Of a DNA stretch of 64,000 nucleotides, positions 1-64,000 are shown piece after piece. Each line of letters opens with the position of its first letter. Within the stretch, counting starts at the first letter, position 1. Origin of the DNA: an archaeon (lineage in GTDB: Archaea > Nanobdellota > Nanobdellia > CSSed11-243R1). The stretch covers positions 1,645 through 65,644 of the forward strand of contig JAJRVP010000015.1 in assembly GCA_024277205.1 (NCBI GenBank), in the 5' to 3' direction. Both the position numbers and the translations under genes were made by a program. The notes under the pieces were generated by a model. That model did not search any database. It was not told the DNA's origin and saw nothing but the letters and a program-made list of their open reading frames with translations.

Positions 1-460
1 TATACTTTGCTTCTTTTGGATTTGCCCTACTAAGCAACCCAGCAATTATAGAAATCTTTTGATCAACTGCACCAACGCCAGAAACTTTTGCTGTTTTTAA
101 AAAACCATCATAAACTTCTGCAAGAGTTAATTCTTTTGGTTTTATCAATTTGTTTTTGAATTTTCCAGAAAGAGCTTCAGCAACTAATCCTAAATCTCCT
201 TTTTTCTTATAAAGTTCTTTTACTTTTTTAATATCTGTTCCTGTTGCTCTTGCAATTGCTTTTTCAAGCATTCTCTCTGCCATCCCAATCTCAATTCCCT
301 CATAAGCGGGTTTAATCCTCTCCTGGCAGATGTAAATTAACTTGTCAATATCAGAATGTGGGGTTTTCTTAAAAAGCTGGGAAAGAATTTCAAACATCTC
401 TAATCTTTTTGTAGTTTCCTCAAGCTTTTCAAAGTGCTCTGCAACAATTGCAAATTTCAT
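1..460 (-). CDS. ATP-dependent DNA ligase, N-terminal fragment (gene continues beyond window start)
   Basis: Reverse-strand translation from ATG at 458-460 gives MKFAIVAEHFEKLEETTKRLEMFEILSQLFKK..., the typical N-terminus of archaeal/eukaryotic ATP-dependent ligases. The frame runs off the window edge. It lies below the ORF-track cutoff region, so it is not in the provided track. Confidence 0.5.
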   Translation of the reverse strand, partial: MKFAIVAEHFEKLEETTKRLEMFEILSQLFKKTPHSDIDKLIYICQERIKPAYEGIEIGMAERMLEKAIARATGTDIKKVKELYKKKGDLGLVAEALSGKFKNKLIKPKELTLAEVYDGFLKTAKVSGVGAVDQKISIIAGLLSRANPKEAKY

Positions 461-499
461 AATAAAATAAAAAGAAAAATAGATATATTAAACTGTTGT

Positions 500-1018
500 T
501 TAACTATCAAAATTATATCTTTGACTTAATTCAATATCTTGTTTATTAAGTTTGTCCACTTTATTTTGATTCTTAGATAAGATAAGTTCTTTTAAGGTTG
601 GATTCATACCAGAATATATTTGTGCAACAAATTTTCCAACATTTTTTGGTTTTAATATATAGGCATTTGAACTACCGGGTGGATTAGTTAAACAGCTTTG
701 ATTTAACCCATCTGGGGGACAGCTTATAACTGGATATACAGAATGATAAGATAATGTTCCAGATAAAGCATCTGTTCCACCTGCAACAGCAATGTACACC
801 AAAGAACCATCTAATTGATTTAATTCCTCAATTATGCCCATTAACTTCTCTGGTTGTTTATGTGCTGAGCAAATCATAACTCTATGTGGAATTTCATAAT
901 CATCTAATGATTTAAGAATTTTTATTATGTGCGGTTCATCACTTCCAGAACCAGCCATAATAACAGCACAACCAGTCTTAGATTTTATAATTTCCTTAAA
1001 ATAGGAATCGATTGCCAT
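500..1018 (-). CDS. purE: N5-carboxyaminoimidazole ribonucleotide mutase (AIR carboxylase catalytic subunit)
   Basis: 172 aa. AVIMAGSGSD...YIAVAGG motifs are typical of the PurE fold. Sits in a pur cluster. Confidence 0.85.
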   Translation of the reverse strand: MAIDSYFKEIIKSKTGCAVIMAGSGSDEPHIIKILKSLDDYEIPHRVMICSAHKQPEKLMGIIEELNQLDGSLVYIAVAGGTDALSGTLSYHSVYPVISCPPDGLNQSCLTNPPGSSNAYILKPKNVGKFVAQIYSGMNPTLKELILSKNQNKVDKLNKQDIELSQRYNFDS

Positions 1019-1040
1019 CTCAACACCTCTTTATTCTTAA

Positions 1041-2438
1041 TTACTCCAAAATTAATTTATCAACTATATACTCAGCTTCACCAGTATAAGATGATGGACC
1101 GAATCTAATAATATTTCTCAATTCATCTTTAATCCTCTCTGGAATAACAAGATTATCAACAAATTTTAATAATTCCTCTATGGTTACTTTTCTTCCTCTT
1201 GTTAACTCTTTTAATCCTTCATATGCGCCAATATACCCTTCTCGTCTCAGGATTGTTTGTATTGGTTCTGCAAGTACTTCTGGATGTTCTTCAATGCATT
1301 TTTGCAAATAATCATAATTGGGTTCGATTCTGCTTAATCCTTTTAATGTGTTTTTCCATGCAATAAGCGTATGTCCAAATGCCTCTCCCATTGCTCTTAA
1401 CATAGTTGAGCCAGATAAATCTCTTTGCATTCTAGTAGTTGGCAATTCACTTAATGCTTCAAATATTGCATTTGCAATTCTTATATTCCCTTCGCTATTC
1501 TCAAAATTAATCGGGTTAACTTTGTGTGGCATTGTTGAAGAACCCACTTCTTCTTTTTTCTTTTTTTGTACGAGATAATCATAACTAATGTAAAGCCACA
1601 TATCTAAATCAAGTTTTTTAATTATTGTATTTGTCTCTTTTATTAAATTAAATAACTCAGAATATTCTGTATACCCATCTACTTGTGTTGTTACTAATTT
1701 TGGTTCCAATCCAATTGCTTCTAAAAATTTAACAGAAAATTCAACACCATCTATTATAGGATACGCTGCTACAAGAGCACTGTAATTACCAGTAGCCCCA
1801 TTTAACTTTGCTGGAATTTGGAATTTTTGTAATTTTTCTAATTTTCTGGAAAGTTCATTTGCAAAAACTGCAAATTCTTTACCAAGTGTTGTTGGAGATG
1901 CTGGTTGTCCATGTGTTCTTGCAAGCATTGGTAAATCAGCATATCTATGTGCATAGTCTCCTAATTTTTCAACAATTCTTTTTAACTGAAGTGCAAAGAT
2001 TGTTTGCATTGCTGTATTTAACATACTAGCATATGCAATGTTTGTACAATCCTCTGAAGTTAAAGCAAAATGTACACTTTCTACAACATCTTCTAAAGAA
2101 GCATTCTCTATATTTTCTTTAATAAAATATTCTACTGCTTTTACATCATGATTAATTTTAGAATCTATTTCTTTTATTTTTTTCATAGAATTTAAATCAA
2201 AGTTAAGATAAAGTTGCCTGAGATATTCTTTTTCTTCTTTAGTAAACTCTCTAACATGGGTTATGTCTGGGTGCTCTGATAAAAATATTAAATAATTTAC
2301 TTCCATCCAAACTCTACGCTGTTGTAAACCATATTCTGAAAAGTAATCTCTTAATTCTTTTGTATCTTTAGCATATCTCCCATCAACAGAACTTACTGCA
2401 GTAAAAGAATTCAACAGAAGTTCGTCCATCGTATCCAC
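1041..2438 (-). CDS. purB: adenylosuccinate lyase
   Basis: 465 aa. Fumarate-lyase superfamily signature region (SSxMPHKxN-like GSSTMPHKVNP). Length and context match PurB. Confidence 0.85.
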   Translation of the reverse strand: MDTMDELLLNSFTAVSSVDGRYAKDTKELRDYFSEYGLQQRRVWMEVNYLIFLSEHPDITHVREFTKEEKEYLRQLYLNFDLNSMKKIKEIDSKINHDVKAVEYFIKENIENASLEDVVESVHFALTSEDCTNIAYASMLNTAMQTIFALQLKRIVEKLGDYAHRYADLPMLARTHGQPASPTTLGKEFAVFANELSRKLEKLQKFQIPAKLNGATGNYSALVAAYPIIDGVEFSVKFLEAIGLEPKLVTTQVDGYTEYSELFNLIKETNTIIKKLDLDMWLYISYDYLVQKKKKEEVGSSTMPHKVNPINFENSEGNIRIANAIFEALSELPTTRMQRDLSGSTMLRAMGEAFGHTLIAWKNTLKGLSRIEPNYDYLQKCIEEHPEVLAEPIQTILRREGYIGAYEGLKELTRGRKVTIEELLKFVDNLVIPERIKDELRNIIRFGPSSYTGEAEYIVDKLILE

Positions 2439-3176
2439 CTAAAACCTTCTTACTAGTTCCAACATTTGTTCATATCCTACTTTTGCTTTTTTAACATCTC
2501 CTGTATCTCTATAAACTTGTTTGTCAATCATGTGCTCTTCTATCCCGCCTGGCCATACTCTCCAAGAATCATTTGTTAATTCATCTGCCAGAACTATTTG
2601 TCCATCAGATGTTATTCCGAATTCTACTTTGTAATCTACAAGAGTTGCACCAACATTTTCAAAGGCATCTCTTAGTATTTTGAAGGCCTTTATAGTAATC
2701 CCGTGAATTATCTTATACTGCTCATTTGTTAAAAGCCCTCCAGCAACTGCAAGACTCTTATTTATTGGTGGGTCGTGCTCTGCATCATTTTTGAAATGAG
2801 TTTCAAAAGTTACGTATGGTAATTGCTCTCCTTTTTTGAAAAATGGAAATCTCCTAACTAAAGAACCATATGCAATTTGCCTTGATATGCACTCCAAAGG
2901 AATCATGTCAACTTTTCTAACAAGCTGAGTATTTTCATCTATTTGTTCTACAAAATGAGTTGGTACTCCATGCCTATTTAGGCATCTCATAACTAAACTT
3001 GAAGTCTCACAATTTATTGCACCTTTTCCTTTCATCACATCATGTTTTGCACCATCACCAGCTGTTATATCATCCTTAAAGTATAACAGAGAAAGTTGTG
3101 GATTTTCTGGATGTGCATAAACAGTTTTTGTTTTTCCTTCAGCAATAATCTCCAATTGGCTTAAATCCCATTTCAT
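2439..3176 (-). CDS. purC: phosphoribosylaminoimidazole-succinocarboxamide (SAICAR) synthetase
   Basis: 245 aa with the EGKTK motif and SAICAR synthase-like organisation. Start is adjacent to the purB stop (2438/2439), consistent with an operon. Confidence 0.85.
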   Translation of the reverse strand: MKWDLSQLEIIAEGKTKTVYAHPENPQLSLLYFKDDITAGDGAKHDVMKGKGAINCETSSLVMRCLNRHGVPTHFVEQIDENTQLVRKVDMIPLECISRQIAYGSLVRRFPFFKKGEQLPYVTFETHFKNDAEHDPPINKSLAVAGGLLTNEQYKIIHGITIKAFKILRDAFENVGATLVDYKVEFGITSDGQIVLADELTNDSWRVWPGGIEEHMIDKQVYRDTGDVKKAKVGYEQMLELVRRF

Positions 3177-3260
3177 AAAAACACCCCCAAAACTTAAAAG
3201 AAAAGAAAATAACCAAATATAAATCTTTTGTCACCTTAAAGTTTATAAAAATCAACCCCT

Positions 3261-4616
3261 TTGAAACAGATATGTTTGGGGGTGAAATTTGTGGCTAGTG
3301 TTCTTGTTATAGGTAGTGGAGGAAGAGAGCATGCTCTTGCTTGGAAGCTTGCTCAAAGTCCAGAAGTTGATAAAGTTTATGTTGCTCCAGGAAATGGGGG
3401 AATTGCTACTGAATTTGAAAATGTTCCAATAAAACCAACAGATTTCAAAGCTCTTGCTAATTTTGTAGAAGAAAAAGAAATTAATTTAACAGTTGTTGGA
3501 CCAGACGCTCCTTTGGCAGAAGGAATTGTAGATTACTTTAACGAAATAAAACTAAGAATTTTTGGTCCAACAAAGAATGCAGCTCAAATTGAAGCAGATA
3601 AATATTTTGCAAAAAAGTTAATGCTTGATGGACACATTCCAACTGCATTCTATGTTCCAGCAAGGCTTGACAGTATTGATGTAGCAATTGAGGCAGCGTA
3701 TAACTTCATAGAACAATTTGGTGGTGTTGTTATTAAATACCCCTATCTTGCAGCTGGTAAGGGAGTATATGTCTGTAAAACAAGATGTGAAGCAGAAAAT
3801 GCAATTAAAGACATAACAGATGGTAAGTTTGGCAAAACCAATATAATCCTACTTGAAGAATTACTAAAAGGGGAAGAAGCATCATTCTTGGCTTTTGTAG
3901 ATGGAGAAACAGTGGTTCCTCTTTTGCCCGCACAAGACCATAAACCAATCTATGATGGAGATAAAGGTCCAAACACAGGAGGTATGGGTGCTTATGCACC
4001 AGCACCAATTGTAGATGAAGAAATGCAAAAAAGGATTATGAAAGAAATTATGAAACCAATGATTGATGAAATGAAAGAGGTTGAAATTGGATATAAAGGA
4101 GTTCTTTATGCGGGATTAATGATTACAGAAGATGGTCCAAAAGTTTTAGAATTTAACTGTAGGTTTGGCGACCCAGAGACCCAACCATTAATGGTATTAC
4201 TCGAATCTGATTTATATAATATAATGAATGCTGCAGTTGATAGAAGATTAAATAAAATTGATAAATTAAAATTCAAACCTGGCTATGCAGTAACTGTTGT
4301 TATGGCATCGCAAGGATATCCCGGGAGTTATGAGAAAGGAAAACTAATAACAGGATTAAATGAAATTTCAATAAAACAAACTGGAACACCATTTGACAAA
4401 TATAGGGGTGTTAATGTTTTCCACGCTGGGACAAAACTTGGTGAAGAAGGAAACTTACTTACCAATGGTGGAAGAGTTCTGGGAGTGACAGCATGGGATG
4501 CGACTCTTTCTGGAGCACAAGGAATTGCATACGACAATATTGCAAAAATTAACTTTGATGGTGTATTCTATAGAACAGACATTGCAGACAAAGGCATCAG
4601 GAGGATAAGAAGTTGA
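3261..4616 (+). CDS. purD: phosphoribosylamine-glycine ligase (GAR synthetase)
   Basis: 451 aa. N-terminal VLVIGSGGREHALAWKL matches the PurD signature and an ATP-grasp region follows. Divergent from purC across an AT-rich spacer. Confidence 0.85.
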   Translation: MKQICLGVKFVASVLVIGSGGREHALAWKLAQSPEVDKVYVAPGNGGIATEFENVPIKPTDFKALANFVEEKEINLTVVGPDAPLAEGIVDYFNEIKLRIFGPTKNAAQIEADKYFAKKLMLDGHIPTAFYVPARLDSIDVAIEAAYNFIEQFGGVVIKYPYLAAGKGVYVCKTRCEAENAIKDITDGKFGKTNIILLEELLKGEEASFLAFVDGETVVPLLPAQDHKPIYDGDKGPNTGGMGAYAPAPIVDEEMQKRIMKEIMKPMIDEMKEVEIGYKGVLYAGLMITEDGPKVLEFNCRFGDPETQPLMVLLESDLYNIMNAAVDRRLNKIDKLKFKPGYAVTVVMASQGYPGSYEKGKLITGLNEISIKQTGTPFDKYRGVNVFHAGTKLGEEGNLLTNGGRVLGVTAWDATLSGAQGIAYDNIAKINFDGVFYRTDIADKGIRRIRS

Positions 4617-5713
4617 ACTACGAGCAAATTCATGAGGGGCGCTTAGAATTAATTAGGGCTTATGCGAAAAAGATTTGGGAAGTTTTAATTCCGAAGATGG
4701 AGGTGTGGGATGAAGAAAACCCACTCTTTGATGTGTTTAACAATGCACCATTTTTAAGCAAGGCTGATGTATATTGGGGTGACATTAATGTCATATTGTG
4801 GGGTTCAGGAAGTTTTTCAACAGGAAGGATAGAACTAGAAGAGTGGAGACGAGCAAAAAATGAAATTCCAAATCTCCCGGTTGAGTACTTAGCTGTTGTT
4901 TCAAATAACAAAAAATCGAATGCACGAAAAGTTGCGGAAGACTTTGACCTACCACTTGTGGAAATAGATTTTAAAGAATGGTATAGGGAAAATTATGACA
5001 AAAATTCAAAAAACCCTATCAAAGAAACAGGTTTATTCTTTCCGCCAGGAAGCGAGCTACCAGATGATGTTGAGCATCGATTCAAAATTCGGGAAAAATT
5101 TGAAGAAGGATTAGTAGAGTTACTTCATGAGAAAGCCAAAACATATGCAGACACAATTTTATTTAACTCCCTTCGTGGATATAACTTTCCAATAATTCAT
5201 TCTTATGGCATGTTTTTTGACGACACCCATCCAGCAGATTTGTCATATGTAGATGAAAATGGAATTCCGCTTTATCCTGGCTGGCAGTCTGGCGCAACAC
5301 AGAAAATGATTAAAGATGGACACAAGATATTTAGAAGCAGTTTGATTTGGGTGCATTCAATTGGAGATATCAAAAATATTCAAAATGTTGATTCGGGGGA
5401 ACTTTTGGCATTAAGCGAGGGCATCAGTTACAATGGAAGGGATGCAAAAGAAATTCAAAACATAATGAAAATTACAGAAGATTCTATGCTTGTTGCCTTA
5501 AAAGCGTGGGGGTTATTCCCTCTGTTATGGAGCTATATATCTCATAAGGTGAAAATTCCATATAAGATGTTAGACGATACGGTAGTGTGGAGAAAAGAAC
5601 ATAATATTATCGTTGGAAAAAGGGAGAGGGGTGGAGCAAGGGCTTTTGGCGGCCAGAACTTTAGGTTACATTTGGAAAATCTTTTGGATGATGTTAAATC
5701 TTTAACAAAGTAG
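4613..5713 (+). CDS. formyltransferase-fold protein, divergent PurN-like N-terminal half plus uncharacterised C-terminal extension
   Basis: 366 aa. Start overlaps the purD stop by 4 nt (ATGA coupling). AVVSNNKKSNARKVAEDFDLPLV resembles the PurN nucleotide-binding region. SLRGYNFPIIHSYGMFFDD resembles the catalytic N...H...D segment. The C-terminal 150 aa have no recognisable domain. Confidence 0.4.
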   Translation: MNYEQIHEGRLELIRAYAKKIWEVLIPKMEVWDEENPLFDVFNNAPFLSKADVYWGDINVILWGSGSFSTGRIELEEWRRAKNEIPNLPVEYLAVVSNNKKSNARKVAEDFDLPLVEIDFKEWYRENYDKNSKNPIKETGLFFPPGSELPDDVEHRFKIREKFEEGLVELLHEKAKTYADTILFNSLRGYNFPIIHSYGMFFDDTHPADLSYVDENGIPLYPGWQSGATQKMIKDGHKIFRSSLIWVHSIGDIKNIQNVDSGELLALSEGISYNGRDAKEIQNIMKITEDSMLVALKAWGLFPLLWSYISHKVKIPYKMLDDTVVWRKEHNIIVGKRERGGARAFGGQNFRLHLENLLDDVKSLTK

Positions 5714-5718
5714 AAAAG

Positions 5719-5937
5719 TTAATTATTTATCTTGCTGAGCATAAGAATCATAACCACTGATATCCCTGTTACTATTACTGCTGAAGCTGTAAGTGCAATT
5801 GCACCACTACCTGTTGTAATTATTGGTTTTAACCATTCTTTTATTGCTTCATTCCATTGCAAAGCTGCAACAAAACCAAATGCTGATGCCACAAGTGTAG
5901 CTATTTGCTTTTTAAATTCAGACATAATCCTTGCCAT
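5719..5937 (-). CDS. small membrane protein (two predicted transmembrane segments), conserved hypothetical
   Basis: 72 aa, hydrophobic and protein-like. The antisense ORF 5732..5950 is rejected. Confidence 0.35.
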   Translation of the reverse strand: MARIMSEFKKQIATLVASAFGFVAALQWNEAIKEWLKPIITTGSGAIALTASAVIVTGISVVMILMLSKINN

Positions 5938-5982
5938 AGAACTAGCATAAGGTTTTTAACTTATAAGAATTTCTAAAATGGT

Positions 5983-6216
5983 ATGACATACAAAATAATT
6001 TTACCAGATAAAACTGAAATGAAATTTGAAGATAAAAACGGTGCTATGAAATCTGCAAAAGAAAATGCCACAAGACAAAATAAAGTCATATCAGTACATA
6101 TGGAGAAAGGTGGCGAATGGGTTCAAATAGCACTTGTTTATCCAAATGGGTTCATCCAAGAGGGCACAGGTGGATTTGGATTTTTCAAAAACTTGCCAGT
6201 TGGAAGAAGAAGGTAA
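5983..6216 (+). CDS. small hypothetical protein, DUF2188-like (KGG-W motif)
   Basis: 77 aa. VHMEKGGEWVQ resembles the HEKGGW core of DUF2188 mini-proteins. Confidence 0.3.
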   Translation: MTYKIILPDKTEMKFEDKNGAMKSAKENATRQNKVISVHMEKGGEWVQIALVYPNGFIQEGTGGFGFFKNLPVGRRR

Positions 6217-6354
6217 ACAAAATCTTTAAAATCCATAACTATTTCTTTTTTCTTAATGAAAAATGTTTTTAAGTGGTTGATATATTATTCACGAAAAAGA
6301 AGAAAGGGAGTTCCATTTCTGGATTTTTGCATCTAAAATTGAGAGGGATGTTGA

Positions 6355-6591
6355 ATGGTATCTGAGTGGCAAAAAAATTATGAAACCGAAGCAAAAGAAA
6401 TAATTAAAAAATCTGTAGAAGAGTACGAAGATATGGTAAGAATGAGTAACATAGCTGCTGCAAAATTTTGTGAATGTGGTTCTCACCATACCGAGTTTAA
6501 ATTAAGATTTTGTAAAAGGTGCAAAAAATCTTTTTGCAAAGAGCATGGAGATTTAAAAAAGGGAATCTGTTATGAATGTGAAAGGTTATGA
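6355..6591 (+). CDS. AN1-like zinc-finger mini-protein (paralog A)
   Basis: 78 aa. Cysteine/histidine pattern is C-x-C-x11-C-x2-C-x4-C-x2-H-x7-C-x2-C, close to AN1-type zinc fingers. Paralogous to ORF 8429..8632. Confidence 0.5.
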   Translation: MVSEWQKNYETEAKEIIKKSVEEYEDMVRMSNIAAAKFCECGSHHTEFKLRFCKRCKKSFCKEHGDLKKGICYECERL

Positions 6592-6842
6592 AAAAAGAAA
6601 TTCTTGAAGATGTATTAAAATATTTAATTCCATACTATAGATTTGTTATAAATAATGTTCTTAAAGGCAATAAAATAAATGTTAAAGAAATCATTGAAAA
6701 TGGGATTAAAACAGGAGAAGTTATTTTTAATGAATCTTTAAAAATTAATTTAAAAGAACTTGAAAAGCAGAAGGGTAAGAAATGGGTAATTGCTTTAAAA
6801 AAACAACTAAAAATATTTTCAGAAACTATTGAAAAGATTTAA
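6588..6842 (+). CDS. hypothetical small protein, translationally coupled to zinc-finger paralog A
   Basis: 84 aa. The ATGA overlap with the upstream gene indicates coupling. Its 3' end overlaps the convergent ATPase gene by 17 nt. Confidence 0.3.
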   Translation: MKKEILEDVLKYLIPYYRFVINNVLKGNKINVKEIIENGIKTGEVIFNESLKINLKELEKQKGKKWVIALKKQLKIFSETIEKI

Positions 6843-8397
6843 TAAATTTCCCACTAACAGCATCCATAATAACTTCTTTTTTAGAATTTTTAAAAATTAA
6901 TGTGGCTTTATAAAAAGGATAATATATTTTCCTCTCATTCACAATATCTACTTTTTCTCCTAAACTCCTAACAAAAGCACCTAACTCCTTTGAGTCAATT
7001 TTTGATTCCAATCTCTTAGCACTTACTTTTAATCTATTAGCTTCAATTTTTTTCTTTGCAATCTTCTTAAGAGGTGGAAGTCTCAATTTTGTAAATGGGA
7101 AATAAATTCTGCTTCTTCCAATTTTTTTATCTCTTATCAACCCTTTTTCTAAAAGTTTTTTAAGGGACAACCTAATAGACTCGGGAGAGCGTTTAAGTAA
7201 ATAAGCAATTTCTGTGGTTGTTGCTTTTTTCTTTTTTGTTATAATATTAAAAACCTCCAAATCGTTTGTGTCTAATCCTAAAAGTTCATGTATATCAAAT
7301 AAAATTGAAAAACCTTTATCTAATGAAATAATATTTCCTGTGATTCCATCAAAATAAGCATGGATTGTTAAAAATTCATGCCCAATAATTTTTTTCTTAA
7401 GATATTTTATATCACAACTAAATATTGGACGAAGGATTAAATGAAAACCTGAAATAAGAGCGCTCCTTCCGAAGAATTTGAATCTTCTAGTACTCTTTTT
7501 AATCTTTTGAAATGCTTCTTCTTTGGAGATTTGTGGTTTTATACCTATTGTGCTAACTTCTTCAACTTCAGGTGTGGTTTCTTCTTTTTCTTTTAATTCT
7601 GCTTCTAATTCTTCTAATTCTTTTGTTCTTATTACACGACGGCCAAGTATTCTTGGGGTAATTGCCCGATGTCTTGTCTCTCTTTTTCTTATTTTTACAA
7701 GTTTTGGTGAGGATATATCTCCTTGAATAAAAAATTGTCCTGGTTTAAGTTGTGGTAGCTTTTCTAAATCTTCTTTATTTGGAAAAAATAGTTTAACTGC
7801 ATCAATATCATTCCGAATTGTTAATTTTCCAATTATTTGATTTCCACATTGGGATAAAATATTCTTGCTGACAAGCGCAGGTCTTTGCGTTGCGATTATT
7901 AACCCCAATCCTCTTTTTCTTCCACGCCTACTTATTTCCTCAATTTCTTTTAGAATATTTCCTCTTTGTGGTGCAAATTTGTCAATTTCTTCAATTATAA
8001 TGAGATACGGCTGTTTAATTTTACTACCTATTTTATAAATGGCTCTTAAAAATTTAGAAACTGCCTCTCTTGGATTATCCACTTCTGATACATCAAAGAT
8101 TATGGGAATTCCTTTTCTAAGGGCCTTTTCTGCCAGTTTTTTATAATCTACATTTTCAATAGACAGCTCACAATTCTCTCCAGAGCCCACCCAAAGTATT
8201 GGATACTTATCTTTTAAGCTGAAATATTCTCCTTCTGTATCTATTATGCAAAATCCAATATTATTTTTTGCAAGCTCTTCACATATAACTGCAACAGTAT
8301 AACTTTTACCAGAACCGCTCTGCCCAATTATGCAAGTCCTTCCAGTAACTAATTTATCTGCATCTATTCCTGCTTCAGGAGAGATTGCTAATTCCAT
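6826..8397 (-). CDS. HerA/FtsK-superfamily (DUF87-like) P-loop ATPase with C-terminal winged-helix domain
   Basis: Walker A is GQSGSGKS and Walker B is LIIIEEID. The ATQRP motif is typical of HerA/VirB4-like ATPases. C-terminal TTEIAYLLKRSPESIRLSLKKLLEKGLIRD is wHTH-like. Start chosen at Met25 (8397), downstream of the upstream zinc-finger gene stop; the track ORF extends to 8469. Confidence 0.55.
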   Translation of the reverse strand: MELAISPEAGIDADKLVTGRTCIIGQSGSGKSYTVAVICEELAKNNIGFCIIDTEGEYFSLKDKYPILWVGSGENCELSIENVDYKKLAEKALRKGIPIIFDVSEVDNPREAVSKFLRAIYKIGSKIKQPYLIIIEEIDKFAPQRGNILKEIEEISRRGRKRGLGLIIATQRPALVSKNILSQCGNQIIGKLTIRNDIDAVKLFFPNKEDLEKLPQLKPGQFFIQGDISSPKLVKIRKRETRHRAITPRILGRRVIRTKELEELEAELKEKEETTPEVEEVSTIGIKPQISKEEAFQKIKKSTRRFKFFGRSALISGFHLILRPIFSCDIKYLKKKIIGHEFLTIHAYFDGITGNIISLDKGFSILFDIHELLGLDTNDLEVFNIITKKKKATTTEIAYLLKRSPESIRLSLKKLLEKGLIRDKKIGRSRIYFPFTKLRLPPLKKIAKKKIEANRLKVSAKRLESKIDSKELGAFVRSLGEKVDIVNERKIYYPFYKATLIFKNSKKEVIMDAVSGKFIKSFQ

Positions 8398-8428
8398 AAA
8401 AATCCCAAGAAACTTTATGGTTAAATAT

Positions 8429-8632
8429 TTATTCGTGTTCTTCTTGTTCCATATCTTGTATGTCATCAATTATGTCTGCTTCCTCTTGTTTTTTCTCTTC
8501 AAGTTCATAATTTCTGCAATCATCGCAGAGTTCTGTATCTACATCTCCATGTTCTCTGCAGAAACTAGCACCACATTCTTTACATATAAATACTTCTTCA
8601 ACTTCCTTTTCACATATATTACATTTTGACAT
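8429..8632 (-). CDS. AN1-like zinc-finger mini-protein (paralog B) with acidic C-terminal tail
   Basis: 67 aa. Pattern is C-x2-C-x9-C-x2-C-x4-C-x2-H-x7-C-x2-C, followed by a D/E-rich tail. Lies immediately upstream of and co-directional with the ATPase. Confidence 0.5.
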   Translation of the reverse strand: MSKCNICEKEVEEVFICKECGASFCREHGDVDTELCDDCRNYELEEKKQEEADIIDDIQDMEQEEHE

Positions 8633-8684
8633 ACAATAGTTAGGATTCTAATTATTTTTAAATATTACACTTCTTAAATTTAGC

Positions 8685-9590
8685 ATGGAAATTGTATTTC
8701 TCGGAACTGGCAGCATGTTCCCAACAAAAAAAAGAGCACACCCGAGCATTTTTATCAGAGATGAAAAGATTAAATTTTTATTTGATTGTGGAGAAGGGAC
8801 TCAGCGACAAATGCGTATTGCTGGAATAAGTCCAACAAAGTTAGATTACATATTTATAACTCATTGGCATGGAGACCACACATTAGGGCTTGCTGGCATA
8901 TTTCAATCTCTATCTGCAAGCCAAAGAGAAAGAAAATTAATTGTTTATGGCCCTGTTGGAACAAATGCAAGAGTATCTCATTTACTAAAAGCATTTGCAT
9001 TTGATTTAAAATATCCAATTGAAGTTAATGAAATAAAAATCAAAGAAGGTAAGGTATATAGAATAATTGATGAAAAAGAATTTGCAGTTGAAGCAATGTA
9101 TGTCAAGCATATAATCCCATGTGTTAATTATGCATATATTAAAAAAGGCAAAAGAAAAATAAATCTTGAATATACAAAAAAATTTGGGCTTGTGAGACAC
9201 AAAATTCTTGGAAAACTGCAAAAAGGAGAAACAATTGTTTACAAAGGACACAAAATTACACCTGAAAAAGGAACATACTTAACACCAGATAAAAGAATTA
9301 CGTATATAACGGATACAAATTACTTCAAAGGATTAGAAAAGCTTGCAAAAGATGCAGAAATCCTCATTTCAGAAGGAACTTTTTCAGAAGATTTAGAAAC
9401 AAAAGCTCGTGAATACACCCATATGACTGCTAAAGAAGCTGCAAAGCTTGCTAAAAAGGCAAAAGCAAAAAGATTGGTTTTAACCCATTTCTCACAAAGG
9501 TATAAGGATGTCTCAAAGTTAAAAGAAGAAGCTCAAAAAATTTTCAAAAATGTAGAAACTGCAAATGACTTTGATAAGATTATGATTTGA
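8685..9590 (+). CDS. rnz: ribonuclease Z (tRNA 3' endonuclease), metallo-beta-lactamase fold
   Basis: 301 aa. The HWHGDH motif and the length are typical of short-form RNase Z. Confidence 0.8.
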   Translation: MEIVFLGTGSMFPTKKRAHPSIFIRDEKIKFLFDCGEGTQRQMRIAGISPTKLDYIFITHWHGDHTLGLAGIFQSLSASQRERKLIVYGPVGTNARVSHLLKAFAFDLKYPIEVNEIKIKEGKVYRIIDEKEFAVEAMYVKHIIPCVNYAYIKKGKRKINLEYTKKFGLVRHKILGKLQKGETIVYKGHKITPEKGTYLTPDKRITYITDTNYFKGLEKLAKDAEILISEGTFSEDLETKAREYTHMTAKEAAKLAKKAKAKRLVLTHFSQRYKDVSKLKEEAQKIFKNVETANDFDKIMI

Positions 9591-9672
9591 AAAAATTAGT
9601 TTGCATCAATATTGTATCTGATCGGACATATTTTCTTACAGAAATATATATAAGAAATGGTAAAGTATAAAC

Positions 9673-9894
9673 ATGAACAATGAAGAATATTATGAAATAG
9701 ATATAAAATTGATAAAATCTATTGGAATAGGATTATTTTTAGGAATAATTTTCACAGTTATTGGTGGTGGAATAAATTCTATAGATCCTGTTGTTAGATT
9801 GGAAGCTATTCTTAGATTTATAACTGTTTTTGTGGTTGCAACTCTTATATCATACTCCTCATTAAAATCAATAGAGAAAAGGAAGAATAAATAA
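9673..9894 (+). CDS. small membrane protein, hypothetical
   Basis: 73 aa with two hydrophobic helices. Confidence 0.25.
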   Translation: MNNEEYYEIDIKLIKSIGIGLFLGIIFTVIGGGINSIDPVVRLEAILRFITVFVVATLISYSSLKSIEKRKNK

Positions 9895-9900
9895 ACATTT

Positions 9901-11775
9901 TTAACTCTCTTTAAAAAATTCCTTTATCCTTCTCACAGGTTCTTTTGTCACAATTATATTCCAATCTAATGGGAGGCATTTGAAATAATTTTTCCAGATA
10001 AAACGCTCATCCAAAAGAACAATCACACCCCTATCTGTTTCTGAGCGGATTACTCTACCACACGCCTGAATTGTTCTATTCATTGCAGGATAAATATAGC
10101 CATAGTTCCATCCAGCTCCAAAAAGTTTATCGTAATAATTAATTAAAGCTTGGGTTTCCAAATCTGGTGTTTCAAGAGGGATGCCAACAACGATTACCCC
10201 ATTTAAAAATTTGCCAGGCAAATCAATACCCTCTCCAAAACTTCCACTAATTACACCAAGAAAAACAGCACCCAAATCAGAATATTCTTTAAATTGATTT
10301 AAGAACTCTGCTTTTTCTTTTTTCTTCATGCCAGGTCTTTCCACAAAAATTGTTTTCAAACTTTTTCTTTCAAATGAGTTTAATACTTTGTCCCTAAAAT
10401 TATAAGATGGAAAAAATATTGCAACATTCCCCTTGACTGCATTTGATATTTCTGAGCACCATTCTGCTATTTTTTCATATTCTTCTTTTTTTCTTCTTGT
10501 AAACTTTGTAGTTGTATCTGGAACAATCAAAGAAAGTTGATTTGATTTTGGAAATTGTGGTGGGTATTCCCTACAAATAGTTCTCTCCTCTTCTAATCTT
10601 AATAAATCCCTATACATTCTAGTGGGAGTTAAAGTGCCACTCATTAAGATTGCAGAATGACAAGACTCAAAAATTTCTTGAGATGAAACTCCAGGATCTA
10701 AACAAATCAATTTCAATTCAATTTTTTCTTTTTCCTTCCAATACCCTAATTTTATAATTCCAACATAACCTTCTTCTGCATTTATCCATTCTTGTAAAAA
10801 AGAACCAATGCTTCCAACAAAACTTCTTTTGTTTTCTGCACGTATGTGTTCGCCCACAAGAATCAAATCTCCAGCAAGTTCTTCATAATCTTTATTTGTT
10901 TTTTCAGAAACTATTCTTATGAAATCTTCTTTTCTTACATACATCTCTTTATTTTCTTTTAACTCATTTGAGAGCTCTTCTAAAACTTCACCTATCGAGC
11001 TTATATCACTTGCAATTTCTAAATCCTCAAATTTGCGTGCTTCTCTTATTGCAGAATTTATAGAAAAATTAGAAATCTTTGAAGAAAGCACATTTCTTAT
11101 CCTATCTGGAAGATTTTGGGCTTCATCTATAATTATAATACAATCCTCTAATTCTTTTTTTATTCTTAATAGAAAAGCTTTTCTGACATTTGGATGAAAA
11201 AGGTGATAATAATCAGCAATGATAAAATTTGCATCTTTTGCAAATTCGGATAAAATATAATAAGGGCAAATCTCCTCTTTTGCAGCCATTGCCATTGCTT
11301 GTTCAACATGAAGTGGAGAATTCTCTTTTAACCTTTTAATTAATTCTTTTGCCTCATTAGTTAATTGATTTTTCTTCCATAATTTATTATAAAATGGGCA
11401 TCTCTCTTCTTTTCTTACATCATGACAGTACTCATTAAAATCCTTGCTTGTAAGAGAATTAACACCTGGCACTAAACACATCCATCTTTTGCCAATAAAA
11501 TCTGCAGCAATAATTCTCTTGTTAAACTTTTCTTTAATTTTTTGAAGAGTTTCAACAACAATTTGGTGTTGTGTGTGTTTTGGTGTTAAAAAAATAACAT
11601 TTTTTCCATTTTCAAGAGCATAAGTTAATGCAACAGAGATTACAGCAGCACTTTTTCCAATTCCTGTTGGTGCGTGAGCGATAAGGTGCTTTTTATTTTT
11701 GATTATTTGTTTTAAATCATTAATCATTTTTGATTGTACTGTTCGCATCTCTTCAAAAGGAAAAAGTAATTGCAT
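9901..11775 (-). CDS. XPD/Rad3-family (DinG-like) 5'-3' DNA helicase with FeS-cluster cysteines
   Basis: 624 aa. Walker A is APTGIGKS and the DEAQNL (DEAH-like) box is present. Four Cys are in the XPD FeS-domain arrangement (WMC, C-x.., CPFY, CPYY). Confidence 0.8.
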   Translation of the reverse strand: MQLLFPFEEMRTVQSKMINDLKQIIKNKKHLIAHAPTGIGKSAAVISVALTYALENGKNVIFLTPKHTQHQIVVETLQKIKEKFNKRIIAADFIGKRWMCLVPGVNSLTSKDFNEYCHDVRKEERCPFYNKLWKKNQLTNEAKELIKRLKENSPLHVEQAMAMAAKEEICPYYILSEFAKDANFIIADYYHLFHPNVRKAFLLRIKKELEDCIIIIDEAQNLPDRIRNVLSSKISNFSINSAIREARKFEDLEIASDISSIGEVLEELSNELKENKEMYVRKEDFIRIVSEKTNKDYEELAGDLILVGEHIRAENKRSFVGSIGSFLQEWINAEEGYVGIIKLGYWKEKEKIELKLICLDPGVSSQEIFESCHSAILMSGTLTPTRMYRDLLRLEEERTICREYPPQFPKSNQLSLIVPDTTTKFTRRKKEEYEKIAEWCSEISNAVKGNVAIFFPSYNFRDKVLNSFERKSLKTIFVERPGMKKKEKAEFLNQFKEYSDLGAVFLGVISGSFGEGIDLPGKFLNGVIVVGIPLETPDLETQALINYYDKLFGAGWNYGYIYPAMNRTIQACGRVIRSETDRGVIVLLDERFIWKNYFKCLPLDWNIIVTKEPVRRIKEFFKES

Positions 11776-11871
11776 AATGCACCTTACTTATTCTTTGTTT
11801 TTAAGTTTTGAGGTAGTGTCCATTGTCCACTAAAAGCAAATGTTAAATAATAAAGCATTTTAAAATATATC

Positions 11872-12462
11872 ATGGAAAAAGTAAAACCTATGGATGAAGA
11901 AGTTTGCAAGGATTTACTTGAAACACTAAAAGAGATTAAAAAAGCACTTACTCTAAAAGATGCCGAAGAACTAAAAGAATTAAGTGACCATACTATCCAC
12001 TGTTCTACTCTTCATCATGAAAAGAGGGCAATTTATATTGCTATGATAACCTATTCTTTAAGCAAGATAATTGAGAAAGGAGAGCTTCAAAGAAAACATA
12101 GCGAAGAATTGGAGGATTTTATCAATGGCATGATAGAAAATTTTGGAGCATTGATTGATTTTTTAGAAAAAAGAGATTTTGCAAAATTTGAAAATGCAAT
12201 TAAAAACATGTTAAAAGATATTTCAGAATTTGACGCTTCATTTGGAAAATATGTTGAGGATGTTCTTGAATTCTCAAAAATTCAAAAAGGCACCAAAATA
12301 TATGAACATGGATTATCCTTATCAAGTGTTGCTGAAATGATTGGGGTCTCTAAATGGGACTTAATGAAAAAAATAGGAGAAACAAAAGTTCACGAAGAAA
12401 TAAAACCTTTAACAAATGTTAAAGAAAGATTTGAAAAATTAAAAAAACTTTTAGAAAAGTGA
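11872..12462 (+). CDS. hypothetical protein with C-terminal HTH-like segment
   Basis: 196 aa. GLSLSSVAEMIGVSKWDLMKKIG resembles a helix-turn-helix. Confidence 0.3.
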   Translation: MEKVKPMDEEVCKDLLETLKEIKKALTLKDAEELKELSDHTIHCSTLHHEKRAIYIAMITYSLSKIIEKGELQRKHSEELEDFINGMIENFGALIDFLEKRDFAKFENAIKNMLKDISEFDASFGKYVEDVLEFSKIQKGTKIYEHGLSLSSVAEMIGVSKWDLMKKIGETKVHEEIKPLTNVKERFEKLKKLLEK

Positions 12463-12465
12463 TAG

Positions 12466-13173
12466 ATGATGGCAGTAATAGTAGTTGACTCATCAACAAT
12501 AATTTCATGTGCAATGAATTGTTTATTGTGGATTTTTGATGAGTTAACCAAAAAAGGCATTACATTTATTGTTCCAAAAGGAGTGAAAAAAGAGGTAGTT
12601 GATAGCGGACTCCGTTCAAAAAAATTCAAATACGAATCAATTAGAGTTATAAGACATTTCTCAAATGGAACTTTTCAAGTTTATGAAGGAGATTTAAGAA
12701 AAGAGGCTTCAAAGCTCCTTAGTTATTCTAATTCAAGTTTCTACATAAGGCATAATCCAATGCGAATTTTGCAAGAAGCAGATGCAGAAGTGGCTGCGCT
12801 TGCCAAGAAAATAAAGGCTGATGCAATTCTAACAGATGAAAAGACATTAAGGATGTTGATTGAAAGTCATGACTTTGTAAAAAAGATGTTAGAGAAAAAA
12901 TTTGGTGAAAAAATAAGAATGAATGAAAGTGCATTACATTCATTTGTTAAAAATGTGGGTAATATTGAGATAATTCGTTCTGTAGATTTAATAGCATTAG
13001 CATATTCTCTTGGTGTTTTTGATGAAATGCTAAAAAAATGCTTTGAATCAGGCGAAATCGCATCTAAAAAAGATTTAATAGAGGGTTTACTATTCGCCCT
13101 AAAATTCTCTGGATGTGCTGTTTCATTTAAAGAAATAAATGATTATGTCAATATACTTTTAAAGGAGAGATAA
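12466..13173 (+). CDS. PIN-domain-like protein (putative nuclease), hypothetical
   Basis: 235 aa. N-terminal IVVDSSTII and later ILTDEKTL resemble PIN acidic motifs. Only 3 nt separate it from the upstream gene. Confidence 0.3.
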   Translation: MMAVIVVDSSTIISCAMNCLLWIFDELTKKGITFIVPKGVKKEVVDSGLRSKKFKYESIRVIRHFSNGTFQVYEGDLRKEASKLLSYSNSSFYIRHNPMRILQEADAEVAALAKKIKADAILTDEKTLRMLIESHDFVKKMLEKKFGEKIRMNESALHSFVKNVGNIEIIRSVDLIALAYSLGVFDEMLKKCFESGEIASKKDLIEGLLFALKFSGCAVSFKEINDYVNILLKER

Positions 13174-13175
13174 AA

Positions 13176-13397
13176 ATGCCAGAAGACATAAGCGTAAAGC
13201 AAGAAATAGAAAAAGAAAAACACCACGTAGTGCACAAAGCAATTCAATTTGAACCATTACACCCAAAACATGAAGAGTATAAAAAAGCGCCAAAAAAACA
13301 TATGCAAGCACATTTGGCCCTTTGGATAATTGCACTAATAATATCTGTTATGTTTATTGCATCTGCAATGATATATCTATTCAGTTTACTCAAGTGA
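13176..13397 (+). CDS. small membrane protein, hypothetical
   Basis: 73 aa with a C-terminal transmembrane helix. Confidence 0.2.
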   Translation: MPEDISVKQEIEKEKHHVVHKAIQFEPLHPKHEEYKKAPKKHMQAHLALWIIALIISVMFIASAMIYLFSLLK

Positions 13398-15761
13398 TTC
13401 TTCTTCTGCAATTTCAATAAATTTCTTTCTTTTTTCAGCAGCAGCTACAATTCTTTTTGTTTTTTCAACAACATCTGGATTTACAGAAATAGAATCTATC
13501 CCAGACATGACTAAAAACTCTGCAAACTCTGGATATGTGCTTGGTGCTTGTCCACAAATTGAAACTGATTTTCCATGCTTATGGAACCCTTCTATAATCC
13601 TTTTTATTCCATGCAAAACAGCAGCATTTCTTTCATCAAAATATCCCATCTTCCCAAGAAGTTCTGAATCTCTATCTACTCCCAAAATTAATTGTGTCAA
13701 ATCATTTGAACCAATAGAAGCACCATCAATTTCAAGTTTTGCAAACTCTTCTGGCATTATTGCAACAGCAGGAACTTCAGCCATAATAAAAATCTTGAAT
13801 TGTTCATCTCTAATTAAACCTTCATTTTGAATTATTTTTATTACTTTTTTAACTTCGCTTGTTTTTCTAACAAAAGGAAGCATAACCCACACATTTTTGA
13901 ATTGTTCTCGAACTTTTTTAATAGCTCTGCATTCTAATCTAAATGCTGGCTCAAAAACTTCAGAAACATATCTTGAAACTCCTCTCCAACCTATCATTGG
14001 ATTATCTTCTTTTGGCTCATATTTATCTCCACCAATAAGATTCTCATATTCATTTGTTTTAAAATCGCTAAATCTCACAATAACAGGACGTGGATAAATT
14101 GCTGATGCAACTTTTTTAATTCCTTCAGCAAGTTTATCAATGTATTCTTGCTCTCTTCCTTGTTCAATCATGTGCAATGGGTGCTCTTTAATATCATCTG
14201 CAATTATGAATTCAACTCTCATTAAACCAATTCCATCAATTGGCAAATCTTTGTAATCATCTATTTTTTCAGGAATTCCAAGATTCATATAAATCTTAGT
14301 TGCAGTTTCAATTTGTTCAATGGGCACTTTTGGTTTTTGTTCAACAGGCTTTGCTTCAGCAGCTTTAAGAGACTTAACTTGTTCACCTTTGTAAACTAAT
14401 CCATTAATTGCATCAACAGTAATTAAATCTCCATCTTTCAGGATTTGTGTTGCTTTTTCAGTTCCAACAACACAAGGTATTCCCATTTCACGACTTACAA
14501 TTGCTGCATGGCTTGTAATACCCCCTTCATTTGTAACAATTGCTGCTGCTCTTTTCATTGCAGGAACAAAATCTGGGTCTGTCATTTTTGTTACAAGAAT
14601 GTCTCCTTGTTGCACTTTATCGAGTTCATTTACATCGTGAACAATTTTTACTCTTCCAGAAATTATACCATGGCTTGCAGGCAAACCTTTGAGAATTGGT
14701 TCCCCACTTGGCTCTGGAGCAGTTTCAATCTTTTCCTTTTTAAGAGTTGTAATGGGTCTGCTTTGAACAATGAAAAGTTTCTTGCCTTCATATGCCCACT
14801 CAATGTCCTGTGGGAAGTTGTAATGGTCTTCTATTCGCTTAACCACTTTTGCCAATTCAATTATTTCTTCATCTGCTAAAACTTGAGAGGAACGTTTTGG
14901 TTCATCCAAAATGATTTTTTTATTTTTTCCAGAAGGATCTCTAATAATCATAAAATCTTTTTTCATAATTTTCTTTTCAATTATTTTCCAATCATCTTTG
15001 TCAACAACATAATGGTCTGGATTAATTGCCCCGGAAACAATTGCTTCTCCAAGCCCCCAACCCGCTTCTATAACTATTTTATCAGGTTGTTCTGTAATTG
15101 GGTCAACACTAAATGCAACACCACTTTTTGTAGAATCTACCATTTTTTGAACAATAACACAAATTTTTACTTTGAAATGGTCGAATTTATTTTTTTCACG
15201 ATAAAAAATTGCACGGGCAGTAAACAAAGAAGCCCAACAGTCTTTAACTGCTTCAAGCAAATCATCTCCGCCCTTCACATTAAGAAATGTTGCCTGTTGT
15301 CCAGCAAAACTTGCACCAGGTAAATCTTCTGCTGTTGCACTTGAACGAACAGCTACAAAGGGTGGCTCTCTTGCAGCATTAATAAACATACCCACTGATT
15401 TTGGCAAATCATAACTACTTTTATACATGGACTCATATGCTTTCACTATTGCAGAAGAAATCTCATCTGGAATTTGTTCAGCTCGTATTATTGTCTGAAC
15501 TTGTTTTGAAGCTGATTGCAAAGAATCATTATCATCAACATTCAAATCTGACAAAACTTCTTTAATCTCATCTTTAATCCCTGTTATTTCAAGAAATTTT
15601 TCATAAGCATATGCTGTAACAGCAAACCCAGGGGGCACTGGGAACCCAGAATTATACATTTCACCCAAATTAGCTCCTTTTCCACCAACATAGGGAATGT
15701 CTTCTTTGTTAATCTCTTTAAAATTTAGTATTAAAGCATGTTTTTTATCCAATATCCTCAC
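13386..15761 (-). CDS. ppsA: phosphoenolpyruvate synthase (pyruvate, water dikinase)
   Basis: 791 aa. GGKGANLGEM is the ATP-grasp signature. GGITSHAAIVSREMGIPCVVG is the phosphohistidine domain. A C-terminal PEP-utilising TIM barrel follows. Confidence 0.85.
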   Translation of the reverse strand: MRILDKKHALILNFKEINKEDIPYVGGKGANLGEMYNSGFPVPPGFAVTAYAYEKFLEITGIKDEIKEVLSDLNVDDNDSLQSASKQVQTIIRAEQIPDEISSAIVKAYESMYKSSYDLPKSVGMFINAAREPPFVAVRSSATAEDLPGASFAGQQATFLNVKGGDDLLEAVKDCWASLFTARAIFYREKNKFDHFKVKICVIVQKMVDSTKSGVAFSVDPITEQPDKIVIEAGWGLGEAIVSGAINPDHYVVDKDDWKIIEKKIMKKDFMIIRDPSGKNKKIILDEPKRSSQVLADEEIIELAKVVKRIEDHYNFPQDIEWAYEGKKLFIVQSRPITTLKKEKIETAPEPSGEPILKGLPASHGIISGRVKIVHDVNELDKVQQGDILVTKMTDPDFVPAMKRAAAIVTNEGGITSHAAIVSREMGIPCVVGTEKATQILKDGDLITVDAINGLVYKGEQVKSLKAAEAKPVEQKPKVPIEQIETATKIYMNLGIPEKIDDYKDLPIDGIGLMRVEFIIADDIKEHPLHMIEQGREQEYIDKLAEGIKKVASAIYPRPVIVRFSDFKTNEYENLIGGDKYEPKEDNPMIGWRGVSRYVSEVFEPAFRLECRAIKKVREQFKNVWVMLPFVRKTSEVKKVIKIIQNEGLIRDEQFKIFIMAEVPAVAIMPEEFAKLEIDGASIGSNDLTQLILGVDRDSELLGKMGYFDERNAAVLHGIKRIIEGFHKHGKSVSICGQAPSTYPEFAEFLVMSGIDSISVNPDVVEKTKRIVAAAEKRKKFIEIAEEESLE

Positions 15762-15803
15762 CTAAATAATTAGAAATTAAAGAACTTTATATGGGTTTTG
15801 AAA

Positions 15804-16325
15804 TTATTTTTTAACAATTTCTATCTGTGCTTTCAATGGGAATTTGTATGTTGCTTGCTTAATTGCTTTTTTTGCAGCATTAATGTGCTTTTCGTCAGTA
15901 TCAACATACATTATTTCTTGTCCTTTTCTAACTTGGGCTGCTAAGCCAATTGGTTTTCCAAAAGAATGGCTCATACCTGTTTGGAACCTATCTGCACCAG
16001 CACCTGCTGCAAGAGGATTTTCTCTTAAAACATGGTGTGGATATGTCTTTATCTTAAAATAATAGTTATTGGTGCCAATATTTTCTGATAATTTCTTGTT
16101 AACAGCGATTCTTGCAGATTCTAACGCATTGTGCCTTATTTGAACATTATTTTTTGAAATCAATTTGATTCTATATGGAAAGTTGGCTCTCCTATTGCCC
16201 ATGTCAAACATTACAATTTTTGAATATGGCGCCCCACGCACATAAGATTTTTCTCTCTTCTTAGATTTACGAGTATATGGGCGTTCAATCTTCCTATAAC
16301 AAGATGCTTTTCTTAACTTTGCCAT
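15804..16325 (-). CDS. rpl10e: 50S ribosomal protein L10e (uL16)
   Basis: 173 aa. MAKLRKASCYRKIERPYTRKSK... is the canonical L10e N-terminus. Confidence 0.85.
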   Translation of the reverse strand: MAKLRKASCYRKIERPYTRKSKKREKSYVRGAPYSKIVMFDMGNRRANFPYRIKLISKNNVQIRHNALESARIAVNKKLSENIGTNNYYFKIKTYPHHVLRENPLAAGAGADRFQTGMSHSFGKPIGLAAQVRKGQEIMYVDTDEKHINAAKKAIKQATYKFPLKAQIEIVKK

Positions 16326-16411
16326 AGCCTAAGATAAATTTCATGTATTTTTAAAGCTTACTATGCCAAAAAAGGCAAAATTTAAGGGTTTTAAATACCT
16401 TATAATTAGTA

Positions 16412-16897
16412 ATGGGTTATAAAGAAATCTTTTCAGAAGCTAAGAAAGAACTAGGCTTAGCAGACCATATTTTTATGGTTGCATTACCCTTAGTTAAAGA
16501 TAAAAATGTTTTTCTAAGTGTGCTTGAACATCTTAACAAAAGTGTGAACTTAGCAATGCGTGCTTATATCAAAAGACAGCGGGAATTAAAAAAAATTAGG
16601 ATTCTTCCTGAAAGCGAAGACTTATCTCGCAGATTATTTTTAGAAGAATTTACAAAATCTCTTGGAATAACAACAAGTGAACGCCATATAATAAATGAAC
16701 TTAACTTACTTGTTAAAGCCCATAGAAAAAGTCAGGCAGAAATAAAGCGTGGTGAGGATTATATCATCTTCTTGCCAAATTTTGAAACTGTAACTGTAAA
16801 TGAATCCAACATAAAAAGATATTTAAGCATAGCAAGGAATTTTATTAATAAGATAGAGAGGTGTCTAAATGGAGCAACGCGAATTGGCACAGCTTAA
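16412..16897 (+). CDS. hypothetical protein
   Basis: 161 aa with no recognisable motif. Confidence 0.25.
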   Translation: MGYKEIFSEAKKELGLADHIFMVALPLVKDKNVFLSVLEHLNKSVNLAMRAYIKRQRELKKIRILPESEDLSRRLFLEEFTKSLGITTSERHIINELNLLVKAHRKSQAEIKRGEDYIIFLPNFETVTVNESNIKRYLSIARNFINKIERCLNGATRIGTA

Positions 16898-17171
16898 AAT
16901 TGATAGGGCAATCAGATTAAGTGAAAGATTTGAAGAAATGGATGAAGAAGAATTCAAAAGACTTCTCTCTTTTTTAGAAAATGTATTAAGCATAATACCA
17001 AACAATAAAAGAGAAAAAGAAGAATTACAAGCATATCTTGGGCTTCTCAATAGTATGGAATTTAAAAAATATGGATTTATCTTCAAAGGATTTTCAAAAA
17101 AGGGTTCAGTAATACTAACTAAACGAGATGTAGAAAATCTTGTTTGGGGTGCGCGCTCTCTTCTTTTTTAA
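16869..17171 (+). CDS. hypothetical protein
   Basis: 100 aa. Overlaps the upstream ORF end. Confidence 0.2.
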   Translation: MEQRELAQLKIDRAIRLSERFEEMDEEEFKRLLSFLENVLSIIPNNKREKEELQAYLGLLNSMEFKKYGFIFKGFSKKGSVILTKRDVENLVWGARSLLF

Positions 17172-18286
17172 AATCTCAATAAAGACCTAGCAATTTGCTT
17201 TGCACCTTCACCCTTAAATCTAATTCTTTTAAGATTGTCTTTAATCTCATCTTCTCTCTTAAAGAATTTTTCAATTGATTGCTTGAGAACTTTAGCACTG
17301 ACTCTTTTTTCAAAAAAGCATGCTTCACCAAATCCTTCTTTTTTAAGCAATGCAGCATTTACAAGCTGCTCTATGTGATTTCGAACAGGTATGGCAAGAA
17401 TTGGTTTCTTAAACACAATTGCTTCAGAAATTCCAGAATGTCCTGCTGGAGAAATTACACCCTTTGATAAGGATATATATTCAAGCGCATTTTTAATAAA
17501 AGGATAAACAATCATATTTTCTTTTTTAATCACTTTTTTTGTGGCATAGTTGCTTGAAATTATAAAAAATTTATCTGGGAATTTTGAAAGCACATTTTCA
17601 AAAATATGATATATATACCTCTCTATGTCTGCTCCTCCGACATGCACATAATAGAATTCCCTATCAATTCCTAACTTTTTCTTTAACTTAGATTTGGATT
17701 TTAATTCTGATGGTTTTTTCCTTATTATCAAATCAGTATACTCCACCTTTTCAATATATTGCAGTCTCCTTTCAAAAGAAGGGACAAAAAATCTATCTCC
17801 TCTCTTAAGCATAAATTTCATAAGTCTTTTAAGAAGGACATTCTGCAATGAAATTGCTCGTGTTTTAAGTTTTTTTGGAATTATGTCATAATGTGTAAGT
17901 GTGGTAATAAGATTAGTAAGGATTGAATTTGGGATTCCTCTTTTTGTAGCATAAAAAAATGCATTTGGCTCTGAATCAGAAAAAACATAATCTGGTTTGA
18001 ATTTATCTGCCGATCTTCTAAATCTTGTGTAATCAGCACCCAATTTCGTGGGATTCTTAAAAAATTCAGTTATCTGCAACATTATATTAAATGTAAATTC
18101 TTCTCCTTTGTATTTGTGTCCGCCAAAATCAAAGGTTGGAATATTTATTTTTTTATAATATCTATACGCATCCCCGTATGAGAAAACTTTAACTTTTGAT
18201 TTTTTCTTAAGATGGTTATAAATAGATTCAGACCTAGTTGCATGCCCCAGTCCAATTCCTACAACCGACATCAAAATTTTTTTCAT
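17168..18286 (-). CDS. glycosyltransferase, GT1/GT28 (MGT/UGT-like) family
   Basis: 372 aa. N-terminal GIGLGHATR loop and C-terminal nucleotide-sugar binding region. Confidence 0.55.
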   Translation of the reverse strand: MKKILMSVVGIGLGHATRSESIYNHLKKKSKVKVFSYGDAYRYYKKINIPTFDFGGHKYKGEEFTFNIMLQITEFFKNPTKLGADYTRFRRSADKFKPDYVFSDSEPNAFFYATKRGIPNSILTNLITTLTHYDIIPKKLKTRAISLQNVLLKRLMKFMLKRGDRFFVPSFERRLQYIEKVEYTDLIIRKKPSELKSKSKLKKKLGIDREFYYVHVGGADIERYIYHIFENVLSKFPDKFFIISSNYATKKVIKKENMIVYPFIKNALEYISLSKGVISPAGHSGISEAIVFKKPILAIPVRNHIEQLVNAALLKKEGFGEACFFEKRVSAKVLKQSIEKFFKREDEIKDNLKRIRFKGEGAKQIARSLLRF

Positions 18287-18291
18287 TTTCC

Positions 18292-18933
18292 TTAATTACT
18301 ATAAAAGTATTCTGCAAATTTAAAACCATGTTTTTTTCCATAAAGTATACCTTTGAGGATAATTAAGGGACCTAAGATAAGCCAAGATATAATCTGAGAT
18401 TTAAAACACAAAAGCGCTTTTATCTTTAGTGGGAATTCTTTGGATACATCAAATATAATCTTTGGTTCATGATTCCCGATTTCAAAGGTGTTAATCTGAT
18501 ATGTATAAACAGTTGGGTTATAGTTCAATTCAGAAATAATCTCATTCATAATCTTATTAACAGCTTGATGATGTGGATGTGCATCTTTTAATGAATGATA
18601 AAAAATTTTATCTGGCTTATATTTCCGTATTATCTCCAAAATCTTTTCTTTTTTCTCAGAATCGAATTCAGATTCGATATCTGATGTTATATCCAAAAAA
18701 ATAGTTTCGTGAACTCCGAGAATTAAGCCAGCACGTTTGGATTCATAAATCCTTCTTTTTCTAAGTTTTTCTTCAGACATAAATAAAGGCCAAGAAGTGG
18801 CAGCGCCAGCACTACCCGAGCCATATGAGAAAATTACCACTATGACTTTCTCTTTTTTTGCAAGTTTTGCAATTGTAGCACCGCAGCCAATTACTTCATC
18901 ATCTGCATGTGCTGCACAAACTAAAGTTGTCAT
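18292..18933 (-). CDS. PIG-L/LmbE-family N-acetylglucosaminyl deacetylase
   Basis: 213 aa. AHADDE near the N-terminus corresponds to the AHPDDE zinc-binding motif. Confidence 0.6.
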   Translation of the reverse strand: MTTLVCAAHADDEVIGCGATIAKLAKKEKVIVVIFSYGSGSAGAATSWPLFMSEEKLRKRRIYESKRAGLILGVHETIFLDITSDIESEFDSEKKEKILEIIRKYKPDKIFYHSLKDAHPHHQAVNKIMNEIISELNYNPTVYTYQINTFEIGNHEPKIIFDVSKEFPLKIKALLCFKSQIISWLILGPLIILKGILYGKKHGFKFAEYFYSN

Positions 18934-19478
18934 GTTCTCAAAAAAGAATGGGTAAATTTAATAATCTTTTTGCCCAAGATATATAATTCGTTTTCTTTGT
19001 ATATTGCCAATTTTCCAATAAGGATTCCCAATATCATACCAACTAGTATATCACCGAGATAATGGACGCCAAGATATAGTCTTGAAATCCCCGCCAGTGC
19101 TGCAATAATGTAGAATGCATAAGTGTATTTTGGATAATACCTAGAAAAAATAACTGCAAAAAGAAATGCCATTGCAGTGTGCCCTGATGGAAAAGAATGT
19201 TGGCTATATGGCAACATAGGTAATGATATCACATAATCTGGGCGTGGTCTTGCAATAATCTCTTTTAAAATTGTTAAAATTGCAAAATTAGCAAAGATTG
19301 ATGAAATTAATATGAACAACTTTTCTTGTTTTTTAATTAAAAATAATATTATTAGAAAAATAGTAAAAACACCAATAACTGTTGTAGAAAATAAATAAGA
19401 TAAAAACAAAGCTACAAAATCAAAAAATGGATTTCTAAAAGATTGTAAAAATATAATGACTAAGCTATTAATGTCCAT
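18930..19478 (-). CDS. PAP2-family membrane phosphatase
   Basis: 182 aa. Carries RP, PSGH and GVHYLGD, the three PAP2 motifs. Overlaps the next gene by 4 nt. Confidence 0.6.
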   Translation of the reverse strand: MDINSLVIIFLQSFRNPFFDFVALFLSYLFSTTVIGVFTIFLIILFLIKKQEKLFILISSIFANFAILTILKEIIARPRPDYVISLPMLPYSQHSFPSGHTAMAFLFAVIFSRYYPKYTYAFYIIAALAGISRLYLGVHYLGDILVGMILGILIGKLAIYKENELYILGKKIIKFTHSFLRT

Positions 19479-19479
19479 A

Positions 19480-19710
19480 TTACTTCAATGCAATCATCGT
19501 GGATGTCCTTTCAACTTCATCCATAGCACGTATCTTCTTAATTAAAAAGTTCTGAAGTTCTTCCATGCTTTCTTTTTCTACTTTTGCAACAATGTCATAT
19601 TCACCATATACAACGCTTATGTCCTTTACTTCTTTCATTTGTTTTAATTTTTCAGCAACTGTGCTTTCTTCTCCTGGTTTTACAATAAGTAAAACATATG
19701 CTGTTACCAA
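19480..19710 (-). CDS. stand-alone Lrp/AsnC C-terminal (RAM) domain protein
   Basis: 76 aa. Small beta-alpha-beta fold pattern typical of the AsnC-type ligand-binding domain without an HTH. Confidence 0.5.
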   Translation of the reverse strand: MVTAYVLLIVKPGEESTVAEKLKQMKEVKDISVVYGEYDIVAKVEKESMEELQNFLIKKIRAMDEVERTSTMIALK

Positions 19711-19722
19711 ATCTCACACCTC

Positions 19723-19974
19723 CTATCCTTTCACACCAATCATAGTGACAGTTTTTTCTATACCTTTTATTTTTCTTAAATTTAATATGAACTTTTGCAA
19801 ATCATCCATATTGGGTAAAACAACTTTTAATACCATATCATATTCCCCATAGACTTCAGCAAAATCTTTTACACCCTTCATCTTGAGAATAGTTTCTTTA
19901 GACAGATATTCTTTGCTTCCTGGTTTTGTTATAACAAAAATATATGCTATTACCATTTTTACCCATTTTTTCAA
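19723..19974 (-). CDS. stand-alone Lrp/AsnC C-terminal (RAM) domain protein, tandem paralog
   Basis: 83 aa, paralogous to 19480..19710. Confidence 0.5.
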   Translation of the reverse strand: MKKWVKMVIAYIFVITKPGSKEYLSKETILKMKGVKDFAEVYGEYDMVLKVVLPNMDDLQKFILNLRKIKGIEKTVTMIGVKG

Positions 19975-19982
19975 GCAATTAC

Positions 19983-20546
19983 TTATTTAATAGCTTTCCT
20001 TTTACTCCTCTTCTTTTTTGGGATTTCTTTGATGATTTCTCTTTTAACAACATTTGAATTTGGTATAATTGTTAATCTTCCTGCCTCATCCTCAAGAGTT
20101 ATGCTAACTAAATCCATATCTACAACCTTGCCATAGTAATTTCCTATCCTAAGTATATCTCCCTTTCTTATGGATTTTACAGTATTCAGGTATATACCTG
20201 CTGCAGCATTTGGAACAAAATCCTTTAAACTAAACAAAATTAGGATTACCACGAATAATGCAATTAATATGATGATGATATTTAATACAAAAGTTGCAAA
20301 TCCAAATTGCGCTAAAGCAATTATAAATGTAACAAAATAAAATACATATCGGATTACAAGGACGATAAATTCTATTATGGGTTCTTCATATCCCATTTTT
20401 GAAATCAATCTTTTCATCTCTGGGCGTCTTAAAAAGTGAGAAAGAAATTCTGTTGCTATCTTTGTAACAATAACACCTATTGCTATAACTATTGCAAATT
20501 GCAAAATACTAATAACCTGGACTTGCAATAATTCTTTTAATACCAT
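19983..20546 (-). CDS. small-conductance mechanosensitive channel (MscS-like) protein
   Basis: 187 aa. Three transmembrane helices followed by a beta domain (GDILRIGNYYGKVVDMDLVSITL). Confidence 0.5.
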   Translation of the reverse strand: MVLKELLQVQVISILQFAIVIAIGVIVTKIATEFLSHFLRRPEMKRLISKMGYEEPIIEFIVLVIRYVFYFVTFIIALAQFGFATFVLNIIIILIALFVVILILFSLKDFVPNAAAGIYLNTVKSIRKGDILRIGNYYGKVVDMDLVSITLEDEAGRLTIIPNSNVVKREIIKEIPKKKRSKRKAIK

Positions 20547-20573
20547 TATTAAAAATAAAAGAATGTAATATTA

Positions 20574-20990
20574 TTAAACCTTACTTAAAATCTCATGGGC
20601 TTTTTTTAAGATACTTTTTGCATTTTCAAAAGTTAATTGTTTTAATGCATCTTCGTATGGAAGCCAAATATATCCTATATGTTCATGAGAAAGTTTGACT
20701 TTATCTTGATTTGTTTGAGCAAGATAGAATATAACCTCTTTATAAACTACCTCCTTACCCCTTCTAAAAAAGTATCTAATCCTCTCCTTAAACCCAGGAA
20801 TTACTTTCAAATCAGTTATCCCAGTTTCTTCTGCAGTTTCCCTTTTAACCGTAGTGATTTCATCTTCGCCTTCTTCTATATGTCCCTTAACAAAGTCCCA
20901 GTGTCCACTACCATAATGAAGAAGTAGATATACTGGCTCTCCATGTACTCTCCTAAAAATAACTGCACCAGCTGAAATCTCACGAACCAT
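20574..20990 (-). CDS. NUDIX hydrolase
   Basis: 138 aa. The NUDIX box is GHIEEGEDEITTVKRETAEETGI. Confidence 0.7.
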   Translation of the reverse strand: MVREISAGAVIFRRVHGEPVYLLLHYGSGHWDFVKGHIEEGEDEITTVKRETAEETGITDLKVIPGFKERIRYFFRRGKEVVYKEVIFYLAQTNQDKVKLSHEHIGYIWLPYEDALKQLTFENAKSILKKAHEILSKV

Positions 20991-21008
20991 AAAAGTTGTA
21001 AAAAATTC

Positions 21009-21653
21009 ATGATTTATATATTGCTACAGTCACCACAAGATGAATTCTTATTTTTAGTAACATTTAAAAACCATAAAAAAATAGGTGAATCTACCCGAGA
21101 TGATAGGGCTTTAAGCTTGATGGGGGGTAGAGATATGGGAATGTATAAATATTTAACAAAACTTTGGCAGGATGCCAAAGAAAAGATTAAACCTATTCAA
21201 AAAGAAAGATTGATTAAATGGAGAAAACAACCTTCTATTGTAAAATTAGATAAACCCACTAGAATAGATAAAGCAAGAAGATTGGGATATAAAGCTAAGC
21301 AAGGTTTTGTTGTTGCAAGAATTAGAATTAAGAAGGGTGGAAGAAAAAAACGTTCTATACCAAAAGGAAGGCGACCAAAAAGATATGGAAGGACTAAATT
21401 CTCAACAGTAAGAAGTCTTCAAGCAATAGCAGAACAAAGAATAAACAGGAAGTTTCCAAATCTAGAAGTTCTAAATAGTTACTATGCTGGAGATGACAGC
21501 CAATATGTATGGTATGAAGTAATAATGGTTGATAAAAATCATCCTGCTATTAAAAAAGACAAGGATATTAATTGGATAACAACTCAAAGAGGAAGAGCAT
21601 ATAGGGGGCTTACCTCTGCTGGTAAAAAATCTAGGGGGTCGAGAAGGAAATGA
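21009..21653 (+). CDS. rpl15e: 50S ribosomal protein L15e
   Basis: RLGYKAKQGFVVARIRIKKGGRKK is characteristic of L15e. The true start is probably an internal Met (MGMYKY...). Confidence 0.75.
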   Translation: MIYILLQSPQDEFLFLVTFKNHKKIGESTRDDRALSLMGGRDMGMYKYLTKLWQDAKEKIKPIQKERLIKWRKQPSIVKLDKPTRIDKARRLGYKAKQGFVVARIRIKKGGRKKRSIPKGRRPKRYGRTKFSTVRSLQAIAEQRINRKFPNLEVLNSYYAGDDSQYVWYEVIMVDKNHPAIKKDKDINWITTQRGRAYRGLTSAGKKSRGSRRK

Positions 21654-21970
21654 TGCCTGGAATGGATATGAAAAAACTTCAAAAAATGATGAAAAATGTA
21701 GAGGACATACCAGCTGAAAGAGTTATCATCGAAGGGCCAAAAAGAATCATAATTGAAAATCCAAAAATTATGAAGCTTAATGTAATGGGGCAGGAAACAT
21801 TTCAAATTATTGGAGAAGCGCATGAAGAGGAATTAAAAGAATCGCTATTCACAGACGAAGATGTTCATCTTGTAATGGAACAAACTGGAAAAAATGAAGA
21901 TGAAGTAAAAGAAGCATTGATTAAAAATGAGGGCGACATTGCAAAAACAATTCTTGAACTAAAATCCTAA
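21650..21970 (+). CDS. nascent polypeptide-associated complex protein (NAC alpha homolog) with C-terminal UBA-like domain
   Basis: 106 aa with a NAC domain N-terminus and a UBA-like C-terminus. Overlaps rpl15e by 4 nt. Confidence 0.65.
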   Translation: MMPGMDMKKLQKMMKNVEDIPAERVIIEGPKRIIIENPKIMKLNVMGQETFQIIGEAHEEELKESLFTDEDVHLVMEQTGKNEDEVKEALIKNEGDIAKTILELKS

Positions 21971-23415
21971 GCACTTTCTATTGTTTTAATAAATAAGGAT
22001 TTGGTTAAAACTAAGATTATGATTAATTGAATCAAAATTGGAGAAATAAAACTTGAAAAGAAGAATACTAATGCAAATGAAACAATTATAGCAATAATCA
22101 TCCATTTATTTATTTTCTTGGATAGTCCAACAATCTTGCTTTTAATTATGCCTTCTTTTTTGAGTTTATATGTTATATAATTTTGATATCCAAATGTGAT
22201 TAGACTTACAATTATTAAAGAAACCAATGTTGAGATAGTAATCATCATATTCAGTCCAGTAATTGCACCAATAACAATAACTATTTCAGAAAAGCCCAAT
22301 AACATCCCTGCGAAGAGTATTTTTATCTTTCTTAAGAAAACAAAAGAAACTATTGCACTTGCTATCACAATTCCAATCATAACATAAACAATTAATCCCA
22401 TTGGATTTTGTTTTTCTTTTACTGGAACTATCTCTTCAACTTTGGCATCTAATCCTCCTTTTAGCATGGCTTGGGTAAAATAAAGTGCTTTCATTGCATC
22501 TTCTTTTGTTAATTTTGCACCGCCAACAATTGGCCTATCATAAGGCAATTCTTTGTTGCTTGCATAAATTTCTTCAGAACCAATTAGCTTCCCATCAATA
22601 TAATAATCAATAGTGGCATTCAAGGTACATCTTTCTCCTTTACAAGATGCAATACTTAAATCCTTTGTCAAATTTGCAAATCTCTGAGATGCTTCTTTTG
22701 TTAGAGAAACCTCAAAACCATATCTCCAAATAATTGTACTTTCTTCTTTGCTTTCATTCATATACGGATATAAATTTAGTGCACAATCAACTCCTGTAAT
22801 ACAAATATTCTTAATGTCTTTTGTTGTGAAAAAGATTTTATTGTCTACTTTTGCATAAAATTCTCCTTTTGTCTCTAGTAATGGAACAATTTCTTCTCCA
22901 GCAGTTGTGATTAATATGATTTTATCTCCTTCTTTAGAGATAGAATAATCATGAACCTTATTTATCTCCAATCTTTCTTTGATAATCTCAATTGCATTTG
23001 ACTGATTTGTGGATATGATAAATTTATTTCCACCAATTAATTTATGACTAAATCTAAGATTTGAAAAATGAGTTTTATCTGCAACAATACCTAAAAAGGT
23101 TTTATTGTCTCTTTCTTCTGCAACAAATAGATGTGATATCTCTCTATAAGTATATGGAAATGTCTCTCTTAAAACAACAATTGAAACAGTATCATTAGGT
23201 TCTATTTGCGAAATTGCATTTTCATAATCTTCAAGAGTGAGGATATTATTTCCATTTACAGAACTTATTATGTCTCTTTCCCTAAGAACTAAGGAAGCTG
23301 GAGCCTCTACCTCAGTTATAACAACTCCTTCTTTAGTAAATGGATGTATCAGCAATAAAAACCATATTGCAAGTACGATTAAAATTGCTGGACGCGCATA
23401 TTTCAAATAACCCAT
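21967..23415 (-). CDS. multi-pass membrane protein with large extracytoplasmic domain, possibly SecD-like
   Basis: 482 aa. N-terminal transmembrane helix, then a roughly 300 aa soluble domain, then 4-5 C-terminal transmembrane helices. The SecD assignment is topology-based only. Confidence 0.3.
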   Translation of the reverse strand: MGYLKYARPAILIVLAIWFLLLIHPFTKEGVVITEVEAPASLVLRERDIISSVNGNNILTLEDYENAISQIEPNDTVSIVVLRETFPYTYREISHLFVAEERDNKTFLGIVADKTHFSNLRFSHKLIGGNKFIISTNQSNAIEIIKERLEINKVHDYSISKEGDKIILITTAGEEIVPLLETKGEFYAKVDNKIFFTTKDIKNICITGVDCALNLYPYMNESKEESTIIWRYGFEVSLTKEASQRFANLTKDLSIASCKGERCTLNATIDYYIDGKLIGSEEIYASNKELPYDRPIVGGAKLTKEDAMKALYFTQAMLKGGLDAKVEEIVPVKEKQNPMGLIVYVMIGIVIASAIVSFVFLRKIKILFAGMLLGFSEIVIVIGAITGLNMMITISTLVSLIIVSLITFGYQNYITYKLKKEGIIKSKIVGLSKKINKWMIIAIIVSFALVFFFSSFISPILIQLIIILVLTKSLFIKTIESA

Positions 23416-23450
23416 AGAGTTTCACAAAATATCACAATTTAAAAACCTTA

Positions 23451-23526
23451 TGGGGTTGGCAGGATTTGAACCTGCGACCTTCGGCGCCCGAGGCCGACGC
23501 TCTAATCCAAACTAAGCTACAACCCC
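23451..23526 (-). tRNA. tRNA-Pro (anticodon CGG)
   Basis: 76-nt cloverleaf on the minus strand: acceptor GGGGUUG/CAACCCC, U8, D-stem GCUU/GAGC, anticodon stem UCGGC/GCCGA with loop CUCGGGC (G37), T-arm GCAGG-UUCAAAU-CCUGC, A73. No encoded CCA. Confidence 0.8.
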
Positions 23527-23570
23527 GCAACCTTTCTTTAAAAAGAAAGCGTATCCAATGAAAAAGATTT

Positions 23571-24143
23571 CTATATCTGCCAATTCAGGTTTTTAAGAAG
23601 TTCTTCAGCACGTGCATAAAGTTCTATTATAGATTGGTTATTATCAACAACATAATCTGCTAATTCTTCACAAGCATCATACAAATCAAAAAGTTTTGCT
23701 TCTCGCAACTCTTGCCTTATGAAATCCGCAAAGATTTCAACATCTTTCAGGCTTTTTCTTTGTTTAACTCTTTTAAATCTTGTTTCTTTATCTGCTTTAA
23801 CACAAACCAAAACAAAATCATTTCCAAGCGTTCTAAAAAACTCGAGCTCTGCACTATCTCTTATTCCAGAGATTACAACGCGACGAATTTGGTTTTTTCT
23901 TGCATATTCAATGCAAGCTTTTGCCCAAATATCCTTTCCATATTTTTCTTTCATCTCTCTTGAGAAGTCCTGAATTTTAATCCTATCAATATCTTTAATT
24001 CCTTGAGATTCCATTTCTTTTATTATTATATCACTCATTGTTATTTTTACAAAGCCGTGCTTTCTAACTAAATAGTCTGCAAAAGTATCTTTCCCACTTC
24101 CAAGTTTTCCACAAAGTCCAATTACTTTCATATTCAAAACCAA
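23571..24143 (-). CDS. P-loop nucleotide kinase (dNMP-kinase / dephospho-CoA-kinase-like)
   Basis: 190 aa. Walker A is GLCGKLGSGKDT. Confidence 0.45.
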   Translation of the reverse strand: MVLNMKVIGLCGKLGSGKDTFADYLVRKHGFVKITMSDIIIKEMESQGIKDIDRIKIQDFSREMKEKYGKDIWAKACIEYARKNQIRRVVISGIRDSAELEFFRTLGNDFVLVCVKADKETRFKRVKQRKSLKDVEIFADFIRQELREAKLFDLYDACEELADYVVDNNQSIIELYARAEELLKNLNWQI

Positions 24144-24181
24144 AACTTTTGTTACAATAATCCCTTTTAAGCATTGCTAAG

Positions 24182-24682
24182 TCAACTTTGATTATGGGGT
24201 TTTTCTCCTTGCCAATGTCCCTCGTAGAGTTGATTAACTTCTCCTTTTGTGTCAAAAAACATCATTTGAAACCAATATTCATCTTTATGAACGCGAAGCT
24301 CTTGAACTGTTATTCTAACTGTCTGTGTTCCATGTCCAGAATAACCTGAATCCCAAACAGCGCTTTCTGATTTGATTACGCCAAGACGATTAAATGTGGA
24401 GCGAGGAAACAAAAGCCCAACTGCATTTTTTGGAATTGTAATTTTGTTTGCAATTCTAATTTCATATGTTCCTTTTGGCAAATAATAAAATCCATCTTCA
24501 TCAACATCAATTTTCATTTTTTCAGGTTCAATTTTTCTTTCTTTTCCGTTTATAGTTACAATTCCTTCTTCAGGAAGTTTCCAAATTTCAGAAACTTTTA
24601 AGTCAACACCATTGGGATTTATTTTAACCTCTGGTGGCTGTTCAATATATTTTGCAACTTCTTCACCAATCCAAACACTCAT
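24182..24682 (-). CDS. dCTP deaminase/dUTPase-family protein
   Basis: 166 aa. Beta-rich dUTPase-like fold with PNGVDLKVSEI near the N-terminus. Overlaps the upstream gene by 4 nt. Confidence 0.65.
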   Translation of the reverse strand: MSVWIGEEVAKYIEQPPEVKINPNGVDLKVSEIWKLPEEGIVTINGKERKIEPEKMKIDVDEDGFYYLPKGTYEIRIANKITIPKNAVGLLFPRSTFNRLGVIKSESAVWDSGYSGHGTQTVRITVQELRVHKDEYWFQMMFFDTKGEVNQLYEGHWQGEKPHNQS

Positions 24683-25104
24683 TTTTTCACCTCATTGATA
24701 ATCCTTTTAATTTCTTTTATTAAACCTTTGCATTTGTTTATTGTCTCTTTGCATATGTCAAACTCCATCCTCTTTCCATAATAGGTTAACATGTTTCGTT
24801 TATATCTTAAATCATCAAATATGTGAAACAAATCCTCTCTTTTTAAAAAGTCTTTGAGAAAGAAGCCCAAGCACAAATGATTAGAAATTTTAAATCCATT
24901 AATAAGAGCCAACGCTTGGATTAATTCAAGCACTGAAGTATAGTAATCTTCAAAAACAAAATTGCAGTTTCTTTCATTTATATCAGCTACAGAATTTATT
25001 CTATCCATAGATACTTCTATAAGAGATTCAGCCCTTAATATGTCAGGTGTGATATTTCTGCTATTCCCACTTTCAATGCATTCTTTCCAAGACGATTCTT
25101 TCAT
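24679..25104 (-). CDS. HEPN-domain protein (toxin of HEPN/MNT pair)
   Basis: 141 aa. The Rx4H motif (KREDLFH) sits in a helical protein. Overlaps the MNT gene by 4 nt. Confidence 0.55.
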   Translation of the reverse strand: MKESSWKECIESGNSRNITPDILRAESLIEVSMDRINSVADINERNCNFVFEDYYTSVLELIQALALINGFKISNHLCLGFFLKDFLKREDLFHIFDDLRYKRNMLTYYGKRMEFDICKETINKCKGLIKEIKRIINEVKK

Positions 25105-25634
25105 TCAAATACCCTCAAAAACCCATTTAGCGTAATCCCATTTATTATGCTATCTGCCAGCTTTTTATTTCCAACTTGTTTTATATTTTTAAATTTAAAC
25201 AATTGTATATTCCGATGCAGAGCCTTCTCAAATTTAGAAACATCTACTTTTTTTGTAGATGGTGACTCTATGTAAATATCAACATCACTTTCTTCAACAT
25301 CTTCGCCTCTTGCATATGAACCAAACACAATAATTGTTGGATTACTAAACTCCTCTCGCAAATATCTAACCAACCCAGATAAATATATTTGCTTTATGTT
25401 AAATAGTCTCTTTTCAAGCAAGAAAATTTCACTGCTTCTATCTGCAGTATAAAAATTAACATCTCCAATTGTTATCTTCTTCAGAATACCCTCTTTAGTT
25501 AGCTCTTTGCAATATCTAATAACAGAAGGTAGCGAAAGATGGAGTTTCCTCTCTAGTTGTCTCACCCTCATTTTCGAGGTTGGATGCAGAAAGAAATATT
25601 CTTTCAGTTTCTGTTTGGTATCCATAGATATCAT
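25101..25634 (-). CDS. minimal nucleotidyltransferase (MNT) with N-terminal wHTH (antitoxin of HEPN/MNT pair)
   Basis: 177 aa. GSYARGE...SDVDIYIE is the pol-beta NTase motif. Confidence 0.6.
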   Translation of the reverse strand: MISMDTKQKLKEYFFLHPTSKMRVRQLERKLHLSLPSVIRYCKELTKEGILKKITIGDVNFYTADRSSEIFLLEKRLFNIKQIYLSGLVRYLREEFSNPTIIVFGSYARGEDVEESDVDIYIESPSTKKVDVSKFEKALHRNIQLFKFKNIKQVGNKKLADSIINGITLNGFLRVFE

Positions 25635-25667
25635 ATGATAATTATAAATATCAACTGATATTTAAAG

Positions 25668-26045
25668 TTATCGATTTCTCACCTCAATTAAATTAAATTC
25701 ATTTCCGTCTGGGTCAACAAAAACAGCTTTGTACTCGCCCCAAGGCCTTTTTGAAGGCTCTTCGTCAAATTTAACCCCTTTCTCTTTTAATTCTTTTACA
25801 GCTTTGAATATATCATCTGTTTCAAAGAAAATATTTGCTCTCCCACCAATTTTTACTTTTTCCCATCCTTGTCCCCAACTTAGGTTTGGAACACCAATAT
25901 CAAATTCTACGTCTCCAAGCTTCATAAGAATACATTGGAATTCTGGATATTCTTCTATTAATTCCATACCTAAAATTTTAGAATACCATTCTTTTGCTTT
26001 TCCTATATCATAAACAAAAATTTGTATTGGCCCAACCCTTAGCAT
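25668..26045 (-). CDS. VOC-family (glyoxalase/bleomycin-resistance-like) protein
   Basis: 125 aa with a beta-alpha-beta-beta-beta module. Confidence 0.6.
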   Translation of the reverse strand: MLRVGPIQIFVYDIGKAKEWYSKILGMELIEEYPEFQCILMKLGDVEFDIGVPNLSWGQGWEKVKIGGRANIFFETDDIFKAVKELKEKGVKFDEEPSKRPWGEYKAVFVDPDGNEFNLIEVRNR

Positions 26046-26206
26046 TGTCTCACCTTTATTATAATATCAGTTTAACTTTTTCTTAATGGTTTCGTTATAT
26101 ACCTCTTTAATATCAATAGATATCTAAAGGTTTTTGACTTTAGTGCCAATATATTTTCACTACTAACGAGGAACAAGTAATCGAAATCTTTATAAATGCG
26201 CTATTC

Positions 26207-26473
26207 TTGGGTATAGTTATGGCAGAAGTCGATGAGAAGTTAATACCTCTAAGTTTTGGTAGATCTCTGGTTGTAAGAGGACCAGAGGAATTTGAGCTAA
26301 GAAAAAGAGATGGCAGTAGTGTAAATTTCCATGCGATAATTTATAAAGGAACAATTTTTCCTAGATTGTATAAAGGAGGAGAATTAATAGCGTATCTGAC
26401 GTGGGGAGATATAGGGAGAATAATGGAGGGACTTGGAGAAGACTATGAACGACTATGTTTTTTCCGTCACTGA
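26207..26473 (+). CDS. hypothetical protein
   Basis: 88 aa ORF. Confidence 0.2.
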   Translation: MGIVMAEVDEKLIPLSFGRSLVVRGPEEFELRKRDGSSVNFHAIIYKGTIFPRLYKGGELIAYLTWGDIGRIMEGLGEDYERLCFFRH

Positions 26474-27195
26474 TTGTTATCGGACTTTTCATAAACATCA
26501 AGCCAACCTTGCCAGTAGGGTGCGGGTTTTCTTTTCACAAGTTCCCAGCCAGATAGATTCATTATCGACTCAAGTATAAATGGTGACCAAACTGCGTGGG
26601 CAAATCTAATTTTTTTCTTAAGAGTTTCATTAAATGCTTCTTTGATTATTTCTCCCCTTTTTGTATCAAATGCTTTTGTTATGCTAATAACTTTTTCATT
26701 TCTCTTTTTTTCAATCATCTTATCTTTCCACTTTTTCTCAAATAGAATCGTGACTACATCCCTATAATCTATGATGAAGTAAGTTCCTTTGTGAGTATTC
26801 TTTTCAATATTTTTTAATAATTTCATGAGGTCGAATGTTGTAAAGTGTCCCAAGCTGTTTCCAAGAAATGTGATTGTGTCAAAACTACCAGTAATTTTTT
26901 TCTTTGTTATATCACCGAGAATGAATTTGTTTTTTGATTTTAGTTCCTTCGTGTGCTTTTTTGCGCTTTTTATCATATCTGGATTGATATCAATTCCAAC
27001 ATAAGTGTGTCCTTTTGGTTCAATTATAAATCCTAAAACTCCACCCCCACAAGCAATATCTAAAACTTTTTTGCCAAAGAATTTTTTGTTTGAGGAGTAA
27101 AGTTTTTTGAGAGCATCGACTCTCTTTTTGTCGCTTGCTAAATACCTCTCAAAATCTTCAGAGGTTCTGTAAAATTTTTTGATGTCTGTTTTCAT
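26467..27195 (-). CDS. class I SAM-dependent methyltransferase
   Basis: 242 aa. VLDIACGGG is the SAM-binding motif. Confidence 0.7.
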   Translation of the reverse strand: MKTDIKKFYRTSEDFERYLASDKKRVDALKKLYSSNKKFFGKKVLDIACGGGVLGFIIEPKGHTYVGIDINPDMIKSAKKHTKELKSKNKFILGDITKKKITGSFDTITFLGNSLGHFTTFDLMKLLKNIEKNTHKGTYFIIDYRDVVTILFEKKWKDKMIEKKRNEKVISITKAFDTKRGEIIKEAFNETLKKKIRFAHAVWSPFILESIMNLSGWELVKRKPAPYWQGWLDVYEKSDNNQ

Positions 27196-27335
27196 ACACT
27201 TATTTTCAAAACATTATTTTTTAATTACTTATGGAAATTTATTTAAACAACTATTAAGTAGTAATATAGGGCATTTTAGACACTTAGTTGAAAAGAAAGA
27301 GCCAATTATTATTAATTATATAACGGAGGTGGATT

Positions 27336-27872
27336 GTGGTAGTTGTTATTTTAAAAGGGGATTGTGAACTCAGTCCCGAGCAAAAAAGATGTGTGGATAA
27401 GATTAATCAAAGAAAATACCCTGTTGAAATAAACAGAGAAAAATATCTTCCTTTTCATAACGATGTAAATAAAAAACTCTTATATTATGATAGGATAAAC
27501 TTTGCTAGAGAGATATATAATGTATTAAATAATCACATTGAAGATTTATTTTTAGTAATTAAAAACAATACCCCAATTCAAAATTATGAACGGATAGAAG
27601 TAGCACCATTAGATGTTAGCCTAAACAGTTTATCTGATATATTGAACGAAAATGGGTTTGAGTCAAATACGGAAGAAGACAAGGTTAATGTTAAATCTGG
27701 ACAAGAGTATGTAATAATAAAGATAATTCCTGAAGACAATTTAAAGCACATACATCTCAACTGGAGAATAATGAGAAATTACGATGGCCTCCTCGCAAAC
27801 TTAGTAATGATAAACTCCAATGCAAATGAAAGACTTGGAATTGGAAGTTCATGGAGAGTATACCCTCTCTAG
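27336..27872 (+). CDS. hypothetical protein
   Basis: 178 aa. Confidence 0.25.
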   Translation: MVVVILKGDCELSPEQKRCVDKINQRKYPVEINREKYLPFHNDVNKKLLYYDRINFAREIYNVLNNHIEDLFLVIKNNTPIQNYERIEVAPLDVSLNSLSDILNENGFESNTEEDKVNVKSGQEYVIIKIIPEDNLKHIHLNWRIMRNYDGLLANLVMINSNANERLGIGSSWRVYPL

Positions 27873-27876
27873 ATAT

Positions 27877-28368
27877 CTATTTCTTCTTCAGCTTTTTCTT
27901 AAATTCCTTTGGTAAGTCCTTTATGTCAGCTATAAAGTCAATTGTTTTTTCCTTTTCATTAAAATGGACAAAGCCAATTGTCTTGCCTTTCTTTTTTAAT
28001 TCAAAAAGATTTTCTTTAGCAGCTGGCAGTCCTAACATCTTCCCTATCTTTGCATCTTGCAATTCATCAAGTTTAAGCATTTCAGCAATGCTAGAAGTAA
28101 ACATTTGATGATATCTTTCCATTTCTCTTTTATACTTTTCAGGAATTAACTCAGGTTTAACTTTCTTTTTAGATAAAATTTCATGAAATTCTTCTAAAGT
28201 AAGAAATCTTCCTTTTTTCTCCATAAATTCTAAATCTCTTTCAAGAGCTGCTTTTTTTGCTTTTTCATTAAGAATAGTTATTCCAGAATAAAGCCATTTT
28301 AGTTTTTCAATATCCTTTTTCTTAATTGGTTTTTCAATAATTTTCTTAAGCTTCATTCTCCCCACCAC
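27877..28368 (-). CDS. hypothetical protein
   Basis: 163 aa, lysine-rich. Confidence 0.25.
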   Translation of the reverse strand: MVGRMKLKKIIEKPIKKKDIEKLKWLYSGITILNEKAKKAALERDLEFMEKKGRFLTLEEFHEILSKKKVKPELIPEKYKREMERYHQMFTSSIAEMLKLDELQDAKIGKMLGLPAAKENLFELKKKGKTIGFVHFNEKEKTIDFIADIKDLPKEFKKKLKKK

Positions 28369-28768
28369 CTAAAAGAATCATGGCTTTTTCAGCCATTTCA
28401 ATCATTACAGGATTAATCAACTTCATTTTTTTCAAATCTTTTACAGAAACCCATTTATAATCTGTGTGCTCTTTGCATAATTTAATTTTTTTTCCTTTTG
28501 GACGGCATAAATAAGCAACAGTTAAAACTTGTTTTCCATCAACTGTTTTTATCATACTTGAAAAAAATTGATAGACAATGTCAATATCCAAACCAGTCTC
28601 TTCTTTTACTTCTCTTTTTAAAGCGTCTTCATATCCTTCATTTTTTTCCAATCTGCCAGATGGAAATGTCCATTTTCCTTTTGTTTCTTTACCATAGATA
28701 CCTGAATATTTTAAGACCAAGAACTGATCTTTTTGATTAAATATGAGTGCTTGTTGTATTGCTTCCAT
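28346..28768 (-). CDS. NUDIX hydrolase (second copy)
   Basis: 140 aa. The NUDIX box is GRLEKNEGYEDALKREVKEETGL. Confidence 0.7.
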   Translation of the reverse strand: MEAIQQALIFNQKDQFLVLKYSGIYGKETKGKWTFPSGRLEKNEGYEDALKREVKEETGLDIDIVYQFFSSMIKTVDGKQVLTVAYLCRPKGKKIKLCKEHTDYKWVSVKDLKKMKLINPVMIEMAEKAMILLGGGENEA

Positions 28769-28798
28769 AAGAATACGAACACCATTGTTATTTATAAA

Positions 28799-29536
28799 TT
28801 ATAACTTCTTTTTAAAAAACTCTGCCAAATCATCAACAATGAGTCCATTGCTGCTCTTTACATAATCAACAAGTTCTTTTGGAGAATCGCTAAAAGTAAA
28901 TGGGATAATCTTTTTGTGTGCACTAAAAAGCCCAATGTCTGCCATAGAATCTCCAATTGCATAAATGTGTTGGTATCCCTTTAAGATAATTTCTTGCATT
29001 CCTAAGTACTTACCTCGAACCCCAGCAAATAGATTTACTCTCTCAAATCCTGTAATGATTCCATCTTCAACTTTAAATTTTGTACCATAAATCTTTTGAA
29101 TATGTTCTTCAAGTCCAACATTTTTAACAATTTCTTCGATTAGTTGCACTGGTTCTGCAGAAACAATGTAAATATCATCATTGCATTTTTTAAATTCAGC
29201 AACATGTCTTGGTTCTATCCATCTAGAATATTCTTTTGCGCGTTCTCTAACAAAATCCATTGGCATTCCTGCATCTTTGAGCATTAGTACTTCAAAGAGT
29301 TCCAAAGAAGTAGTTTCCCCAGTGATTTGTTCATCTCCAAAAATTTTCCCAATACATGAAGAAAGAGATTTATAAGATTTAATTACTAAATAGCGAATAG
29401 CCAAATCAATTTTTCTTTTTACATCTTGTTTCTTGTAAAAATCAAGCATTAGAGTTTCTAATAATGTTCTCTCTGCTTTTTTGATTATGGTTCCATCACA
29501 ATCCAGAACTCTTGCATCAGTCATGATAATAATCAA
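28799..29536 (-). CDS. HAD-superfamily hydrolase (phosphoserine-phosphatase-like subfamily)
   Basis: 245 aa. Motif I is LDCDGTI. The C-terminal GDSMAD motif IV is present. Confidence 0.55.
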   Translation of the reverse strand: MIIIMTDARVLDCDGTIIKKAERTLLETLMLDFYKKQDVKRKIDLAIRYLVIKSYKSLSSCIGKIFGDEQITGETTSLELFEVLMLKDAGMPMDFVRERAKEYSRWIEPRHVAEFKKCNDDIYIVSAEPVQLIEEIVKNVGLEEHIQKIYGTKFKVEDGIITGFERVNLFAGVRGKYLGMQEIILKGYQHIYAIGDSMADIGLFSAHKKIIPFTFSDSPKELVDYVKSSNGLIVDDLAEFFKKKL

Positions 29537-29613
29537 AAAGTAACAATATTTAATTGTTTCTGTTTTGTCCCTTTTTAGTTAAAAATAAAAAGGTTTATCT
29601 TATAATTATTAAC

Positions 29614-30261
29614 ATGGCAAGATATTCGCCTTACTCTCCAAGTGCAGGGCTATATCTAATAATACAACGCAATATTCCTATTGGAACATATAACAAAGAA
29701 GAATTAATAGAATTAATTAAATTCCATGGACCCCCAAAAACAAGAAGCCCAAATGTAAAAAGATTAATCAATTTTCTAAAAGAAGCAGGAGTTATAATAG
29801 AATCTGAAAACGAATATCAAATTGTTGAGTACATACCTCTTCAAGAAGCACTTATGCGAGCTGATGAAGTTGCTACAAAAAGAAGAAAATATAGAAGTAT
29901 TCAAAAAGCAGTTAGTACTCTTTCAACAAGTTTAAAATTTGGAGATACAACATTACATGTAACTAAACATTGCGAATCATATAGATGGGCAATAGAAGCT
30001 GGGTTGCTCATAGCAAATTTTGATGGATATAAAATAAACAGAGATTTGGTTCTCACCTACTCAAAAGCACTTGCATTAAAACGAGATTATCCGCCAATAT
30101 GGGAATGGTTTTCAGAAATAGTTAAAAATAATGGATTGCCGATTAATAAAATTGATGAAATTGCATTAAAAAAGCTTCTAAAAATTGAGCTTGTTAAAGT
30201 TGAAGATAATTTTGCTGTTCCAACTACCAAATTAGAAGATTTAATATTTGAAGAATTCTAA
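29614..30261 (+). CDS. hypothetical protein
   Basis: Start moved to an internal Met (MARYSPY...). The stop codon abuts the left direct repeat of the integrated element. Confidence 0.25.
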   Translation: MARYSPYSPSAGLYLIIQRNIPIGTYNKEELIELIKFHGPPKTRSPNVKRLINFLKEAGVIIESENEYQIVEYIPLQEALMRADEVATKRRKYRSIQKAVSTLSTSLKFGDTTLHVTKHCESYRWAIEAGLLIANFDGYKINRDLVLTYSKALALKRDYPPIWEWFSEIVKNNGLPINKIDEIALKKLLKIELVKVEDNFAVPTTKLEDLIFEEF

Positions 30262-30273
30262 AGCCTCGGGTGG
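30262..30273. repeat. att-like direct repeat (left copy) AGCCTCGGGTGG
   Basis: Exact 12-mer identical to the tRNA-Thr 3' end. Confidence 0.5.
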
Positions 30274-30433
30274 AACGAGAGACTGAGATTCATGTCACAT
30301 TTTGGCTATTCTTCCCACCTTTTTTATTTTTTATAGATATTGATCAAATATAAATTCTATGGTAACGAATAATATACTTTCAGATATCAAATAAAATAAA
30401 TACTGCGACTTGATTGCCTTATCGGTGATTTAA

Positions 30434-31018
30434 ATGGACAAACCAAATTATGAATATTTTACCAACTCGATTAGATATGTACTCGGGCTGAACAAACAAA
30501 CAATGGGTATAACCTCTCTATTTGAGATTGATAAAAAGTATTTAATTGAAGATTTCATGAAATGGATAAACAAGATAAAAAAGAGAGTCGTAGAGATAAC
30601 TAATTTAGATATAAATCTTAGAGAAAAACTACTATTTGAATTAGAATTATTAGAAAATAAAATCAAACTAATCAAAAAATCAGACATGGAATGGGAGATA
30701 ATTCCATCTTTGATGAATGTTATATCTAATCTTGTAGGATTTGAACATGGAGATATAAATCGAAACTGTCTATTTTACCAAAATTTCAGTCAAGAAATGA
30801 AGAGTCTTAAAAATAAAGGAAAATATCCTACGTATGAGGATATGGCTAAGTTTAGTAAATACAGAATTGAAGAGATCAGCCATATAGTTAACGAACTGCA
30901 CAAGAAGGGATACACCATCTATCAAATACATACAATCGTAAGACTACCACAACTTCAAATTAGAAAGATGCTACAAAAAAGCAGGCTTAAACGCCCGCCT
31001 GCTTCGCTGCTTCCCTGA
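30434..31018 (+). CDS. hypothetical protein (element cargo)
   Basis: 194 aa. The C-terminus runs into the GC-rich island. Confidence 0.3.
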   Translation: MDKPNYEYFTNSIRYVLGLNKQTMGITSLFEIDKKYLIEDFMKWINKIKKRVVEITNLDINLREKLLFELELLENKIKLIKKSDMEWEIIPSLMNVISNLVGFEHGDINRNCLFYQNFSQEMKSLKNKGKYPTYEDMAKFSKYRIEEISHIVNELHKKGYTIYQIHTIVRLPQLQIRKMLQKSRLKRPPASLLP

Positions 31019-31223
31019 GCAGCTCTGAAGCAATCCCTTCTGGTGTTTTCTGCTTTATGCCGAACGCGCTTCTGTAAAGGAAGAATATTGCTTTGCTGAT
31101 GTCCCTGCGAACGAAGGCGTCAACTCTCTCGTCAGAAGCTATCTTGGCGAGGTATCTTGCCTTCGCAAGAATCCTCCTTGCCCTTTTCGTATTTTCATCT
31201 AAAGCAGATTTTTTGTTTTCCAT
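30987..31223 (-). CDS. small helical hypothetical protein encoded with GC-rich codons (compositionally foreign)
   Basis: 78 aa, protein-like amphipathic helices. Codons are GCG/CGC/GGC-rich, unlike the rest of the window. Confidence 0.3.
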   Translation of the reverse strand: MENKKSALDENTKRARRILAKARYLAKIASDERVDAFVRRDISKAIFFLYRSAFGIKQKTPEGIASELLREAAKQAGV

Positions 31224-31224
31224 T

Positions 31225-31345
31225 TAAACCACCTCCGGTGGCGTCTCGGGAGCGTGGTCTCTTAATGCTTTTAGCGAAAGCGCGGTTGCCAACCAAAAGC
31301 TTTAAGTTGGACCAAGCGACAGCCACAAAGGAGGTGGTTGGAAAA
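31225..31345. other. GC-rich structured region upstream of the GC-rich small gene (possible leader or small RNA)
   Basis: Ten-base-pair closing helix AACCACCUCC...GGAGGUGGUU. Internal hairpins include CCAAC-(AAAGCUUU)-GUUGG and GCG-AAAG-CGC. Confidence 0.2.
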
Positions 31346-31398
31346 CAAATTAAACATTAGCAATAAATTATATAAACTCTGAATATGTTTAGTCAAAC

Positions 31399-31794
31399 AT
31401 GAAATACAAACACAGTAATCGTGATTTATTGTCTCTAATATTAATGTTTACATTTGTGATAACCTCAATATTGTTCTTTGTATCGACTGAAGGTAGTTAT
31501 ATGATCAAATATGACATGAATAATCCTTGGAGTCCAACTACAGAAGGTATTATGATGATATTCATCATAGGCACTCCAATAATTCTTGGTATTTTTGATT
31601 TATATTTTATCATATATTACATTGCTAATAACAAAGATGTTCTTTATACGCTAAATGCAGTAGTCAATATTATCTTTGGTATACCTACAGGGATTATTTT
31701 AATATCTAACCTAGGCCCAATAGTTAAACTATTATTTATGTTTATTGGGATATTTACACCAATTATAACTTTAGTTTTTCTCTTTGAAAAATGA
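31399..31794 (+). CDS. multi-pass small membrane protein, hypothetical
   Basis: 131 aa with four hydrophobic helices. Confidence 0.3.
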   Translation: MKYKHSNRDLLSLILMFTFVITSILFFVSTEGSYMIKYDMNNPWSPTTEGIMMIFIIGTPIILGIFDLYFIIYYIANNKDVLYTLNAVVNIIFGIPTGIILISNLGPIVKLLFMFIGIFTPIITLVFLFEK

Positions 31795-32143
31795 CTACTT
31801 AATAAAGATATCCAAATCCCCCAATTTTAGCGTTGAATGAAGAAATGAATAATTTTCTGAGTAAAAGAGCTGAAATTTATGAAAAAGGATTAAAAAAACA
31901 AGATTAAGATTTATACAACTTCTCAACAGCTTCAATAATCAAATCTCCCTTAACCTTTTTCTTAAAAAGTTCTTCAATCTCCTTTATTTTCTTTTCATTT
32001 AGATTTTGTTTGTACATCCTCATCGCCCTCCATAACTTCTCTTATCTCCTGCCTACCATTCAGGCATTTTTTCAAGAATTTCTTTCTTCATTTTAACCAA
32101 TAAGAATTAGATTAAGAAGTATAAAATGTGTTTAATAGTATTA

Positions 32144-32719
32144 TTATTTATAATTTGGATTTCTGCACACATGCCACATGTTGATTGCTCTTTCTTCTAC
32201 AAAGTTTATTTTTCCTTTCTTTTTAAAATCTTCAAGTATTTGTTTTAGTATCTCATATGTCTTTGGTTTGTTAATTCTAAGCCATTCAAAAGGTATATCA
32301 AATGCTTCTCCCTTACAATGTGGGTCCTCTTCTCCAAGCAAAGGATTTGCTAATTTCAAATCCTCAATTGTTCTTGTCATACTAACAATGACTATAAATT
32401 CGGTTTCTGGTGCTTTCTCTTTAAATTGTTCAACTATCTCCCTAAGAATATCAGCCATTTTAACCGACAATACAGGATGCTCTACTGTTTTGGCAATGTA
32501 TACATATTCATTATATCCCACTCTAACTAATTCTCCTCTTTTTAAAGCAGACTCTAAATCTTCTTTAGTTCGATACGCTTTTTTATTCTTGTACCACTCT
32601 CTTTCATTAGCTATTGCTTCTTTCATTTTGATTAGAACATCTTCAGGAACATCTTTTGGTCTTAGAAAATCTTGCTTAGTTGTGAATTTATTCAACTCCG
32701 CTTTTAAAATCCGTGGCAT
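32144..32719 (-). CDS. hypothetical protein (element cargo)
   Basis: 191 aa. Confidence 0.25.
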   Translation of the reverse strand: MPRILKAELNKFTTKQDFLRPKDVPEDVLIKMKEAIANEREWYKNKKAYRTKEDLESALKRGELVRVGYNEYVYIAKTVEHPVLSVKMADILREIVEQFKEKAPETEFIVIVSMTRTIEDLKLANPLLGEEDPHCKGEAFDIPFEWLRINKPKTYEILKQILEDFKKKGKINFVEERAINMWHVCRNPNYK

Positions 32720-32831
32720 AATTAAACTTTATCTGTTATTCGATTTAAAACTTTCTATGTTTCCTCAACAACCTCTTCTTTAATTGGCTCTATTTTGGTC
32801 TCTATATCTTTTTCAACCTCCTGCTTAAGAA

Positions 32832-33617
32832 TTATCCACCACTCTGGTAGCCTTTTTTGGATTTCCATGTCCATAAAATCACCAGCAATAGAACTAGTGA
32901 GAAGGGTTTATTAAAGTTGGAAGAAATTTCAAGTTTTAGAAACAAAAATAAAGGAGAATTTGGATCATCCCTGTTTGGATGAATTTCAAGCCAATTAGCA
33001 AGATAAGGAGTTGATGTAATTAATCTTATTCTTCTCATGCCTGTTTTTCCACTCACAATTATTTTTGCTCCATATTTGTCAAAATTTAAATGTTTAATCT
33101 GCATTGTTGCTAATTCACCAATTCTGCAACCAGATTCATAAAGTGTTGAAATGAGTGCTTTGTCCCTAACATGCCCTGCTGCTTCTATCAATCTTTTTAC
33201 TTCTTCAATTGTCAGGATTTCCTCTGGCAATCTGCTTTTTCCATTTTTCATAGTTGTTTTTAACCATTTGATTTTTTCTGGATACTCTCCATTGTTTAGC
33301 CATTTGTAGAATTTCTTTATAGAAATCTTGTGCAACTGCTTTGTCCATTCTGCATAATCCATTCTTTCTATTTTTTGAACCAAATCCAACAAATCTTCTT
33401 TATTTGCTTTGTCCAAATCTTTGTTCAGCCAAGATATTATGTTTTTCAAAAGATAAAGGTATCGCTCCACTCTCACAATGCTGAGCCCTTGTGCAAAGCA
33501 ATCCCTTTGAAATTTTAAAAGCAGTTCCTTGTTTCTCTTTGAGATTTTTCTAGACTTTTTAATTTTCTCAAGAACTTGTCTAAGCCTTTTCTCAGATTCA
33601 TGAATGTCCTGCTTCAT
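32832..33617 (-). pseudogene. tyrosine recombinase/integrase (XerC/XerD-like), C-terminally truncated
   Basis: N-terminal SAM-like core-binding domain and box I with catalytic Arg (ESGCRIGEL) are present. After NSPLF the frame degenerates, and the HxxR and Tyr motifs are absent. Confidence 0.55.
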
Positions 33618-33685
33618 GCTTTCACCTTCTTAACAAGGCGAGAAGACTTAATTAAGGCTCTAAGGGACACGAATCTGAGATAGAC

Positions 33686-33697
33686 AGCCTCGGGTGG
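33686..33697. repeat. att-like direct repeat (right copy, inside tRNA-Thr 3' end)
   Basis: Exact 12-mer AGCCTCGGGTGG. Confidence 0.5.
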
Positions 33698-33806
33698 GAT
33701 TTGCACCCACGACCTTCGCCTCTTTGCAACCTTTTCTTTGGTTGAGCTTTCTTTTCCAAAGAAAGGTCATACCAAGGCGACGCGCTACTAGCTACGCCAC
33801 CGAGGC
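33686..33806 (-). tRNA. tRNA-Thr (anticodon GGU) with about 47-nt intron in the anticodon loop
   Basis: Acceptor GCCUCGG/CCGAGGC, U8, D-stem GCGU/GCGC, anticodon stem UCGCC/GGCGA, T-arm GUGGG-UGCAAAU-CCCAC, U73 (archaeal Thr identity). Exon junctions give loop UUGGUA|A. The exact splice sites cannot be fixed by eye. Confidence 0.55.
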
Positions 33807-33847
33807 TTAACTAAATTATTAAATATTTCATTTAAATATATATTGCT

Positions 33848-34795
33848 ATGGCGCATCCCCTCTTTTTGATTATTGGGCTTGTTGGACTATGGATTGGCTC
33901 AGGACTAGTAGTCGATGGGGCAAAGGGTTTGGCTAGAAAATTTGGCATATCTGAATTATTCATCGGACTTACAATTGCATCAATTGGAACATCTATTCCA
34001 GAAATATCTGTAAGTCTAATTGGTGCACTTGACAGGTTAAAAGGCATAGAAACATCAGGTGTGGTTGTTGGAAATGCATTAGGTTCAATTCTAAATCAAG
34101 TGACATTAATTATCGGATTAGTTGGGCTTTTTACAGTTTTAACAATTAGCAAAAGAGAATGGAAACGGGAAGGCTTTTCTCTTTTAGCATCTTTAGGAGT
34201 ATTCGCATTAGTTGCATGGGATGGCTACATAAGTCATCTTGAAGGATTCTTCATGATTATTGTATTCATAATATATTTCTTCATCTTAATAAGTTCAGAA
34301 AAAAGAGCTGGAGTAATTCACAATTCAAAAGAAAAAAAGATTAGCGCATTTTTAATGATTCTATCTATAATATTTGGCCTTGCAATTGTTATTTTCTCCT
34401 CAGAATTTACTATTGGTGGTGCATTAGAACTTGCAGAAATGTGGAATATAAAGGAATCATTAATAGGTATTGTAATTATTGGTTTAGGAACAGGACTTCC
34501 AGAACTTATGGTTTCTTTGCGTGCTGTATTAAAAGGTTCTATATCTTTCTCAGTTGGAAATTTGCTTGGAAGTAATGTTGTAGATTTACTCTTCTCTCTT
34601 GGATTAGGCGCCTCAATTTCTGGATTTTTAGTTAACTCCAACATAATTTTATTTGACTTACCTATGTTAATATTAATGACAAGCGTCATGCTGTTGTTAT
34701 TCAGGACAAATCTTAAATTAGAGCGAAAAGAATCTTTAATTTTGATTTTAATCTACATAACCTATGTTGGCATCAAAATATTTTTGAGGTTATAA
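33848..34795 (+). CDS. Na+/Ca2+ exchanger (CaCA / YrbG-like) family transporter
   Basis: 315 aa. Two alpha-repeats carry GTSIPE and GTGLPE. Confidence 0.7.
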   Translation: MAHPLFLIIGLVGLWIGSGLVVDGAKGLARKFGISELFIGLTIASIGTSIPEISVSLIGALDRLKGIETSGVVVGNALGSILNQVTLIIGLVGLFTVLTISKREWKREGFSLLASLGVFALVAWDGYISHLEGFFMIIVFIIYFFILISSEKRAGVIHNSKEKKISAFLMILSIIFGLAIVIFSSEFTIGGALELAEMWNIKESLIGIVIIGLGTGLPELMVSLRAVLKGSISFSVGNLLGSNVVDLLFSLGLGASISGFLVNSNIILFDLPMLILMTSVMLLLFRTNLKLERKESLILILIYITYVGIKIFLRL

Positions 34796-35011
34796 ATTAA
34801 TCTCAACAATTTTGGTTTTTGAGGTTTCCCCTTTTAGAATCTTAATGTCTGATTTTTTAACATTATAATGTTTTGCTAAAATTTCAATTAATTGTTTATT
34901 TGCTTTTCCTTTTTCTGGAGGAGAAGTCAATTTAACCCTCAAGCTTCCATCCATTTCTGTTTCAACTAGATTCATGCTTGATTTAGGAACAACTTTTAGT
35001 TTAATTTGCAT
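34790..35011 (-). CDS. DUF167 (YggU-like, UPF0235) small protein
   Basis: 73 aa. The GKANKQLIEILAK core matches the YggU family. Confidence 0.5.
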   Translation of the reverse strand: MQIKLKVVPKSSMNLVETEMDGSLRVKLTSPPEKGKANKQLIEILAKHYNVKKSDIKILKGETSKTKIVEINL

Positions 35012-35069
35012 AATTTATAAAATAATAAGAAATATAAATTAATTACTACTTTAAAATAGATAGATAGGG

Positions 35070-36071
35070 GTGCTATACATGAGTGTGACTAATGGATTAA
35101 AAAGTGCACTTGAAGCAATATATGACATAAATAACTTAGAAGAAATTCTCATTGTATGCGACAAAAGCAAGGAATTTGTTGTTAAAGCTTTTGAAAATGC
35201 CATATTTAAAAGTAATTTTAATGGAGTGTCAAGGAGATTTTATCTAGATGATTATGAACGGCCTCTTAAATGTGTGCCAAGCGATTTAAATCAAATGATT
35301 GAGGATATGGCTCCAGAATTAACAATCACTTTATTTGAAGCCTATCCTGAAGAAAGACCCATGAGAATAGAATTATTAACTAAGTTAGAAGAAATTGGCA
35401 GAATAGCACATTGCCCTGGAATAACAAAAGAAATGCTAAGAGATGGTGGACCATTTGACATTGATTACAATCAAATGAAACAAAAAGCAATCAAACTAAA
35501 AAAAATATTAAGTCAATATAAAATGTTTGAAATTCGTTCAGGTCCAAATAAAGAGTATAAATTAAATATTTATGTTGGAGATAGAAGATGGCTTGATGAT
35601 TTAACTGTTGCAGAAAGAGGTTTTGGAAATCTTCCTGCTGGTGAGGTATTTGCAGGTCCTATAGAGGACATGGCAAACGGTAAAATGTATGTGGAATACA
35701 GGGCAGGAGAACATCTTCTAAAAAAACCAGTTATTATTACATGGACGCATGGAGTTATCAGAGATATAACAACCAAGGACAAAAAAATGGAAAAAATTCT
35801 AAAAAAAGGATTAAAAATGCATAAATATGGAGATATAATCGGAGAGCTTGGGATAGGATTTAATATAAATGCAGACCCCCAAGCTGAGATTCTAGAAAGT
35901 GAAAAGAAAGGATTGCATATTGCAAGAGGTCCAAGTCCTGAATTTGGTTCACCTTATCACTGTAGCGACCATGAAGATTATTTATTGATAAATGCAGAAT
36001 TAACAGCAATTAAACAAGGAGAAAATGGGGAAAGCGTTCAAATCTACAAAGATGGAAATGTTTTGATTTAA
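35070..36071 (+). CDS. M29-family (aminopeptidase T/PepS-like) metallo-aminopeptidase, tentative
   Basis: 333 aa. NLPAGEVFAGP resembles the conserved M29 motif. Confidence 0.4.
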   Translation: MLYMSVTNGLKSALEAIYDINNLEEILIVCDKSKEFVVKAFENAIFKSNFNGVSRRFYLDDYERPLKCVPSDLNQMIEDMAPELTITLFEAYPEERPMRIELLTKLEEIGRIAHCPGITKEMLRDGGPFDIDYNQMKQKAIKLKKILSQYKMFEIRSGPNKEYKLNIYVGDRRWLDDLTVAERGFGNLPAGEVFAGPIEDMANGKMYVEYRAGEHLLKKPVIITWTHGVIRDITTKDKKMEKILKKGLKMHKYGDIIGELGIGFNINADPQAEILESEKKGLHIARGPSPEFGSPYHCSDHEDYLLINAELTAIKQGENGESVQIYKDGNVLI

Positions 36072-37273
36072 TTAAAATCAAAAATTCTTTTTTGATTCAA
36101 CATTTTACTTTTCTTCTTATATCCTTCAATTGAAATTTTTAATTTTGAATTAATATAACTTAGTGCATCTTGCAGAGTTTGAAATTTCTTTGGACATGAT
36201 TTCATTGCATTTCTTGCATTTTCTCTAACTTGCCAAACACCAAGTGGAACAATATATCCTTCAGAAATCTCTCTAAAAACAATTACTCTTGCTTGCTTTT
36301 TCATTTTGTCCAAAGCTTCGCAAACAGCAAATCTTGCAGCATAATATCCACCACCTTCTTTGTCTGCATATGTTTTTCTTCCTTCGAATGGCTCATATTC
36401 TTCAAGAATAAAAGTTTCTTTAGCATCTTTTGCCCAAGAAGAACCAGGCGCCCATGCTTCGAAATTTTCATATTCCCATTTTCCAGGCATTAAAAGAATT
36501 ATAAAGTGATTATCAAGATATTTTGATTCATAAATAAAGTAGGAATCTATTTGCTTGTATTCGCGAATTCTTTTCATCATCTCTTTTGCAAGAATGTCAT
36601 CAACTGCTGTAATGCTCCATCTTGTTGGAACAAGTTTTTGATTTTTATATTGTCCGAGGGCACCACTTGTGAAAATATTTGTTATATAATAAATATCAAA
36701 ATTTTTGTAAAGAACATTTACTTGCTCAACAGCTTTTAATTCGTCATCAACAATTTTATCAACTTTTTGAGGTATCTTTGGATTTTCAACAATTTTCATT
36801 TTTTCAATTGGTGCTGAGGGGCCCATTGGCTGAGTAATGTCTGAGAAACTTATTTTGTAACTTGGCTTTTTTGCAAATTTTAAATCAACATCTGTTGGCT
36901 TTTTTGACATTGCCAGAAGCTGATTTTCTTCAACAAACCTATTTTTTGATTTAACATTTTGAATTGATTTCGAACGAATAGTCAAAGAACGCATCTCTAT
37001 TATTTTGCTGTATTCCATACCAAACCATTTATTTGGAGAATCAACTAAATTCTCATTTTCAACAGCGCCAATTGGTCCAACAAAAACATTTGGATAATTT
37101 GAATGTCCAACAAAAACAGAGGTAGATGGACCAGAAAATTCTTTTCCAATTTCTAACTTTGGCTTAACATTAAATTTAGCAAGAAGTGGGCAGGGATTAT
37201 TCCCACACAAATGTTTTCCACCCTTACATATAACACAAAGATTTGCAGAAGATACCATTTTAATTAAAATCAT
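36068..37273 (-). CDS. Nre-family (COG1602-like) archaeal DNA-repair-associated protein with N-terminal zinc ribbon
   Basis: 401 aa. The N-terminal motif is CVICKGGKHLCGNNPCP (C-x2-C-x5-C-x4-C-P). Confidence 0.4.
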   Translation of the reverse strand: MILIKMVSSANLCVICKGGKHLCGNNPCPLLAKFNVKPKLEIGKEFSGPSTSVFVGHSNYPNVFVGPIGAVENENLVDSPNKWFGMEYSKIIEMRSLTIRSKSIQNVKSKNRFVEENQLLAMSKKPTDVDLKFAKKPSYKISFSDITQPMGPSAPIEKMKIVENPKIPQKVDKIVDDELKAVEQVNVLYKNFDIYYITNIFTSGALGQYKNQKLVPTRWSITAVDDILAKEMMKRIREYKQIDSYFIYESKYLDNHFIILLMPGKWEYENFEAWAPGSSWAKDAKETFILEEYEPFEGRKTYADKEGGGYYAARFAVCEALDKMKKQARVIVFREISEGYIVPLGVWQVRENARNAMKSCPKKFQTLQDALSYINSKLKISIEGYKKKSKMLNQKRIFDFN

Positions 37274-37291
37274 TCTTGGTGCAGCTTCTTC

Positions 37292-37885
37292 TTAAGAAGG
37301 TGCATCCAGTAATTCCTTTATTGCTTCAACAGGCTTAGTGATTGCTTCCTCATAAGTTGCTGTTGTATTATCAAATAAGATATCATAAATGCTTTTATCA
37401 TTAATATCAATGCCATAAAGTTCTTTATATCTTTGGGCATCAGCATTATCTCTCTCTTCAATCCTTATTTTTGCTTCCTCCTCAGAAATATTTTCTCTCT
37501 TAGCAACTCTTTTTATTCTAACATCCTCTTCGCAATCAACCCAAAGTTTTATATCAGCATTATCTCCCGCAACCCAACCAGTTAATCTTCCAACCAAAAT
37601 AATTTTACCTTGTTTTGCCAATTCAATTGTTTTCTTATCAAGAAGTATGTCTGTATCTTCATTTCTGGTTTTTGAAAATTCTTCAATTGTTATGCCTTTT
37701 TCTTTTGCAAATTCTCTAAATATATCACCCATGCTCTTTAATTCTAGATTAAATGCTTTTGAAATTGCTTTTGCAACAGTTGATTTTCCAGAACCAGAAA
37801 GCCCAGAAACTGTAATTGTTATTCCTTCTTTTTTAATTTCTAATTGTTTTTCAAATTCTTTTAATTTCTCAATATAAGTTCCCAT
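37292..37885 (-). CDS. cmk: cytidylate kinase (archaeal type)
   Basis: 197 aa. The P-loop is ITVSGLSGSGKSTVAKAI. Family and length match archaeal CMP kinases. Confidence 0.65.
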   Translation of the reverse strand: MGTYIEKLKEFEKQLEIKKEGITITVSGLSGSGKSTVAKAISKAFNLELKSMGDIFREFAKEKGITIEEFSKTRNEDTDILLDKKTIELAKQGKIILVGRLTGWVAGDNADIKLWVDCEEDVRIKRVAKRENISEEEAKIRIEERDNADAQRYKELYGIDINDKSIYDILFDNTTATYEEAITKPVEAIKELLDAPS

Positions 37886-37936
37886 TAAAAATTCAACATA
37901 TGAAACAAATTTAAAGTTTTAGAATTTTAAATTATC

Positions 37937-38191
37937 ATGGTTACAATTATTGAATTATTTGGCATGGCTGGAGCAATTCTACTAATTGTGGCTTGGATAC
38001 CTGAACTTATTGAAATAATAAAATCAAAACGCTCTAAGCTTGATAAGAGATTTAGCAGCCTCTTGCTTATAGCAACTATTATATTGTTTATATATAGCGT
38101 ACTAATTAATGATAATGTTTTCACTTTTATTAACGCATTTCTTATGTTTGAGATTGGAATCAGCTTTTACTATAGTGTATTAAGAAAATAA
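37937..38191 (+). CDS. small membrane protein
   Basis: 84 aa with two transmembrane helices. Confidence 0.25.
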   Translation: MVTIIELFGMAGAILLIVAWIPELIEIIKSKRSKLDKRFSSLLLIATIILFIYSVLINDNVFTFINAFLMFEIGISFYYSVLRK

Positions 38192-38237
38192 TTTCTTATA
38201 AGAAAAGTTTATAATATTTTAACTATTAAGTAGTTAC

Positions 38238-38810
38238 ATGAAATTAGAAGAAAAACTAAACATGAAAGTAAAATCAAGGGGGTTAATTCGATTTCTTGAA
38301 AAATTAGATGCTACTATTCTAACACCAAGAGAAATAATTGCGAAATTCAAAAAAAGATATCGCAAAGAAGAACCACACTTAGAAATTGAAAGAGATATTT
38401 ACAAGATATATAACACCCTCAAAGAGTTAGATTATGCAGTGGACATAAAAGATTTCACAAAACCATTCCTATCTCTTGAATCTCTTGAAGATGGAGTAAT
38501 ACCCCAATATGATTTTGGAGAGGATATTGTAGCTGCAAAAGCAATTGGAGATGGAAAAAGACTTCATGCAAGAATGTGGAAATCCAAAACACAAAATGGT
38601 GAGAAATGCTACAGAGTAGAAGCCCACACAGAAATTTATCCTACAACAGGAAAATTAAATTATCCCAAGACATTATGGCAATGGTTGACAAGAGCTAGCC
38701 TTCATATTCGTGACCCAAAAGCAGATTATAACAAAGGCGCACAAATGCTATTAAATGAAATAATGGGATATATAGAAGTATATAATATTCAAACTCTCAT
38801 TAAAGCTTAG
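38238..38810 (+). CDS. hypothetical protein
   Basis: 190 aa. Confidence 0.25.
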   Translation: MKLEEKLNMKVKSRGLIRFLEKLDATILTPREIIAKFKKRYRKEEPHLEIERDIYKIYNTLKELDYAVDIKDFTKPFLSLESLEDGVIPQYDFGEDIVAAKAIGDGKRLHARMWKSKTQNGEKCYRVEAHTEIYPTTGKLNYPKTLWQWLTRASLHIRDPKADYNKGAQMLLNEIMGYIEVYNIQTLIKA

Positions 38811-41067
38811 CTTGTATTTCCTTCCCAAAAAACTTGCTTGCCTTCTTCGCATTTTTTATTGAGATTTTTGTTATTTTTCTCAATTCTATTACGTTTTCTT
38901 TTGCTCTTTCAATAGCATATTCTACTTGGGGCAAACTGTGCGCAAATACAATCAATGCATTTTCTGTCTTTTTTAATTCTCCAACCAACCTATTCGCATT
39001 TACTAATATCTCCTTGAGTTCAGTTATCATTCTTTTTTCTTCTTCTCCAAAAAGATCTGTATATTTTAACATAACCGCTTCTAAATTACTTATTCCTCTT
39101 TCTATATCTATCATGCATTTCTCTGATTTTCTAACCTCAGCACTAAAATCTTTTTCCATCAAAGCCAAATTTCTGTAGTATGCAATAAGTTTGTATAGCA
39201 TCAATCCTTCATCCTCAAATCCCCTTCTTAATGTATTTATAAAAGCAACATATTGCATCAAATCTGTCTTGTTTTCAATCCACTTTTTCAAGCGCAAAAT
39301 CTCCATAGATTCTTCCTTTTCTTCTTTGCTCAGATAATGTTCTGCCATAACAATATCTTTAATCATTCTATCTTCCACATTCTTCCCAAAAATTCCAAAC
39401 AATCCTTTTTTTGTAAAATTAAAATGGGGTGCTTCGCTTATTGCCTTTTTAATAGCATTTATTGCAGGAAGAAATTCGCGCTTCATATCTTTGTGCTTGG
39501 TTTGCAATTCTCTAATTCTCATTCTAAGTTCTGCAATCTTGGCTCTTGTTTCTGCTTCTTCTTGAGTTGTTTTTGGGGCTCCTGCTTGGGCTTCCTCTTT
39601 AACAATTATCTTTTCCTCTTTTAGTGATTCTTCTAGTTCTCTTATGTCTGCTCTTAAATCACGAATCGCTCTTTTAGTTCCAGCATCAACAGATTTTTCA
39701 ATGCCTAAGAGATTTTTATCCAATTTCTTTAGATTTTTTAAAAAACCCTTGTTTTCCAATATATACATCATTTGCATATCTCTCTCTAAATTTTTAATTA
39801 TTCCTTCCTCTCCTGCAAACTCCTTGAACAATTCTCTTCTTTCTTCATCTATGTGCTGTAATGCTGGTATCAATGCTTTCTGAGAGAATTGCGCAACTTT
39901 TTCAAGAAAGTTTAATGCACCAGATGGATTTTTCTTTGCAATCTTATATGCGCTTAAAAGAGCATTGTTTATCCACATTATCTGTGGTTTTAATCTTATC
40001 TCTGCAGTAGAAATATTATTAATAAATCTCGAAATCATGGTAGAAAATCTTTGCATATTCTCAAATAATCTGTCCAACCTGGCAAATTCTTTTTCCAAAT
40101 CTTCTTCTTCTTTAAGTAATGCTCGTTCTTCTGCATTTATCATTGAAACTGTTCTGCTTACTTTTACTCCATATTTTGCAGCTCCTTTTTTGACTTTTTC
40201 TAAATGTTTTTGGATTTTCTGCAGGGATTTCATCAATTTTTTAATCCGTTTAGAAACTCTTGCTTCTTTTTTTGCTTTTTGTTCTTCTCTTCTAAATATT
40301 CTTGGTCTGCCACCAATGAGTTTTTCTATTTTTTCATGGTCTTTTATTAGCTTAAACATAAGTTTCATGTCGAGGGCAATTGCATCAACAATCCAATTTT
40401 CTTCTTTCATAAATTTGGCAAAAAAAATCTCTTCTTTTTCAAAAACCAATTCAAGTTTTTTCAAATACATTGGTGCTAAAAAAATACGAGTTAATCCCCT
40501 TGCATAAACTCCTTCTTTCATAGACAAAGAATGTGCTTTTCTCAATGCTGCAAGTTCTTTATTTGTAACAGAAATCAATTTTTTATCTCTTGCTGCTTCC
40601 CTAGAAAGAATTTTTTCGCATTGTCTTGTTAGCTTTTCCACTTTTTTAATTTTGGCTCTTAACTGTTTGGGCATCTTTTTTTCTTCTGCTTCTTCTTGGT
40701 GTAACTCTAAATCTGTGGTTCTTAGTGTTGAGTATAAAAAACGTGCTTGTTCAGATGCCAACTTCCTTTCTGTTCCTATAAAGTGCATAAGCATACTTAA
40801 TGTCCATGTTTTTTCAGAAAGGTATTGCACAATGCCCTTACCAAACCTTTTCCTCAATTTACCATATACTGTTCTTTTGCTCGCCCTTCCTCTGGATTCT
40901 ATCTCAGCTCCTGCTGCTTCTACAAGTGGTTTTGCTATTCCTGCAACTTCAACATATTTTGCAATTGCAGAAGACAATTTTTCTAAGAATTCTTCGTGCT
41001 TTGCAAAAATTTGCTCTAAAACATCCATATTACGCCTAAGCTGGTTTTCTAATCCTTGAAGTGGCAT
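38800..41067 (-). CDS. large K/E-rich coiled-coil protein, hypothetical
   Basis: 755 aa and almost entirely predicted helical or coiled coil. No Walker motifs. Confidence 0.4.
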   Translation of the reverse strand: MPLQGLENQLRRNMDVLEQIFAKHEEFLEKLSSAIAKYVEVAGIAKPLVEAAGAEIESRGRASKRTVYGKLRKRFGKGIVQYLSEKTWTLSMLMHFIGTERKLASEQARFLYSTLRTTDLELHQEEAEEKKMPKQLRAKIKKVEKLTRQCEKILSREAARDKKLISVTNKELAALRKAHSLSMKEGVYARGLTRIFLAPMYLKKLELVFEKEEIFFAKFMKEENWIVDAIALDMKLMFKLIKDHEKIEKLIGGRPRIFRREEQKAKKEARVSKRIKKLMKSLQKIQKHLEKVKKGAAKYGVKVSRTVSMINAEERALLKEEEDLEKEFARLDRLFENMQRFSTMISRFINNISTAEIRLKPQIMWINNALLSAYKIAKKNPSGALNFLEKVAQFSQKALIPALQHIDEERRELFKEFAGEEGIIKNLERDMQMMYILENKGFLKNLKKLDKNLLGIEKSVDAGTKRAIRDLRADIRELEESLKEEKIIVKEEAQAGAPKTTQEEAETRAKIAELRMRIRELQTKHKDMKREFLPAINAIKKAISEAPHFNFTKKGLFGIFGKNVEDRMIKDIVMAEHYLSKEEKEESMEILRLKKWIENKTDLMQYVAFINTLRRGFEDEGLMLYKLIAYYRNLALMEKDFSAEVRKSEKCMIDIERGISNLEAVMLKYTDLFGEEEKRMITELKEILVNANRLVGELKKTENALIVFAHSLPQVEYAIERAKENVIELRKITKISIKNAKKASKFFGKEIQAKL

Positions 41068-41104
41068 AATACTCTAAGAAAATATACGTTAATAAAATTA
41101 TGGA

Positions 41105-41373
41105 TGCGGGGGAGGAGATTTTCACCAACCCTTTCTTTTGGTCGAGCTTTTCTTTTTAAGAAAAGGTCGTTTTGAACTCCCGCAGGGATTGGTCACCAAA
41201 GCGCCAAAGGGCACATTAGCTCTAACCCACCAGGTATCCACGACCCCTTCTTTTGGTCGAGCTTTTCTTCCAAAGAAAAGGTCGCCTAAGCCTGGCCCGT
41301 TTGACCGTACCGTGCTCTTTCTTTCCCGAGGGTTTCTTTCTCACGAGAAAGAAGAGCTCTCCGGCACCCCCGC
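41105..41373 (-). tRNA. tRNA-Leu (anticodon UAG), class II, with at least three introns (D-loop, anticodon loop, T-loop region)
   Basis: Acceptor GCGGGGG/CCCCCGC with A73. D-arm CCG-GAGCGGUCAAA-CGG appears after removing a 50-nt D-loop intron. Anticodon stem CCAGG/CCUGG with loop CUUAGG|A. T-stem GGGAG/CUCCU is split by an intron after UUCAAAA. A 48-nt stretch in the variable region is unresolved. Confidence 0.45.
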
Positions 41374-41416
41374 ATAAAACAATAGAAAATAATCCACTAT
41401 AAAAAAGTTGTGAAAA

Positions 41417-42055
41417 TTAATCTCTTATACTTCTAATTTTTTGAGCTAGTTTGTATGCAAAGAGGTAATTAGCTCCAGATAACATAGCACCAACCAACAT
41501 TGTATTTGTTGGAGCAATTTGAGAAGCAATTAAAGACATATCTCCATAATCTAAAAAGAAAGAACCTGCATTTAACATAATGGCGCTAACTCCAACACCA
41601 AAAGATTTCATATCCTTATTTTCAATTCCTTCAGCAGCCATATAAAATCCAAATGTGGGTATAACAAAATTTGGCAATAATGCCGAAATTGAAACTGCAA
41701 GAAGATTTGGTGCAGTTAAGAGTGTGTATGCTCCTTTTGAGTTTACTCCAAATCCAAGAACGTCTCCTCCACACAATTTAGCACCAATAGCATGCAATGT
41801 TTCATGAAGAACAGTAAGTGGTAATATGCTTAAATATGCTGCAGCAAAATATTGTTTTGCCCCATTATTAACTTCAATATTTAATGAGTCCTTATTTTGT
41901 TCTTCTTCAATAAAATCCAACCAATATCTGAACATATCAATGTTAGATTCGTCTAAATTAGAAACATCGATGTAATCTGGAAGTTTGTCTTTTGAACTCA
42001 ATAATTCTTCTAATTCCATTTGTTTAATTTCACTGATACTTAAGCATTCACTCAT
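41417..42055 (-). CDS. membrane protein with HExxH motif (putative zinc metalloprotease)
   Basis: 212 aa. HETLH lies in a hydrophobic context. Confidence 0.35.
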   Translation of the reverse strand: MSECLSISEIKQMELEELLSSKDKLPDYIDVSNLDESNIDMFRYWLDFIEEEQNKDSLNIEVNNGAKQYFAAAYLSILPLTVLHETLHAIGAKLCGGDVLGFGVNSKGAYTLLTAPNLLAVSISALLPNFVIPTFGFYMAAEGIENKDMKSFGVGVSAIMLNAGSFFLDYGDMSLIASQIAPTNTMLVGAMLSGANYLFAYKLAQKIRSIRD

Positions 42056-42124
42056 ATGGTAATCACTATGTAATTATGACTAAAAATTATTTAAAAAGAT
42101 TGCGAATAAAAAAGAAAAAGAAGA

Positions 42125-42655
42125 CTAAGCTTCAGAATAAGCTTCGCCAATTACACTCATGTAAAAAATTCCTGCTATTGCTGCTCCCAATATATTTCCA
42201 ATTATTGGTATAAATCCCAATACAAATTTTATTACCCCTGCAATAACTATTGAGATTATCCAACCCCCAAAGAATTTTTGTGTAAAAATTTTCTTTGTAA
42301 TCTGTTTAAAATTAAATGCCTCTGAAAATTTTCTTTTTTCAGCATATCTTAAAACTGCTCCTGTTGCTATATAACCAATAACTAATCCAACAATAATTAG
42401 TAGTATCAATGTTATTGTTATTTCACCAAAACCTATAGCTGCTGAAAATCCAGTAATTAATGCTAAGATTATCACAGGTATTAAGTATATCAACAATATA
42501 ACAAACTGCTTTATTCCCTCAACAAACAATTTCACATAATCTTTGAACTCTGGTAGTTTCTTTTGTTTTTTCATTGAGGTTTGTGCCACATCTAATAAAT
42601 AGCCCATCCCAATAAAGTTAACATTTGGTATTATGCTAACAATGATATAAATCAA
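42125..42655 (-). CDS. multi-pass membrane protein, hypothetical
   Basis: 176 aa with four or five transmembrane helices. Confidence 0.3.
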   Translation of the reverse strand: MIYIIVSIIPNVNFIGMGYLLDVAQTSMKKQKKLPEFKDYVKLFVEGIKQFVILLIYLIPVIILALITGFSAAIGFGEITITLILLIIVGLVIGYIATGAVLRYAEKRKFSEAFNFKQITKKIFTQKFFGGWIISIVIAGVIKFVLGFIPIIGNILGAAIAGIFYMSVIGEAYSEA

Positions 42656-42779
42656 TAATTTACTAAGTCACTAAATGGTCTTTTTAATGCTTCTGAATAG
42701 TTTACCACATGTTCACCTCCGACTTTTGATAAAAATAAAAATCGTTAGATTTATAAAAGAATTACTACTCTAAGATATT

Positions 42780-43121
42780 ATGACTACTGACGAGGAGTTA
42801 AATAAAATCCTTGATGGATTGAAAAAAGAAGGTAAAGTAAAAGATAACTCTGAGATAGAAAAAATGCTAAGTAAAAAAGCATGGCATACAGCAATTAGGG
42901 TTGAAAAAGGTGGACAACTATCCATCTTTTATAATATGCCTGGCTTAGGGATAGGAGTATCCCATATTAATATGGATATATCAATAGAAGAAATTGAAAA
43001 AAGAATAAAGGATTCTTCGTATGGGCTACCTCACCAAACAAGAGATGACTACAGAATAGATGGTAACGTAATTTATCTAAGATATGGTACAGATAGTATT
43101 GGTACACTACTAAAAGAGTAG
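42780..43121 (+). CDS. hypothetical protein
   Basis: 113 aa. Confidence 0.25.
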   Translation: MTTDEELNKILDGLKKEGKVKDNSEIEKMLSKKAWHTAIRVEKGGQLSIFYNMPGLGIGVSHINMDISIEEIEKRIKDSSYGLPHQTRDDYRIDGNVIYLRYGTDSIGTLLKE

Positions 43122-43296
43122 GTGCCAAATTGAAAAAGGATGCAAAAAAGAATGTAATTGCACTCCATAACTATCTCTTTTTTACTAATTACGGCAAACA
43201 AAGCATTATAATTGTGGAAAGTTGATTGATATAATTAAAAAATGGCTTGAATACAAAAGATGTTTAGCTGTAACTATTGCTAATTAAAACTATAGA

Positions 43297-43524
43297 TTGT
43301 ATCAGATGGAGCATTGTATTGATTACGAATTATTTCCAGAGGATATTAATGAATTTCATATAAATAAATCTTTAATTAAGAATTCCATGGAAAAAATTTT
43401 AAAGAAAGAAGAATATCGCGAAAACGCAGTGTATCATGCAAAATTATCAAACTCAAAAGTTAAACTAATTTTAATACCAAAGTCTAAACTAGAAAAAATT
43501 CTTAAATGTCTCAATGAAGATTAA
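43297..43524 (+). CDS. hypothetical small protein
   Basis: 75 aa. Confidence 0.2.
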   Translation: MYQMEHCIDYELFPEDINEFHINKSLIKNSMEKILKKEEYRENAVYHAKLSNSKVKLILIPKSKLEKILKCLNED

Positions 43525-43556
43525 TATACATAGTGGGTAAGAGTTACAAAAAATCA

Positions 43557-43985
43557 TTAGTGAAACTGCTTTCGCATGTGGATCTCCTTGTGTCTAATTC
43601 TAAACCCCATCTTCTTATACAGCGCAATTGCGCTTTCATTGTCTTCTACTACATGAAGATCCAAAGCAATCACCCTATCCTCTTTACAAATACTCATCGT
43701 TTTTTCTATTAATGCTCGCGCAATTCCTTTTTTACGATGGTTTGGCAGAACAATAAGTCTTCTGAGATATCCTATCTTTTCACTATCACCCCTAGTTCCT
43801 ATGATTAACTCTATCTTTCCAACTATCTCCAAATCTTCAACAGCAAGGAGGATTAATTTTCTTTCTACTTTAGATGGATCTATAGGACATATATATTTCT
43901 TTATTAAACGCTCCTTAAATCCCCCCTCATCATCAAGCTGTAAGATTGCATTTGTATCTTTTTCTGTTGCAATACGTATTTCCAT
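43557..43985 (-). CDS. GNAT-family N-acetyltransferase
   Basis: 142 aa. The acetyl-CoA binding motif is RRLIVLPNHRKKGIARAL. Confidence 0.7.
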   Translation of the reverse strand: MEIRIATEKDTNAILQLDDEGGFKERLIKKYICPIDPSKVERKLILLAVEDLEIVGKIELIIGTRGDSEKIGYLRRLIVLPNHRKKGIARALIEKTMSICKEDRVIALDLHVVEDNESAIALYKKMGFRIRHKEIHMRKQFH

Positions 43986-44061
43986 CTAAATCATTATTAA
44001 TCAAAAAAGCATTATTTAAATTTATTTAGCTAAATAAAAAATTAACTTCAAGAATTAATTA

Positions 44062-45357
44062 TCAATGTCTCAACATTGGTGGGGGCTTCCTATGTGGCGG
44101 ATGGCGTATGTGGGTTACACGACTGCGGGCCGCCCGTATATTGCTTGCAGCAAATGAACGTGGTGAAGGATCTCTTGATGGTTTATTCAATTGATAACTT
44201 AACATACTGCTTGGGGGACCTGGTGGCCTTACTGACGAGTTTCTCCTGTTGTAACTATCTGTATTCCCTTGAGAACTATCCGACGAAATGTTACCAAATT
44301 TACCAGACGAATAATTACTGGTATCCGGAGACGTCGAAATAACATTTTGTGGCAATCTTTGAGCATAAGCAATTTCATGAAATCTTTCTTTCTCCTTAAT
44401 TAGTGAAGGCAACCTTTGTTTATAGAAAGTATCTCCTGAATCTCCAAGAATCTTGTAGTAATCTATGGCAATAGATATCAAACCCTCAGCTGACTTGAAA
44501 TCTTTTTCATCAACAGCCATGTATGTCATAGAAAGGAGTATTTCAGGAATGACTAATAGAGTATCATAATCAACATCCTTAGCATCCATCTTCCTGCGCC
44601 AAACAGTAAGAGCGTGATCCATATCATTAATAGCATCTTTTCTACTGCCAATTTCTTCGTAAATACTTCCCCTTATGTACAATGAAGTAATATCATCTTT
44701 CCTGAATCCAAGCGCAGAGTTAATTGAGGATAAAGCAGAATTTAAATCGCATCTTTCCATGTTAACATATGTAAGCAAATACATCAAATTAAGATACTCC
44801 TTACTATTCCTACTTTGATGTATTGTCTTTCCAGCCATATAATCTCTACCATAATCCAAATATCTCTTAGCACTTAATAATTCACCTTTGTTATATCTAA
44901 GTCCCCCTAGGTAACTAACAGTTTTCATAAGCACATTCATAACATCATCATCATTAGAATTGGGTATAGCCAACAATAAATCTTCCAATCCTTTTATTGA
45001 ACTAGAAGAACCAAAATTCTCAAAACTAATCGTATAAAAATCATAAAAAAATTCCATAGCAGCAGGATAATCCGCAAGGCGATTTAGATTTATTGTATCA
45101 TCTGAAAGAAGAATATTCATTGAGTCTGCAAGTAATTGTATTCCCCTATTTTTACTTTTGAGTTTTTGCACTTCATTAGTTTCTTGCATACCCGCAAGGT
45201 ATTCATACTTTCCGACAAGGTATGTTATTTCCCCACTATTATCCATCCTTGCTGCAGTTTCAAGATAGCTTATAGCATCACTTGCCCTCTCTGCCCTCCT
45301 AACTGCATCAGCATAAGGTTTCGCTTTTGCATTCGCTTTCCATCTCGCCATAATCAA
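44062..45357 (-). CDS. TPR-like repeat protein with GC-rich, Pro/Ser/Arg-rich C-terminal extension
   Basis: 431 aa. The helical repeat region is followed by a low-complexity tail, encoded by 44062..44340 at markedly higher GC. Confidence 0.4.
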   Translation of the reverse strand: MIMARWKANAKAKPYADAVRRAERASDAISYLETAARMDNSGEITYLVGKYEYLAGMQETNEVQKLKSKNRGIQLLADSMNILLSDDTINLNRLADYPAAMEFFYDFYTISFENFGSSSSIKGLEDLLLAIPNSNDDDVMNVLMKTVSYLGGLRYNKGELLSAKRYLDYGRDYMAGKTIHQSRNSKEYLNLMYLLTYVNMERCDLNSALSSINSALGFRKDDITSLYIRGSIYEEIGSRKDAINDMDHALTVWRRKMDAKDVDYDTLLVIPEILLSMTYMAVDEKDFKSAEGLISIAIDYYKILGDSGDTFYKQRLPSLIKEKERFHEIAYAQRLPQNVISTSPDTSNYSSGKFGNISSDSSQGNTDSYNRRNSSVRPPGPPSSMLSYQLNKPSRDPSPRSFAASNIRAARSRVTHIRHPPHRKPPPMLRH

Positions 45358-45423
45358 ATCAAATAGGTTATGTTTTAAAGACTTTTTCTTTATAATGTTA
45401 CAAATTATTATTTAAAGAAAAAG

Positions 45424-45601
45424 TGCTCCCACCGGGATTTGAACTCCCGCAACCTTTCCTTTCTTTTGGTGCAGCTTTTCTTTTTGAAAGAAAAGGTGTC
45501 CCGGGTCATCGGCTTTCTCCAGATTTCTTTGGTGCAACTTTCTTTTTAAAGAAAGGTGCTTCGAGAGGCCGACATCCTTGACCGGACTAGACTATGGGAG
45601 C
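45424..45601 (-). tRNA. tRNA-Glu (anticodon CUC) with two introns (anticodon loop and T-arm 53/54)
   Basis: Acceptor GCUCCCA/UGGGAGC with A73. Anticodon stem UCGGC/GCCGA with loop CUCUCGA. T-stem CCGGG/CCCGG is interrupted before UUCAAAU by a 55-nt intron. Overall pattern matches archaeal tRNA-Glu. Confidence 0.5.
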
Positions 45602-45693
45602 GTCCAGTTCTTCCGCCAGCGCTTCTTTTTAAGAAGGGCTGATGGGAGCACAATAAGAAAATAATATAAATATATTAAAAGCTTTACTAATGT

Positions 45694-46800
45694 ATGGATT
45701 CGAAGTTAATTATTGCAATTGCACTTATGGTTAGTACAGTTGCTGGGGCTTCTGTATTGGGTTTTCCATATGTTTTTGCAAAAGTTGGTTTTCTAACTGG
45801 AGTTACAACAATTGTAATTGTTGGTATTGCAACCACCCTAATGACTCTCTATATTGCTGAATTATCTTTAATGGAAAAAAAAGAACATTTACTATCTGGA
45901 TTTGCTAAGAGGTATTTTGGGCAAAAGGGAAAGTTATTCACTCTATTAATTGAAACTTTTGGCATATATACTGCAATAATTGCATATCTAATTGCAATTG
46001 GTTTGGCATTATCTAATATTTTTGGCGGAAGTCCATTAATTATGGGTACTCTATTCTTTGTAATTGCTGCATTTTTGATATTGTTCAAATTTAAGAGATT
46101 TAGTAAATTAGACATAAGTGTTGCCATTGCTAAAATTTTCATTTTATTATTTTTCATTATAGTATTCTTTTCAACAGCAAAAACATCTAATGTCTCCAAT
46201 TTTGAAATATCAAAAGTTTTTGCGCCATTTGGTATTGTATTATTTTCATGTTTGGGTTATAATGTAATTCCTGAGATGAAAAAGATTTTAGGAAAACAGA
46301 AAGAGAAACTTATGACTGCAATTGTTGGAGCTATGGCAATTGTAATGACTATCTATATTTTATTCTCCTATGTTTTCATTGGAAATTTTGGCTCTCAAAT
46401 AAATGAAGTTGCTGTTGTAGGACTTCCAGTTTATACATTACTGGGCAATCTATTCGTTTTAATTGCAATGGCAATACCATTTATAGCCCTTACAGATGCA
46501 ATCAAACATATTTATGTAAAAGATATTGGCTTGGATAGAAGAATCTCTTGGTTCCTTTCTGCATTTATTCCATTTTTAATCTATGTCTATGTCAAACTAG
46601 GATTTGTTACATTTCTTCAAATATCAGGTACTTATGCTGGTGGATTACTTGGAATACTAACAATGCTAATTGTTCTAAAAGCAAGAAAGAAAAAAGTAAA
46701 AACCAAATTTAGAGTTCCTGGTGGAAACTTCCCAATTTACTTTGCAATTGCTATTTTTGTAATTGGAATATTTTATCAAACAATATCTATCTTCTTCTAG
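45694..46800 (+). CDS. amino-acid permease (Trp/Tyr-permease / AAAP-like family)
   Basis: 368 aa with about 11 transmembrane helices. The N-terminal Gly-rich helix is typical of amino-acid transporter families. Confidence 0.45.
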   Translation: MDSKLIIAIALMVSTVAGASVLGFPYVFAKVGFLTGVTTIVIVGIATTLMTLYIAELSLMEKKEHLLSGFAKRYFGQKGKLFTLLIETFGIYTAIIAYLIAIGLALSNIFGGSPLIMGTLFFVIAAFLILFKFKRFSKLDISVAIAKIFILLFFIIVFFSTAKTSNVSNFEISKVFAPFGIVLFSCLGYNVIPEMKKILGKQKEKLMTAIVGAMAIVMTIYILFSYVFIGNFGSQINEVAVVGLPVYTLLGNLFVLIAMAIPFIALTDAIKHIYVKDIGLDRRISWFLSAFIPFLIYVYVKLGFVTFLQISGTYAGGLLGILTMLIVLKARKKKVKTKFRVPGGNFPIYFAIAIFVIGIFYQTISIFF

Positions 46801-47032
46801 TTCCTGTTACTTGTCCAATTAATTCTCCAATAAACATTCCTGCTATTGCATATGCTATAACCATGGTAATTCCAACAGTTCCCAAAGAAATATTTGTTGC
46901 TTTCCAATCAGACAAGTATGGAATCATTATTCCACCAATTCTAAGTATATACAATACAGCTCCAATTGCAAATCCAATTATTCCATCTTTCATCCAAGGT
47001 TTAAGTTCTTTCCATTCCATAACAAGTATCAA
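46787..47032 (-). CDS. small membrane protein
   Basis: 81 aa. Confidence 0.2.
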   Translation of the reverse strand: MILVMEWKELKPWMKDGIIGFAIGAVLYILRIGGIMIPYLSDWKATNISLGTVGITMVIAYAIAGMFIGELIGQVTGTRRR

Positions 47033-47144
47033 ACTTTTTTCATTTAAGAATATTTGTTTTTCACACAGAAGTAGTTCTTTAAATGATTAAATTCCCTACA
47101 AAAAGTCCAACACGGCTCTTTTAGCACCCTCAGAATTTGATTAG

Positions 47145-47270
47145 TTCATCTTCCATGACAGTACCGCATTTTTGGCAATACATTTCAATCCTATCAGTGG
47201 TGCGTGCTATTTTATTTGAACCGCATTGTGGGCAAATAAGATTCAGTTCTAATTTAGTTTTACTTGCCAT
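47145..47270 (-). CDS. zinc-ribbon mini-protein (CPQC...CQKC)
   Basis: 41 aa reverse-strand ORF: MASKTKLELNLICPQCGSNKIARTTDRIEMYCQKCGTCHGR. Below the ORF-track size cutoff. Confidence 0.3.
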
Positions 47271-47385
47271 TGAACACCACCAAAATAGTATTAATCAATC
47301 CGTTCTTATAAGGATTGTTGCAAGTCCAATATATAGTTTAGAATAAATAGAAAATGTTTTCAAAGGCAAATTTTTTCTTTAATAC

Positions 47386-48444
47386 ATGAGGATTTTAAAA
47401 CAAGATAAGAAAGAAGGCGTAATCACATTAAAAATTGATACCCTAGATGATATTTGGATACTTTCAAGAATTCTTTCTAAAGATGATGTTGTAATTTCAG
47501 AAACAACAAGGGTTGTTAAAAAAACAGAAGAACAAGAAGGAAAAAGAATAAAACTAAAAGTTACTCTCAAAGTTGAAAAAGTAGAATTCCAAAAAAATAC
47601 ATTAAGAATTCTTGGTACAATTATCGAATCTTCAAATCCAAATGTTCCTCATGGTGCATTTCATACAATCACAATTGAAAGGGGAAACATATTAAGCATT
47701 AAAAAAGAATGGCAAAAATGGCAAATTGAAAGGATAAGAGATGCAGTAGAATCCACTAAAAAACCAAAATTAATTCTTTGTGCAGCAGATTATGGAGATG
47801 CCACAATCGCTTTACTAAAAGAATTTGGCATTGAATACATAACTGACTTTTCAAAATCTTTGCCTGGAAAAAAGAAGGAAACTCAAAAGATTTATGAGAG
47901 TAGCAGAGAAGAATTTTTAGTTGAATTAGCAAAACTGCTTGAAGAAACTTCTAAAAATAAAAAAGTAGATAAAATCATTTTTGGTGGTGTTGGATTCCTT
48001 TCTGAAAACTTTAAGAAAACTCTTGAAAAATTTCCTGAACTAAAAAATAAAATTTTCCTTTTCAAAATTTCAACTCATGGAAAACCCGGGATTAATGAAT
48101 TAATTAAAAGGGGCATTATTGAAAAAGTTTCAAAAGGAGGAAGAATCTCTGAAGAGACAAAATTAATTGAAAAATTCTTTGAAGAAGTTTCAAAAGATGG
48201 GCTTGCAACATATGGATTTAATGAAGTTAAAAAAGCAATTGAATATGGTGCTGTTGAAACTATTCTTGTCTCAGATAGTTATATACAAAAGCTAAAAGAA
48301 GAAAATAGATTTGAAGAATTAAATAAGTTGATTGATTCTGCTGAAAAAGTTGGTGCAAAAGTAATTATAATATCTGAAGAACATGACGCTGGTGAAAGAT
48401 TCTCAAAAATGCAAATTGGTGCTTTACTCAGATACAAAGTATGA
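47386..48444 (+). CDS. Pelota/Dom34 mRNA surveillance protein
   Basis: 352 aa. The N-terminus MRILKQDKKEGVITLKIDTLDDIWIL and the eRF1-like domains 2 and 3 are present. Confidence 0.8.
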   Translation: MRILKQDKKEGVITLKIDTLDDIWILSRILSKDDVVISETTRVVKKTEEQEGKRIKLKVTLKVEKVEFQKNTLRILGTIIESSNPNVPHGAFHTITIERGNILSIKKEWQKWQIERIRDAVESTKKPKLILCAADYGDATIALLKEFGIEYITDFSKSLPGKKKETQKIYESSREEFLVELAKLLEETSKNKKVDKIIFGGVGFLSENFKKTLEKFPELKNKIFLFKISTHGKPGINELIKRGIIEKVSKGGRISEETKLIEKFFEEVSKDGLATYGFNEVKKAIEYGAVETILVSDSYIQKLKEENRFEELNKLIDSAEKVGAKVIIISEEHDAGERFSKMQIGALLRYKV

Positions 48445-49152
48445 ATTTAAAACAAACATCGCATTTTCTATTTCTCTTCTTAAAACATGCACATTCTCAC
48501 TATTAAGTGCATTATTAACAACGTATGTGCTGTATTCTGGGGCTACCTTAAAAATTTGATTAAATCTGTCTTTTCCAAGACGTTCATGCAATTCAGAGTA
48601 AAATATCTCAACAATTCCCTCCTTATTATCCAACTCTGGTGGGAATTCCAATCTAAAAACCTCTCTCACTGCCTGCTGCCAAAATTTTGATGAAACAAGA
48701 TATGGTTGGCTCTGTTCTTTTTTTAAACACTCTTTTCTAATGGACAAAGAATCCCCAAGTTCATTCCAATAACCCTCTGCTTCATTTAATTCTGCATACC
48801 TCTGTGAAATCAAACTTTCCAGATCAATAGAATCATAAATAATATATGCTCTATTTTTAAGATGTTGAAGAAATCCTCTTGAAAGAGAAACCAAATTTTT
48901 AGATTCAAACTCCTTGGTTGTTTTTATGACTATATCAAGTGGTGGGTATGTTGTAATCTCTTTAATTAAATTTGCTATTTCTTTATAGTCTTCATCTTTT
49001 GTTAAAAATGAATTTGATTCTAAAACAAGTAAAATATCTATATCTCTAATTCCATGATGTGGTTTTTCGTAATTTGTATAAGAACCAAATAACACTACAC
49101 TCTTAACACTAGATATATCTGTAAAACTAGCAAAGTGATTAATATGCTTCAT
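48424..49152 (-). CDS. nucleotidyltransferase-domain protein (pol-beta superfamily) with C-terminal helical domain
   Basis: 242 aa. LFGSYTNYE...RDIDILLV is the NTase motif. Confidence 0.45.
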   Translation of the reverse strand: MKHINHFASFTDISSVKSVVLFGSYTNYEKPHHGIRDIDILLVLESNSFLTKDEDYKEIANLIKEITTYPPLDIVIKTTKEFESKNLVSLSRGFLQHLKNRAYIIYDSIDLESLISQRYAELNEAEGYWNELGDSLSIRKECLKKEQSQPYLVSSKFWQQAVREVFRLEFPPELDNKEGIVEIFYSELHERLGKDRFNQIFKVAPEYSTYVVNNALNSENVHVLRREIENAMFVLNSYFVSE

Positions 49153-49170
49153 AACATAAGAAAAAAGTTA

Positions 49171-49389
49171 CTACTTTTTAAGCGTTACGAACTGCCAGAT
49201 TAAAAATCCTATTAATGAAATAACAAATGCCAGCTCACCAACAAAATCCATTCTAATTCTTAACCAATATGTAAAAGTCCAACTAACGCTCTCAGGATGC
49301 GCAATTTGCATTGCGATTACATAGAACCAAACAAGCAGCCCAAATAAAAATGCTGTTTTTGAAAAGGTTACTACCAATTTGTTATCCAT
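49171..49389 (-). CDS. small membrane protein, hypothetical
   Basis: Start moved to an internal Met. The upstream part of the track ORF overlaps a GC-rich hairpin island. Confidence 0.2.
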   Translation of the reverse strand: MDNKLVVTFSKTAFLFGLLVWFYVIAMQIAHPESVSWTFTYWLRIRMDFVGELAFVISLIGFLIWQFVTLKK

Positions 49390-49554
49390 AAAAATTTTAA
49401 ATGTGGAAGTACTATATATATTTTGATAAAACTTTTCCAAAAAGTTTTGTGGAATGTGATCTTGTGAGCTCTGCGTTGCCTCTTCGGAGGTGATGCATTG
49501 GGCACGCAGATTACCCACAATAACATTCTTCTAAAATTAAAATGTTTTAAATGT

Positions 49555-50691
49555 CTATCTAAACAAAACAAAGTAAAGAGAAGCCAGAGATGCAATTAAA
49601 AGCCCAACTTGTATTTTAATAATATCTGAAAAGATTAATAAAAGAAGTACAAAAAAGACTCTTCCAGCACAAAGACCCATTTCTCTGAGCATCATAAACT
49701 CTGTTTCATTATATTTTTTAGAAATCAAAGATGAGATTGCAAAAATTGGAAGATAAATCATCACAATACCAATGCCCACTATAAATGATGCAAAATAAAG
49801 TATAATTGGGTTATTTGCATACAAAAGAATCAATAAAATAGCAGAGAGGATTAATCCACCAAGCCTAATAATTCTTTTTCCTTCAAAACTATCAGTAAGT
49901 TTACCAACAATTAAAATAACAATAAAAGAACCAACAAGCAAAACTGATGAAATAAGCCCAATTGAAATATATGTTTTAAGTAAAAACAATATGAGAAATG
50001 GAATCACAAAAAGAGTTGTATTTGAAAGTATTCCTTGGAAAAAATAAGCAAAAAAGTATTTTTTGTTTTCTTTTAATATTTTAAACCAGTTATCTTTTTT
50101 CCTACAACTATAATCTTTTGATAAAAATAAAGGAACTAAACTCAATGAAAGCAATATCCCAACAATTAAAAACAGATAATTAAATGTTAATTCTGTTAAA
50201 ATAAATCCACCTATTAATGGAGCTAAGACACTTCCAAGTCTTGAGGATATCATAAGATAACTAACTTCTTTTCCAGGAGACTTTTTGTGAGAATTTCGGG
50301 CAAAAATCCCATTAGTTGAAACCCAATAAAGTCCATTAGAAAATGCAATCAATGGTGCGACAAAGTAAATTGCTAATGGCATATTCCATTTTGGAACTTC
50401 ATAAAGCAACCAAAAGAATAAAATTAAAATGGGTACGCTTATCATAATTGTGTGCTTTGTACCAATTTTATAATTAATCCTAGATGCAACATAAGATGCT
50501 ATTGCCTGAAATAAAAACCAAATTGCTATAAAAATCAAAATATTGTTTAGAGAGTATCCTATAGTGTAGAGATAGATTGGAATAAAAATATTAATAAGGG
50601 AAATTGCAAATTTTCTAAGATACAATGTTAGATAAACCTCATTCAATTCTTTGTTTGTTTTTTGCAACCAATGTAAATGTGTAAATGGCAA
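49555..50691 (-). CDS. MFS-family transporter
   Basis: 378 aa with 12 predicted transmembrane helices. Confidence 0.6.
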   Translation of the reverse strand: MPFTHLHWLQKTNKELNEVYLTLYLRKFAISLINIFIPIYLYTIGYSLNNILIFIAIWFLFQAIASYVASRINYKIGTKHTIMISVPILILFFWLLYEVPKWNMPLAIYFVAPLIAFSNGLYWVSTNGIFARNSHKKSPGKEVSYLMISSRLGSVLAPLIGGFILTELTFNYLFLIVGILLSLSLVPLFLSKDYSCRKKDNWFKILKENKKYFFAYFFQGILSNTTLFVIPFLILFLLKTYISIGLISSVLLVGSFIVILIVGKLTDSFEGKRIIRLGGLILSAILLILLYANNPIILYFASFIVGIGIVMIYLPIFAISSLISKKYNETEFMMLREMGLCAGRVFFVLLLLIFSDIIKIQVGLLIASLASLYFVLFR

Positions 50692-50716
50692 GGTTTCACC
50701 TCTCCATTTTTTGGTG

Positions 50717-52042
50717 CTATGGATACAATCTTGTCATGGTTCTTGGAAATGGAATTGTTTCCATTATGTGTTCTGCTCCTGAAAGCCACATAACTAATCT
50801 TTCTATTCCAAGTCCAAAACCTGCATGTGGAACTGTTCCATATCTTCTCAAATCAAGATACCATTCATAATCTTTCTTATCGAGCTTGAAAATTTTTAGT
50901 GACTCTTCAAGTTCTTTTAAGTCATAAACTCTTTCACTGCCACCTGTTGCTTCTCCAACTCCTGGAATAAGTAAATCTGCTGCTAAAACAACTTTTTTGT
51001 CTTTTGGGTCTGGCCGCATATAAAATGCTTTCATCTCTCGTGGAAAATGTGTTATGAAAACTGGCGCCCCAATTTCTGCAACAAGTTTTCTTTCATCAGC
51101 ATCTGTTAAATCATATCCCCATTTCTTGCCAAGCTTTTTAATTACTTCCTCGTATTTCATTCTCTTAAAAGGTGGTTTTATCTTCTTTAATTCATCAACA
51201 TCTCTTCCAAGCTCTTTTAATTCTTTTTTACATTTTTCAGCAACATAATGTGCAACAAAAGTTATGAATTCCTCTTGAAACTTCAAAAGCTCATCAAACT
51301 GCATCCATGCAGTTTCCATTTCATGGTGCCAGTACTCTGCAAGATGCCTTCTTGTTCTACTTTTTTCAGCTCTAAAGCTTGGAGCAATACAATAAATTTT
51401 CTGAAGTGCAAAAATCATTGCTTCTGCATATAGTTGCCACGATTGTGTCAGGTATGCTTTTTTATCAAAGTACTTTACTTCAAAAAGAGTCGAACCCCCT
51501 TCACAAGCAGAGCCAGTAAAACTTGGAGATTGGATTTCATAATATTCTTTCTTTTTGTAAAATTCGTGAATGGCTTCAAAAACAGCACTACGCACTTTTA
51601 GGATTAAAGTCATTCTTCTGCTGCGAATCCACAAGTGTCTAACATCTCTTAAGAATTCTTCACTTTTGTCTTTTGTAATTGGAAATCTTTCTGCAAGCCC
51701 AACAATTTCAAGTTTTTCAATTTGGATTTCATATCCTCCTGGAGCTCTTTTGTCTTCTTTAACAACACCCCAAATCTTTACAGAAGATTCAATTGTTAAT
51801 TTTTGTGCATCATCCCAGTACTTGGAATCTGGCTTAATTGCTGTTTGCACAATACCAGAATCATCTCTGATTAAAAAGAAAGAAACTGTTTTTTGCTTTC
51901 TCTCTCTATACACCCAACCCCTAATAGCAACTTTTTCACCTGTATGTTTTCCATCTAAAATCTCTCCAATTTTTACAAAATCCATAGAATAAGTCAATCT
52001 CTCTTCCTTAAAATCCTTTTCTTTAAAGATTCCGGCCATCAC
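50717..52042 (-). CDS. class IIb aminoacyl-tRNA synthetase, AsnRS-like (AspRS not excluded)
   Basis: 441 aa. Motif 2 region FRAEKSRTRRHLAEYWHHEMETAW resembles the AsnRS RHLAEFW more than the AspRS RHLNEAW. C-terminal motif 3 is GFGLGIERLVMW. Confidence 0.65.
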   Translation of the reverse strand: MMAGIFKEKDFKEERLTYSMDFVKIGEILDGKHTGEKVAIRGWVYRERKQKTVSFFLIRDDSGIVQTAIKPDSKYWDDAQKLTIESSVKIWGVVKEDKRAPGGYEIQIEKLEIVGLAERFPITKDKSEEFLRDVRHLWIRSRRMTLILKVRSAVFEAIHEFYKKKEYYEIQSPSFTGSACEGGSTLFEVKYFDKKAYLTQSWQLYAEAMIFALQKIYCIAPSFRAEKSRTRRHLAEYWHHEMETAWMQFDELLKFQEEFITFVAHYVAEKCKKELKELGRDVDELKKIKPPFKRMKYEEVIKKLGKKWGYDLTDADERKLVAEIGAPVFITHFPREMKAFYMRPDPKDKKVVLAADLLIPGVGEATGGSERVYDLKELEESLKIFKLDKKDYEWYLDLRRYGTVPHAGFGLGIERLVMWLSGAEHIMETIPFPRTMTRLYP

Positions 52043-52200
52043 CTTTTAGAGTTTTTTCTCTAGACATTTTTATCACCTCTTCTTTTTTTAAAGAAATACC
52101 TCTAAGCAAATGAGAAAAAGTTTCAGTTCCGGCAATCGCCTTTTGCTTTCATTTTAATCAATAAATTAACTAAATTTTATTTTATAAGTATTTCTAAAAA

Positions 52201-52760
52201 TTAACTCAATAATTCCCTTAAAAAAGAGGTTTCTTCATGAATTAATTCTCTATTTATTGGGATACCTTCATCATTACATTGTTGAATATATGCTTTTAGA
52301 ATACCACCATAGATTTTCCAAATATTAGATAAATCTTCTTGTTTGGTCAAGGCATAAACACTATCTATCAATGCCTCATCTGCTGGAATAATATCTGATC
52401 CTTTTCCCCTCGCATGAGAAATCATTCTAAATCCATATGTAATTAAATCAGGTGGTGTTGTATTGCATGCTTGTAGAGCATCTCTCCTGCTGTAGCTTCC
52501 CCTTTCTTCTCTACAATTTTCAAAAGATCCTGAATGTGGTGTGGTTTTGCTGCCCATTTTATCACCCTCTTAAAAGTGGCTATTCCCCTTTCTTTAACTT
52601 TTCTTGCCTCTTTCACTTTTTTTGCAAGTTCAACAATTTTATTCCAATACTTTTTAGCTACCCCATCAATGGGATCGAATAAAACATGTTTTTTCCTTAC
52701 TTCATAGTAGTCAAATGGAGCACTTATAAATGTTACGAAAAATAAAGCTCTTGGGTTCAT
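52201..52760 (-). CDS. hypothetical protein, two overlapping reading frames (possible frameshift or pseudogene)
   Basis: ORFs 52443..52760 and 52201..52557 overlap by 115 nt in different frames on the same strand. Confidence 0.2.
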
Positions 52761-52777
52761 TAGTCTTCACCTGCCAT

Positions 52778-52978
52778 CTATAGTTTTTTCTCAAGTTTTT
52801 CTTCTTCTTTTGTTAGTTTTACCCCAAGTTTCTGAAGAGCATCAAAGTGTAATTTGATTAGCTGGTCCACAATGGTTATCAACCTATAAAGCTCTTTTCT
52901 TTCATTAATCAAAGTTTCAATCGACCCTTTATGATATCCTATTTGTTCTTCTTTACTTACTTTTGATTGTCTTGCCAT
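52778..52978 (-). CDS. hypothetical small protein
   Basis: 66 aa, helical. Confidence 0.2.
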   Translation of the reverse strand: MARQSKVSKEEQIGYHKGSIETLINERKELYRLITIVDQLIKLHFDALQKLGVKLTKEEEKLEKKL

Positions 52979-52979
52979 T

Positions 52980-53477
52980 TTATCCCCCCTCGATTACTTC
53001 TATTCCAATTATTTTAAATTTATCTGGATCAAAAACAAGAAAATTCATCGGAAATCTCTTTTCATGTTCTTTGAAAAGAGTAAGAGTTTCAAGTTCTCTT
53101 AACTGTTCAGGATTAATTATTGCACAATTTGGATATAACTCTTTGATTATTTCATTTGCAACTTTTTTTGGCACATTTGTATCTTTTATTTTTATTAATT
53201 TTCCAATAAACATCTTTTTAAGAACATCATTTTCTATTAGGATAACGTCTTCTCTTTTTTGAGGCAAGCGTTCGTTTTCAAGTTTTACTTTTTCTTCTGC
53301 ATACTTTGAAACAACCTTTTTGATTTTTTGAATATCGCTTTTTGATAATCCTATTTCTTCAAGCCACTTTTCTTGAACATCTGGAAAATAATTTAGAAAA
53401 ACTGGCAAAAGTTTAAGCTCTTCAATAAATTCTTCTGCACATTCTTTGCATGTTTTTTCAAGAGTTTCAAATTTCAT
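52980..53477 (-). CDS. hypothetical protein
   Basis: 165 aa. One-nt spacer to the downstream gene. Confidence 0.25.
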   Translation of the reverse strand: MKFETLEKTCKECAEEFIEELKLLPVFLNYFPDVQEKWLEEIGLSKSDIQKIKKVVSKYAEEKVKLENERLPQKREDVILIENDVLKKMFIGKLIKIKDTNVPKKVANEIIKELYPNCAIINPEQLRELETLTLFKEHEKRFPMNFLVFDPDKFKIIGIEVIEGG

Positions 53478-53510
53478 AATAAAAATTAAAGAATCCCGTG
53501 TTTATATCTT

Positions 53511-54503
53511 TTAGTTTTCAAAGAAACTCTTTAAATTTTCAACATGTTGATAAAGATTAAGTATTACTCCACTTTTTTGTTCTTGAAGATTATTTGTTGT
53601 TTTGACATAGTCCTTAATGATATTTATTTTTTCAGGGTTTTCTACAAGTGGAACAAGGTATTTTGCCCAGCTTGAAGCTGAAGCAAAACTATCCCTTTGG
53701 GCTTCAGATAACAATCCCAGTTGATTCATCAAATCTTGAAAAGTATTATTGTATTCAACAGCCTCATCTAATCTTTCATTACAATATGTTAAAACACATC
53801 TAACAATTTCATCTATTTGATCATGAATTGGCACTCTAGAACGTATGTACTTTGTCGGCCCTTCACCCGCCTTTCTCTTTCTCTTCTGTTTTTTAAGTGT
53901 AGATTCTATCCCCAACTTTTCAATCAAATTCCTTCTTTTTGACAATAACCTACTTACAAAACTTTCAAATAAGTTATACGCCTGGATTTCTTTATATGAA
54001 ATCTCTTCTGGCATATTTACTGATTTTATTTTTTCATCTACTCCTTTAAGTTCATCCAAATAAGTTTGTGATTTTTGAAGCCACAAATCTAATTGTTGAG
54101 CATAAGATTCTAACTTTCCTTTTTCTTCAACTAATGTTTTTTGTTTACTTTGTACTTTTTTTCGTTCTTCTAATAAATGGGAAATCTCATTATGTGTTTT
54201 TACATATGGTGTTCCTACTTCATTAATCATATCGGTATATTCATCTGCTTGTGGAGAATTAAACGCATCTTCAATGCAAGAATCAGTACTATCAACAAAT
54301 TCTTTAGCATGCTTAACTAATGCTGCTCTTTTTGTGGTTAATTCCAAATCCAATTTATCTAATTTCTTTTGTAGCCCAAATATCTCATCTTCGAGTTGTG
54401 GAGGTTTGATATAACATTCTACAATTTTCTCTCGTATATCTTGTATTGAAATTACATGTACAGAAATTCCATTTAATATTCTCTCTAAGTCTTGTGGTTC
54501 CAT
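53511..54503 (-). CDS. hypothetical coiled-coil protein
   Basis: 330 aa. Confidence 0.3.
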   Translation of the reverse strand: MEPQDLERILNGISVHVISIQDIREKIVECYIKPPQLEDEIFGLQKKLDKLDLELTTKRAALVKHAKEFVDSTDSCIEDAFNSPQADEYTDMINEVGTPYVKTHNEISHLLEERKKVQSKQKTLVEEKGKLESYAQQLDLWLQKSQTYLDELKGVDEKIKSVNMPEEISYKEIQAYNLFESFVSRLLSKRRNLIEKLGIESTLKKQKRKRKAGEGPTKYIRSRVPIHDQIDEIVRCVLTYCNERLDEAVEYNNTFQDLMNQLGLLSEAQRDSFASASSWAKYLVPLVENPEKINIIKDYVKTTNNLQEQKSGVILNLYQHVENLKSFFEN

Positions 54504-54538
54504 GGAATAACATAAATAAAATCTATTTATAAATATTA

Positions 54539-55162
54539 CTATTTAGTAGTAAATTTCCAAAGAGTAATTTTTACAGGATGTTTGAACTCTTCATGAAATT
54601 CCATTGTTGGTTTTAGAATTAGTGTTTTATCAGATAATTTTATTGCTCTAAAGTTATGTTCGTCTGCAAATTTTTCAATAAATTTTTCAGTCCTGAATTT
54701 ATGAATGGAGTAAATATTTTTTGAAATTTCAAATGCTTTTTCAAGAAATACCCTATCGGCCCCTTTCTTTTGAATTCCAAATGGTGGGTTCATTATAACT
54801 GTATAGCATTTTTGTTCAATCTCTTTTACATCCTTACGAATAAATTTGATATCGCACATTGGAATCTTTGTCCCTTCCACAATTTTTTCATTTTTCTTTG
54901 CAATTGCTAAAGCTTTGTTATCAATATCATACCCAACAACAGATTTTGCTCCAAGAAGTGCAGCACCAAAAGAAAAAATTCCGGTACCACAACCAAGATC
55001 AACAACATCTTTACCTTTAATATTTCCATCCATATAAGCTATCCATAACAATTCTGCTGCAATTTCAGAAGGGGTTACATACTGCTCCCATTCTGCAACT
55101 GGCTCTTCAAAACCTTCAATTGCAGATAATATAATTGCCAAATCTTTTTTTGATGGTATCAT
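54539..55162 (-). CDS. SAM-dependent methyltransferase with NPPF motif (COG2263 / METTL5-like)
   Basis: 207 aa. SAM-binding motif VVDLGCGTG and catalytic motif VIMNPPFG. Confidence 0.6.
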   Translation of the reverse strand: MIPSKKDLAIILSAIEGFEEPVAEWEQYVTPSEIAAELLWIAYMDGNIKGKDVVDLGCGTGIFSFGAALLGAKSVVGYDIDNKALAIAKKNEKIVEGTKIPMCDIKFIRKDVKEIEQKCYTVIMNPPFGIQKKGADRVFLEKAFEISKNIYSIHKFRTEKFIEKFADEHNFRAIKLSDKTLILKPTMEFHEEFKHPVKITLWKFTTK

Positions 55163-55167
55163 AATAA

Positions 55168-55974
55168 TCAGTTAAAAAATTCAATATTTATCTTTTTATC
55201 TATGTTAATTAAAGCAAATTGTCCAGCTCCACCATATCCAGAATTAATAACCACCGTCTTTCCAATTCTTGTTTTTCCTTGTGTTTCATGTATATGCCCG
55301 CAAATGTGAAGAATGGGTTTATATTTTTTATCAATAAAATTGTATAAATCTACCCCAATATGTTTAGCATGCATTGGTGATTTTGGGTTATCTATTTTAT
55401 CTAACTTCGTTCTATACGGTGGAATATGTGTTAAAAAAATTGTTCTTCTTTTTGATTTTGAAAATAACCTTTTAAAAACATTTAGTGGTTCTTTTAAGTA
55501 AGAGTATATCGAAAACCCAATCAAATCAAAATCTCTAAATTTAGCCCTTGAATAAAATAAAAGTTTTAGATTTTTTGTTTTTCTAATCATCTCTTGCAAA
55601 GTAGGATAATCCCCAGATAAACCATACTCTCTCAAAACCTTTTTCTTAATCCGCATTTCTGTAAAATCATTATTTCCAGGGACAATATAAACTGGCTTTC
55701 CAATTTTATCCAATTCTTTTACTACAAATTTCATGCTTTTCAAATTTTGCTTAAAAAGATTTGAAAGTTTTTTCTTTGAAATAAAATTAGTTAAAGGGAT
55801 ACCCATTCCAAGTTCCTGCGCATATTTGAATAAATATTTCCTTTCTTTTCTATCTGCTAAATCTCCAGGTGAAAAAATGACATCTGCTTCTTTAGCATAT
55901 TTTTTCACTTTTTTTGGAAATCTCCCATGAAAATCGCCAACTGCAAGTATTTTCATTTTAATGTACCTTTGCAA
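55168..55974 (-). CDS. calcineurin-like metallophosphoesterase
   Basis: 268 aa. Carries ILAVGDFHG and GHIH motifs. Confidence 0.6.
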   Translation of the reverse strand: MQRYIKMKILAVGDFHGRFPKKVKKYAKEADVIFSPGDLADRKERKYLFKYAQELGMGIPLTNFISKKKLSNLFKQNLKSMKFVVKELDKIGKPVYIVPGNNDFTEMRIKKKVLREYGLSGDYPTLQEMIRKTKNLKLLFYSRAKFRDFDLIGFSIYSYLKEPLNVFKRLFSKSKRRTIFLTHIPPYRTKLDKIDNPKSPMHAKHIGVDLYNFIDKKYKPILHICGHIHETQGKTRIGKTVVINSGYGGAGQFALINIDKKINIEFFN

Positions 55975-57121
55975 TCTTCCATCTTACGAGTAGGTGTGAA
56001 AACAAGAATGGAACTACAAATCCAAATAAAATACTAGATGCAATTAATACTGAAAATAAACCATTTGTTATTATTCCATTGTCAAACAAAAGTTTAACAA
56101 TTACAATACTTGTGCTAAATCTAACAAGCAAACCAATACCAAGTAGTACTGATTTTTTGGTGCCAAATCTCTTTCTCGCTACTAAATATGCACTTGAAAT
56201 TTTTGCTAAGCTAACAACTCCGATTACTATCAAGATAAGTAAAGGATATGTTATAAGATAATTAATATTCATTTTTAATCCAACATCCAAAAAGAAAAGT
56301 GGGGCGAATAGTCCATAACAAATGGATTTTATTGTTGTCTCAATCGTTTTATACCTTTTCTTTGGCAAAAATGTTTTCAAACTTACTCCAGCAAGCAAAG
56401 CACCCAAGGATGTGGCTTCTGCATAACTACCAATGCCTATAAAAAAGAATAAAATGAAAATTGCGAATAAAAATAAAGTTTCTACATCAAATAACTTAAA
56501 TCTTTCTCCTTCTTTTCTAAAATATCTAAATGTAATAGCAAGTATAAAAATTGTTAATAATGAAACTAAAACCACAAATAAATCTATGTGTGTTTTTTGT
56601 TGAGAGCCAATCAATAAAACTGCTAAAACAAGAGCTAAAATTTCTAAACCATCGTCTAAAATCCCTATCCCAATTATTGCTCTTCCTAATGAAGTACCAA
56701 TCAATTTAAATTCATCAAGTATTGGAATTAAAATTGCCTCACCAACTGTTGCAAAGGATAATGCAACAATTATTGAAACTACCCAATCATAATTGAATAT
56801 GTAATGAAGGACTAATCCCCCAAATAATGCTTCAAGAAGTATTATAGATAAAGTTGAGTTGATTATAAATTTTCCCTCTCCAAATATTTTTTTCAAATCA
56901 ATCTCAAAACCAATAACAAAAAGTAGTAAATATAAACCAATACTAGCCATAAATTCAAATTGTGGAGATGAAGTTATTAGTGAAAAAGGATTCTTAATAG
57001 CCAGAAAAAAACCTAATATTAACGCACCAAAAATCCAAGGAACTCTAAATTTTTCAATAATTCTGCCGATAATAAATGTTACTGCAAATACTGCTGCTAA
57101 GAATAAAAATAGGTTCATCAT
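55958..57121 (-). CDS. monovalent cation:proton antiporter (CPA/NhaP/KefB-like)
   Basis: 387 aa with 11-12 transmembrane helices typical of CPA family members. Confidence 0.65.
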   Translation of the reverse strand: MMNLFLFLAAVFAVTFIIGRIIEKFRVPWIFGALILGFFLAIKNPFSLITSSPQFEFMASIGLYLLLFVIGFEIDLKKIFGEGKFIINSTLSIILLEALFGGLVLHYIFNYDWVVSIIVALSFATVGEAILIPILDEFKLIGTSLGRAIIGIGILDDGLEILALVLAVLLIGSQQKTHIDLFVVLVSLLTIFILAITFRYFRKEGERFKLFDVETLFLFAIFILFFFIGIGSYAEATSLGALLAGVSLKTFLPKKRYKTIETTIKSICYGLFAPLFFLDVGLKMNINYLITYPLLILIVIGVVSLAKISSAYLVARKRFGTKKSVLLGIGLLVRFSTSIVIVKLLFDNGIITNGLFSVLIASSILFGFVVPFLFSHLLVRWKIAKVH

Positions 57122-57193
57122 ATAATATTATCTCATTTAGCTGCTTTTAACTTTTTCTAAACATTTTTTAATTAGGATGATTTAGAAATAGTT

Positions 57194-59854
57194 ATGTACC
57201 ACTCTCTTTCAATTAAAGAAACCTTAGAAAAATTAAAAACTTCATCGAATGGACTATCTGAAGAAGAAGCTAAAAAGAGAATAAAACAATATGGTGCTAA
57301 TGAATTAATAAAAAGAAAGAAAATCAGTTTATTAAAAATAATCCTCAATCAGTTTAAAGATGTCTTTGTTGGATTACTTATTTTTGCAGTTATTGTTTCA
57401 GTTTTATTTGGGGATACTACAGAAACAATTATGATTGGAGTTATTATAATTCTAAATGCTTCAATAGGTGCATTCCAAGAATATAAAGCAGAAAGAGCAT
57501 TAGAGGCATTGAAAAAATATATGTCTCCCAAGGCAAAAGTCATTAGAAATAACAAATTAAAAGTGATTGATGCCAAATTCTTAGTTCCTGGTGATATAGT
57601 TGTAATCGAAGAAGGAGATAGAGTTCCAGCAGATGGACGATTAATCAAAGTTTCAGAATTGGAAATTGATGAATCAATCTTAACAGGGGAATCCACCCCT
57701 GTTAAAAAAAATGTTTCTAAAGTAGGTATCAAAACAATTGTTCCAGAAAGAAAAAACATGGTTTATAGTGGAACATATGTAACAAAAGGAAGGGGAATTT
57801 TTGTCGTTTCATCAACAGGGCAAACTACTCAAGTGGGTAAAATCGCAAAGATGACATATGAAATAAAAGAAGAGGTTTCTCCATTAAAAAGAAAATTATC
57901 AAAATTTGCAAAAAAATTGGCGATTGGGATTGCAGTAATAACCATGTTAATATTTTTAGCAGAAACCTGGCGGGCACTGCAAGCTGGAAATTTAACCACA
58001 TTTAACATCACTAGTTTTTTTATGATAAGTATTGCATTAGCAGTATCTGCAGTTCCAGAGGGGCTTCCAGCAGTAGTTACTATATCCTTAGCACTTGGCG
58101 CAAAGGAGATGGTAAAAAAGAAGGCATTAATAAGAAAACTCTCATCTGTTGAAACCCTTGGTTCTGTAGATATTCTTTGTGTTGATAAAACAGGAACCCT
58201 AACAAAAAATGAAATGACAATAACTAAAATATACACAAATGGAAGAAGAATAGAAGTAAGTGGGATAGGCTATAAACCTCATGGCAAATTTCTTTACAAA
58301 GGAAAAGAATACAAAGGCAAGGACTTAGAAAAACTACTTTTAGCAGGAGCATTAGCAAATAATGCCAAATTAGTAGAAGAAGGGGGTTGGAAGATTATTG
58401 GAGACCCAACAGAAGGTGCATTAATTGTTGCTGCCAAAAAGTATGGCCTTAATTATGAATATCCTGAAGTGATAGAATTTCCTTTTAGTTCAGAGCTAAG
58501 AATGATGTCAACAATAAATAAAATTAATGGAAAAGAATTTATGTTCTCAAAAGGAGCTGTAGAAACCATTCTTGAAAAATGCTCTAAAATTCTTAAAAAT
58601 GGGATGGAACTTCCCATTACAAAAAAAGATAGAGAAAGAGTATTAACTGTTACTGAAAAATTTGCTCATGAAGCTCTTAGGGTTCTTGCAATAGCATACA
58701 AAAAAGGAGATTCTCATAAAGAAGAGAATTTAACCTTTCTTGGACTTGTTGGAATGATTGATCCACCAAGAGAAGAAACTTTTAGTGCTTTTAAGAAGTG
58801 TGAAAATGCTGGTGTAAAAACAATTATGATTACTGGAGACCACAAAATTACAGCAATGGCAATTGCAAAAAAAATTGGAATTCTAAAAAAAGGAAAGGTA
58901 ATTACGGGCGAAGAATTAAAAACAATCAAAGAAGAGGAATTAGCAGAGATTATAGAAGAAATAGATGTTTTTGCAAGAGTGCTTCCAGAGCAAAAACTAA
59001 AAATTGTAAGGGCTTTGAAAAAGAAAGGACATATTGTTGGTATGACTGGGGATGGAGTTAATGATGCTCCAGCTTTAAAAGAAGCTGACATTGGAATTGC
59101 TGTAAATTCTGGAACTGATGTTGCAAAAGAGGCAAGCGACTTAATCTTATTGGACGACAACTATGCAACAATTGTGGCTGCTATTGAAAAAGGAAGAGAA
59201 ATATATGCTAATATCCGCAAATTTTCATTTTTCCTTTTAAGAAGTAATTTTGATGGAATTGCGGTAGTAGGAACTTCAGCATTAATAGGAATCCCTATCC
59301 CTTTTACAGCTTCCATGATTCTTTGGACTAATGTGGCAACAGACGGAGGGCCTGCAATTTCATTAGCAGTTGATCCCCCATCAGATAATCTTATGAATCG
59401 TCCACCAAGAAAAATCAGTGAGGGTTTGCTTGATGGGTACTGGTTCATGATTATTGCTTCTTTTCTTTCTCAATATCTCTCCTCCTTAGGTGTTTTCTTA
59501 TTTGGACTATATACAACTGGAAATCTTGCTGTTGCAAGAACAATGGCTTTTGCGCAAGCAACTTTGAGAGAAATGGTGGTTGTGTGGAATTGTAGAAGTG
59601 AGAAAAAGGGAATATTCAGATTAAACCCATTATCAAACAAATATCTCCTATTAACTGTGGCCTTGTCAGTAATTGGGACAATTTTAATAGCAATAACACC
59701 ATATTTTGCCAAATTTTTTGGTGGTGCTGCATTAACTCTTAATCAATTATCCATTTCTGCGGGTGTTGCAATGCTTGGTGTGTTAATTATGCCAGAATGG
59801 TTTTATGGAAAAAAACTACCAAACCCATTAAAATGGTTTAAAAGATTAAGATAA
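57194..59854 (+). CDS. P-type cation-transporting ATPase (type II, Ca2+-ATPase-like)
   Basis: 886 aa. Phosphorylation motif [13 protein letters not shown] motif and hinge [12 protein letters not shown] are all present. Confidence 0.85.
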
Positions 59855-61711
59855 TCTTTTCTTTAATTCCCCTGCAACAATTTCGCCGTCGATTCTTCCG
59901 CGCACTTTTCTCATTACAAATCCCATAAGAACACTAAATTGTTTTTCTTTTGCAAGCTTTTCATTTTCAGAAATAATTTTATCAATTATTTTTCTTAGTT
60001 CGTGGATTGATATTTTTTGAAGCTTTAGTTTTTTCATAACTTGTTCAGCAGTCATTTGTGGCTTTGCCGCTAAATGAGCAAGAATTTCAACAATTGCCTC
60101 TTTTGCTATTTTTCCTTTATTTAACAATTCAAAAGTTTCCTCAAAATGGTGCTTTTTAATTGAGGAAGTATCAAGTCCATATCTCCTTCTTATCTCATCC
60201 TTTGTTGAGACAAGGCTTGATGCAATAATTGTAGGCGAGATGTTTTTAAATTTCTTGACAAGCTCTTCAAATGTAATTAATCCCTCACTATGAAGAATTT
60301 GATTTGCTAAATCTTCAGAAAGCCCCCATCTTTTAAATTTCTTTAATCTATTTTCTGGCTTTTCAGGAATTTTTATCTTTTTCAACAATTCTTTTGAAAC
60401 AGGAACAGGGATTTCATCTGTCTCTGGATACATCCTTGCAGCACCAGGCATTGGACGAAGAAATCTTGTTGTACAATCTTCGCTTACATCTCTAACATCT
60501 TTTGGAACTCCTTTGATATATTGCTCACACCTATCAATTAAAAATGAAAGTGCTTTTTCTGCAAATTCCTTTTCTGCAATTACAAAGGCAAACGCATCCT
60601 CATTTTTGCAATTCAAAAATTTCTTAATTTGAAAAACTTCGTTTTCAGAAATTCCATAATTTGGAAGTTCGTCAGAATGGATAAATCCGCGAATTCCAGT
60701 AAAGTGTTTAACATATTCAACTAAGTCGCGGGCAAGATGTTTTTCTCCTTGAAGTTTTTTCTTTAGAATTGTTGAAAATCCAGAAAGTTTTACAGCAATT
60801 AGATCGTCTTCTCTTTCAATTGCTTTCTTGATAAGATTTGATTCTGTTTTCTCAAAAATTTTCTTTATGTCATAAAATTTCTTTTTTAGTTTTGCTTTTC
60901 TTTGCTTAAGCTTTTTTGAAATTACAATTAATTTTTGCTGTCTTTCAATTTCAAAATCAATTATTTTTGGAATTTCCCTTAAATCTTGCACACCTTTTAT
61001 TTCAACTCTTGTTCCACCTTTAATAGAAACATTTATGTCCTGGCGAATCGTACCAATTCCTCTTTTTACTTTTCCAGTCATTCTCATTAATAAACCAATT
61101 CTTTCTGCTGCATCTTTCGCCATTTGTGGTGTGAAAATATCTGGTTCTGTTCTTAATTCAACAAGGGGAATTCCTAATCTATCGAGCCTAAAAGTAACTG
61201 AATTTGTGGTTTCGCTTATTCTTCTCGCAGAATCTTCTTCAAGAGCAATCATATTAACTCGGACTCTTCCATCTTTAGTTTCTATATAACCATCTTCTGC
61301 AATTAATGCTGTTCTTTGAAATCCAGAAGTATTTGAACCATCTATAACAGTTTTTCTCATTATTTGAATTTCATCAAAAGGTTTCATGTTAAGCAAAAGT
61401 GCAATTTGAAGTCCAATGATTAATGCTTCCTCATTTAGCTTGTGTGGTGGCTCTTCATCCAATTCAACCAAGCAAGTTGTATCATTGTAACCTTGATAAA
61501 TAAACGTTCTTTCTCTTTGTTGTTCTGAAATCGCAGCAATATCTGTTCTTCCCAATTCTCCAGCCACTGCTTTTAATTTTCGCTTAATTTCAAAATTAGG
61601 TTTATCATCTCTTAAACTAGAAGGACAACTACAAAAAAGCTTATGAGTATCAAGCTGCTGATGAATTTCAAGCCCGCATTTCAAGCCAATTTTTTTATAA
61701 TCCATAATCAC
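59846..61711 (-). CDS. gatE: Glu-tRNA(Gln) amidotransferase subunit E
   Basis: 621 aa. N-terminus MDYKKIGLKCGLEIHQQLDTHKLFCSCPS is the GatE signature. Confidence 0.85.
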   Translation of the reverse strand: MIMDYKKIGLKCGLEIHQQLDTHKLFCSCPSSLRDDKPNFEIKRKLKAVAGELGRTDIAAISEQQRERTFIYQGYNDTTCLVELDEEPPHKLNEEALIIGLQIALLLNMKPFDEIQIMRKTVIDGSNTSGFQRTALIAEDGYIETKDGRVRVNMIALEEDSARRISETTNSVTFRLDRLGIPLVELRTEPDIFTPQMAKDAAERIGLLMRMTGKVKRGIGTIRQDINVSIKGGTRVEIKGVQDLREIPKIIDFEIERQQKLIVISKKLKQRKAKLKKKFYDIKKIFEKTESNLIKKAIEREDDLIAVKLSGFSTILKKKLQGEKHLARDLVEYVKHFTGIRGFIHSDELPNYGISENEVFQIKKFLNCKNEDAFAFVIAEKEFAEKALSFLIDRCEQYIKGVPKDVRDVSEDCTTRFLRPMPGAARMYPETDEIPVPVSKELLKKIKIPEKPENRLKKFKRWGLSEDLANQILHSEGLITFEELVKKFKNISPTIIASSLVSTKDEIRRRYGLDTSSIKKHHFEETFELLNKGKIAKEAIVEILAHLAAKPQMTAEQVMKKLKLQKISIHELRKIIDKIISENEKLAKEKQFSVLMGFVMRKVRGRIDGEIVAGELKKRLS

Positions 61712-62985
61712 ACCAAAAATACTTTTGGACTTAATGAGGGATTTATCTCTCCAGTCATGTTTTTCTTCATTAATTCCTTAACCTTATCCAACTTCTTTGT
61801 TTTTCCCAAAACATGCATAAGTTTTACATAAGCAACTTCTGGAAGCATATCCTCGCAAAAAATTGCACCAGTGTTTTCTAATTTTCTAAGATTAGAATAA
61901 ACAAATTCATGTGTTCTTCCATAAAGACATTGAGATGTTATGCAAACAGCAATTCCTTTTTTAATAGCACTTCTTATTTTCAGAATCAAGGAATCCTTTC
62001 CTGTTGTAGGTATATGTCCAAGCCCTGTTCCCATTAAAATAATACCATGATATCTTTGCTTGATGTAATAATCAATTATTTTTGGATTCATTCCAGGATA
62101 GATGTAAACAAGTGCAACTTTCTTGTCAATTTTTGTATCTAATTCATTTTTTCCATCTAGTTTTTTATAATCAATTAAAATTTCTATTCTTCCATCTGGA
62201 AAAACTTTTGCAATTGGAAATTGATTTATAGAACGAAAAGCATCTCTCCTGCTCGTGTGCATCTTTCTTACTTTTGTTCCACGATGTAAATAGCAGAAGT
62301 CATCATTTGGAGTCGCATGCATACAAACCATAACTTCCCCAATCCTTTGAGTTGCAGCAATCACAGAACAAATTAGATTCATAAAAGTGTCGCTACTTCC
62401 TCTGTCAGTTGAACGCTGCGCACCAACCAAGACAATTGGTTTTGAAAGCTTTGGAAACATAAATGAAAGCATAGCAGCTGTGTAATGAAGAGTATCTGTG
62501 CCATGTGTTATAACAACTCCAGAAACATCTTTTTTGTTCAATTCTTTGTAAACTTCTTTTGCAAGTTTAACCCAATCATCTGGATTAACATCCTCACTCA
62601 TTATCTGTAATACTTGTTTTGCTCTTATGTTTGCAAATTTCAAAATTTTTGGCTCAAGCTCTACAAAATCTTCTGCAGTTAAAGAAGCATAAGTTCCACC
62701 AGTAGTATAGTCAACTTTTGAAGAAATTGTTCCGCCTGTTGAAAGAATAGAAACTGTTGGAAGTTTTTTATTTTGTTTTATCTTTTTTCTCCTTGCTTTT
62801 TTCTTTTTTGCTTTCTTGATTACTTTTATTTTTTTAATATTTTTTTTGTCAATCCCAATGTTATAACCAGAATTAAGTTTGATAACAATTGTGTTGCTCT
62901 TTAAAATTTCTGGCTTTGGCATTAAAATTCCTTTATAGGTTTTGTTTTTTGTAATTACTTCTACTAAATCTCCTGGTTTAGCCAT
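61708..62985 (-). CDS. gatD: Glu-tRNA(Gln) amidotransferase subunit D (asparaginase-like)
   Basis: 425 aa. The asparaginase fold TGGTI motif is present. Overlaps gatE by 4 nt. Confidence 0.85.
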   Translation of the reverse strand: MAKPGDLVEVITKNKTYKGILMPKPEILKSNTIVIKLNSGYNIGIDKKNIKKIKVIKKAKKKKARRKKIKQNKKLPTVSILSTGGTISSKVDYTTGGTYASLTAEDFVELEPKILKFANIRAKQVLQIMSEDVNPDDWVKLAKEVYKELNKKDVSGVVITHGTDTLHYTAAMLSFMFPKLSKPIVLVGAQRSTDRGSSDTFMNLICSVIAATQRIGEVMVCMHATPNDDFCYLHRGTKVRKMHTSRRDAFRSINQFPIAKVFPDGRIEILIDYKKLDGKNELDTKIDKKVALVYIYPGMNPKIIDYYIKQRYHGIILMGTGLGHIPTTGKDSLILKIRSAIKKGIAVCITSQCLYGRTHEFVYSNLRKLENTGAIFCEDMLPEVAYVKLMHVLGKTKKLDKVKELMKKNMTGEINPSLSPKVFLV

Positions 62986-62993
62986 ACAAAAAT

Positions 62994-63196
62994 AAAAGAA
63001 AGAGCAGTTTATTAATTTAGTCCTTTAACATTTTCTTTTAGTGCAGGTTTTCTTTCTAAAAGAAAAAGTGCAAAGAAAGAGCAGTTTATTAATTTAGTCC
63101 TTTAACATTTTCTTTTAGTGCAGGTTTTCTTTCTAAAAGAAAAAGTGCAAAGAAAGAGCAGTTTATTAATTTAGTCCTTTAACATTTTCTTTTAGT
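62994..63196. repeat. 77-bp tandem direct repeat, 2.6 copies, each with an 11-bp-stem hairpin and TATA-like box
   Basis: Unit caaagaaagagcagtttattaatttagtcctttaacattttcttttagtgcaggttttctttctaaaagaaaaagtg is repeated at about 62994, 63071 and 63148 (partial). It contains ttttcttttag/ctaaaagaaaa as an inverted repeat. Confidence 0.7.
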
Positions 63197-63473
63197 CTTT
63201 TAATAAGAATTCTTGAGGATTCCTAAACATATATCTTATTCTTCCCATTGGAGTAAGACGCCTATATATTTCAATAGATGTACTTTGTCCAACTCCTTCA
63301 GAAACTACGGGTTTCTCAACATAGTCATCTAACGCACTTCTACCTAATGCACTTCTAACTACTTCATTAGCTCTCATACCTTTTAAAACTGCATCAATTG
63401 GTATTGGTTCTTCTGGTTGATAAGGAGTTGTAGGAAATTCCACTCCTCTTTTTATATATTCATTTCCACTCAT
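63192..63473 (-). CDS. hypothetical small protein
   Basis: 93 aa. Stop codon lies inside the third repeat copy. Confidence 0.25.
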   Translation of the reverse strand: MSGNEYIKRGVEFPTTPYQPEEPIPIDAVLKGMRANEVVRSALGRSALDDYVEKPVVSEGVGQSTSIEIYRRLTPMGRIRYMFRNPQEFLLKD

Positions 63474-63497
63474 TTTTTATTTCACCTCTTGGTAGTT

Positions 63498-63860
63498 TCA
63501 GTTTGATGATTTATCGGCTTTATAAAGCTTTTGGTCTATTGTTGGGAGATATTTCCCTATCTCGTGACACATCTCCAACAAGTAGGGTTCCAAATCAGCA
63601 TTTGGGTTGGAATTAGGAACTTGTAATATTCCATTTATGCCAATCATCTCAAAAGATTTTTCAGTCAAATTTCTATATTCTGGTTTTACAGTTATTATTC
63701 TTATTTGACCTGGAAACTGTTCATCAGCTATTCTCTCAAGAGTAGATTTAATAACTCTTGCTGCTTTTAATGGACCTAACATCTCTGCAGCGTCAAGAAA
63801 ATAATCACTATGTAGCTCCTTTTCAAATCTTATATATGCAATTATGTCAATTGCTTCCAT
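63498..63860 (-). CDS. hypothetical protein
   Basis: 120 aa. Confidence 0.25.
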   Translation of the reverse strand: MEAIDIIAYIRFEKELHSDYFLDAAEMLGPLKAARVIKSTLERIADEQFPGQIRIITVKPEYRNLTEKSFEMIGINGILQVPNSNPNADLEPYLLEMCHEIGKYLPTIDQKLYKADKSSN

Positions 63861-63868
63861 AAACTCAC

Positions 63869-64000
63869 CTAATTATTTTGCCTTATTCCATAACTTCCAA
63901 GAGTGGCTAAATATTGTTTAGCCATTCTTCTTGCATCCTCTTTATTCCCATTTTGTGCAGCAATTTGTGTTAATGCACATAATCCCCAAACATCCTCAAT
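63869..64000 (-). CDS. C-terminal fragment of a hypothetical protein (gene continues past window end)
   Basis: Open minus-strand frame ends with ...YLATLGSYGIRQNN and a stop at 63869. Confidence 0.15.
   Translation of the reverse strand: MEDVWGLCALTQIAAQNGNKEDARRMAKQYLATLGSYGIRQNN

Follow-up and report, generated by a model that had tools for sequence, protein, structure and literature searches.

Structured hairpin modules in predicted tRNA introns of a Nanoarchaeota relative as a probable mobile family

How does one near-identical sequence come to lie inside three different tRNA genes, at different positions of the tRNA? The question is raised by the tRNA-Thr(GGU), tRNA-Leu(UAG), and tRNA-Glu(CUC) genes in the 64-kb stretch of archaeal DNA analysed here (the window), which carry seven predicted introns in total, five of them with a common hairpin module of ~38 nt and all on the minus strand. 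The host is a DPANN/Nanoarchaeota relative, an ultrasmall archaeon with a genome GC of 31%; the GatD of the window is 85% identical to that of the Nanoarchaeota MAG AUK188 and 77% identical to that of the Nanobdellati MAG S014, after which the next matches are from Woesearchaeota. The genes and their predicted introns are given below, where R1 is a covariance model trained on copies from other genomes and on three window copies (Thr 33732-33769 and both Leu).

33686..33806, minus strand: tRNA-Thr(GGU), one intron (Rfam RF00005, 51.2 bits; ARAGORN tRNA-Thr(ggt), 73 nt, intron removed)
33722..33769, minus strand: predicted Thr intron, 37/38, 48 nt, type 1 (R1 57.5 bits over 33732-33769, training copy)
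41105..41373, minus strand: tRNA-Leu(UAG), four introns (269 nt; 86 nt mature)
41308..41358, minus strand: predicted Leu intron 1, D-loop about 15/16, 51 nt, with its own module (mirror-tail scan, in-silico splicing)
41236..41284, minus strand: predicted Leu intron 2, 37/38, 49 nt, type 1 (R1 56.9 bits, training copy)
41190..41220, minus strand: predicted Leu intron 3, variable arm, 31 nt (strict motif; ARAGORN detection needs its removal)
41119..41170, minus strand: predicted Leu intron 4, T-loop 59/60, 52 nt, type 1 (R1 59.4 bits, training copy)
45424..45601, minus strand: tRNA-Glu(CUC), two introns (178 nt, 75 nt mature; ARAGORN tRNA-Glu(ctc) with both removed)
45515..45561, minus strand: predicted Glu intron 1, 37/38, 47 nt, type 1 (R1 47.4 bits; strict motif)
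45444..45499, minus strand: predicted Glu intron 2, 53/54, 56 nt, type 1 (R1 46.1 bits; strict motif)

In-silico removal of the predicted introns leaves canonical cloverleaf tRNAs, and ARAGORN detects Thr(ggt), Leu(tag), and Glu(ctc) only once the introns are cut out; tRNA-Leu is called only with all four removed, and there is no call with three removed. The AUK188 and S014 orthologues likewise yield canonical tRNAs on in-silico splicing, and all four intron sites of tRNA-Leu are also occupied in AUK188. Every predicted junction has a strict or a relaxed splice motif. A motif search found the strict 3-4-3 bulge-helix-bulge (BHB) motif at Glu 37/38 (CTCT/GGAG helix, bulges CG|A and AA|A), Glu 53/54 (CCCG/CGGG, bulges GG|A and AG|T), and the Leu variable-arm intron (GTTA/TGAC, bulges GA|G and CA|A). 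Manual reading gave relaxed motifs, with a single mismatch or a bulge of 2 nt, for the other junctions: the Thr motif, for which the search found no strict form, is relaxed because its central helix UUGG/GCAA has one G.G mismatch, Leu 37/38 has a 5' bulge of 2 nt, and the central helix of the Leu D-loop intron, CCGG/ACGG, forms three of four pairs. Leu intron 4, also read manually, has a perfect 4-bp helix TTCA/TGAA with bulges AA|A and AA|T, and its inner helix is displaced by a single G. We take the five segments to be the cores of genuine tRNA introns of the protein-spliced (bulge-helix-bulge) type, with predicted splice junctions. The preliminary description had recognised these loci as tRNA genes with BHB-type introns at 37/38, 53/54, and about 59/60, which agrees with the introns that give canonical tRNAs; its segments fell on the right loci but were a few bases off relative to these introns, and of the four predicted Leu introns it gave two, overlooking those in the D-loop and the variable arm.

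The general plan of the module is a closing stem a/a', a conserved C.C mismatch, a pyrimidine-run/purine-run helix, a 3-4-nt linker, and a mirror purine tail. In type 1, the core hairpin is NN-ACC-pyrimidine run / purine run-GCU-N'N', again with the C·C mismatch conserved, and is followed on its 3' side by the linker ACC and then by a purine tail that mirrors the purine strand of the hairpin. The Thr intron reads TGACC-TTTCTTT-GGAA-AAGAAAG-CTCAACC-AAAGAAA, then A-GGTTG-CAAAG, and Leu intron 2 reads CGACC...CTCGACC-AAAAGAA, then GG-GGTCG-TGGAT; in Leu intron 4, the type-1 module is followed by AG-GGTTG-G-TGAA-AA, and the two Glu introns read GCACC...TTGCACC-AAAGAAA (intron 1) and ACACC...CTGCACC-AAAAGAAA (intron 2). 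Leu intron 1 has a TTCTTTCT / AGAAAGAA hairpin with the mirror tail AAGAAAGA, and Leu intron 3 is a GC-rich hairpin outside the module family. Within the window, type 1 occupies positions 37/38 (three copies), 53/54, and 59/60. The reuse of one sequence family in different tRNAs and at different positions, as proposed earlier, is thus borne out by the five copies in Thr, Leu, and Glu. The shared, moving unit is the module of ~38-45 nt and not the whole intron.

Minimum-energy folds pair the 5' arm with the tail-GGU in four of the five family introns. The pairing of ACC with GGU, which had been thought to reach into the exons, is wholly intron-internal (helix h'), and exon and intron pair through another helix, of 4 bp.

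Runs of T/C and A/G are common in AT-rich DNA, and the isolated module hairpin has little stability (-5.1 kcal/mol at 37 C, z = -1.8), so a chance likeness has to be considered, in which low-complexity A/T-rich hairpins would look alike because the genome has only 31% GC; shuffling and covariation refute it, and we give it almost no credence. The pattern ACCTTTYYTT-N(4-12)-AAAGYT-NN-ACCAAA has exactly five matches in the 64-kb window, all on the minus strand (33737-33767, 41137-41167, 41252-41282, 45465-45497, and 45528-45557), so the five segments with one shared core are real. R1 scored the five segments at 46-59 bits (E 7e-12 to 9e-9), of which only the two Glu copies, with E values of 5e-9 to 9e-9, are independent of its training. 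A generic scan of the window for a pyrimidine-run hairpin with an exact mirror purine tail returned 11 matches, representing nine distinct elements, whereas 20 shuffles gave 0-1. The non-repetitive parts (ACC, GCU, and the NN/N'N' covariation) are also conserved, and the window copies are 94% identical over 35-36 nt to copies from other phyla. Of 132 distinct copies, 125 have complementary closing dinucleotides, with more than eight Watson-Crick types, and the hairpin is 99.4% paired with double changes at four pairs, although the two main sequence classes could each represent one ancestral change, so that part of this covariation counts lineages rather than events. The mirror relation is true in 97.7% of cells and is kept in at least eight asymmetric pyrimidine-run variants, such as CTTCTT/GAAGAA, CTTTCTT/GAAAGAA, TTCTTTCT/AAGAAAGA, and TTCTCTCTTT/AAGAGAGAAA. 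No Rfam family matches the module, even at E<=10.

The module is also found outside introns in the window. The preliminary description missed the element in the tRNA-Glu leader as well as the copies at 63032-63071, 63109-63148, 37272-37303, and 23528-23564, which belong to the following features.

62995..63196, minus strand: 77-nt tandem repeat, intergenic, upstream of gatD (TRF; 2.6 copies, 100% identical)
45602..45649, minus strand: 48-nt insertion at the tRNA-Glu 5' end (alignment with the AUK188 and S014 orthologues)
37272..37303, minus strand: mini type-1 module at a gene junction (R1 26.8 bits, E 3e-4)
23528..23564, plus strand: decayed type-1 copy (R1 25.5 bits, E 6e-4)

The gatD repeat contains two type-2 modules (TGCAC-TTTTTCTTT-TAGA-AAGAAAACC-TGCACT-AAAAGAAAA; R1 32 bits each), with a duplicated flank between them. 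Four relatives have an empty spacer at the orthologous place, that of AUK188 has a different filling, and the filled spacers of AUK188 and the window have flank duplications of 22 and 28 nt. A CRISPR array was rejected for this repeat, as both "spacers" are mutually identical, leaving a plain 2.6-unit tandem repeat. The insertion before tRNA-Glu consists of an upstream GCTCCCAT copy, which is an 8-nt duplication of tRNA nucleotides 1-8, and a 40-nt type-3 module (CAGCC-CTTCTT-AAAA-AGAAG-CGCTGG-CGGAAGAA-CTGGAC). It is missing from the AUK188 and S014 tRNA-Glu orthologues, with both of which the promoter is shared; since the motif search found no splice motif there, it is best read as a leader that would be removed by RNase P. 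The same type-3 module is an anticodon-loop intron in the tRNA-Asp of AUK188. The mini module (GCACC-TTCTT-AAG-AAGAA-GCTGCACC-AAGAA) overlaps the stop codon of a cytidylate-kinase-like ORF, upstream of an Nre gene, and a near-identical one lies upstream of gatD in AUK188. The decayed copy abuts, in antisense, the 5' end of an intron-less tRNA-Pro (23451-23526, minus strand).

Beyond this lineage, there are 110 module copies outside tRNA genes, in ANME-1, Syntrophoarchaeum, Methanosarcinales, and others. Of these, 38 lie in sense orientation directly after stop codons, compared with 11% at random positions, and in ANME-1 the modules form composite arrays. Flank duplications of 15-23 nt occur in other genomes; overall, the duplications measure 8, 15-16, 21-23, and 22-28 nt, most copies have none, and there are no target duplications at introns or at most ANME-1 copies. 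This spread of 8-28 nt fits no classical transposase, and replication slippage at hairpins could explain some of the duplications. Errors in MAG binning could blur the taxonomic spread of the module.

Among closer relatives, the Glu, Leu, and Thr orthologues in AUK188, S014, and MAG GCA_021163365.1 (L138) differ in module type or intron position, and Glu intron 2 with its 3' exon is 89% identical over 108 nt to the corresponding part of a tRNA-Asp of AUK188, namely its intron at that position and the 3' exon. Such turnover supports the earlier idea of intron duplication or transposition between tRNA genes in part; the unit, however, is the module rather than the whole intron, and it also occurs outside introns. 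Transposition of whole introns via RNA, by reverse splicing, reverse transcription, and recombination, with the module as the conserved intron body, would account for a near-identical core with GGTTG at tRNA-Thr 37/38 in the window and in the tRNA-Thr D-loop of L138, and for the uniform sense orientation of the intronic copies, in each of which the module adjoins the 5' splice site and starts 0-3 nt after it. It also has a precedent in Thermoproteales, where, according to the account in PMC4090602, similar introns occur at different positions. We nevertheless consider it improbable: no two copies share the 3' end that pairs with the exon (TGAA, CGGG, GCAA, UGGA, and GGAG), which simple reverse splicing would preserve, the non-tRNA copies have DNA-style flank duplications, and a manual check of flanks found no splice motif at the ANME-1 copies. 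No reverse transcriptase, transposase, or splicing endonuclease (EndA) was found among the ~60 scanned ORFs of the 64-kb window.

The module might instead be a non-mobile functional RNA scaffold, which binds an endonuclease, ligase, or chaperone or acts as a folding switch, is kept by selection and spread by gene conversion, and is used again in ANME-1 as a protein-binding motif at the 3' ends of mRNAs. The alternative of an embedded RNA element, raised in the preliminary description, is indeed close to the data: the architecture is conserved despite sequence change, with the C.C mismatch kept across module types, the orientation is strictly sense in tRNAs and after ORFs, and two mutually exclusive helices, the module hairpin and h', are predicted. 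Yet presence and absence differ between relatives, with flank duplications, in non-coding spacers and a tRNA leader, a decayed copy lies next to tRNA-Pro, and a change of intron position is impossible by gene conversion, so that this scaffold is in our view rather unlikely, though somewhat less so than RNA-mediated transposition. Moreover, the variable-arm intron and the short anticodon introns of relatives lack the module, which is thus not required for splicing.

Given its presence in five introns, at sites that are not tRNA genes, and in numerous other archaea, the module has the appearance of a small mobile element that seeds tRNA introns, and our favoured explanation is that a family of small structured mobile modules has probably proliferated in this Nanoarchaeota lineage and come to serve as tRNA introns, for which splicing is predicted. 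We infer that the modules are inserted at the DNA level. Within a tRNA gene, NNACC and the pyrimidine run could pair with the module's own tail and the following GGUNN, giving the long inner helix (h') of the splice motif, and an adaptor of just 4-6 nt able to pair with the local exon would then suffice to complete the motif. Modules may persist in a tRNA gene when they can be removed by a broad-specificity splicing endonuclease or when a target duplication leaves the gene intact, and they may have been exchanged or replaced between sites over time.

Several known elements resemble the module in part. REP/BIME elements and MITEs are short, abundant, structured repeats that lie just after genes in a preferred orientation, and the module is similar in its placement after genes, its composite arrays in ANME-1, and its varying presence between relatives. 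To our knowledge, REPs and MITEs are not known as tRNA introns. The module does not fit a MITE, as its hairpin is internal, its ends are not inverted repeats, and its flank duplications vary in length; REP elements have a RAYT gene and a conserved 5' tetranucleotide; the module has a conserved ACC, and no RAYT (Y1 HUH) gene was found in the 64-kb window. The archaeal tRNA-Trp intron carries a box C/D guide, a functional RNA in an intron, and like it the module is a conserved structured RNA in tRNA introns; however, the module occurs in many tRNAs and positions, direct reading of the seven introns showed neither a C (RUGAUGA) nor a D (CUGA) box, and there is no Rfam match. An intramolecular triplex (H-DNA) classically needs a homopurine/homopyrimidine mirror repeat with a short spacer. 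The module has exact mirror tracts and a short spacer, which makes a triplex a possible lead, and its sense RNA permits only a purine-motif triplex, which is disfavoured for RNA.

The likeness to Thermoproteales-type introns noted in the preliminary description holds for the reuse across isoacceptors and positions, but the host does not belong to that order. Thermoproteales tRNA introns have been described as "transposed" (Fujishima et al. 2010; summaries in PMC4090602 and PMC3239211), and in these summaries they resemble the module introns in numbering several per gene and in being seemingly recent gains. That system is crenarchaeal, whereas the host here belongs to DPANN/Nanoarchaeota and the conserved unit is a hairpin with a mirror tail, not the whole intron; we found no report of non-tRNA or other-phyla copies of Thermoproteales introns in the 2010 study as presented in PMC4090602 and PMC3239211. 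The predicted introns share with archaeal BHB introns the positions 37/38, 53/54, 59/60, D-loop, and variable arm, as well as the mixture of strict 3-4-3 and relaxed motifs. Broad-specificity EndA forms are (alpha-beta)2, epsilon2, and the DPANN alpha4 with an L3 loop, and DPANN genomes have many disrupted tRNA genes (PMC3239211, PMC5829648). The four predicted introns of the window tRNA-Leu exceed the maximum of three per tRNA given in 2011 (PMC3239211), and intron-rich Asgard genomes have been reported since then (PMC11291895).

The wider question is how archaeal tRNA genes come to gain introns at non-canonical positions; for the Thermoproteales "transposition", PMC4090602 describes the mechanism as unknown. 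This work adds a second, unrelated lineage, in which the module appears as an intron core, as an intergenic insert with a duplication, and as a recent tRNA-leader insertion; with these three states, and empty sites in close relatives as controls, the question of intron gain becomes directly testable. It is possible, and we put it forward tentatively, that the module represents a previously undescribed mobile family across phyla (DPANN lineages, ANME-1/Syntrophoarchaeia, Methanosarcinales, and Bathyarchaeia) that brings its own inner splice helix and so gives rise to new protein-spliced introns, that it is the missing vehicle of archaeal tRNA intron gain, and that its mirror architecture is a triplex or a protein-recognised fold for mobilisation. 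Such introns also explain why standard tRNA finders miss DPANN genes, as the Leu and Glu genes here escaped both ARAGORN and Rfam, and for the methane-oxidising ANME-1 archaea, the analysis provides a conserved ~38-nt motif after stop codons.

All three loci proved to be tRNA genes on the minus strand, and the preliminary description of five segments with one shared core was borne out, since the pattern ACCTTTYYTT-N(4-12)-AAAGYT-NN-ACCAAA matches exactly five places in the window, with the earlier coordinates a few bases off. A related fixed pattern would be expected to match 0.08 times by chance, and a generic scan of the window for a pyrimidine-run hairpin followed by an exact mirror of its purine strand gave 11 matches to 9 distinct elements, where 20 shuffles gave 0-1 matches each; we regard chance as an exceedingly improbable origin. 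In the unspliced window, ARAGORN found only the intron-less tRNA-Pro (23451-23526), and Rfam detected this gene and tRNA-Thr (33686-33806) and missed tRNA-Leu and tRNA-Glu. Splice sites were placed by the bulge-helix-bulge rule (a 4-bp helix H, then a 3-nt bulge on each strand, cut after the second base), and the predicted introns were removed in silico.

Predicted introns of the three tRNA genes
tRNA-Thr(GGU), minus strand, mature length 73 nt: predicted intron at 37/38 (33722-33769)
tRNA-Leu(UAG), 41105-41373, minus strand, mature length 86 nt: predicted introns in the D-loop (41308-41358), at 37/38 (41236-41284), in the variable arm (41190-41220) and in the T-loop at 59/60 (41119-41170)
tRNA-Glu(CUC), minus strand, mature length 75 nt: predicted introns at 37/38 (45515-45561) and 53/54 (45444-45499)

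ARAGORN folded all three spliced sequences into canonical cloverleaves. When just three introns were removed from tRNA-Leu, no ARAGORN call was obtained, so all four must go. A strict scanner returned perfect 3-4-3 motifs for both tRNA-Glu introns (37/38, CTCT/GGAG; 53/54, CCCG/CGGG) and the variable arm of tRNA-Leu (GTTA/TGAC). At 59/60 of tRNA-Leu the TTCA/TGAA helix and bulges are perfect and the inner helix is offset by 1 nt, and the junctions in tRNA-Thr and at 37/38 and in the D-loop of tRNA-Leu are relaxed forms of the motif. The tRNA-Leu(UAG) gene of the related Nanoarchaeota MAG AUK188 (GCA_021162365.1; L137 9099-9363) has the same four intron sites. A 2011 paper put the upper limit for an archaeal tRNA gene at three introns (PMC3239211); because later work describes very intron-rich Asgard genomes (PMC11291895), we claim no record.

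The shared core belongs to a module of about 38-45 nt, consisting of a hairpin, a linker and a purine tail. In type 1 modules the layout is N1N2-A-C-C-(Y run of 7-8)-loop-(R run)-G-C-U-N2'N1'-ACC-(purine tail), and N1N2 is complementary to N2'N1' in 125 of the 132 distinct copies from the window and public genomes (AA/TT, GC/GC, CA/TG, TG/CA, CG/CG, GA/TC, AC/GT and TA/TA). When 44 copies are aligned without gaps, pairing in the hairpin reaches 99.4%; double-sided changes occur at four pairs, and no shuffle reached the observed level of covariation. A C.C mismatch within the stem is invariant. The tail is the mirror image, not a copy, of the hairpin purine strand (TTTCTTT with AAAGAAA, TTTTCTT with AAAAGAA; 97.7% of cells). 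The same rule holds in other types, namely in the tRNA-Glu leader (CTTCTT/AAGAAG/GAAGAA), the tRNA-Leu D-loop intron (TTCTTTCT/AGAAAGAA/AAGAAAGA) and an intergenic module (TTTTCTTT/AAAGAAAA/AAAAGAAA), as well as in relatives (CTTTCTT/…/GAAAGAA, CTTTTCTT/…/GAAAAGAA and TTCTCTCTTT/…/AAGAGAGAAA), and a looser scan of sub-runs gave 56 mirror tails versus 26 direct copies, with none in shuffles. Mirror symmetry is a classical requirement of intramolecular triplexes, and by this analogy the module may be a triplex candidate, which we treat only as a lead. Rfam, at the gathering threshold and at E<=10, has no family covering the module and returned only chance microRNA matches on a tandem repeat, and no description of it turned up in the literature, whether searched by topic or by the sequence of the element. 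Other readings were tried and rejected. The two NNACC boxes are not a target-site duplication, because their NN dinucleotides are complementary (TG/CA, AA/TT) and not identical; the two ACC boxes are not both 3-nt bulges of a self-contained splice motif, because the covariation fits a continuous hairpin and not that register; and mimicry of a tRNA minihelix (12-bp stem plus ACCA) fits type 1 alone, as types 2, 3 and 5 have no ACCA.

Every tRNA-borne copy of the module starts 0-3 nt 3' of the predicted 5' splice site, and in the window introns GGUYG follows the tail. In the RNAfold structures of four of the five family introns, and in those of the full pre-tRNAs, NNACC and the Y run are paired with the tail and GGU; in these predicted folds the helix corresponds to h', the inner helix of the splice motif. 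Two partners are thus available to the Y run, the R run in the covariation-supported hairpin or the tail and GGU, giving two mutually exclusive folds. Watson-Crick pairing between tail and pyrimidine run accounts for h' in introns, but not for the purine strand being mirrored instead of copied. The exon-pairing parts of the introns (TGAA, CGGG, GCAA, UGGA and GGAG) all differ and lie 3' of the module, so the module supplies about half of the splice motif, which an exon-specific adaptor of 4-6 nt would complete. Manual reading found no target duplications around the five introns.

Orthologous tRNA genes of relatives were located by synteny. The window GatD is 85% identical to that of AUK188 and 77% to that of the Nanobdellati MAG S014 (GCA_027007025.1; L139), the next being Woesearchaeota at 55-58%. 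A further MAG, L138 (GCA_021163365.1), was compared for tRNA-Thr.

Intron sites and module types in orthologous tRNA genes
Leu(UAG), window: D-loop, 37/38, variable arm, 59/60 (type 1)
Leu(UAG), AUK188: the window's four sites, with a T-loop core of a different type, CACC-CTTTCTTT…GGAAAGAA
Leu(UAG), S014: three introns, with a T-arm intron at 53/54 and no intron in the variable arm
Glu(CUC), window: 37/38 and 53/54 (type 1), plus a leader insertion
Glu(CUC), AUK188: D-loop and 37/38 (type 5)
Glu(CUC), S014: D-loop, 37/38 and a T-loop intron
Thr(GGU), window: 37/38, type 1 (TGACC…CTCAACC…GGTTG)
Thr(GGU), AUK188: 37/38, type 5
Thr(GGU), S014: intron carrying a type-6 module, at ~26/27 on the 5' side of the anticodon stem, and a short unrelated anticodon-loop intron; these are trial boundaries, which gave no clean ARAGORN call
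Thr(GGU), L138: nearly the same type-1 core and GGTTG, in the D-loop

Since orthologous tRNAs differ in module type and position, module-bearing introns appear to have been gained, lost, replaced and relocated over a short evolutionary scale. In the D-loop intron of the S014 tRNA-Leu (L139 9519-9582), the loop of the first module contains a second, small hairpin and mirror-tail unit, CGCC-TTCTT-AAAA-AGAAGGC…AAGAAGG; such nesting points to one module inserted into another.

Modules also occur outside introns.

Modules outside introns in the window
Upstream of gatD: 77-nt tandem repeat containing two type-2 modules
37272-37303: mini type-1 module spanning a stop codon
23528-23564: decayed module copy abutting tRNA-Pro

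In tRNA-Glu, a 48-nt insertion after nt 8, absent from both relatives with the same promoter in the alignment, consists of a type-3 module and a duplicated GCTCCCAT. We found no splice motif in this element that restores a tRNA, and the downstream copy of the duplication keeps tRNA-Glu intact, so we infer a leader, not an intron, which RNase P could remove. The gatD spacer is 31-69 nt and empty in four relatives (S014, L141, L142 and L143); in AUK188 it contains a type-2 module and a mini type-1 module, and 22 nt of flank are duplicated, and in the window, where it contains the two type-2 modules, a 28-nt flank is present three times. Elsewhere, modules in S014 and in a Micrarchaeota MAG are surrounded by a duplication of 21-23 nt from a tRNA end, some copies in MAGs of ANME-1 and Parvarchaeota have flanking duplications of 15-16 nt, and in an Altiarchaeota MAG the module begins at the discriminator-CC of tRNA-Phe. 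The earlier proposal of spliced introns of one family duplicated between sites is thus supported in silico and by comparison with relatives, but the reused unit is a small structured module that also lies outside introns and in other phyla. We favour, as the probable explanation, small modules, mobile or duplicative, that form one family and last in tRNA genes as predicted introns, where supplying the inner splice helix would allow them to persist. Retro-transposition of whole introns would also place related introns in different tRNA genes; beside the free-standing copies and the differing exon-pairing parts, we consider it quite improbable. Intron transposition in Thermoproteales is the closest known case, from which the window case differs in its lineage, which is new, and in its free-standing module copies.

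Two modules directly 3' of a tRNA (L051 443-555, minus strand; L027 3878-4053) have an a' arm complementary to the end of the acceptor stem and the discriminator (GCA/UGC and GUCCA/UGGAC, respectively), so the hairpin would sequester the tRNA 3' end. The interval between the cytidylate-kinase-like and Nre genes is variable (window 36068-37885, minus strand, versus L137 12313-14895 and L138 12862-14967): it holds an extra 197-aa ORF in AUK188 and S014 and a DUF3795 gene in L138, and is just 35 nt in the window, including the mini module.

A regex scan of species-representative genomes gave at least 119 loci. Among the matches listed, ANME-1/Methanophagales, Syntrophoarchaeum, Methanosarcinales, Methanolliviera, Bathyarchaeia and a few others account for at least about 110 copies, which over 35-36 nt share 94% identity with the window copies. 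DPANN MAGs (Nanoarchaeota, Woesearchaeota, Micrarchaeota, Parvarchaeota, Altiarchaeota and Aenigmatarchaeota) have at least about 20 copies, which in the matches listed lie mostly within tRNA genes, in D-loops, anticodon loops and T-loops. The non-DPANN copies are not in tRNA genes: among the matches listed, a same-strand T-arm motif is nearby in 1 of 110, versus 9 of 21 DPANN copies. They are enriched downstream of ORFs and in sense orientation to them: 38 of the 110 listed non-DPANN copies have the end of an ORF of 80 aa or longer no more than 60 nt upstream, versus 11% at random positions, and the stop codon lies at -2 to +3 nt of the module start in 16 of the 110 listed (e.g. L008, L032, L036 and L052; …TAA-ACC…). 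This placement suggests a role at mRNA 3' ends in ANME-1 and relatives. A functional scaffold that is not itself mobile and spread by gene conversion would agree with such a role and with the covarying hairpin; considering also the flank duplications and the turnover among relatives, we judge it unlikely, and retain the mobile or duplicative module family. In several MAGs the module is kept after the same gene end (L011, L029, L056 and L105). ANME-1 copies can belong to larger palindromic composites. In the ANME-1 single-cell genome AG-394-G06 (L007 ~1560-1830), a type-1 module lies beside an inverted type-2 module inside a palindrome of about 190 nt (arms AACCACAAGATTACACA… / …TGTGTTAATCTTGTGG) with GATTTACAC-like repeats upstream, which looks like a composite repeat element.

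The 94%-identical module of about 38 nt is common to ANME-1 and DPANN MAGs of like habitats (L001-L119), such as AUK217 (ANME-1) and AUK188 from Auka/Pescadero, AUK188 having come from sediment of the Pescadero Basin. Contigs binned as Desulfobacteria or Desulfuromonadales carry a few copies as well. Horizontal transfer or mis-binning could account for this distribution. Among IMG/VR viral contigs, 13 pattern matches were found, nearly all of them coding sequence with no hairpin, and L128 alone looks true; viral contigs are thus essentially free of the module, and a viral vector is not supported.

A Pfam sweep of about 60 window ORFs gave ordinary chromosomal genes (purine synthesis, ribosomal proteins, GatD/E, AspRS and transporters) and no EndA, RtcB, reverse transcriptase or transposase.

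RNase and recombinase genes in the window
8685-9590: RNase Z
32832-33617, minus strand: tyrosine recombinase of 261 aa (Pfam Phage_integrase and N-terminal SAM-like domain), directly downstream of tRNA-Thr

The recombinase may represent XerA or, alternatively, an integrase belonging to an element that integrated at tRNA-Thr. DPANN EndAs with an L3 loop have been reported alongside heavy tRNA gene disruption (PMC5829648).

The T-loop of the window tRNA-Thr is UGCAAAU, with U55 changed to G. U55 is nearly universal in tRNA T-loops. A Micrarchaeota tRNA-Thr (L017 1277-1348) has UGCGAUU, and the usual UUCGAAU is found in the orthologues from AUK188 and S014.

Follow-up and report, generated by a model that had tools for sequence, protein, structure and literature searches.

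Multi-intron tRNA genes are known in the Thermoproteales (Pyrobaculum, Thermofilum and Caldivirga; Sugahara et al. 2008) and in a few other archaea, as recounted in PMC4033280, PMC4090602 and PMC8450103. Noncanonical positions of tRNA introns, among them 20/21, 22/23, 45/46, 53/54 and 59/60, are established (PMC4033280, PMC4090602), and the number of introns in an archaeal tRNA gene is given as "a maximum of three introns" (PMC4033280) or, in the tRNAscan-SE 2.0 paper, with the words "can contain up to three" (PMC8450103). Similar introns found at different sites have been described as tRNA intron "transposition" families (Fujishima et al. 2010, as summarised in PMC4033280 and PMC4090602). In the red alga Cyanidioschyzon merolae, nuclear tRNA genes are highly disrupted and contain up to three bulge-helix-bulge (BHB) introns, located in the D-loop, at 37/38 and in the T-loop, and one variable-arm intron is known there (PMC3728597). 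Nanoarchaeum equitans, finally, has split tRNAs and a heterotetrameric endonuclease (PMC4033280, PMC2761253).

Here we describe a tRNA-Leu(UAG) gene predicted to carry four introns in a 64-kb stretch of DNA from an uncultured archaeon (termed the window, meaning the whole stretch that was analysed). Like the multi-intron genes of the Thermoproteales, it is missed by ordinary tRNA finders. It differs from them in the number of introns, four against a reviewed maximum of three, in the location of one intron within a class II tRNA's long variable arm, and in its host, which is a low-GC DPANN lineage labelled Nanoarchaeota whereas the Thermoproteales are crenarchaeal. As in the families of Fujishima et al., so far as the summaries cited above describe them, near-identical introns are found at differing positions and in differing tRNAs (Leu introns 1, 2 and 4, Thr, Glu and Gln). 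Compared with those summaries, the family described here has another sequence (one pyrimidine tract, then two purine tracts), has two copies in one gene, one of which apparently replaced an older intron at an occupied site, and has family-like copies outside tRNA bodies as well. The gene shares BHB introns in the D-loop, at 37/38 and in the T-loop with C. merolae, which is a eukaryote with no more than three introns per gene and without a shared intron family (PMC3728597). With N. equitans it shares the nominal phylum and a reliance on BHB processing; however, joining occurs in trans in N. equitans and would occur in cis here, with far more numerous introns. The promoter of N. equitans tRNA genes lies a short, constant distance away from the 5' end of the tRNA, as it appears to do in the gene described here. 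No report of a four-intron tRNA was found in a full-text literature search, the coverage of which was incomplete. Judged from its sequence, the gene would be a numerical record (four introns against three) in a known kind of system and not a new mechanism.

Results

A tRNA-Leu(UAG) gene divided into five predicted exons

The window has an archaeal genome background of about 31% GC, in which the tRNA-Leu gene forms a GC-rich island. Its ORFs encode GatD/GatE, XPD, aRF1 and the ribosomal proteins L10e and L15e, and the NCBI records of its closest relatives carry the label Nanoarchaeota, within DPANN, several of them originating from hydrothermal-vent samples. On the raw sequence, ARAGORN reported nothing at the tRNA-Leu locus with the intron option on or off, and a search with Rfam was likewise without a tRNA match at this site, whether the gathering threshold or E<=10 was applied. 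An inverted-repeat search returned the acceptor halves GCGGGGG and CCCCCGC, with A73, as a perfect 9-nt inverted repeat with 254 nt in between. Read on the minus strand, the gene starts with GCGGGGG-UG-CCG-GAG and ends with CUCCU-CCCCCGC-A, and no CCA is encoded at its 3' end. The D arm is CCG-GAGCGGUCAAA-CGG once the D-loop insert is removed, the anticodon arm is CCAGG-CUUAGG|A-CCUGG and the strands of the T stem are GGGAG and CUCCU; acceptor stem, A73 and the three arms are all as quoted in the original prediction.

Splice sites were set by comparison with 15 intron-free DPANN tRNA-Leu(UAG) genes having the 20-nt D/anticodon-arm core, from which all four inserts are missing at the predicted junctions (Table 1); the core itself, in exon 2, matches 17 DPANN tRNA-Leu genes exactly. 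The comparison makes the splice sites of intron 1 (I1) unique (GAG|CGGUCAAA). A D-loop insert of 50 nt had been predicted, and the insert is indeed present with a length of 51 nt. An intron in the T arm had been placed after a loop UUCAAAA; this intron is present too, and its position is most likely 59/60, with the T loop UUCAAAU.

Removal of the four inserts leaves 84 nt (GCGGGGGUGCCGGAGCGGUCAAACGGGCCAGGCUUAGGACCUGGUGGGUUAGUCCCUGCGGGAGUUCAAAUCUCCUCCCCCGCA), which ARAGORN calls tRNA-Leu(tag), and an 86-nt spliced variant, obtained with the 31-nt register of intron 3 (I3) considered below, receives the same call. The 84-nt product aligns without gaps to the intron-free tRNA-Leu(UAG) genes of other DPANN (83-85 nt), with 70-75 identical positions. 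From the spliced sequence, the ARAGORN drawing and the alignment, it has UAG in a 7-nt loop, U33, G37, A73, a long variable arm, G18G19 and U54U55C56, as a class II tRNA-Leu does, and a canonical cloverleaf is regained upon excision, with every stem cell paired in the alignment. The earlier proposal of one tRNA-Leu(UAG) gene that is interrupted in its D-loop, at 37/38 and in its T-loop is supported. Combined, these features indicate that the locus is probably a single, functional class II tRNA-Leu(UAG) gene composed of five exons and four BHB introns.

Table 1. Predicted layout of the tRNA-Leu(UAG) locus in the window, with the motif found at each intron junction.
Feature	Gene positions	Window coordinates	Strand	Length and content	Junction motif
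TATA-like box		41398..41406	(-)	UUUUUUAUA; ends 24 nt upstream of G1	
Whole tRNA-Leu(UAG) gene		41105..41373	(-)	269 nt; reads 41373->41105; G1 = 41373, A73 = 41105	
Exon 1	1-15	41359..41373	(-)	acceptor 5' strand GCGGGGG, U8, G9, D-stem CCG, GAG	
Intron 1 (I1)	16-66	41308..41358	(-)	51 nt; D-loop, 15/16; intron-family member	relaxed BHB; central helix CCG/CGG 3/4; bulges AG|A, UA|C; outer helix none; inner helix 6 bp
Exon 2	67-89	41285..41307	(-)	CGGUCAAACGG, G26, CCAGG, CUUAGG; last base = position 37	
Intron 2 (I2)	90-138	41236..41284	(-)	49 nt; canonical 37/38; intron-family member	relaxed BHB; central helix 2/4; bulges GG|C, AU|A; outer helix 6 bp (5-bp anticodon stem + adjoining G26.U44); inner helix 12 bp
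Exon 3	139-152	41222..41235	(-)	A38, CCUGG, U, GGG, UUAG; variable arm 5' half	
Intron 3 (I3)	153-185	41189..41221	(-)	33 nt, AGCUAAUGUGCCCUUUGGCGCUUUGGUGACCAA; variable-arm loop; outside intron family	central helix GGUU/GACC 4/4; bulges AG|A, AA|U; outer helix 1 bp; inner helix 5 bp + apical hairpin GUGCC-CUUU-GGCGC
Exon 4	186-203	41171..41188	(-)	U, CCC, UGC, T-stem GGGAG, UUCAAA	
Intron 4 (I4)	204-255	41119..41170	(-)	52 nt; T-loop, 59/60; family member, I2 subtype	central helix UUCA/UGAA 4/4; bulges AA|A, AA|U; outer helix = 5-bp T stem; inner helix long, one bulged G
Exon 5	256-269	41105..41118	(-)	U60, T-stem CUCCU, acceptor CCCCCGC, A73	
U-rich stretch		41090..41099	(-)	AAUUUUAUUA; 6-15 nt after A73	

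BHB motifs at the junctions

BHB motifs were scored in a register in which each strand has a 4-bp helix followed by a 3-nt bulge, with the cut after the second bulge nucleotide; a motif was taken as strict when the central helix paired 4/4 with at least one outer pair and at least four inner pairs. Scoring of each exon-intron junction for such motifs, a check proposed with the original prediction, gave a motif at every one of the four introns. Two 3-nt bulges around a 4-bp central helix of strict type (4/4) are found at both I3 and I4, and the relaxed HBh'/hBH form is found at I1 (3/4) and I2 (2/4). The unconstrained minimum-free-energy fold of the I4 arm is exactly the BHB. All four motifs and the acceptor stem are compatible with one another in a structure of -107.9 kcal/mol, the unconstrained minimum being -113.2 kcal/mol. 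The weak points are the central helix of I2, with only 2/4 pairs, and the missing outer helix of I1; given these two weak motifs, an endonuclease of broad specificity that also cleaves relaxed motifs, of the (alpha-beta)2 or epsilon2 type, would be needed. A scan of 55 ORFs of the 64-kb window gave no match to tRNA_int_endo.

The assignment of the junctions was extended to 19 introns in nine tRNA contexts from the window and related contigs (Leu D, AC, V, T59 and T53; Thr AC; Glu AC and T53; Gln T59), the four intron bases that precede the 3' bulge being compared with the four exon bases preceding the 5' bulge. Pairing was observed at 63 of the 76 central-helix positions, and this number dropped to 23-44 of 76 when the 3' site was shifted by 1-6 nt. 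The pairing tracks the exon sequence (CCGG/[AU]CGG, GGUU/GACC, UUCA/UGAA, UUCG/CGAA, CGCG/CGCG, CUCU/GGAG and CCCG/CGGG), and a difference between A57 and G57 in the T-loop of the orthologs is mirrored by U or C within the intron. A strict BHB is expected at about 1-2.5e-4 of arbitrary site pairs, and a regular-expression motif for the intron family presented below had 9 occurrences in the window, where shuffles give an expectation of 0.03; a chance origin was therefore dismissed. Self-splicing group I or group II introns were considered and rejected, as the inserts measure just 33-52 nt, compared with a catalytic core of at least a few hundred nucleotides, and gave no Rfam intron match at E<=10. 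Neither the C box RUGAUGA nor the D box CUGA of a C/D box guide RNA, such as the intron of archaeal pre-tRNA-Trp encodes, was present in any of the 11 introns checked, I3 included.

A fourth insert in the variable arm

The anticodon stem is separated from the T stem by a segment of 48 nt (gene 145-192; U-GGG-UUAG[33 nt]U-CCC-UGC), far in excess of a Leu variable arm, as had been pointed out in the original prediction. Two possibilities had been raised for this segment, a fourth intron or a novel embedded element. The first is supported by a BHB site, by the occurrence of the insert in the closest relative and by its precise absence from two other orthologs, and the second was not upheld; the segment would thus consist of a 15-nt variable arm and a 33-nt fourth intron. 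I3 forms a strict BHB at the one site pair (p152/q185) that gives back the ancestral loop UUAG|U of the intron-free genes, and is positioned exactly between the G and the U of the loop UUAGU. A 31-nt register (p153/q184; 41190-41220) also forms a BHB, leaving the loop UUAGAAU and an arm 2 nt longer. This register, our first model, was demoted on its energy (-8.4 kcal/mol compared to -11.7 kcal/mol for the 33-nt register) and on the colinearity of the 33-nt product with all intron-free genes.

The orthologous insert in L011, the closest relative, is 32 nt long and 82% identical. I3 is missing from the orthologs L004 (variable arm UGGCUUAGUGCCUGC) and L020 (UGGGUUAGUCCCUAC), in which the arms are uninterrupted, and the variable arms of 17 other tRNA-Leu(UAG) genes (the 15 intron-free genes plus L004 and L020) measure 14-16 nt. 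Common only to the window and its closest relative, I3 is probably an evolutionarily recent gain. No further copy of I3 was found in the window and the related sequences compared, and a metagenome scan for further orthologs with a pattern of I3 and exon 4 gave three matches, all in unrelated high-GC coding sequence.

Orthologs and signs of use

Comparison with the tRNA-Leu(UAG) genes of relatives, also proposed earlier, yielded one ortholog with four inserts (L011) and two with three introns (L004 and L020), in addition to the 15 intron-free genes. L011 (MAG AUK188) is syntenic and has the same four inserts, with an adjacent 755-aa protein 65% identical and another neighbour 88% identical; synteny of L004 (AUK136) runs through 212-aa and DUF4013 neighbours, and the gene order in L020 (GCA_015522785.1) is as in the window. 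The Auka vent metagenome paper makes no mention of these MAGs or their tRNAs. A metagenome scan for further orthologs with a pattern of exon 2 and the intron start gave 0 matches, and a search for homologs of the upstream 212-aa ORF gave the query alone. Between the window and L011, the exons are identical at 83 of 84 positions and the introns are 69-96% identical, the highest value being that of I1; the sole exon difference is a compensated T-loop base. The D-loop intron I1 is kept in 4/4 orthologs and D-arm sites are documented elsewhere (PMC4090602), so that the earlier description of D-loop introns as rare was an overstatement.

An alignment of the four spliced orthologs with seven intron-free genes showed standard pairs in 253/253 stem cells of the cloverleaf. 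In this alignment both partners are changed in 11 of the 23 pairs, a level reached in 0/500 shuffles, and slid controls pair at 35-61%. The covarying stems include some whose halves are separated by introns. Upstream of the gene, an A/T octamer ends exactly 24 nt before G1 in the window, L011, L004 and L020, a distance that agrees with the expectation for an archaeal TATA box. The TATA-like box of the window (Table 1) is likely an archaeal promoter directing transcription from a start at or beside the tRNA 5' end, and the U-rich stretch that follows the gene is a possible oligo-U terminator. In the ORFs of the window, CUA accounts for 127 of 13,806 codons (9.2 per 1000), a usage that implies a need for tRNA-Leu(UAG).

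A repeated intron family

I1, I2 and I4 have the same architecture, in which a pyrimidine tract comes first and is separated from a purine tract by a short loop; a linker then leads to another purine tract, and the tail after it pairs with the local exon. This architecture is also present in the introns of tRNA-Thr(GGU) at 33686-33806 and of tRNA-Glu(CUC) at 45424-45601, the latter gene being missed by both ARAGORN and Rfam, and in Leu, Glu and Gln genes of relatives. These likenesses suggest that I1, I2 and I4 belong to an intron family repeated throughout the lineage, to which I3 appears unrelated.

I4 of the window shares 87% identity with the I2 introns of L011 and L004, and a block of 37 nt is 100% identical between it and intron 2 of L011. 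In contrast, its identity with the T-loop introns orthologous to it, those of L011, L004 and L023, is just 67-77%, and those three resemble one another. The 3' tail UGAA of I4 remains matched to the T loop. The most economical account is that, in the lineage of the window, an older T-loop intron gave way to a copy of the anticodon-type (I2) intron, which would have given I4. Intron sites and numbers vary among relatives: the Leu T-arm site is 53/54 in L020 and 59/60 in the other orthologs, and the Glu gene has one intron in L004, 2-3 in the window and three in L020, at differing sites. Copies resembling the family were also found outside tRNA bodies.

In front of the tRNA-Glu gene, a direct repeat of 8 bp, which would be a target-site duplication, borders a 48-nt family element, and the corresponding sites are empty in relatives. 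No BHB was found for this element in any of its 9 equivalent registers. A scan of viral contigs with the core of the intron family gave one match, which was rejected as a chance match in a Lys/Glu-rich ORF.

Discussion

Alternative readings of the locus

The gene might contain three introns only, the 33-nt insert staying in the mature tRNA as an embedded structural element within an oversized variable arm of about 48 nt. We regard this as improbable. The isolated variable arm does fold best as a continuous irregular hairpin of -17.0 kcal/mol and not as the BHB (-11.7 kcal/mol), I3 is unrelated to the intron family, and its conservation in L011 involves one-sided changes that preserve the structure, double compensations being absent from the I3 helices of the two genomes that carry it. 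However, a full BHB (4/4, two 3-nt bulges and an inner helix of 4-5 bp) is located exactly where excision regains the ancestral loop, and no other tRNA-Leu(UAG) gene among the 17 compared has a variable arm of such length. Haloferax LeuRS work reportedly identified the AG|U region of the variable loop as an identity element used by archaeal LeuRS. This is the region that I3 splits, and we take the interruption to count against a retained insert. Excision of I3 as a fourth intron is the reading that we adopt in what follows.

The original prediction had named a pseudogene and a pair of split halves as scenarios that would speak against it; neither gained support. A decaying pseudogene, in which insertions of a repeat element overran the tRNA-Leu gene and CUA is read by another gene copy, is to us a slightly fainter prospect still than a retained insert. 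Four insertions in one gene are extreme, the same repeat family is also present outside tRNA bodies, and the search for a second tRNA-Leu(UAG) was confined to the 64-kb window. Yet the exons are preserved to a degree that the adjacent protein is not (83/84 identical to L011 compared to 65%), the pairs of the cloverleaf are all intact with compensatory changes among the orthologs, the spacing of the promoter box is conserved, and at each insert the junction motif is correctly registered. In addition, the 20-nt D/anticodon-arm pattern matches the interrupted gene only in two related species-representative genomes. Split tRNAs are documented in N. equitans, the founding member of the Nanoarchaeota (PMC4033280), the label carried by the NCBI records of the relatives, and two or more adjacent pieces could be transcribed separately and joined in trans, as in N. 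equitans or Caldivirga. The halves of split tRNA genes are found at separate loci, have a promoter each and carry leader/trailer sequences complementary to one another. Joining in trans is highly improbable in the present case: the five exons are colinear and lie in order on the same strand within 269 nt, exon 1 alone has a TATA-like box upstream of it at the conserved spacing of 24 nt, and the junction helices of each insert form in cis.

A proposed processing pathway

With four introns in a single transcript, maturation may be envisaged as follows. Transcription would be directed by the TATA box about 25 nt upstream and would start from G1 or just before, giving a pre-tRNA of roughly 270 nt that folds four local, non-overlapping BHB or relaxed-BHB motifs (at 15/16, at 37/38, in the variable-arm loop and at 59/60). 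The tRNA splicing endonuclease would cleave both 3-nt bulges in each motif, and an RtcB-type ligase would join the five exons into the 84-nt class II tRNA. Following addition of CCA and charging by LeuRS, the tRNA-Leu(UAG) would read CUA and CUG. In this pathway, we infer transcription, the cleavage sites used, ligation and the type of endonuclease from the DNA sequence.

Significance for the lineage

The limit of three introns, which would be exceeded here, is built into the way in which detection tools iterate (PMC8450103). As ARAGORN and Rfam are blind to the gene, genomes of this lineage would be scored as being without tRNA-Leu(UAG), and also without tRNA-Glu(CUC), and tRNAs missed in this way would distort estimates of completeness and of decoding capacity. 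The lineage is predicted to have a splicing endonuclease of broad specificity. Taken together, the four orthologs may represent a dated series comprising an empty and a filled site as well as an intron supplanted by its neighbour's copy. A more far-reaching interpretation, put forward tentatively and which we hold to be possible but rather unlikely as a whole, is that this is the first tRNA gene to need four endonuclease splicings and that its DPANN intron family is still active, with I3 gained after the split from AUK136-like relatives, I4 overwritten by a neighbour copy and the element at tRNA-Glu flanked by an 8-bp direct repeat. If true, this would amount to direct evidence, from sequence, for the spread of archaeal tRNA introns as mobile elements at the DNA level.

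An interrupted tRNA-Glu(CUC) gene with an insertion at its 5' end

Besides the tRNA-Leu(UAG) gene, a second tRNA gene of the window, an interrupted tRNA-Glu(CUC), was not called by either ARAGORN or Rfam. It carries two introns of the repeated family, both with a complete central helix in the bulge-helix-bulge (BHB) motif (see table), and splicing them out leaves exons of 75 nt that are called as tRNA-Glu(ctc). Immediately 5' of this gene lies a 48-nt insertion composed of a 40-nt family-like element and a second copy of GCUCCCAU, so that a direct repeat of 8 nt, identical in both copies, brackets the element; its first copy adjoins the conserved promoter region. No BHB motif was found for this insertion in any of the nine equivalent registers, and an empty site occupies its place in the orthologs of two related contigs, L004 (MAG AUK136) and L020 (GCA_015522785.1). 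Judged from its sequence, the direct repeat resembles a target-site duplication and the whole looks like an insertion at the DNA level.

Interrupted tRNA genes are also present in related genomes, as tRNA-Glu(CUC) in L020 and tRNA-Gln(UUG) in a further related contig, L018; ARAGORN made no call for either.

Features of the window and of related contigs
Feature	Position	Strand	Remarks
tRNA-Glu(CUC) gene	45424-45601	-	two family introns
tRNA-Glu(CUC) intron at 37/38	45515-45561	-	47 nt; central helix 4/4
tRNA-Glu(CUC) intron at 53/54	45444-45499	-	56 nt; central helix 4/4
Insertion at 5' end of tRNA-Glu	45602-45649	-	48 nt; family-like element and repeat copy
Leu introns with double purine tract (examples)	41236-41284, 41119-41170, 41308-41358	-	
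Perfect tandem repeat	62995-63196		2.6 copies of a 77-nt unit with 100% match; directly upstream of gatD
Hairpin GCUUUCUUUUUAAAGAAAGG-UUGC	23527-23550	-	abuts 5' end of tRNA-Pro(CGG), 23451-23526
tRNA-Thr(GGU)	33686-33806	-	48-nt family intron
ORF, phage-integrase (tyrosine recombinase) domain	32832-33617	-	adjoins tRNA-Thr(GGU)
ORF, metallo-beta-lactamase / tRNase Z domain	8685-9590	+	
Short GC-rich island	49448-49520	+	intergenic or small-ORF region; GUGAUC and GGUGAUGC motifs
tRNA-Glu(CUC)	L020 1539-1814		three introns: D-loop, 37/38, 59/60
tRNA-Gln(UUG)	L018 ~530-665		59-nt family intron at 59/60

Family-like elements outside tRNA genes and other features of the window

Each 77-nt unit of the tandem repeat upstream of gatD holds a family-like element, GCAC-UUUUUCUUUU-AGAAAGAAAA-CCUGCAC-UAAAAGAAAA, which lies outside any tRNA gene, and the hairpin next to tRNA-Pro(CGG) is similar to the 5' part of a family element. 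GC-rich islands (30966-31300) are found close to tRNA-Thr(GGU) and the ORF with the integrase domain; this neighbourhood may represent an element that integrated at the tRNA gene. The short GC-rich island may encode a small structured RNA; it had no Rfam match at the gathering threshold. The ORF with the tRNase Z domain was the only candidate tRNA-processing enzyme found in the window; the scan of 55 ORFs revealed neither a splicing endonuclease nor RtcB.

Double purine tracts and promoter spacing

Alignment and folds of the family introns indicated that each member has two purine tracts, both complementary to its single pyrimidine tract, and that differences in the pyrimidine tract from copy to copy are matched by both. 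In the predicted folds, the inner helix of the BHB motif requires the distal purine tract only. The proximal tract could form an alternative hairpin, could serve as a folding switch or a triplex, or could provide a recognition hairpin at the DNA level.

The Leu (41398-41406), Thr and Glu genes and the orthologs of L004, L011 (MAG AUK188) and L020 each have an upstream TATA-like octamer whose end lies 23-24 nt ahead of the first tRNA nucleotide; among the cases examined, tRNA-Pro(CGG) was the sole exception, its nearest TATA-like box lying ~43 nt upstream instead of 24. This spacing implies that the tRNA transcripts would be near-leaderless, a predicted arrangement that recalls Nanoarchaeum equitans, an organism reported to lack RNase P.

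Follow-up and report, generated by a model that had tools for sequence, protein, structure and literature searches.

The tRNA-Glu(CUC) gene located on the minus strand of a 64,000-nt stretch of archaeal DNA (hereafter the window, meaning the whole stretch that was analysed), at positions 45601..45424, carries within its T-arm an intron whose 3' end reads GCGGGAG, a string that resembles the 5' strand of a T-stem. An initial annotation had pointed out that the same string is the genuine T-arm 5' strand of tRNA-Leu, an identity that we confirmed, and had regarded it as a decoy that either betrays transfer of the intron from tRNA-Leu or offers an alternative fold regulating splicing. The question raised by this locus is why an intron should end in a likeness of the stem that it interrupts. 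We consider it probable (roughly 80%) that the locus is a functional tRNA-Glu(CUC) gene with two endonuclease-type introns, and that the T-stem-like intron end constitutes one half of a bulge-helix-bulge (BHB) splice motif.

The gene consists of three exons of 40, 15 and 20 nt, and all coordinates given for this locus refer to the minus strand. Exon 1 (GCTCCCATAGTCTAGTCCGGTCAAGGATGTCGGCCTCTCG; 45562..45601) spans positions 1-37 and includes the acceptor 5' strand, the D-arm and the anticodon CUC. Exon 2 (AGCCGATGACCCGGG; 45500..45514) spans positions 38-53 and contributes the 3' strand of the anticodon stem, the variable loop and the T-stem 5' strand CCGGG, while exon 3 (TTCAAATCCCGGTGGGAGCA; 45424..45443) spans positions 54-73, with the T-loop, the T-stem 3' strand, the acceptor 3' strand and the discriminator A. 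The gene does not encode the CCA end, and exon 3 is directly followed by a T-rich trailer (CTTTTTCTTT; 45414..45423) that is likely to function as an archaeal oligo-T terminator. Two introns belonging to the same sequence family separate the exons. Intron 1 (45515..45561; 47 nt) occupies the canonical 37/38 site in the anticodon loop, and intron 2 (45444..45499; ACACC...GGTTGCGGGAG) occupies the non-canonical site 53/54; the latter counts 56 nt instead of the 55 nt originally reported, although its position and the sequence of its 3' end had been correctly described. It is organised as ACACC-TTTTCTTT-loop-AGAAAAG-CTGCACC-AAAAGAAAGG...GGTTG-CGGG-AG, and its 3' end, GGUUGCGGGAG, is followed by the exon sequence UUCAAAUCCCGG.

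Removal of both inserts restores a canonical cloverleaf, and the resulting 75-mer was identified as tRNA-Glu(ctc) by ARAGORN, which, together with the orthologues described below, bears out the proposed gene identity and the positions of both introns. When the T-arm intron alone was removed, ARAGORN already found a tRNA-Glu with a 47-nt intron in the anticodon loop. When run on the unspliced window, the same program missed tRNA-Glu and found a tRNA-Pro as the sole tRNA, an Rfam search of the window at the gathering threshold returned only tRNA-Pro and tRNA-Thr, and a permissive Rfam scan of 45200-45900 yielded noise and no tRNA-Glu. Standard tools overlook both this gene and the four-intron tRNA-Leu described below; consequently, MAGs of this lineage will look poor in tRNA genes.

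The window has a GC content of 31-33%. Close relatives of the pelota protein encoded at 47386-48444 all come from uncultured archaea, the nearest of those with a name being "Candidatus Nanoarchaeia archaeon" (56% identity), and the syntenic contigs are labelled as Nanobdellati or Nanoarchaeota MAGs. The host is a low-GC DPANN (Nanoarchaeia/Nanobdellota) archaeon. The tRNA-Glu gene lies within a 337-bp gap between an uncharacterised 431-aa ORF on one side and an amino-acid permease gene on the other, and its neighbours in the relatives match those of the window. In the parts of the window that were examined, no gene for EndA or RtcB (splicing endonuclease and ligase) was identified.

To place the exon borders in an evolutionary context, we compared the tRNA-Glu genes of ten relatives, obtained through synteny around pelota plus one exon pattern scan per large collection. 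The mature tRNA-Glu of these ten syntenic or related loci has an identical length (75 nt) and a near-identical sequence. In three of them (L014, L039 and L040) the T-arm is uninterrupted and reads GACCCGGGTTCAAATCCCGG or a close variant (CCGGG-UUCAAAU-CCCGG), so that the exon borders are fixed independently of any folding model. Furthermore, three base pairs of the anticodon stem differ between the window and most of its orthologues, and all three are compensatory double changes (U-A/C-G, C-G/U-A and C-G/A-U); the tRNA-Glu gene is therefore under tRNA-type selection.

Intron occupancy varies considerably among these loci. The intron at 15/16, in the D-loop, is present in all ten relatives and absent from the window, which retains only a relic of it. 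Most loci carry the 37/38 intron, which is absent from L043, L038 and L009 and is replaced by a 32/33 intron in L040. The 53/54 intron is shared by the window, L003 and L036, and is absent from L001, L014, L039, L040, L043 and L009; L038 is also contiguous across this site, and its available sequence ends inside its 59/60 intron. The latter intron occurs in L001, L036, L043, L038 and L009 and in none of the other tRNA-Glu loci. Close relatives are thus polymorphic for the presence of the 53/54 intron, and the 59/60 intron is distributed differently. The L036 gene (200-600, minus strand; GCA_015522755.1, WALO01000056.1) combines four introns, at 15/16, 37/38, 53/54 and 59/60, and only six nucleotides separate its two T-arm introns, a spacing that implies either an order of splicing or a BHB lacking the outer helix. 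Moreover, L001 (12700-13000, reverse complement; GCA_027007025.1) carries its T-arm introns at 53/54 in tRNA-Leu and at 59/60 in tRNA-Glu, the reverse of the arrangement in the window. This exchange of sites suggests that introns shift between 53/54 and 59/60.

With the exon borders established, the 3' end of intron 2 can be matched to the exon sequence flanking its 5' end. Nucleotides C48-C49-C50-G51 of the exon (H1, CCCG; 45502..45505) would provide the 5' strand of the BHB central helix and are followed by a 5' bulge GG^A formed by G52, G53 and the first intron A (45501..45499). On the opposite side, H2 (CGGG; 45449..45446) and the 3' bulge AG^U (45445..45443) together occupy 45443..45449, the segment previously termed a decoy T-stem. 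H1 and H2 form 4/4 pairs with a 3-nt bulge on each strand, as determined at the sequence level, H2 corresponding to intron positions -6..-3 and H1 ending two positions before the 5' splice site. The inner helix (CACC.../...GGU(U)G) is paired at 9/10 positions, with one bulged U, and is extended by pyrimidine and purine runs, and the outer helix comprises 3 bp only, UGA(45-47)/UCA(55-57). Intron 1 shows the corresponding arrangement, with H1 CUCU (45567..45564), H2 GGAG (45520..45517), bulges CG^A and AA^A, and the anticodon stem as outer helix. The GCGGGAG string most likely consists of the final G of the intron's 3' arm, then H2 and then the 3' bulge.

To assess how general this register is, we assembled 28 introns at sites 15/16, 32/33, 37/38, variable loop, 53/54 and 59/60, taken from tRNA-Glu, tRNA-Thr and tRNA-Leu of the window and from the relatives. 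In the BHB register, 21 of the 28 introns (orthologous ones not all being independent observations) reach 4/4 pairs and a further five reach 3/4, against 2.1% of slid control registers at 4/4. In L003 and L036, the 53/54 introns differ from that of the window in their cores and in their inner helices, which nevertheless pair (AGCUUUUCU/AGAAGCU and GGCCC/GGGCC, respectively), and in both of them CGGG is retained with AA or AG after it. The 53/54 intron in the tRNA-Leu of L001, inserted in a T-stem of different sequence (GCGAG/CUCGU), has H1 CGCG and H2 CGCG with 4/4 pairs, and the hairpin equivalent to the proposed decoy reaches only -1.6 kcal/mol there. Because this tRNA-Leu keeps a perfect H helix in combination with such a weak decoy, it is the H1:H2 pairing that represents the conserved feature. 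Among the 53/54 introns of the window and of all loci scanned, this was the single one within a non-palindromic T-stem, too few cases to decide the matter by themselves.

The likeness to a T-stem follows from the sequence of the exon. H2 must complement positions 48-51 within the palindromic T-stem CCCGGG of tRNA-Glu, and for this reason it also resembles a T-stem strand; since CCCGGG is its own reverse complement, any H2 at site 53/54 of this tRNA pairs with C61-G64 as well. One more pair, with U60, comes from the bulge A, which usually stands first in the bulge in this lineage. According to the mechanism that we propose, the intron CGGG and the exon CCCG would form the 4-bp central helix of an hBHBh' motif, the type that archaeal splicing endonucleases recognise; the endonuclease would cleave each bulge between its second and third nucleotides, and G53 would be joined to U54 by an RNA ligase. 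On the sequence, the T-stem resemblance of the intron end is a by-product, for which no new biology is needed. Site 53/54 is a known non-canonical one, and an intron is known to be partly constrained in sequence by the BHB requirement (PMC4090602). At non-canonical sites, intron ends mimic whatever pairs with the neighbouring exon.

The regulatory part of the original proposal has to be weighed against this reading, since the same intron nucleotides can engage in a second fold. The intron CGGGA may pair with U60-G64 (UCCCG; 45433..45437) in a pseudo-T hairpin, CGGGA-GUUCAAA-UCCCG, with ViennaRNA energies of -8.0 kcal/mol (window) and -7.5 kcal/mol (L003), near the -8.9 kcal/mol of the mature T-arm. 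A comparison of the alternative folds of the full-length precursor at 37 C, which the initial annotation had recommended, gave an MFE structure of -65.3 kcal/mol containing the pseudo-T hairpin, as opposed to -57.8 kcal/mol when the BHB was enforced; part of this cost of ~7.5 kcal/mol is due to D-loop/T-stem pairing in the MFE structure. In the ensemble of the full-length precursor, the pseudo-T pairs have probabilities of 0.97-1.0 and the H pairs of ~0. Nearest-neighbour models, however, penalise the 3-nt bulges that the splicing enzyme stabilises. Both BHBs can coexist with the acceptor and anticodon stems in a single fold of -57.1 kcal/mol, and for the local substrate alone the MFE structure consists of the H helix and the inner helix. 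From the folding model, the competing pseudo-T fold is physically plausible, and it might be relevant to function. The hairpin would then act as a class-II-like pseudo-T-arm, with the intron stem replacing a long variable arm, and would delay or order splicing or assist other enzymes. Although the predicted stability of the hairpin speaks for such a role, we find it unlikely to explain the intron end, because the hairpin arises automatically from the BHB requirement and the palindromic CCCGGG, leaving additional selection superfluous. The tRNA-Leu of L001 has a perfect H helix and no stable decoy, and in L036 the T-loop is split by the 59/60 intron, which makes the hairpin impossible, yet CGGGAG is kept. 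Furthermore, H2 would be transcribed ahead of U60-G64, so the BHB could form first. Hence, an alternative fold by way of CGGGA/UCCCG stands as a predicted structure, but the BHB strand accounts better for the sequence of the intron end.

The second origin that had been suggested, transfer from tRNA-Leu with a piece of the Leu exon (UGCGGGAG, positions 46-53) carried along at the 3' end of the intron, is very unlikely. It draws on an exact identity of 13-14 nt with the T-arm of tRNA-Leu: GCGGGAGTTCAAA occurs exactly twice in the window, once in tRNA-Glu (45450..45438) and once as the genuine tRNA-Leu T-arm (41183..41171), and was absent from 100 shuffles. The core of the Glu 53/54 intron is, in addition, closest to that of the Leu 59/60 intron (76% identity), followed by Thr 37/38 (71%) and Leu 37/38 (70%), values somewhat inflated by the low complexity of the intron sequences. 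The comparison with the T-loop intron of tRNA-Leu thus supports kinship of the cores, but homology at the 3' end does not reach beyond the 13-14 nt, and the interpretation of GCGGGAG as a Leu exon footprint is not sustained. This string lies 5' of the intron in tRNA-Leu but at the 3' end of the intron in tRNA-Glu, and a 53/54 intron fitted to tRNA-Leu (C48 GGGAG) would need CCCG as H2, not CGGG. L003 and L036 share CGGGA(G/A) in their 53/54 introns, and TTGC, just before it, is the normal end of the family 3' arm (GGTTGC), found likewise in the Thr intron and in the tRNA-Pro flank. By a rough estimate, the 8-nt identity between UGCGGGAG and positions 46-53 of tRNA-Leu has a chance of 0.3-3%; the coincidence is unlikely but not extreme, because T-stems are G-rich, G53 is invariant and C48 is frequent.

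A different exon structure using CGGGA/UCCCG as the real T-stem, or a pseudogene disabled by the insertions and an upstream duplication, is hardly credible, since, despite the recent rearrangement evidenced by an upstream 8-nt copy and a relic intron, the former places the GUUCAAA loop out of the T54-Psi55-C56 register with an extra nucleotide before the acceptor stem and conflicts with the orthologues without a T-arm intron, which read CCGGG-UUCAAAU-CCCGG, and the exons are perfectly compatible with a cloverleaf and show compensatory changes in the anticodon stem.

The region upstream of the tRNA-Glu gene preserves traces of the 15/16 intron found in the relatives. A TATA-like box, TTTTAATATA (45671..45680), lies 31..22 nt upstream of an 8-nt copy of tRNA positions 1-8, GCTCCCAT (45642..45649), which is thereby located at the promoter distance of G1 in the orthologues. 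The TATA-like box region is conserved in the orthologues, with equal spacing in L001, L038 and the tRNA-Leu of the window, and is inferred to be the promoter. Between the 8-nt copy and the complete exon 1 lies a 40-nt relic of the D-loop (15/16) intron, CAGCCC...CTGGAC (45602..45641), so that the sequence from upstream into the gene (45649..45587) reads GCTCCCAT-CAGCCCTTCTTAAAAAGAAGCGCTGGCGGAAGAACTGGAC-GCTCCCATAGTCTAG. The relic is 72% identical to the 15/16 intron of L039 (CAGCCC...GCGCTGGCGGAAAGCTGGACAA; CAGCCCTTTCGCCTTCGGCAAAGCGCTGGCGGAAAGCTGGACAA), and only 15/16 introns are among its best matches. Compared with an ancestral arrangement of exon 1, intron and exon 2, the old exon 1 lacks positions 9-15, and a complete exon 1 is inserted at the 3' end of the intron, where it replaces the last two intron nucleotides. 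The upstream GCTCCCAT is, to all appearances, a leftover of the ancestral exon 1.

No BHB could be drawn by hand for the relic in any repeat-compatible register. The upstream element (45649..45602) was also considered as a third functional intron and rejected: in every splice register that the 8-nt direct repeat permits, H1 is identical and not complementary to H2, or at most 3/4 pairs form when leader nucleotides are used. A 5-bp helix GCUCC/GGA(C)GC can be drawn, but its cut sites yield a wrong product. The old H2 (GGAC) now pairs with GUCU of the new D-stem in a simple hairpin. Most economically, the upstream element is read as a bypassed intron, a candidate snapshot of intron loss. Recombination with an intron-less copy or a cDNA could have bypassed the D-loop intron, and the relic would then form part of a 56-nt leader to be removed by RNase P. 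Such leader removal is probable in this host, given that its tRNA-Pro appears to have a leader of ~20 nt. Alternatively, the relic would be skipped if transcription started from its own A-rich loop. Relative to G1, this loop, TTAAAAAG, is found at -31..-24, the distance at which the Leu and Glu promoters have their TATA-like boxes, and it may now serve as a TATA box. In L014 (~7090-7110, plus strand), 8 nt, GCTTTAGT, are inserted between the promoter and G1; they partially repeat the 5' end of the tRNA and shift a second TATA-like motif, TTTATATT, to ~-30.

The tRNA-Leu(UAG) gene of the window (41105-41373, minus strand) contains four insertions, in the D-arm, at 37/38, in the loop of the variable arm and at 59/60, and its spliced product was recognised as tRNA-Leu(tag) by ARAGORN. 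The insertion in the variable-arm loop is a 33-nt intron (AGCTAATG...GACCAA) with H1 GGUU and H2 GACC at 4/4 pairs. The borders of the D-arm intron are ambiguous, as several registers give 4/4 H pairs and a product acceptable to ARAGORN.

Within this genome, the introns Glu 37/38, Glu 53/54, Thr 37/38, Leu 37/38 and Leu 59/60 have similar cores (70-76% identity), and the final six nucleotides of each intron are fitted to its site. The identity of the Glu 53/54 intron to the introns at the same position in L036 and L003 does not exceed 67%. Introns within a genome are thus more alike than orthologues, and the occurrence of one family in tRNA-Glu, tRNA-Thr and tRNA-Leu fits spread or homogenisation of the kind described in Thermoproteales. 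Target-site duplication was considered as a property of the whole family and rejected, since the other introns show no flanking direct repeats. A further idea, that the family is actively moving, hopping between T-arm sites, reaching up to four members per tRNA and leaving relics in 5' flanks, with the pseudo-T-arm perhaps ordering splicing, is tentative and on balance doubtful.

Many of these traits have counterparts in other archaea. According to two reviews (PMC4090602, PMC4033280; Sugahara 2007/2008), the non-canonical BHB introns of Thermoproteales are protein-spliced and lie outside 37/38, including at 53/54 and 59/60, several may share one gene, and a (relaxed) BHB helix constrains the intron ends; the present genes share this layout and would be spliced likewise. 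The same reviews also describe, for intron families (Fujishima et al. 2010), similar cores across tRNAs and positions, attributed to transposition, again as here. Introns at 53/54 and 59/60, multi-intron genes, ends limited by the BHB and intron families are therefore already established for Crenarchaeota. In contrast, the host considered here is a DPANN MAG of 32% GC and not a crenarchaeon, and its family has a different sequence, in which a purine-run repeat comes after a pyrimidine-run hairpin. Unlike those of the Thermoproteales families, pieces of it also occur outside introns, in the 5' flank of tRNA-Pro, in a 77-bp tandem repeat and at a gene junction. The tRNA-Leu of the window and the tRNA-Glu of L036 contain four insertions each, compared with a published maximum of three introns per archaeal tRNA (PMC4033280).

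Increased disruption of tRNA genes is known from DPANN lineages (PMC5829648) and has been linked to splicing endonucleases of broad specificity (PMC3239211, PMC5829648). The split tRNAs of N. equitans, the ARMAN-2 introns with their epsilon2 EndA (PMC3239211) and the L3-loop EndAs (PMC5829648) belong to the same superphylum as our host; in contrast to the N. equitans split genes, the introns described here are presumably spliced in cis. The tRNA-Thr of Caldiarchaeum subterraneum (PMC3293823) similarly retains a leftover 5' fragment upstream of a two-intron gene as a trace of rearrangement, but a mobile element of 1.8 kb lies between the two there, as opposed to a 40-nt relic intron next to an 8-nt fragment here. 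Textbook knowledge is exceeded in several respects, namely intron density and turnover in this lineage, tRNAs with four introns, and a leader that contains a relic intron. With relatives that vary in the occupancy of four sites and one intron apparently caught mid-bypass, the lineage offers a compact system outside Crenarchaeota for the gain, movement and loss of archaeal tRNA introns.

Several additional observations concern family elements outside introns and tRNA-Glu genes elsewhere. A partial family element, CGCTTTCTTTTTAAAGAAAGGTTGC (23527-23551, minus strand), adjoins G1 of the intron-less tRNA-Pro(CGG); the distance of ~50 nt to the nearest upstream TATA-like box points to a ~20-nt leader containing this element. 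In a non-tRNA context, the family-like sequence GCACCTTCTTAAGAAGAAGCTGCACCAAGAATG (37273-37305, minus strand) extends across the stop of a cytidylate-kinase-like ORF and the start of an Nre gene. A perfect 77-bp tandem repeat of 2.6 copies is present upstream of a gene at 62995-63196; its unit, GCAC-TTTTTCTTT-TAG-AAAGAAAA-CCTGCAC-TAAAAGAAAA on the minus strand, has a hairpin/purine-run layout like that of the intron family. Finally, five unrelated metagenome contigs (L007, L023, L025, L027 and L029) carry circularly permuted tRNA-Glu genes, in which AATCCCGGCGGGAGCA, the 3' piece, immediately precedes the 5' piece GCTCCCGTAGTC...GGGTTCAAA or lies within ~80 nt of it.

Follow-up and report, generated by a model that had tools for sequence, protein, structure and literature searches.

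In some archaea, unrelated tRNA genes contain similar introns that have spread by a mechanism described in reviews as unknown, and the reviews call for snapshots of insertion events (PMC4090602, PMC4033280). The same two reviews summarize a case of "large-scale intron transposition" in Thermoproteales, reported by Fujishima et al. in 2010. As far as these summaries go, the intron family described here is comparable, in that one family of ~45- to 55-nt introns occupies canonical and noncanonical positions in several tRNA genes of one lineage (here Thr, Glu, and Leu, with several more in relatives). By the same summaries, it differs in its lineage, the Nanoarchaeota (DPANN), and in having copies outside tRNA genes; copies beside the promoters or stop codons of protein genes are not described in the two reviews.

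Introns with a bulge-helix-bulge (BHB) are also known from protein genes. A 46-nt BHB intron lies in the 5′ untranslated region of Haloferax HVO_1309 (PMC7714728), and another occurs in the cbf5 pre-mRNA of Crenarchaeota. The element upstream of gatD is likewise a short, intron-type element in what would be the noncoding leader region of a protein gene; however, the cbf5 and HVO_1309 introns have a verified BHB that is cut by EndA, whereas the gatD element forms no convincing BHB with its flanks. In its core promoter, gatD resembles archaeal genes with BRE/TATA elements and leaderless mRNAs: an AT-rich 8- to 12-mer is centered ~26 to 27 nt upstream of the start, a purine-rich stretch lies just 5′ of it, there is no Shine-Dalgarno sequence, and the start codon is at or beside the predicted transcription start. 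Unlike those promoters, that of gatD is present in three exact tandem copies, one of them in register with the gene. Head-to-tail exact copies, microhomology (ACTAAA) at the boundaries, and a copy number that differs between related genomes recall the VNTR-like intergenic arrays that multiply promoters, but the gatD unit, unlike theirs, combines a promoter with the tail end of the upstream open reading frame (ORF) and an intron-family hairpin. Bacterial REP/BIME and MITE-like palindromes are similar in being short (30 to 45 nt), imperfectly palindromic, dispersed after stop codons, and sometimes tandem, with a conserved tetranucleotide beside the stem (GCAC in this family). This is a resemblance only: most copies of the family are introns inside tRNA genes, and the 5 known non-tRNA loci or copies are too few for a genome-wide repeat.

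We assign a probability of roughly 55% to the reading that the array upstream of gatD arose by a recent, lineage-specific amplification of the promoter of gatDE in a member of the Nanoarchaeota (DPANN), with a repeat unit that joins a core promoter to a hairpin of the tRNA-intron family.

Structure and assembly of the array

In the window (the whole 64-kb stretch of DNA that was analyzed), Tandem Repeats Finder identified a 202-bp array upstream of gatD (62995..63196) with a period of 77 and 2.6 (2.62) copies, which matched at 100% with 0 indels (score, 404). The repeat described in the initial annotation is therefore real and its copies are perfect; it is the sole long-period array in the window. 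On the gene (minus) strand, the array reads A1-B1-A2-B2-A3. Module A (47 bp) comprises a relic of the last codons of the upstream ORF, a TATA box (TAAATTAATAAA), and a T-rich spacer, and module B (30 bp) together with the following 13 nt makes up a 43-nt hairpin element. Every copy of each module is exact, and because A (47 nt) occurs three times but B (30 nt) only twice, the term "triplicated" that had been applied to the unit fits the TATA-bearing part, while "duplicated" fits the hairpin core. A small ORF (stop, 63194..63192) and gatD (ATG, 62985), both on the minus strand, flank the array, which fills the spacer between them; as first described, it lies upstream of the gatD start and overlaps the stop of the upstream gene. 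The features of the locus are as follows.

59846..61711, minus strand: gatE, 621 aa, overlapping the gatD stop (NCBIfam equivalog, E 3.8e-239)
61708..62985, minus strand: gatD, 425 aa (NCBIfam equivalog, E 1.9e-166)
62986..63007, minus strand: T-rich spacer from TATA box to ATG (CTGCTCTTTCTTTTATTTTTGT), putative initiation region
62995..63041, minus strand: module A3, proximal (CTAAAAGAAAATGTTAAAGGACTAAATTAATAAACTGCTCTTTCTTT), conserved in relatives, holding the putative working gatD promoter
62995..63196, minus strand: whole tandem array, A1-B1-A2-B2-A3, 100% identical
63008..63019, minus strand: TATA-like box of the proximal copy (TAAATTAATAAA), ending 3′ at -23 relative to the first base of the gatD start codon
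63017..63031, 63094..63108, and 63171..63185, minus strand: relics of the upstream-ORF end, ATG TTA AAG GAC TAA
63029..63071, minus strand: copy 2 of the tRNA-intron-family element, B2 plus the first 13 nt of A3 (GCACTTTTTCTTTTAGAAAGAAAACCTGCACTAAAAGAAAATG)
63085..63096, minus strand: second (distal) TATA copy; predicted start ~23 nt downstream at C63062, in T5CT4 of B2
63106..63148, minus strand: copy 1 of the tRNA-intron-family element, B1 plus the first 13 nt of A2, identical to copy 2
63162..63173, minus strand: third (most distal) TATA copy; predicted start at ~C63139, inside B1
63183..63195, minus strand: orphan X″ segment (CTAAAAGAAAATG) at the start of A1, adjoining the upstream-ORF stop codon
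63192..63473, minus strand: upstream 93-aa ORF with a GGTG ribosome-binding site; its TAA (63194..63192) is inside the array end

The relic carried by each unit differs from the actual end of the upstream ORF, which reads TTA TTA AAA GAC TAA. In relative L036, which has the ancestral form (...AGA AAG GAC TAA ATTAATAAA), the stop TAA of the small ORF is the first TAA of the TATA element, and an ancestral junction of this type accounts for the MLKD* relic in each unit. The left boundary of the array falls within a shared ACTAAA. No Pfam or NCBIfam match was found for the upstream 93-aa ORF; small syntenic ORFs lie upstream of gatD in 4 relatives (L001, L002, L003, and L019), with ~20% identity.

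The initial annotation had suggested that the copy number might vary, and it does, with 1, 2, and 3 copies of the promoter module in related species. There is one module in L002, L003, L019/L038/L039, L036, L037, and L040; two diverged modules in L001 (MAG AUK188), each preceded by a GCAC-hairpin-CTGCAC element; and three in the window as assembled. The TATA modules that adjoin the two hairpin elements of L001 are 23/24 identical over GACTAAATTAATAAACYGCTTA and diverged elsewhere. Since the B2 element of L001 is of a different subtype from its B1, simple duplication is insufficient there, and independent insertion or conversion is needed.

A perfect repeat in a metagenome-assembled contig could be an artefact, in which a loop in the de Bruijn graph made the copy number or the whole array and the true units are fewer or more. 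The copies are perfectly identical, and their period is exactly 77, a common k-mer size and one of the defaults of a widely used assembler, so the copy number may be misestimated. Moreover, the proteins encoded here are singletons from a single NCBI contig of 78,629 bp, in that an exact-protein look-up of the 93-aa ORF and GatD in a collection of 15 billion proteins returned no second contig, which leaves no independent assembly for comparison. However, a loop in a graph with k = 77 requires a real repeat of 154 bp or more, and at least two full periods must therefore be real. The independent, diverged two-unit version in L001, a related genome from a different assembly, indicates that duplication at this locus is biological, and assemblers are more prone to collapse repeats than to expand them. 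We thus regard an artefact as very unlikely; the caveat of assembly error, which the initial annotation had raised, applies to the exact copy number only.

Further copies of the unit, for which the initial annotation proposed a search of the rest of the genome, were sought in the 64-kb window; neither A nor B recurred there at ≤3 mismatches (chance expectation, 0.00). In the array region, Rfam 15 gave nothing at the gathering threshold, and a permissive search gave nothing relevant. The weak matches there, to eukaryotic families (mostly miRNA precursors) and 2 cis-regulatory models, each scored less than half the gathering score and are due to chance. A CRISPR-like array would have unique spacers, but the B segments that separate the three A copies are identical to each other, and this reading was rejected; a C/D-box sRNA was rejected by eye, with no TGATGA or CTGA box on either strand. 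As to a replication origin, the repeat is not known to resemble ORB elements.

Proximal and distal promoter copies

The BRE/TATA-like motif quoted in the initial annotation is present (GCAGTTTATTAATTTAG on the plus strand, which is CTAAATTAATAAACTGC on the gene strand), and its reading as a promoter is borne out by both conservation and position. In the 4 aligned sequences (window, L001, L002, and L003), TTAATAAAC and the T-rich spacer are invariant, the shared frame being TTAATAAAC plus TTCTTTTA.TTT...ATG. The box is recognizable in 5 further loci (L019, L036, L037, L038, and L040) and is conserved across 8 loci of related Nanoarchaeota. A TATA position-weight matrix converged on noise, and we therefore used a positional profile of AT-only 8-mers instead. 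Among the 46 ORFs of the window without a Shine-Dalgarno motif, 22 have an AT-only 8-mer ending at -23, the modal offset, compared with only 1 to 6 of 46 at offsets more than ~10 nt away. The proximal box upstream of gatD ends at this same offset. Thus, this AT-rich motif very probably serves as the TATA box of gatDE, and a leaderless gatDE mRNA is predicted.

The proposal that gatDE is preceded by multiple promoter copies held in part. Three promoter-like copies are present in the sequence, but the proximal one alone has the correct spacing to the ATG for a leaderless gatD mRNA. It is conceivable that all three function, with the TATA copies recruiting TBP/TFB and raising or tuning gatDE transcription via gene-dosage-like selection. 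The three exact copies of a conserved TATA module fit such a role, and the preservation of the second box in L001 (over GACTAAATTAATAAACYGCTTA) despite divergence elsewhere hints at constraint. However, the distal copies are displaced by 77 and 154 nt from the register of the ATG, and leaderless spacing is tight in this genome; their predicted starts are within the T5CT4 tract; their transcripts must cross T3CT3, T5CT4, and T4AT5, tracts that normally stop archaeal RNA polymerase; and a single copy suffices at six relative loci. We therefore think a functional multipromoter array quite unlikely. Promoter use, start sites, and termination at gatD are read here from sequence, and the T4AT5 run of the spacer would also be expected to halt read-through from upstream.

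The hairpin element and the tRNA-intron family

The 43-nt element is laid out as a pyrimidine run (X), a 3-nt loop, a purine run (X′), a linker (CTGCAC), and a second purine run (X″). In copy 2, these parts are X = TTTTCTTTTAG, X′ = AAAGAAAA, linker CCTGCA, and X″ = CTAAAAGAAAA; X and X″ form the 11-bp inverted repeat (TTTTCTTTTAG/CTAAAAGAAAA) that had been noted at the outset. The hairpin had been called strong, which overstates it. The element folds at -10.5 kcal/mol (z, -2.2) and its 30-nt core at -7.9 kcal/mol, and the stem is weak and AU-rich, with one G-C pair in eight. Over the 241-nt region as a whole, folding is not unusual (z, -1.7 sense and -0.75 antisense).

The suggestion that the hairpin resembles a terminator fared no better. 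A bacterial-type terminator has a G+C-rich stem followed by a T run, and 0 terminator-like sites were found in 62800..63500, although the scan that looked for them, together with sigma-70 promoters, is uninformative for an archaeon. As a classical terminator, the hairpin does not qualify. Oligo-T is a termination signal for archaeal RNA polymerase, and such motifs do occur on the sense strand (T5CT4 at 63067..63058 and 63144..63135 and T4AT5 at 63002..62993).

Relatives of the element are found, unexpectedly for a promoter region, among the introns of tRNA genes. Within the window, Rfam reported a tRNA-Thr with a 50-nt insert; tRNA-Glu(CUC) and tRNA-Thr(GGU) gave perfect cloverleaves when spliced by hand, and tRNA-Leu(UAG) was recovered once three inserts of the family were removed. 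Within tRNA genes, members of the family occupy D-loop, anticodon-loop, and T-loop positions. Because of such introns, two of the four tRNA genes in the window are invisible to ARAGORN and Rfam. When an nhmmer profile was built from the six window tRNA introns only, its best nontraining matches were the gatD units (20.4 bits, E 1e-4), and the B1 element of L001 scored 16.7 bits, compared with a top score of 11.8 bits over 60 dinucleotide shuffles of the window. In an ungapped comparison, a gatD unit and tRNA-Glu intron 2 agree at 34/39 positions, which is as close as the introns are to one another. The tRNA genes of relatives hold the same family, including one T-loop intron with the same GCACT...ACCTGCRCTAA frame and covarying stems. 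Pairing of X with X′ is perfect (G-U allowed) in 24/24 family members, which have nine different stem sequences; because MAFFT did not bring the hairpins of all 24 into register, stems were taken per sequence and column-wise pair counting was not used. These comparisons establish, at the level of sequence, that the hairpin part of the gatD unit is homologous to tRNA introns of this organism. The E values are modest (1e-4 for the profile and 6e-3 pairwise), and part of the similarity within the family could be convergent, given its low complexity (T/C and A/G runs) in an AT-rich genome.

Copies outside tRNA genes and the origin of the array

Outside tRNA genes, the family is present at 5 loci or copies. 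Three are upstream of gatD (the array of the window and two copies in L001), and the other two are as follows.

Window 37303..37279: family copy at the cmk/nreA junction, overlapping the cmk stop
L030 17582..17620: family copy in a DUF7121/tRNA spacer, 2 nt after the stop of the DUF7121 gene

These copies lie directly after stop codons, one in L001 being 3 nt past the stop of the upstream gene, or just upstream of TATA-like sequences. The GCAC that flanks the stem on either side belongs to the conserved element itself. Presence differs among relatives: the element upstream of gatD is found in the window and L001 and is absent from L002, L003, L019, and L036 to L040, and the cmk/nreA copy occupies a junction that relatives do not have. 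As the cmk and nreA ORFs are in frame across a single TAA, we considered a 21-nt mRNA intron there, but cytidylate kinase and NreA are both complete by Pfam and NCBIfam, and this candidate was rejected. Comparison with relatives places the real nreA start probably at the second ATG, 37258.

Homology to genuine tRNA introns raises the question of splicing, in which EndA/RtcB would cut, and perhaps ligate, a BHB formed by the elements in read-through or distal-promoter transcripts. There is precedent for a BHB intron in an mRNA leader, that of Haloferax HVO_1309 (PMC7714728), and the X:X″ helix, which in tRNA-Glu and tRNA-Thr is an intron-internal helix beside the splice-site bulge, is kept. However, a strict hBHBh′ scan gave only slippage-type matches in low-complexity sequence for the array; the scan recovers both tRNA-Glu introns and is unspecific, with a background of 1913 matches per strand (~1 per 33 nt). 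By hand, the flanks show a 3x2 internal loop in place of the required 3-nt bulge. In addition, X″ is lost in the B1 element of L001, and the cmk/nreA copy cannot be an ORF-fusing intron, since both proteins are complete. The array elements are intergenic, their flanks are AT-rich rather than tRNA-like, and their excision restores no functional RNA or ORF. BHB splicing is thus not supported as a function, and we give it the smallest chance of any role considered here.

The positions of the non-tRNA copies bear on two further possibilities. In the first, the hairpin and T5CT4 end or stabilize the 3′ end of the small-ORF transcript and insulate gatDE, and the repeat multiplies a cassette of terminator plus promoter. 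Non-tRNA copies are at gene 3′ ends in sense to the upstream gene (L001, L030, and cmk), and the first run of at least five T's past the ORF stop is in B. However, copies of the CTTCTT subtype at other loci have no oligo-T run, in relatives that lack the element, a T4AT5 tract downstream of the TATA box and before the ATG could already terminate the upstream transcript, no stem-plus-T-tail pattern was matched, and the stems are weak. Such a cassette appears unlikely. In the second, the dyad TTTTCTTT-N3-AAAGAAAA, with direct GCAC repeats 27 bp apart, is an operator that binds a dimeric regulator upstream of BRE/TATA. Five non-tRNA copies do end 5 to 25 nt upstream of an AT-rich, TATA-like sequence, and CTTCTT-subtype copies are near identical at three loci in three genomes, differing only in the loop and the adjoining stem base. 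Nevertheless, the same family is found inside tRNA genes (D, anticodon, and T loops), where a promoter operator makes no sense; the stem covaries freely among nine variants, which fits pairing rather than a protein reading a fixed sequence; and the regulator is hypothetical. An operator array is therefore highly improbable.

Tentatively, the hairpin module may be a member of the tRNA-intron family that moves at the DNA level, into tRNA genes and also into intergenic sites after stops or upstream of TATA boxes, and that at gatD carried the promoter into a tandem array. DNA-level mobility predicts an intron family in tRNA genes plus a few intergenic sites that differ among relatives, as seen here, whereas spread limited to splice-competent RNA sites does not predict the intergenic copies. 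A search of viral contigs with two element patterns gave 0 matches and thus no sign of a viral origin.

For the promoter amplification that we favor, the following course is proposed. In the ancestor that this organism shares with MAG AUK188, an intron-family element would have come to lie beside the TATA box of gatD, and unequal recombination or replication slippage would then have given A-B-A-B-A, probably aided by the hairpin and by short ACTAAA repeats, which occur twice per unit and also at the ORF end. Judging from how perfectly the copies agree, the last round of amplification was recent. The proximal promoter would drive the leaderless gatDE mRNA; the distal copies would initiate inside the T5CT4 tract of the hairpin, and their transcripts would be short, ending at the next T tract, or would carry 77- or 154-nt leaders. 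Unequal recombination probably left the extra promoter copies as neutral by-products, although they may have a function; most likely, the two distal copies are neutral passengers or mild expression modifiers rather than a designed regulatory device.

Taken only as a promoter duplication, the array is a minor instance of the dynamics of a reduced DPANN genome. It indicates that an essential translation operon, gatDE, can bear a fast-changing promoter region, with 1, 2, or 3 copies in close relatives. For annotation, the practical point is that introns of this family can hide tRNA genes from ARAGORN and Rfam, as they do for two of the four in the window. If the family does move at the DNA level, splicing would make the element harmless in tRNA genes, and the copies outside them would be the missing "snapshots" of archaeal tRNA intron transposition and may act as portable promoter-proximal or 3′-end elements. 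The intron family described here provides a concrete, testable set of loci.

A tandem array of promoter-like modules upstream of gatD

Tandem Repeats Finder reported a single long-period array in the 64-kb window, at 62995..63196, with a period of 77 and 2.6 copies that match at 100% without indels, which confirms the 77-bp tandem unit that the initial annotation had placed upstream of gatD. The neighboring genes all lie on the minus strand:

63473..63192, minus strand: upstream 93-aa ORF
62985..61708, minus strand: gatD
61711..59846, minus strand: gatE

On the minus strand, the array runs A-B-A-B-A, and TATTTTTGT-ATG comes after it. Its modules are as follows:

Module A, 47 nt, minus strand: CTAAAAGAAAATGTTAAAGGACTAAATTAATAAACTGCTCTTTCTTT
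Module B, 30 nt, minus strand: GCACTTTTTCTTTTAGAAAGAAAACCTGCA

The unit had been described as triplicated, and this is true of A, which is present in three exact copies, but B occurs only twice. The final bases of the array overlap the TAA of the upstream ORF. No further copy of A or B was found elsewhere in the 64 kb when up to three mismatches were allowed (chance expectation, 0). gatD and gatE overlap directly in the window (61708..61711); in five related loci (among L036-L041), an extra ORF of 115 to 119 aa without a Pfam match lies between them.

We surveyed the 60 nt upstream of 64 nonoverlapping window ORFs. A GGTG-type ribosome-binding site was present in 18 of the 64 and absent in the other 46. 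GGTG sites belong to genes inside operons; the 93-aa and 120-aa ORFs that precede gatD are among them. Among ORFs lacking GGTG, AT-only 8-mers with a TA step peaked sharply at offset −23 from the ATG (22/46), compared with 1 to 6 of 46 at offsets more than ~10 nt away. The usual arrangement in the window is thus a TATA box ~23 to 30 nt ahead of the start codon, a spacing that implies leaderless mRNAs, which this genome seems to use for the most part. The array contains three such boxes:

63019..63008, minus strand: proximal gatD TATA box, ending exactly at −23
63096..63085, minus strand: distal TATA box 2, 77 nt farther
63173..63162, minus strand: distal TATA box 3, 154 nt farther

An alignment of the window with three related loci (L001 to L003) contains invariant TTAATAAAC, then TTCTTTTA.TTT...ATG, and the remaining relatives carry the same TATA module. 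This conservation, together with the modal −23 position of the proximal copy, bears out the TATA-like box noted earlier in each unit. The proximal copy probably drives transcription of gatDE as a leaderless mRNA, and the distal boxes would direct starts at C63062 and C63139, within the T5CT4 tract of B.

The species representatives that we searched do not include the window genome, and the window proteins are singletons that come from a single NCBI contig (78,629 bp). The closest GatD relatives were those of the Nanoarchaeota MAGs AUK188 (L001, 85%) and AUK136 (L002, 81%); values were 77% for a Nanobdellati MAG (L003) and, for metagenome contigs, 83% (L036), 79% (L019/L038/L039 and L037), and 75% (L040). 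The small, fast-evolving ORF preceding gatD aligned in L001, L002, L003, and L019 at ~20% identity, and gene calls place a comparable small ORF upstream of gatD in L036-L040. A single TATA module is found in L002, L003, L019/L038/L039, L036, L037, and L040, two are found in L001 (in the order stop-ATT-B1-TAAAGGACTAAATTAATAAACCGCTTA-B2-CAAGAAAGACTAAATTAATAAACTGCTTATTCTTTTATTTTTGT-ATG), and three are found in the window. Variation in copy number, suggested earlier for strains, is seen here between related species, as one, two, or three modules. It is possible that an assembly artifact affected the copy number, as the period equals 77, a common assembler k-mer size; however, a loop at k = 77 needs at least two real periods, and L001 carries an independent, diverged duplication.

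Two other features of these loci were observed. In contig L042, gatD (1332..2591) follows the ribosomal protein genes S17, L14, and L26 without a small ORF, and its N terminus matches RS4NT, not GatD_N, which suggests a different N-terminal domain, a fusion, or an annotation artifact. A G+C-rich hairpin, TCCTTCCT-CCCCC-AGGAAGGA, is conserved in L001 (~1700..1720) and L003 (~2260..2280), apparently at the same locus.

The hairpin element and the tRNA introns

When the window was scanned for hairpins made of a pyrimidine run and a purine run, elements of the same type as in the array turned up at several other sites, each on the minus strand; three of these sites are tRNA genes:

33806..33686, minus strand: tRNA-Thr(GGU), Rfam call; anticodon loop interrupted by a 50-nt insert
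45660..45425, minus strand: tRNA-Glu(CUC), with two family introns
45561..45515, minus strand: tRNA-Glu(CUC) intron 1, position 37/38
45499..45444, minus strand: tRNA-Glu(CUC) intron 2, position ~53/54
~41372..41100, minus strand: tRNA-Leu(UAG), with three family inserts (41358..41312, 41284..41236, and 41170..41120)

Splicing out the inserts by hand gave perfect cloverleafs for tRNA-Thr and tRNA-Glu. The variable-arm region of the tRNA-Leu gene is unusually long, and the gene was called by ARAGORN only when the three inserts and part of this long arm were removed. Both the intact tRNA-Leu gene and the tRNA-Glu gene were missed by ARAGORN and Rfam; the presence in DPANN lineages of disrupted tRNA genes that prediction misses has been noted (PMC5829648). 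A third tRNA-Glu insert is possible near the 5′ end, where a GCTCCCAT direct repeat flanks 45641..45602.

The introns share an architecture consisting of a pyrimidine run (X), a 3- to 4-nt loop, a purine run (X′), a linker such as CTGCACC or CTCGACC, and a second purine run (X″), where X can pair with either X′ or X″. In tRNA-Glu intron 1 and tRNA-Thr, we read X:X″ as the intron-internal helix beside the splice-site bulge, a reading checked for tRNA-Glu with a bulge-helix-bulge (BHB) scan. The layout of the gatD element is exactly the same (X, TTTTCTTTTAG; X′, AAAGAAAA; linker, CCTGCA; X″, CTAAAAGAAAA). The inverted repeats of the initial annotation are present in the array, and its 11-bp repeat is the X:X″ pairing.

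Homology was assessed with an nhmmer profile trained on the six tRNA introns and nothing else, which was run over the window and 27 loci (283.6 kb). The two gatD units were the best matches after the training sequences (20.4 bits; E = 1e-4), followed by L001 B1 (16.7 bits; E = 0.0015) and a tRNA-Pro 5′-leader hairpin (E = 0.008); the top score in 60 dinucleotide-preserving window shuffles was 11.8 bits. The gatD unit also matched tRNA-Glu intron 2 at 34 of 39 ungapped positions (E = 0.006), as good a match as that intron has with other introns. As judged by these comparisons, the hairpin part of the gatD unit is homologous to tRNA introns. The leader hairpin and its GTTGC resemble the 3′ part of the intron family:

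23566..23527, minus strand: tRNA-Pro leader hairpin, CTTTCTT-TTTA-AAGAAAG, then GTTGC; tRNA-Pro at 23526..23451

The same profile was applied to ~120 kb from close relatives, reached via NreA homologues, and found the family in many tRNA genes, with recognizable D-loop, anticodon-loop, and T-loop sequences as flanks. A T-loop intron in one related contig (L030) is built on the gatD-type frame, GCACTTTCTCTCTTTGAAAAGAGAGAACCTGCGCTAAGAGAGAAAC, and its X, X′, and X″ covary; 24 family members comprise nine different stem sequences, all perfectly paired (counting G-U). An operator for a regulator is a very unlikely role for the hairpin, because the occurrence of the family inside tRNA genes and the free covariation of its stems are hard to square with one. 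A role as a splicing-endonuclease substrate is likewise very unlikely. The HVO_1309 5′ UTR offers a precedent, and the only BHB introns described beyond tRNA and rRNA are those of the cbf5 mRNA and the HVO_1309 leader (PMC7714728), but a strict BHB scan that recovered the tRNA-Glu controls matched the array only at background level, and L001 B1 lacks X″.

Copies of the element outside tRNA genes

Further copies were found next to protein-coding genes:

37303..37279, minus strand: cmk/nreA copy, GCACCTTCTTAAGAAGAAGCTGCAC, overlapping the cytidylate kinase (cmk) stop and preceding nreA
L030 17582..17620 (= L031 15990..16028, a second related contig): near-identical third copy, 2 nt past a DUF7121 gene stop

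L001 B2 and the cmk/nreA copy are nearly identical, and the L030/L031 copy directly precedes the TATA region of a tRNA gene that contains an intron. All three are in the sense orientation relative to the upstream gene and end 5 to 25 nt ahead of an AT-rich, TATA-like stretch. They belong to a CTTCTT subtype, which was seen solely outside tRNA genes, and the gatD loci of L036-L042 contain no family element. The cmk stop codon lies in the hairpin loop; the cmk and nreA ORFs are in frame across this single TAA, and both encode complete proteins. Two ORFs found between these genes in relatives are missing from the window, which places the copy at a lineage-specific junction. By comparison with relatives, the second ATG, at 37258, is probably the true nreA start.

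The T5CT4 run and the location behind stop codons would suit a terminator or insulator, but this role is unlikely, as the CTTCTT subtype has no T run and a T4AT5 tract is already present in relatives. The hairpin had been called strong, which overstates it: the inverted repeats of the array are AU-rich and of only moderate stability (element, −10.5 kcal/mol; B by itself, −7.9 kcal/mol), and the whole array region folds no better than shuffles.

Origin of the repeat unit

The small ORF in L036 ends in ...AGA AAG GAC TAA, and its TAA is the first TAA of TAAATTAATAAA. Every window unit carries ATG TTA AAG GAC TAA, which this junction identifies as a relic of the ORF end; the real ORF end is now TTA TTA AAA GAC TAA. 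The left array boundary falls within ACTAAA, a hexamer that occurs twice in each unit as well as at the ORF end and thus offers microhomology for unequal recombination or slippage. Because L001 B1 and window B differ at only two loop positions, the B-plus-promoter arrangement is older than the split of the two lineages, and the 100% identity of the window copies points to a further, recent round. We propose that an intron-family element inserted and that unequal recombination or slippage around it generated the distal copies as by-products, which may be neutral or mildly modulatory.

In Thermoproteales, similar introns have spread among unrelated tRNA genes by an unknown mechanism, presumably one that operates on DNA (PMC4090602, PMC4033280). 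The open-access full-text literature that was searched yielded no account of intron-family copies in intergenic DNA near promoters. The initial interpretation is supported in part, and we classify the array as a tandem duplication of a promoter, with an ectopic tRNA-intron-family element as part of the repeat unit. On its own, a tandem promoter reflects ordinary genome dynamics. Its link to the tRNA-intron family was not expected and makes the spread of such introns open to testing.
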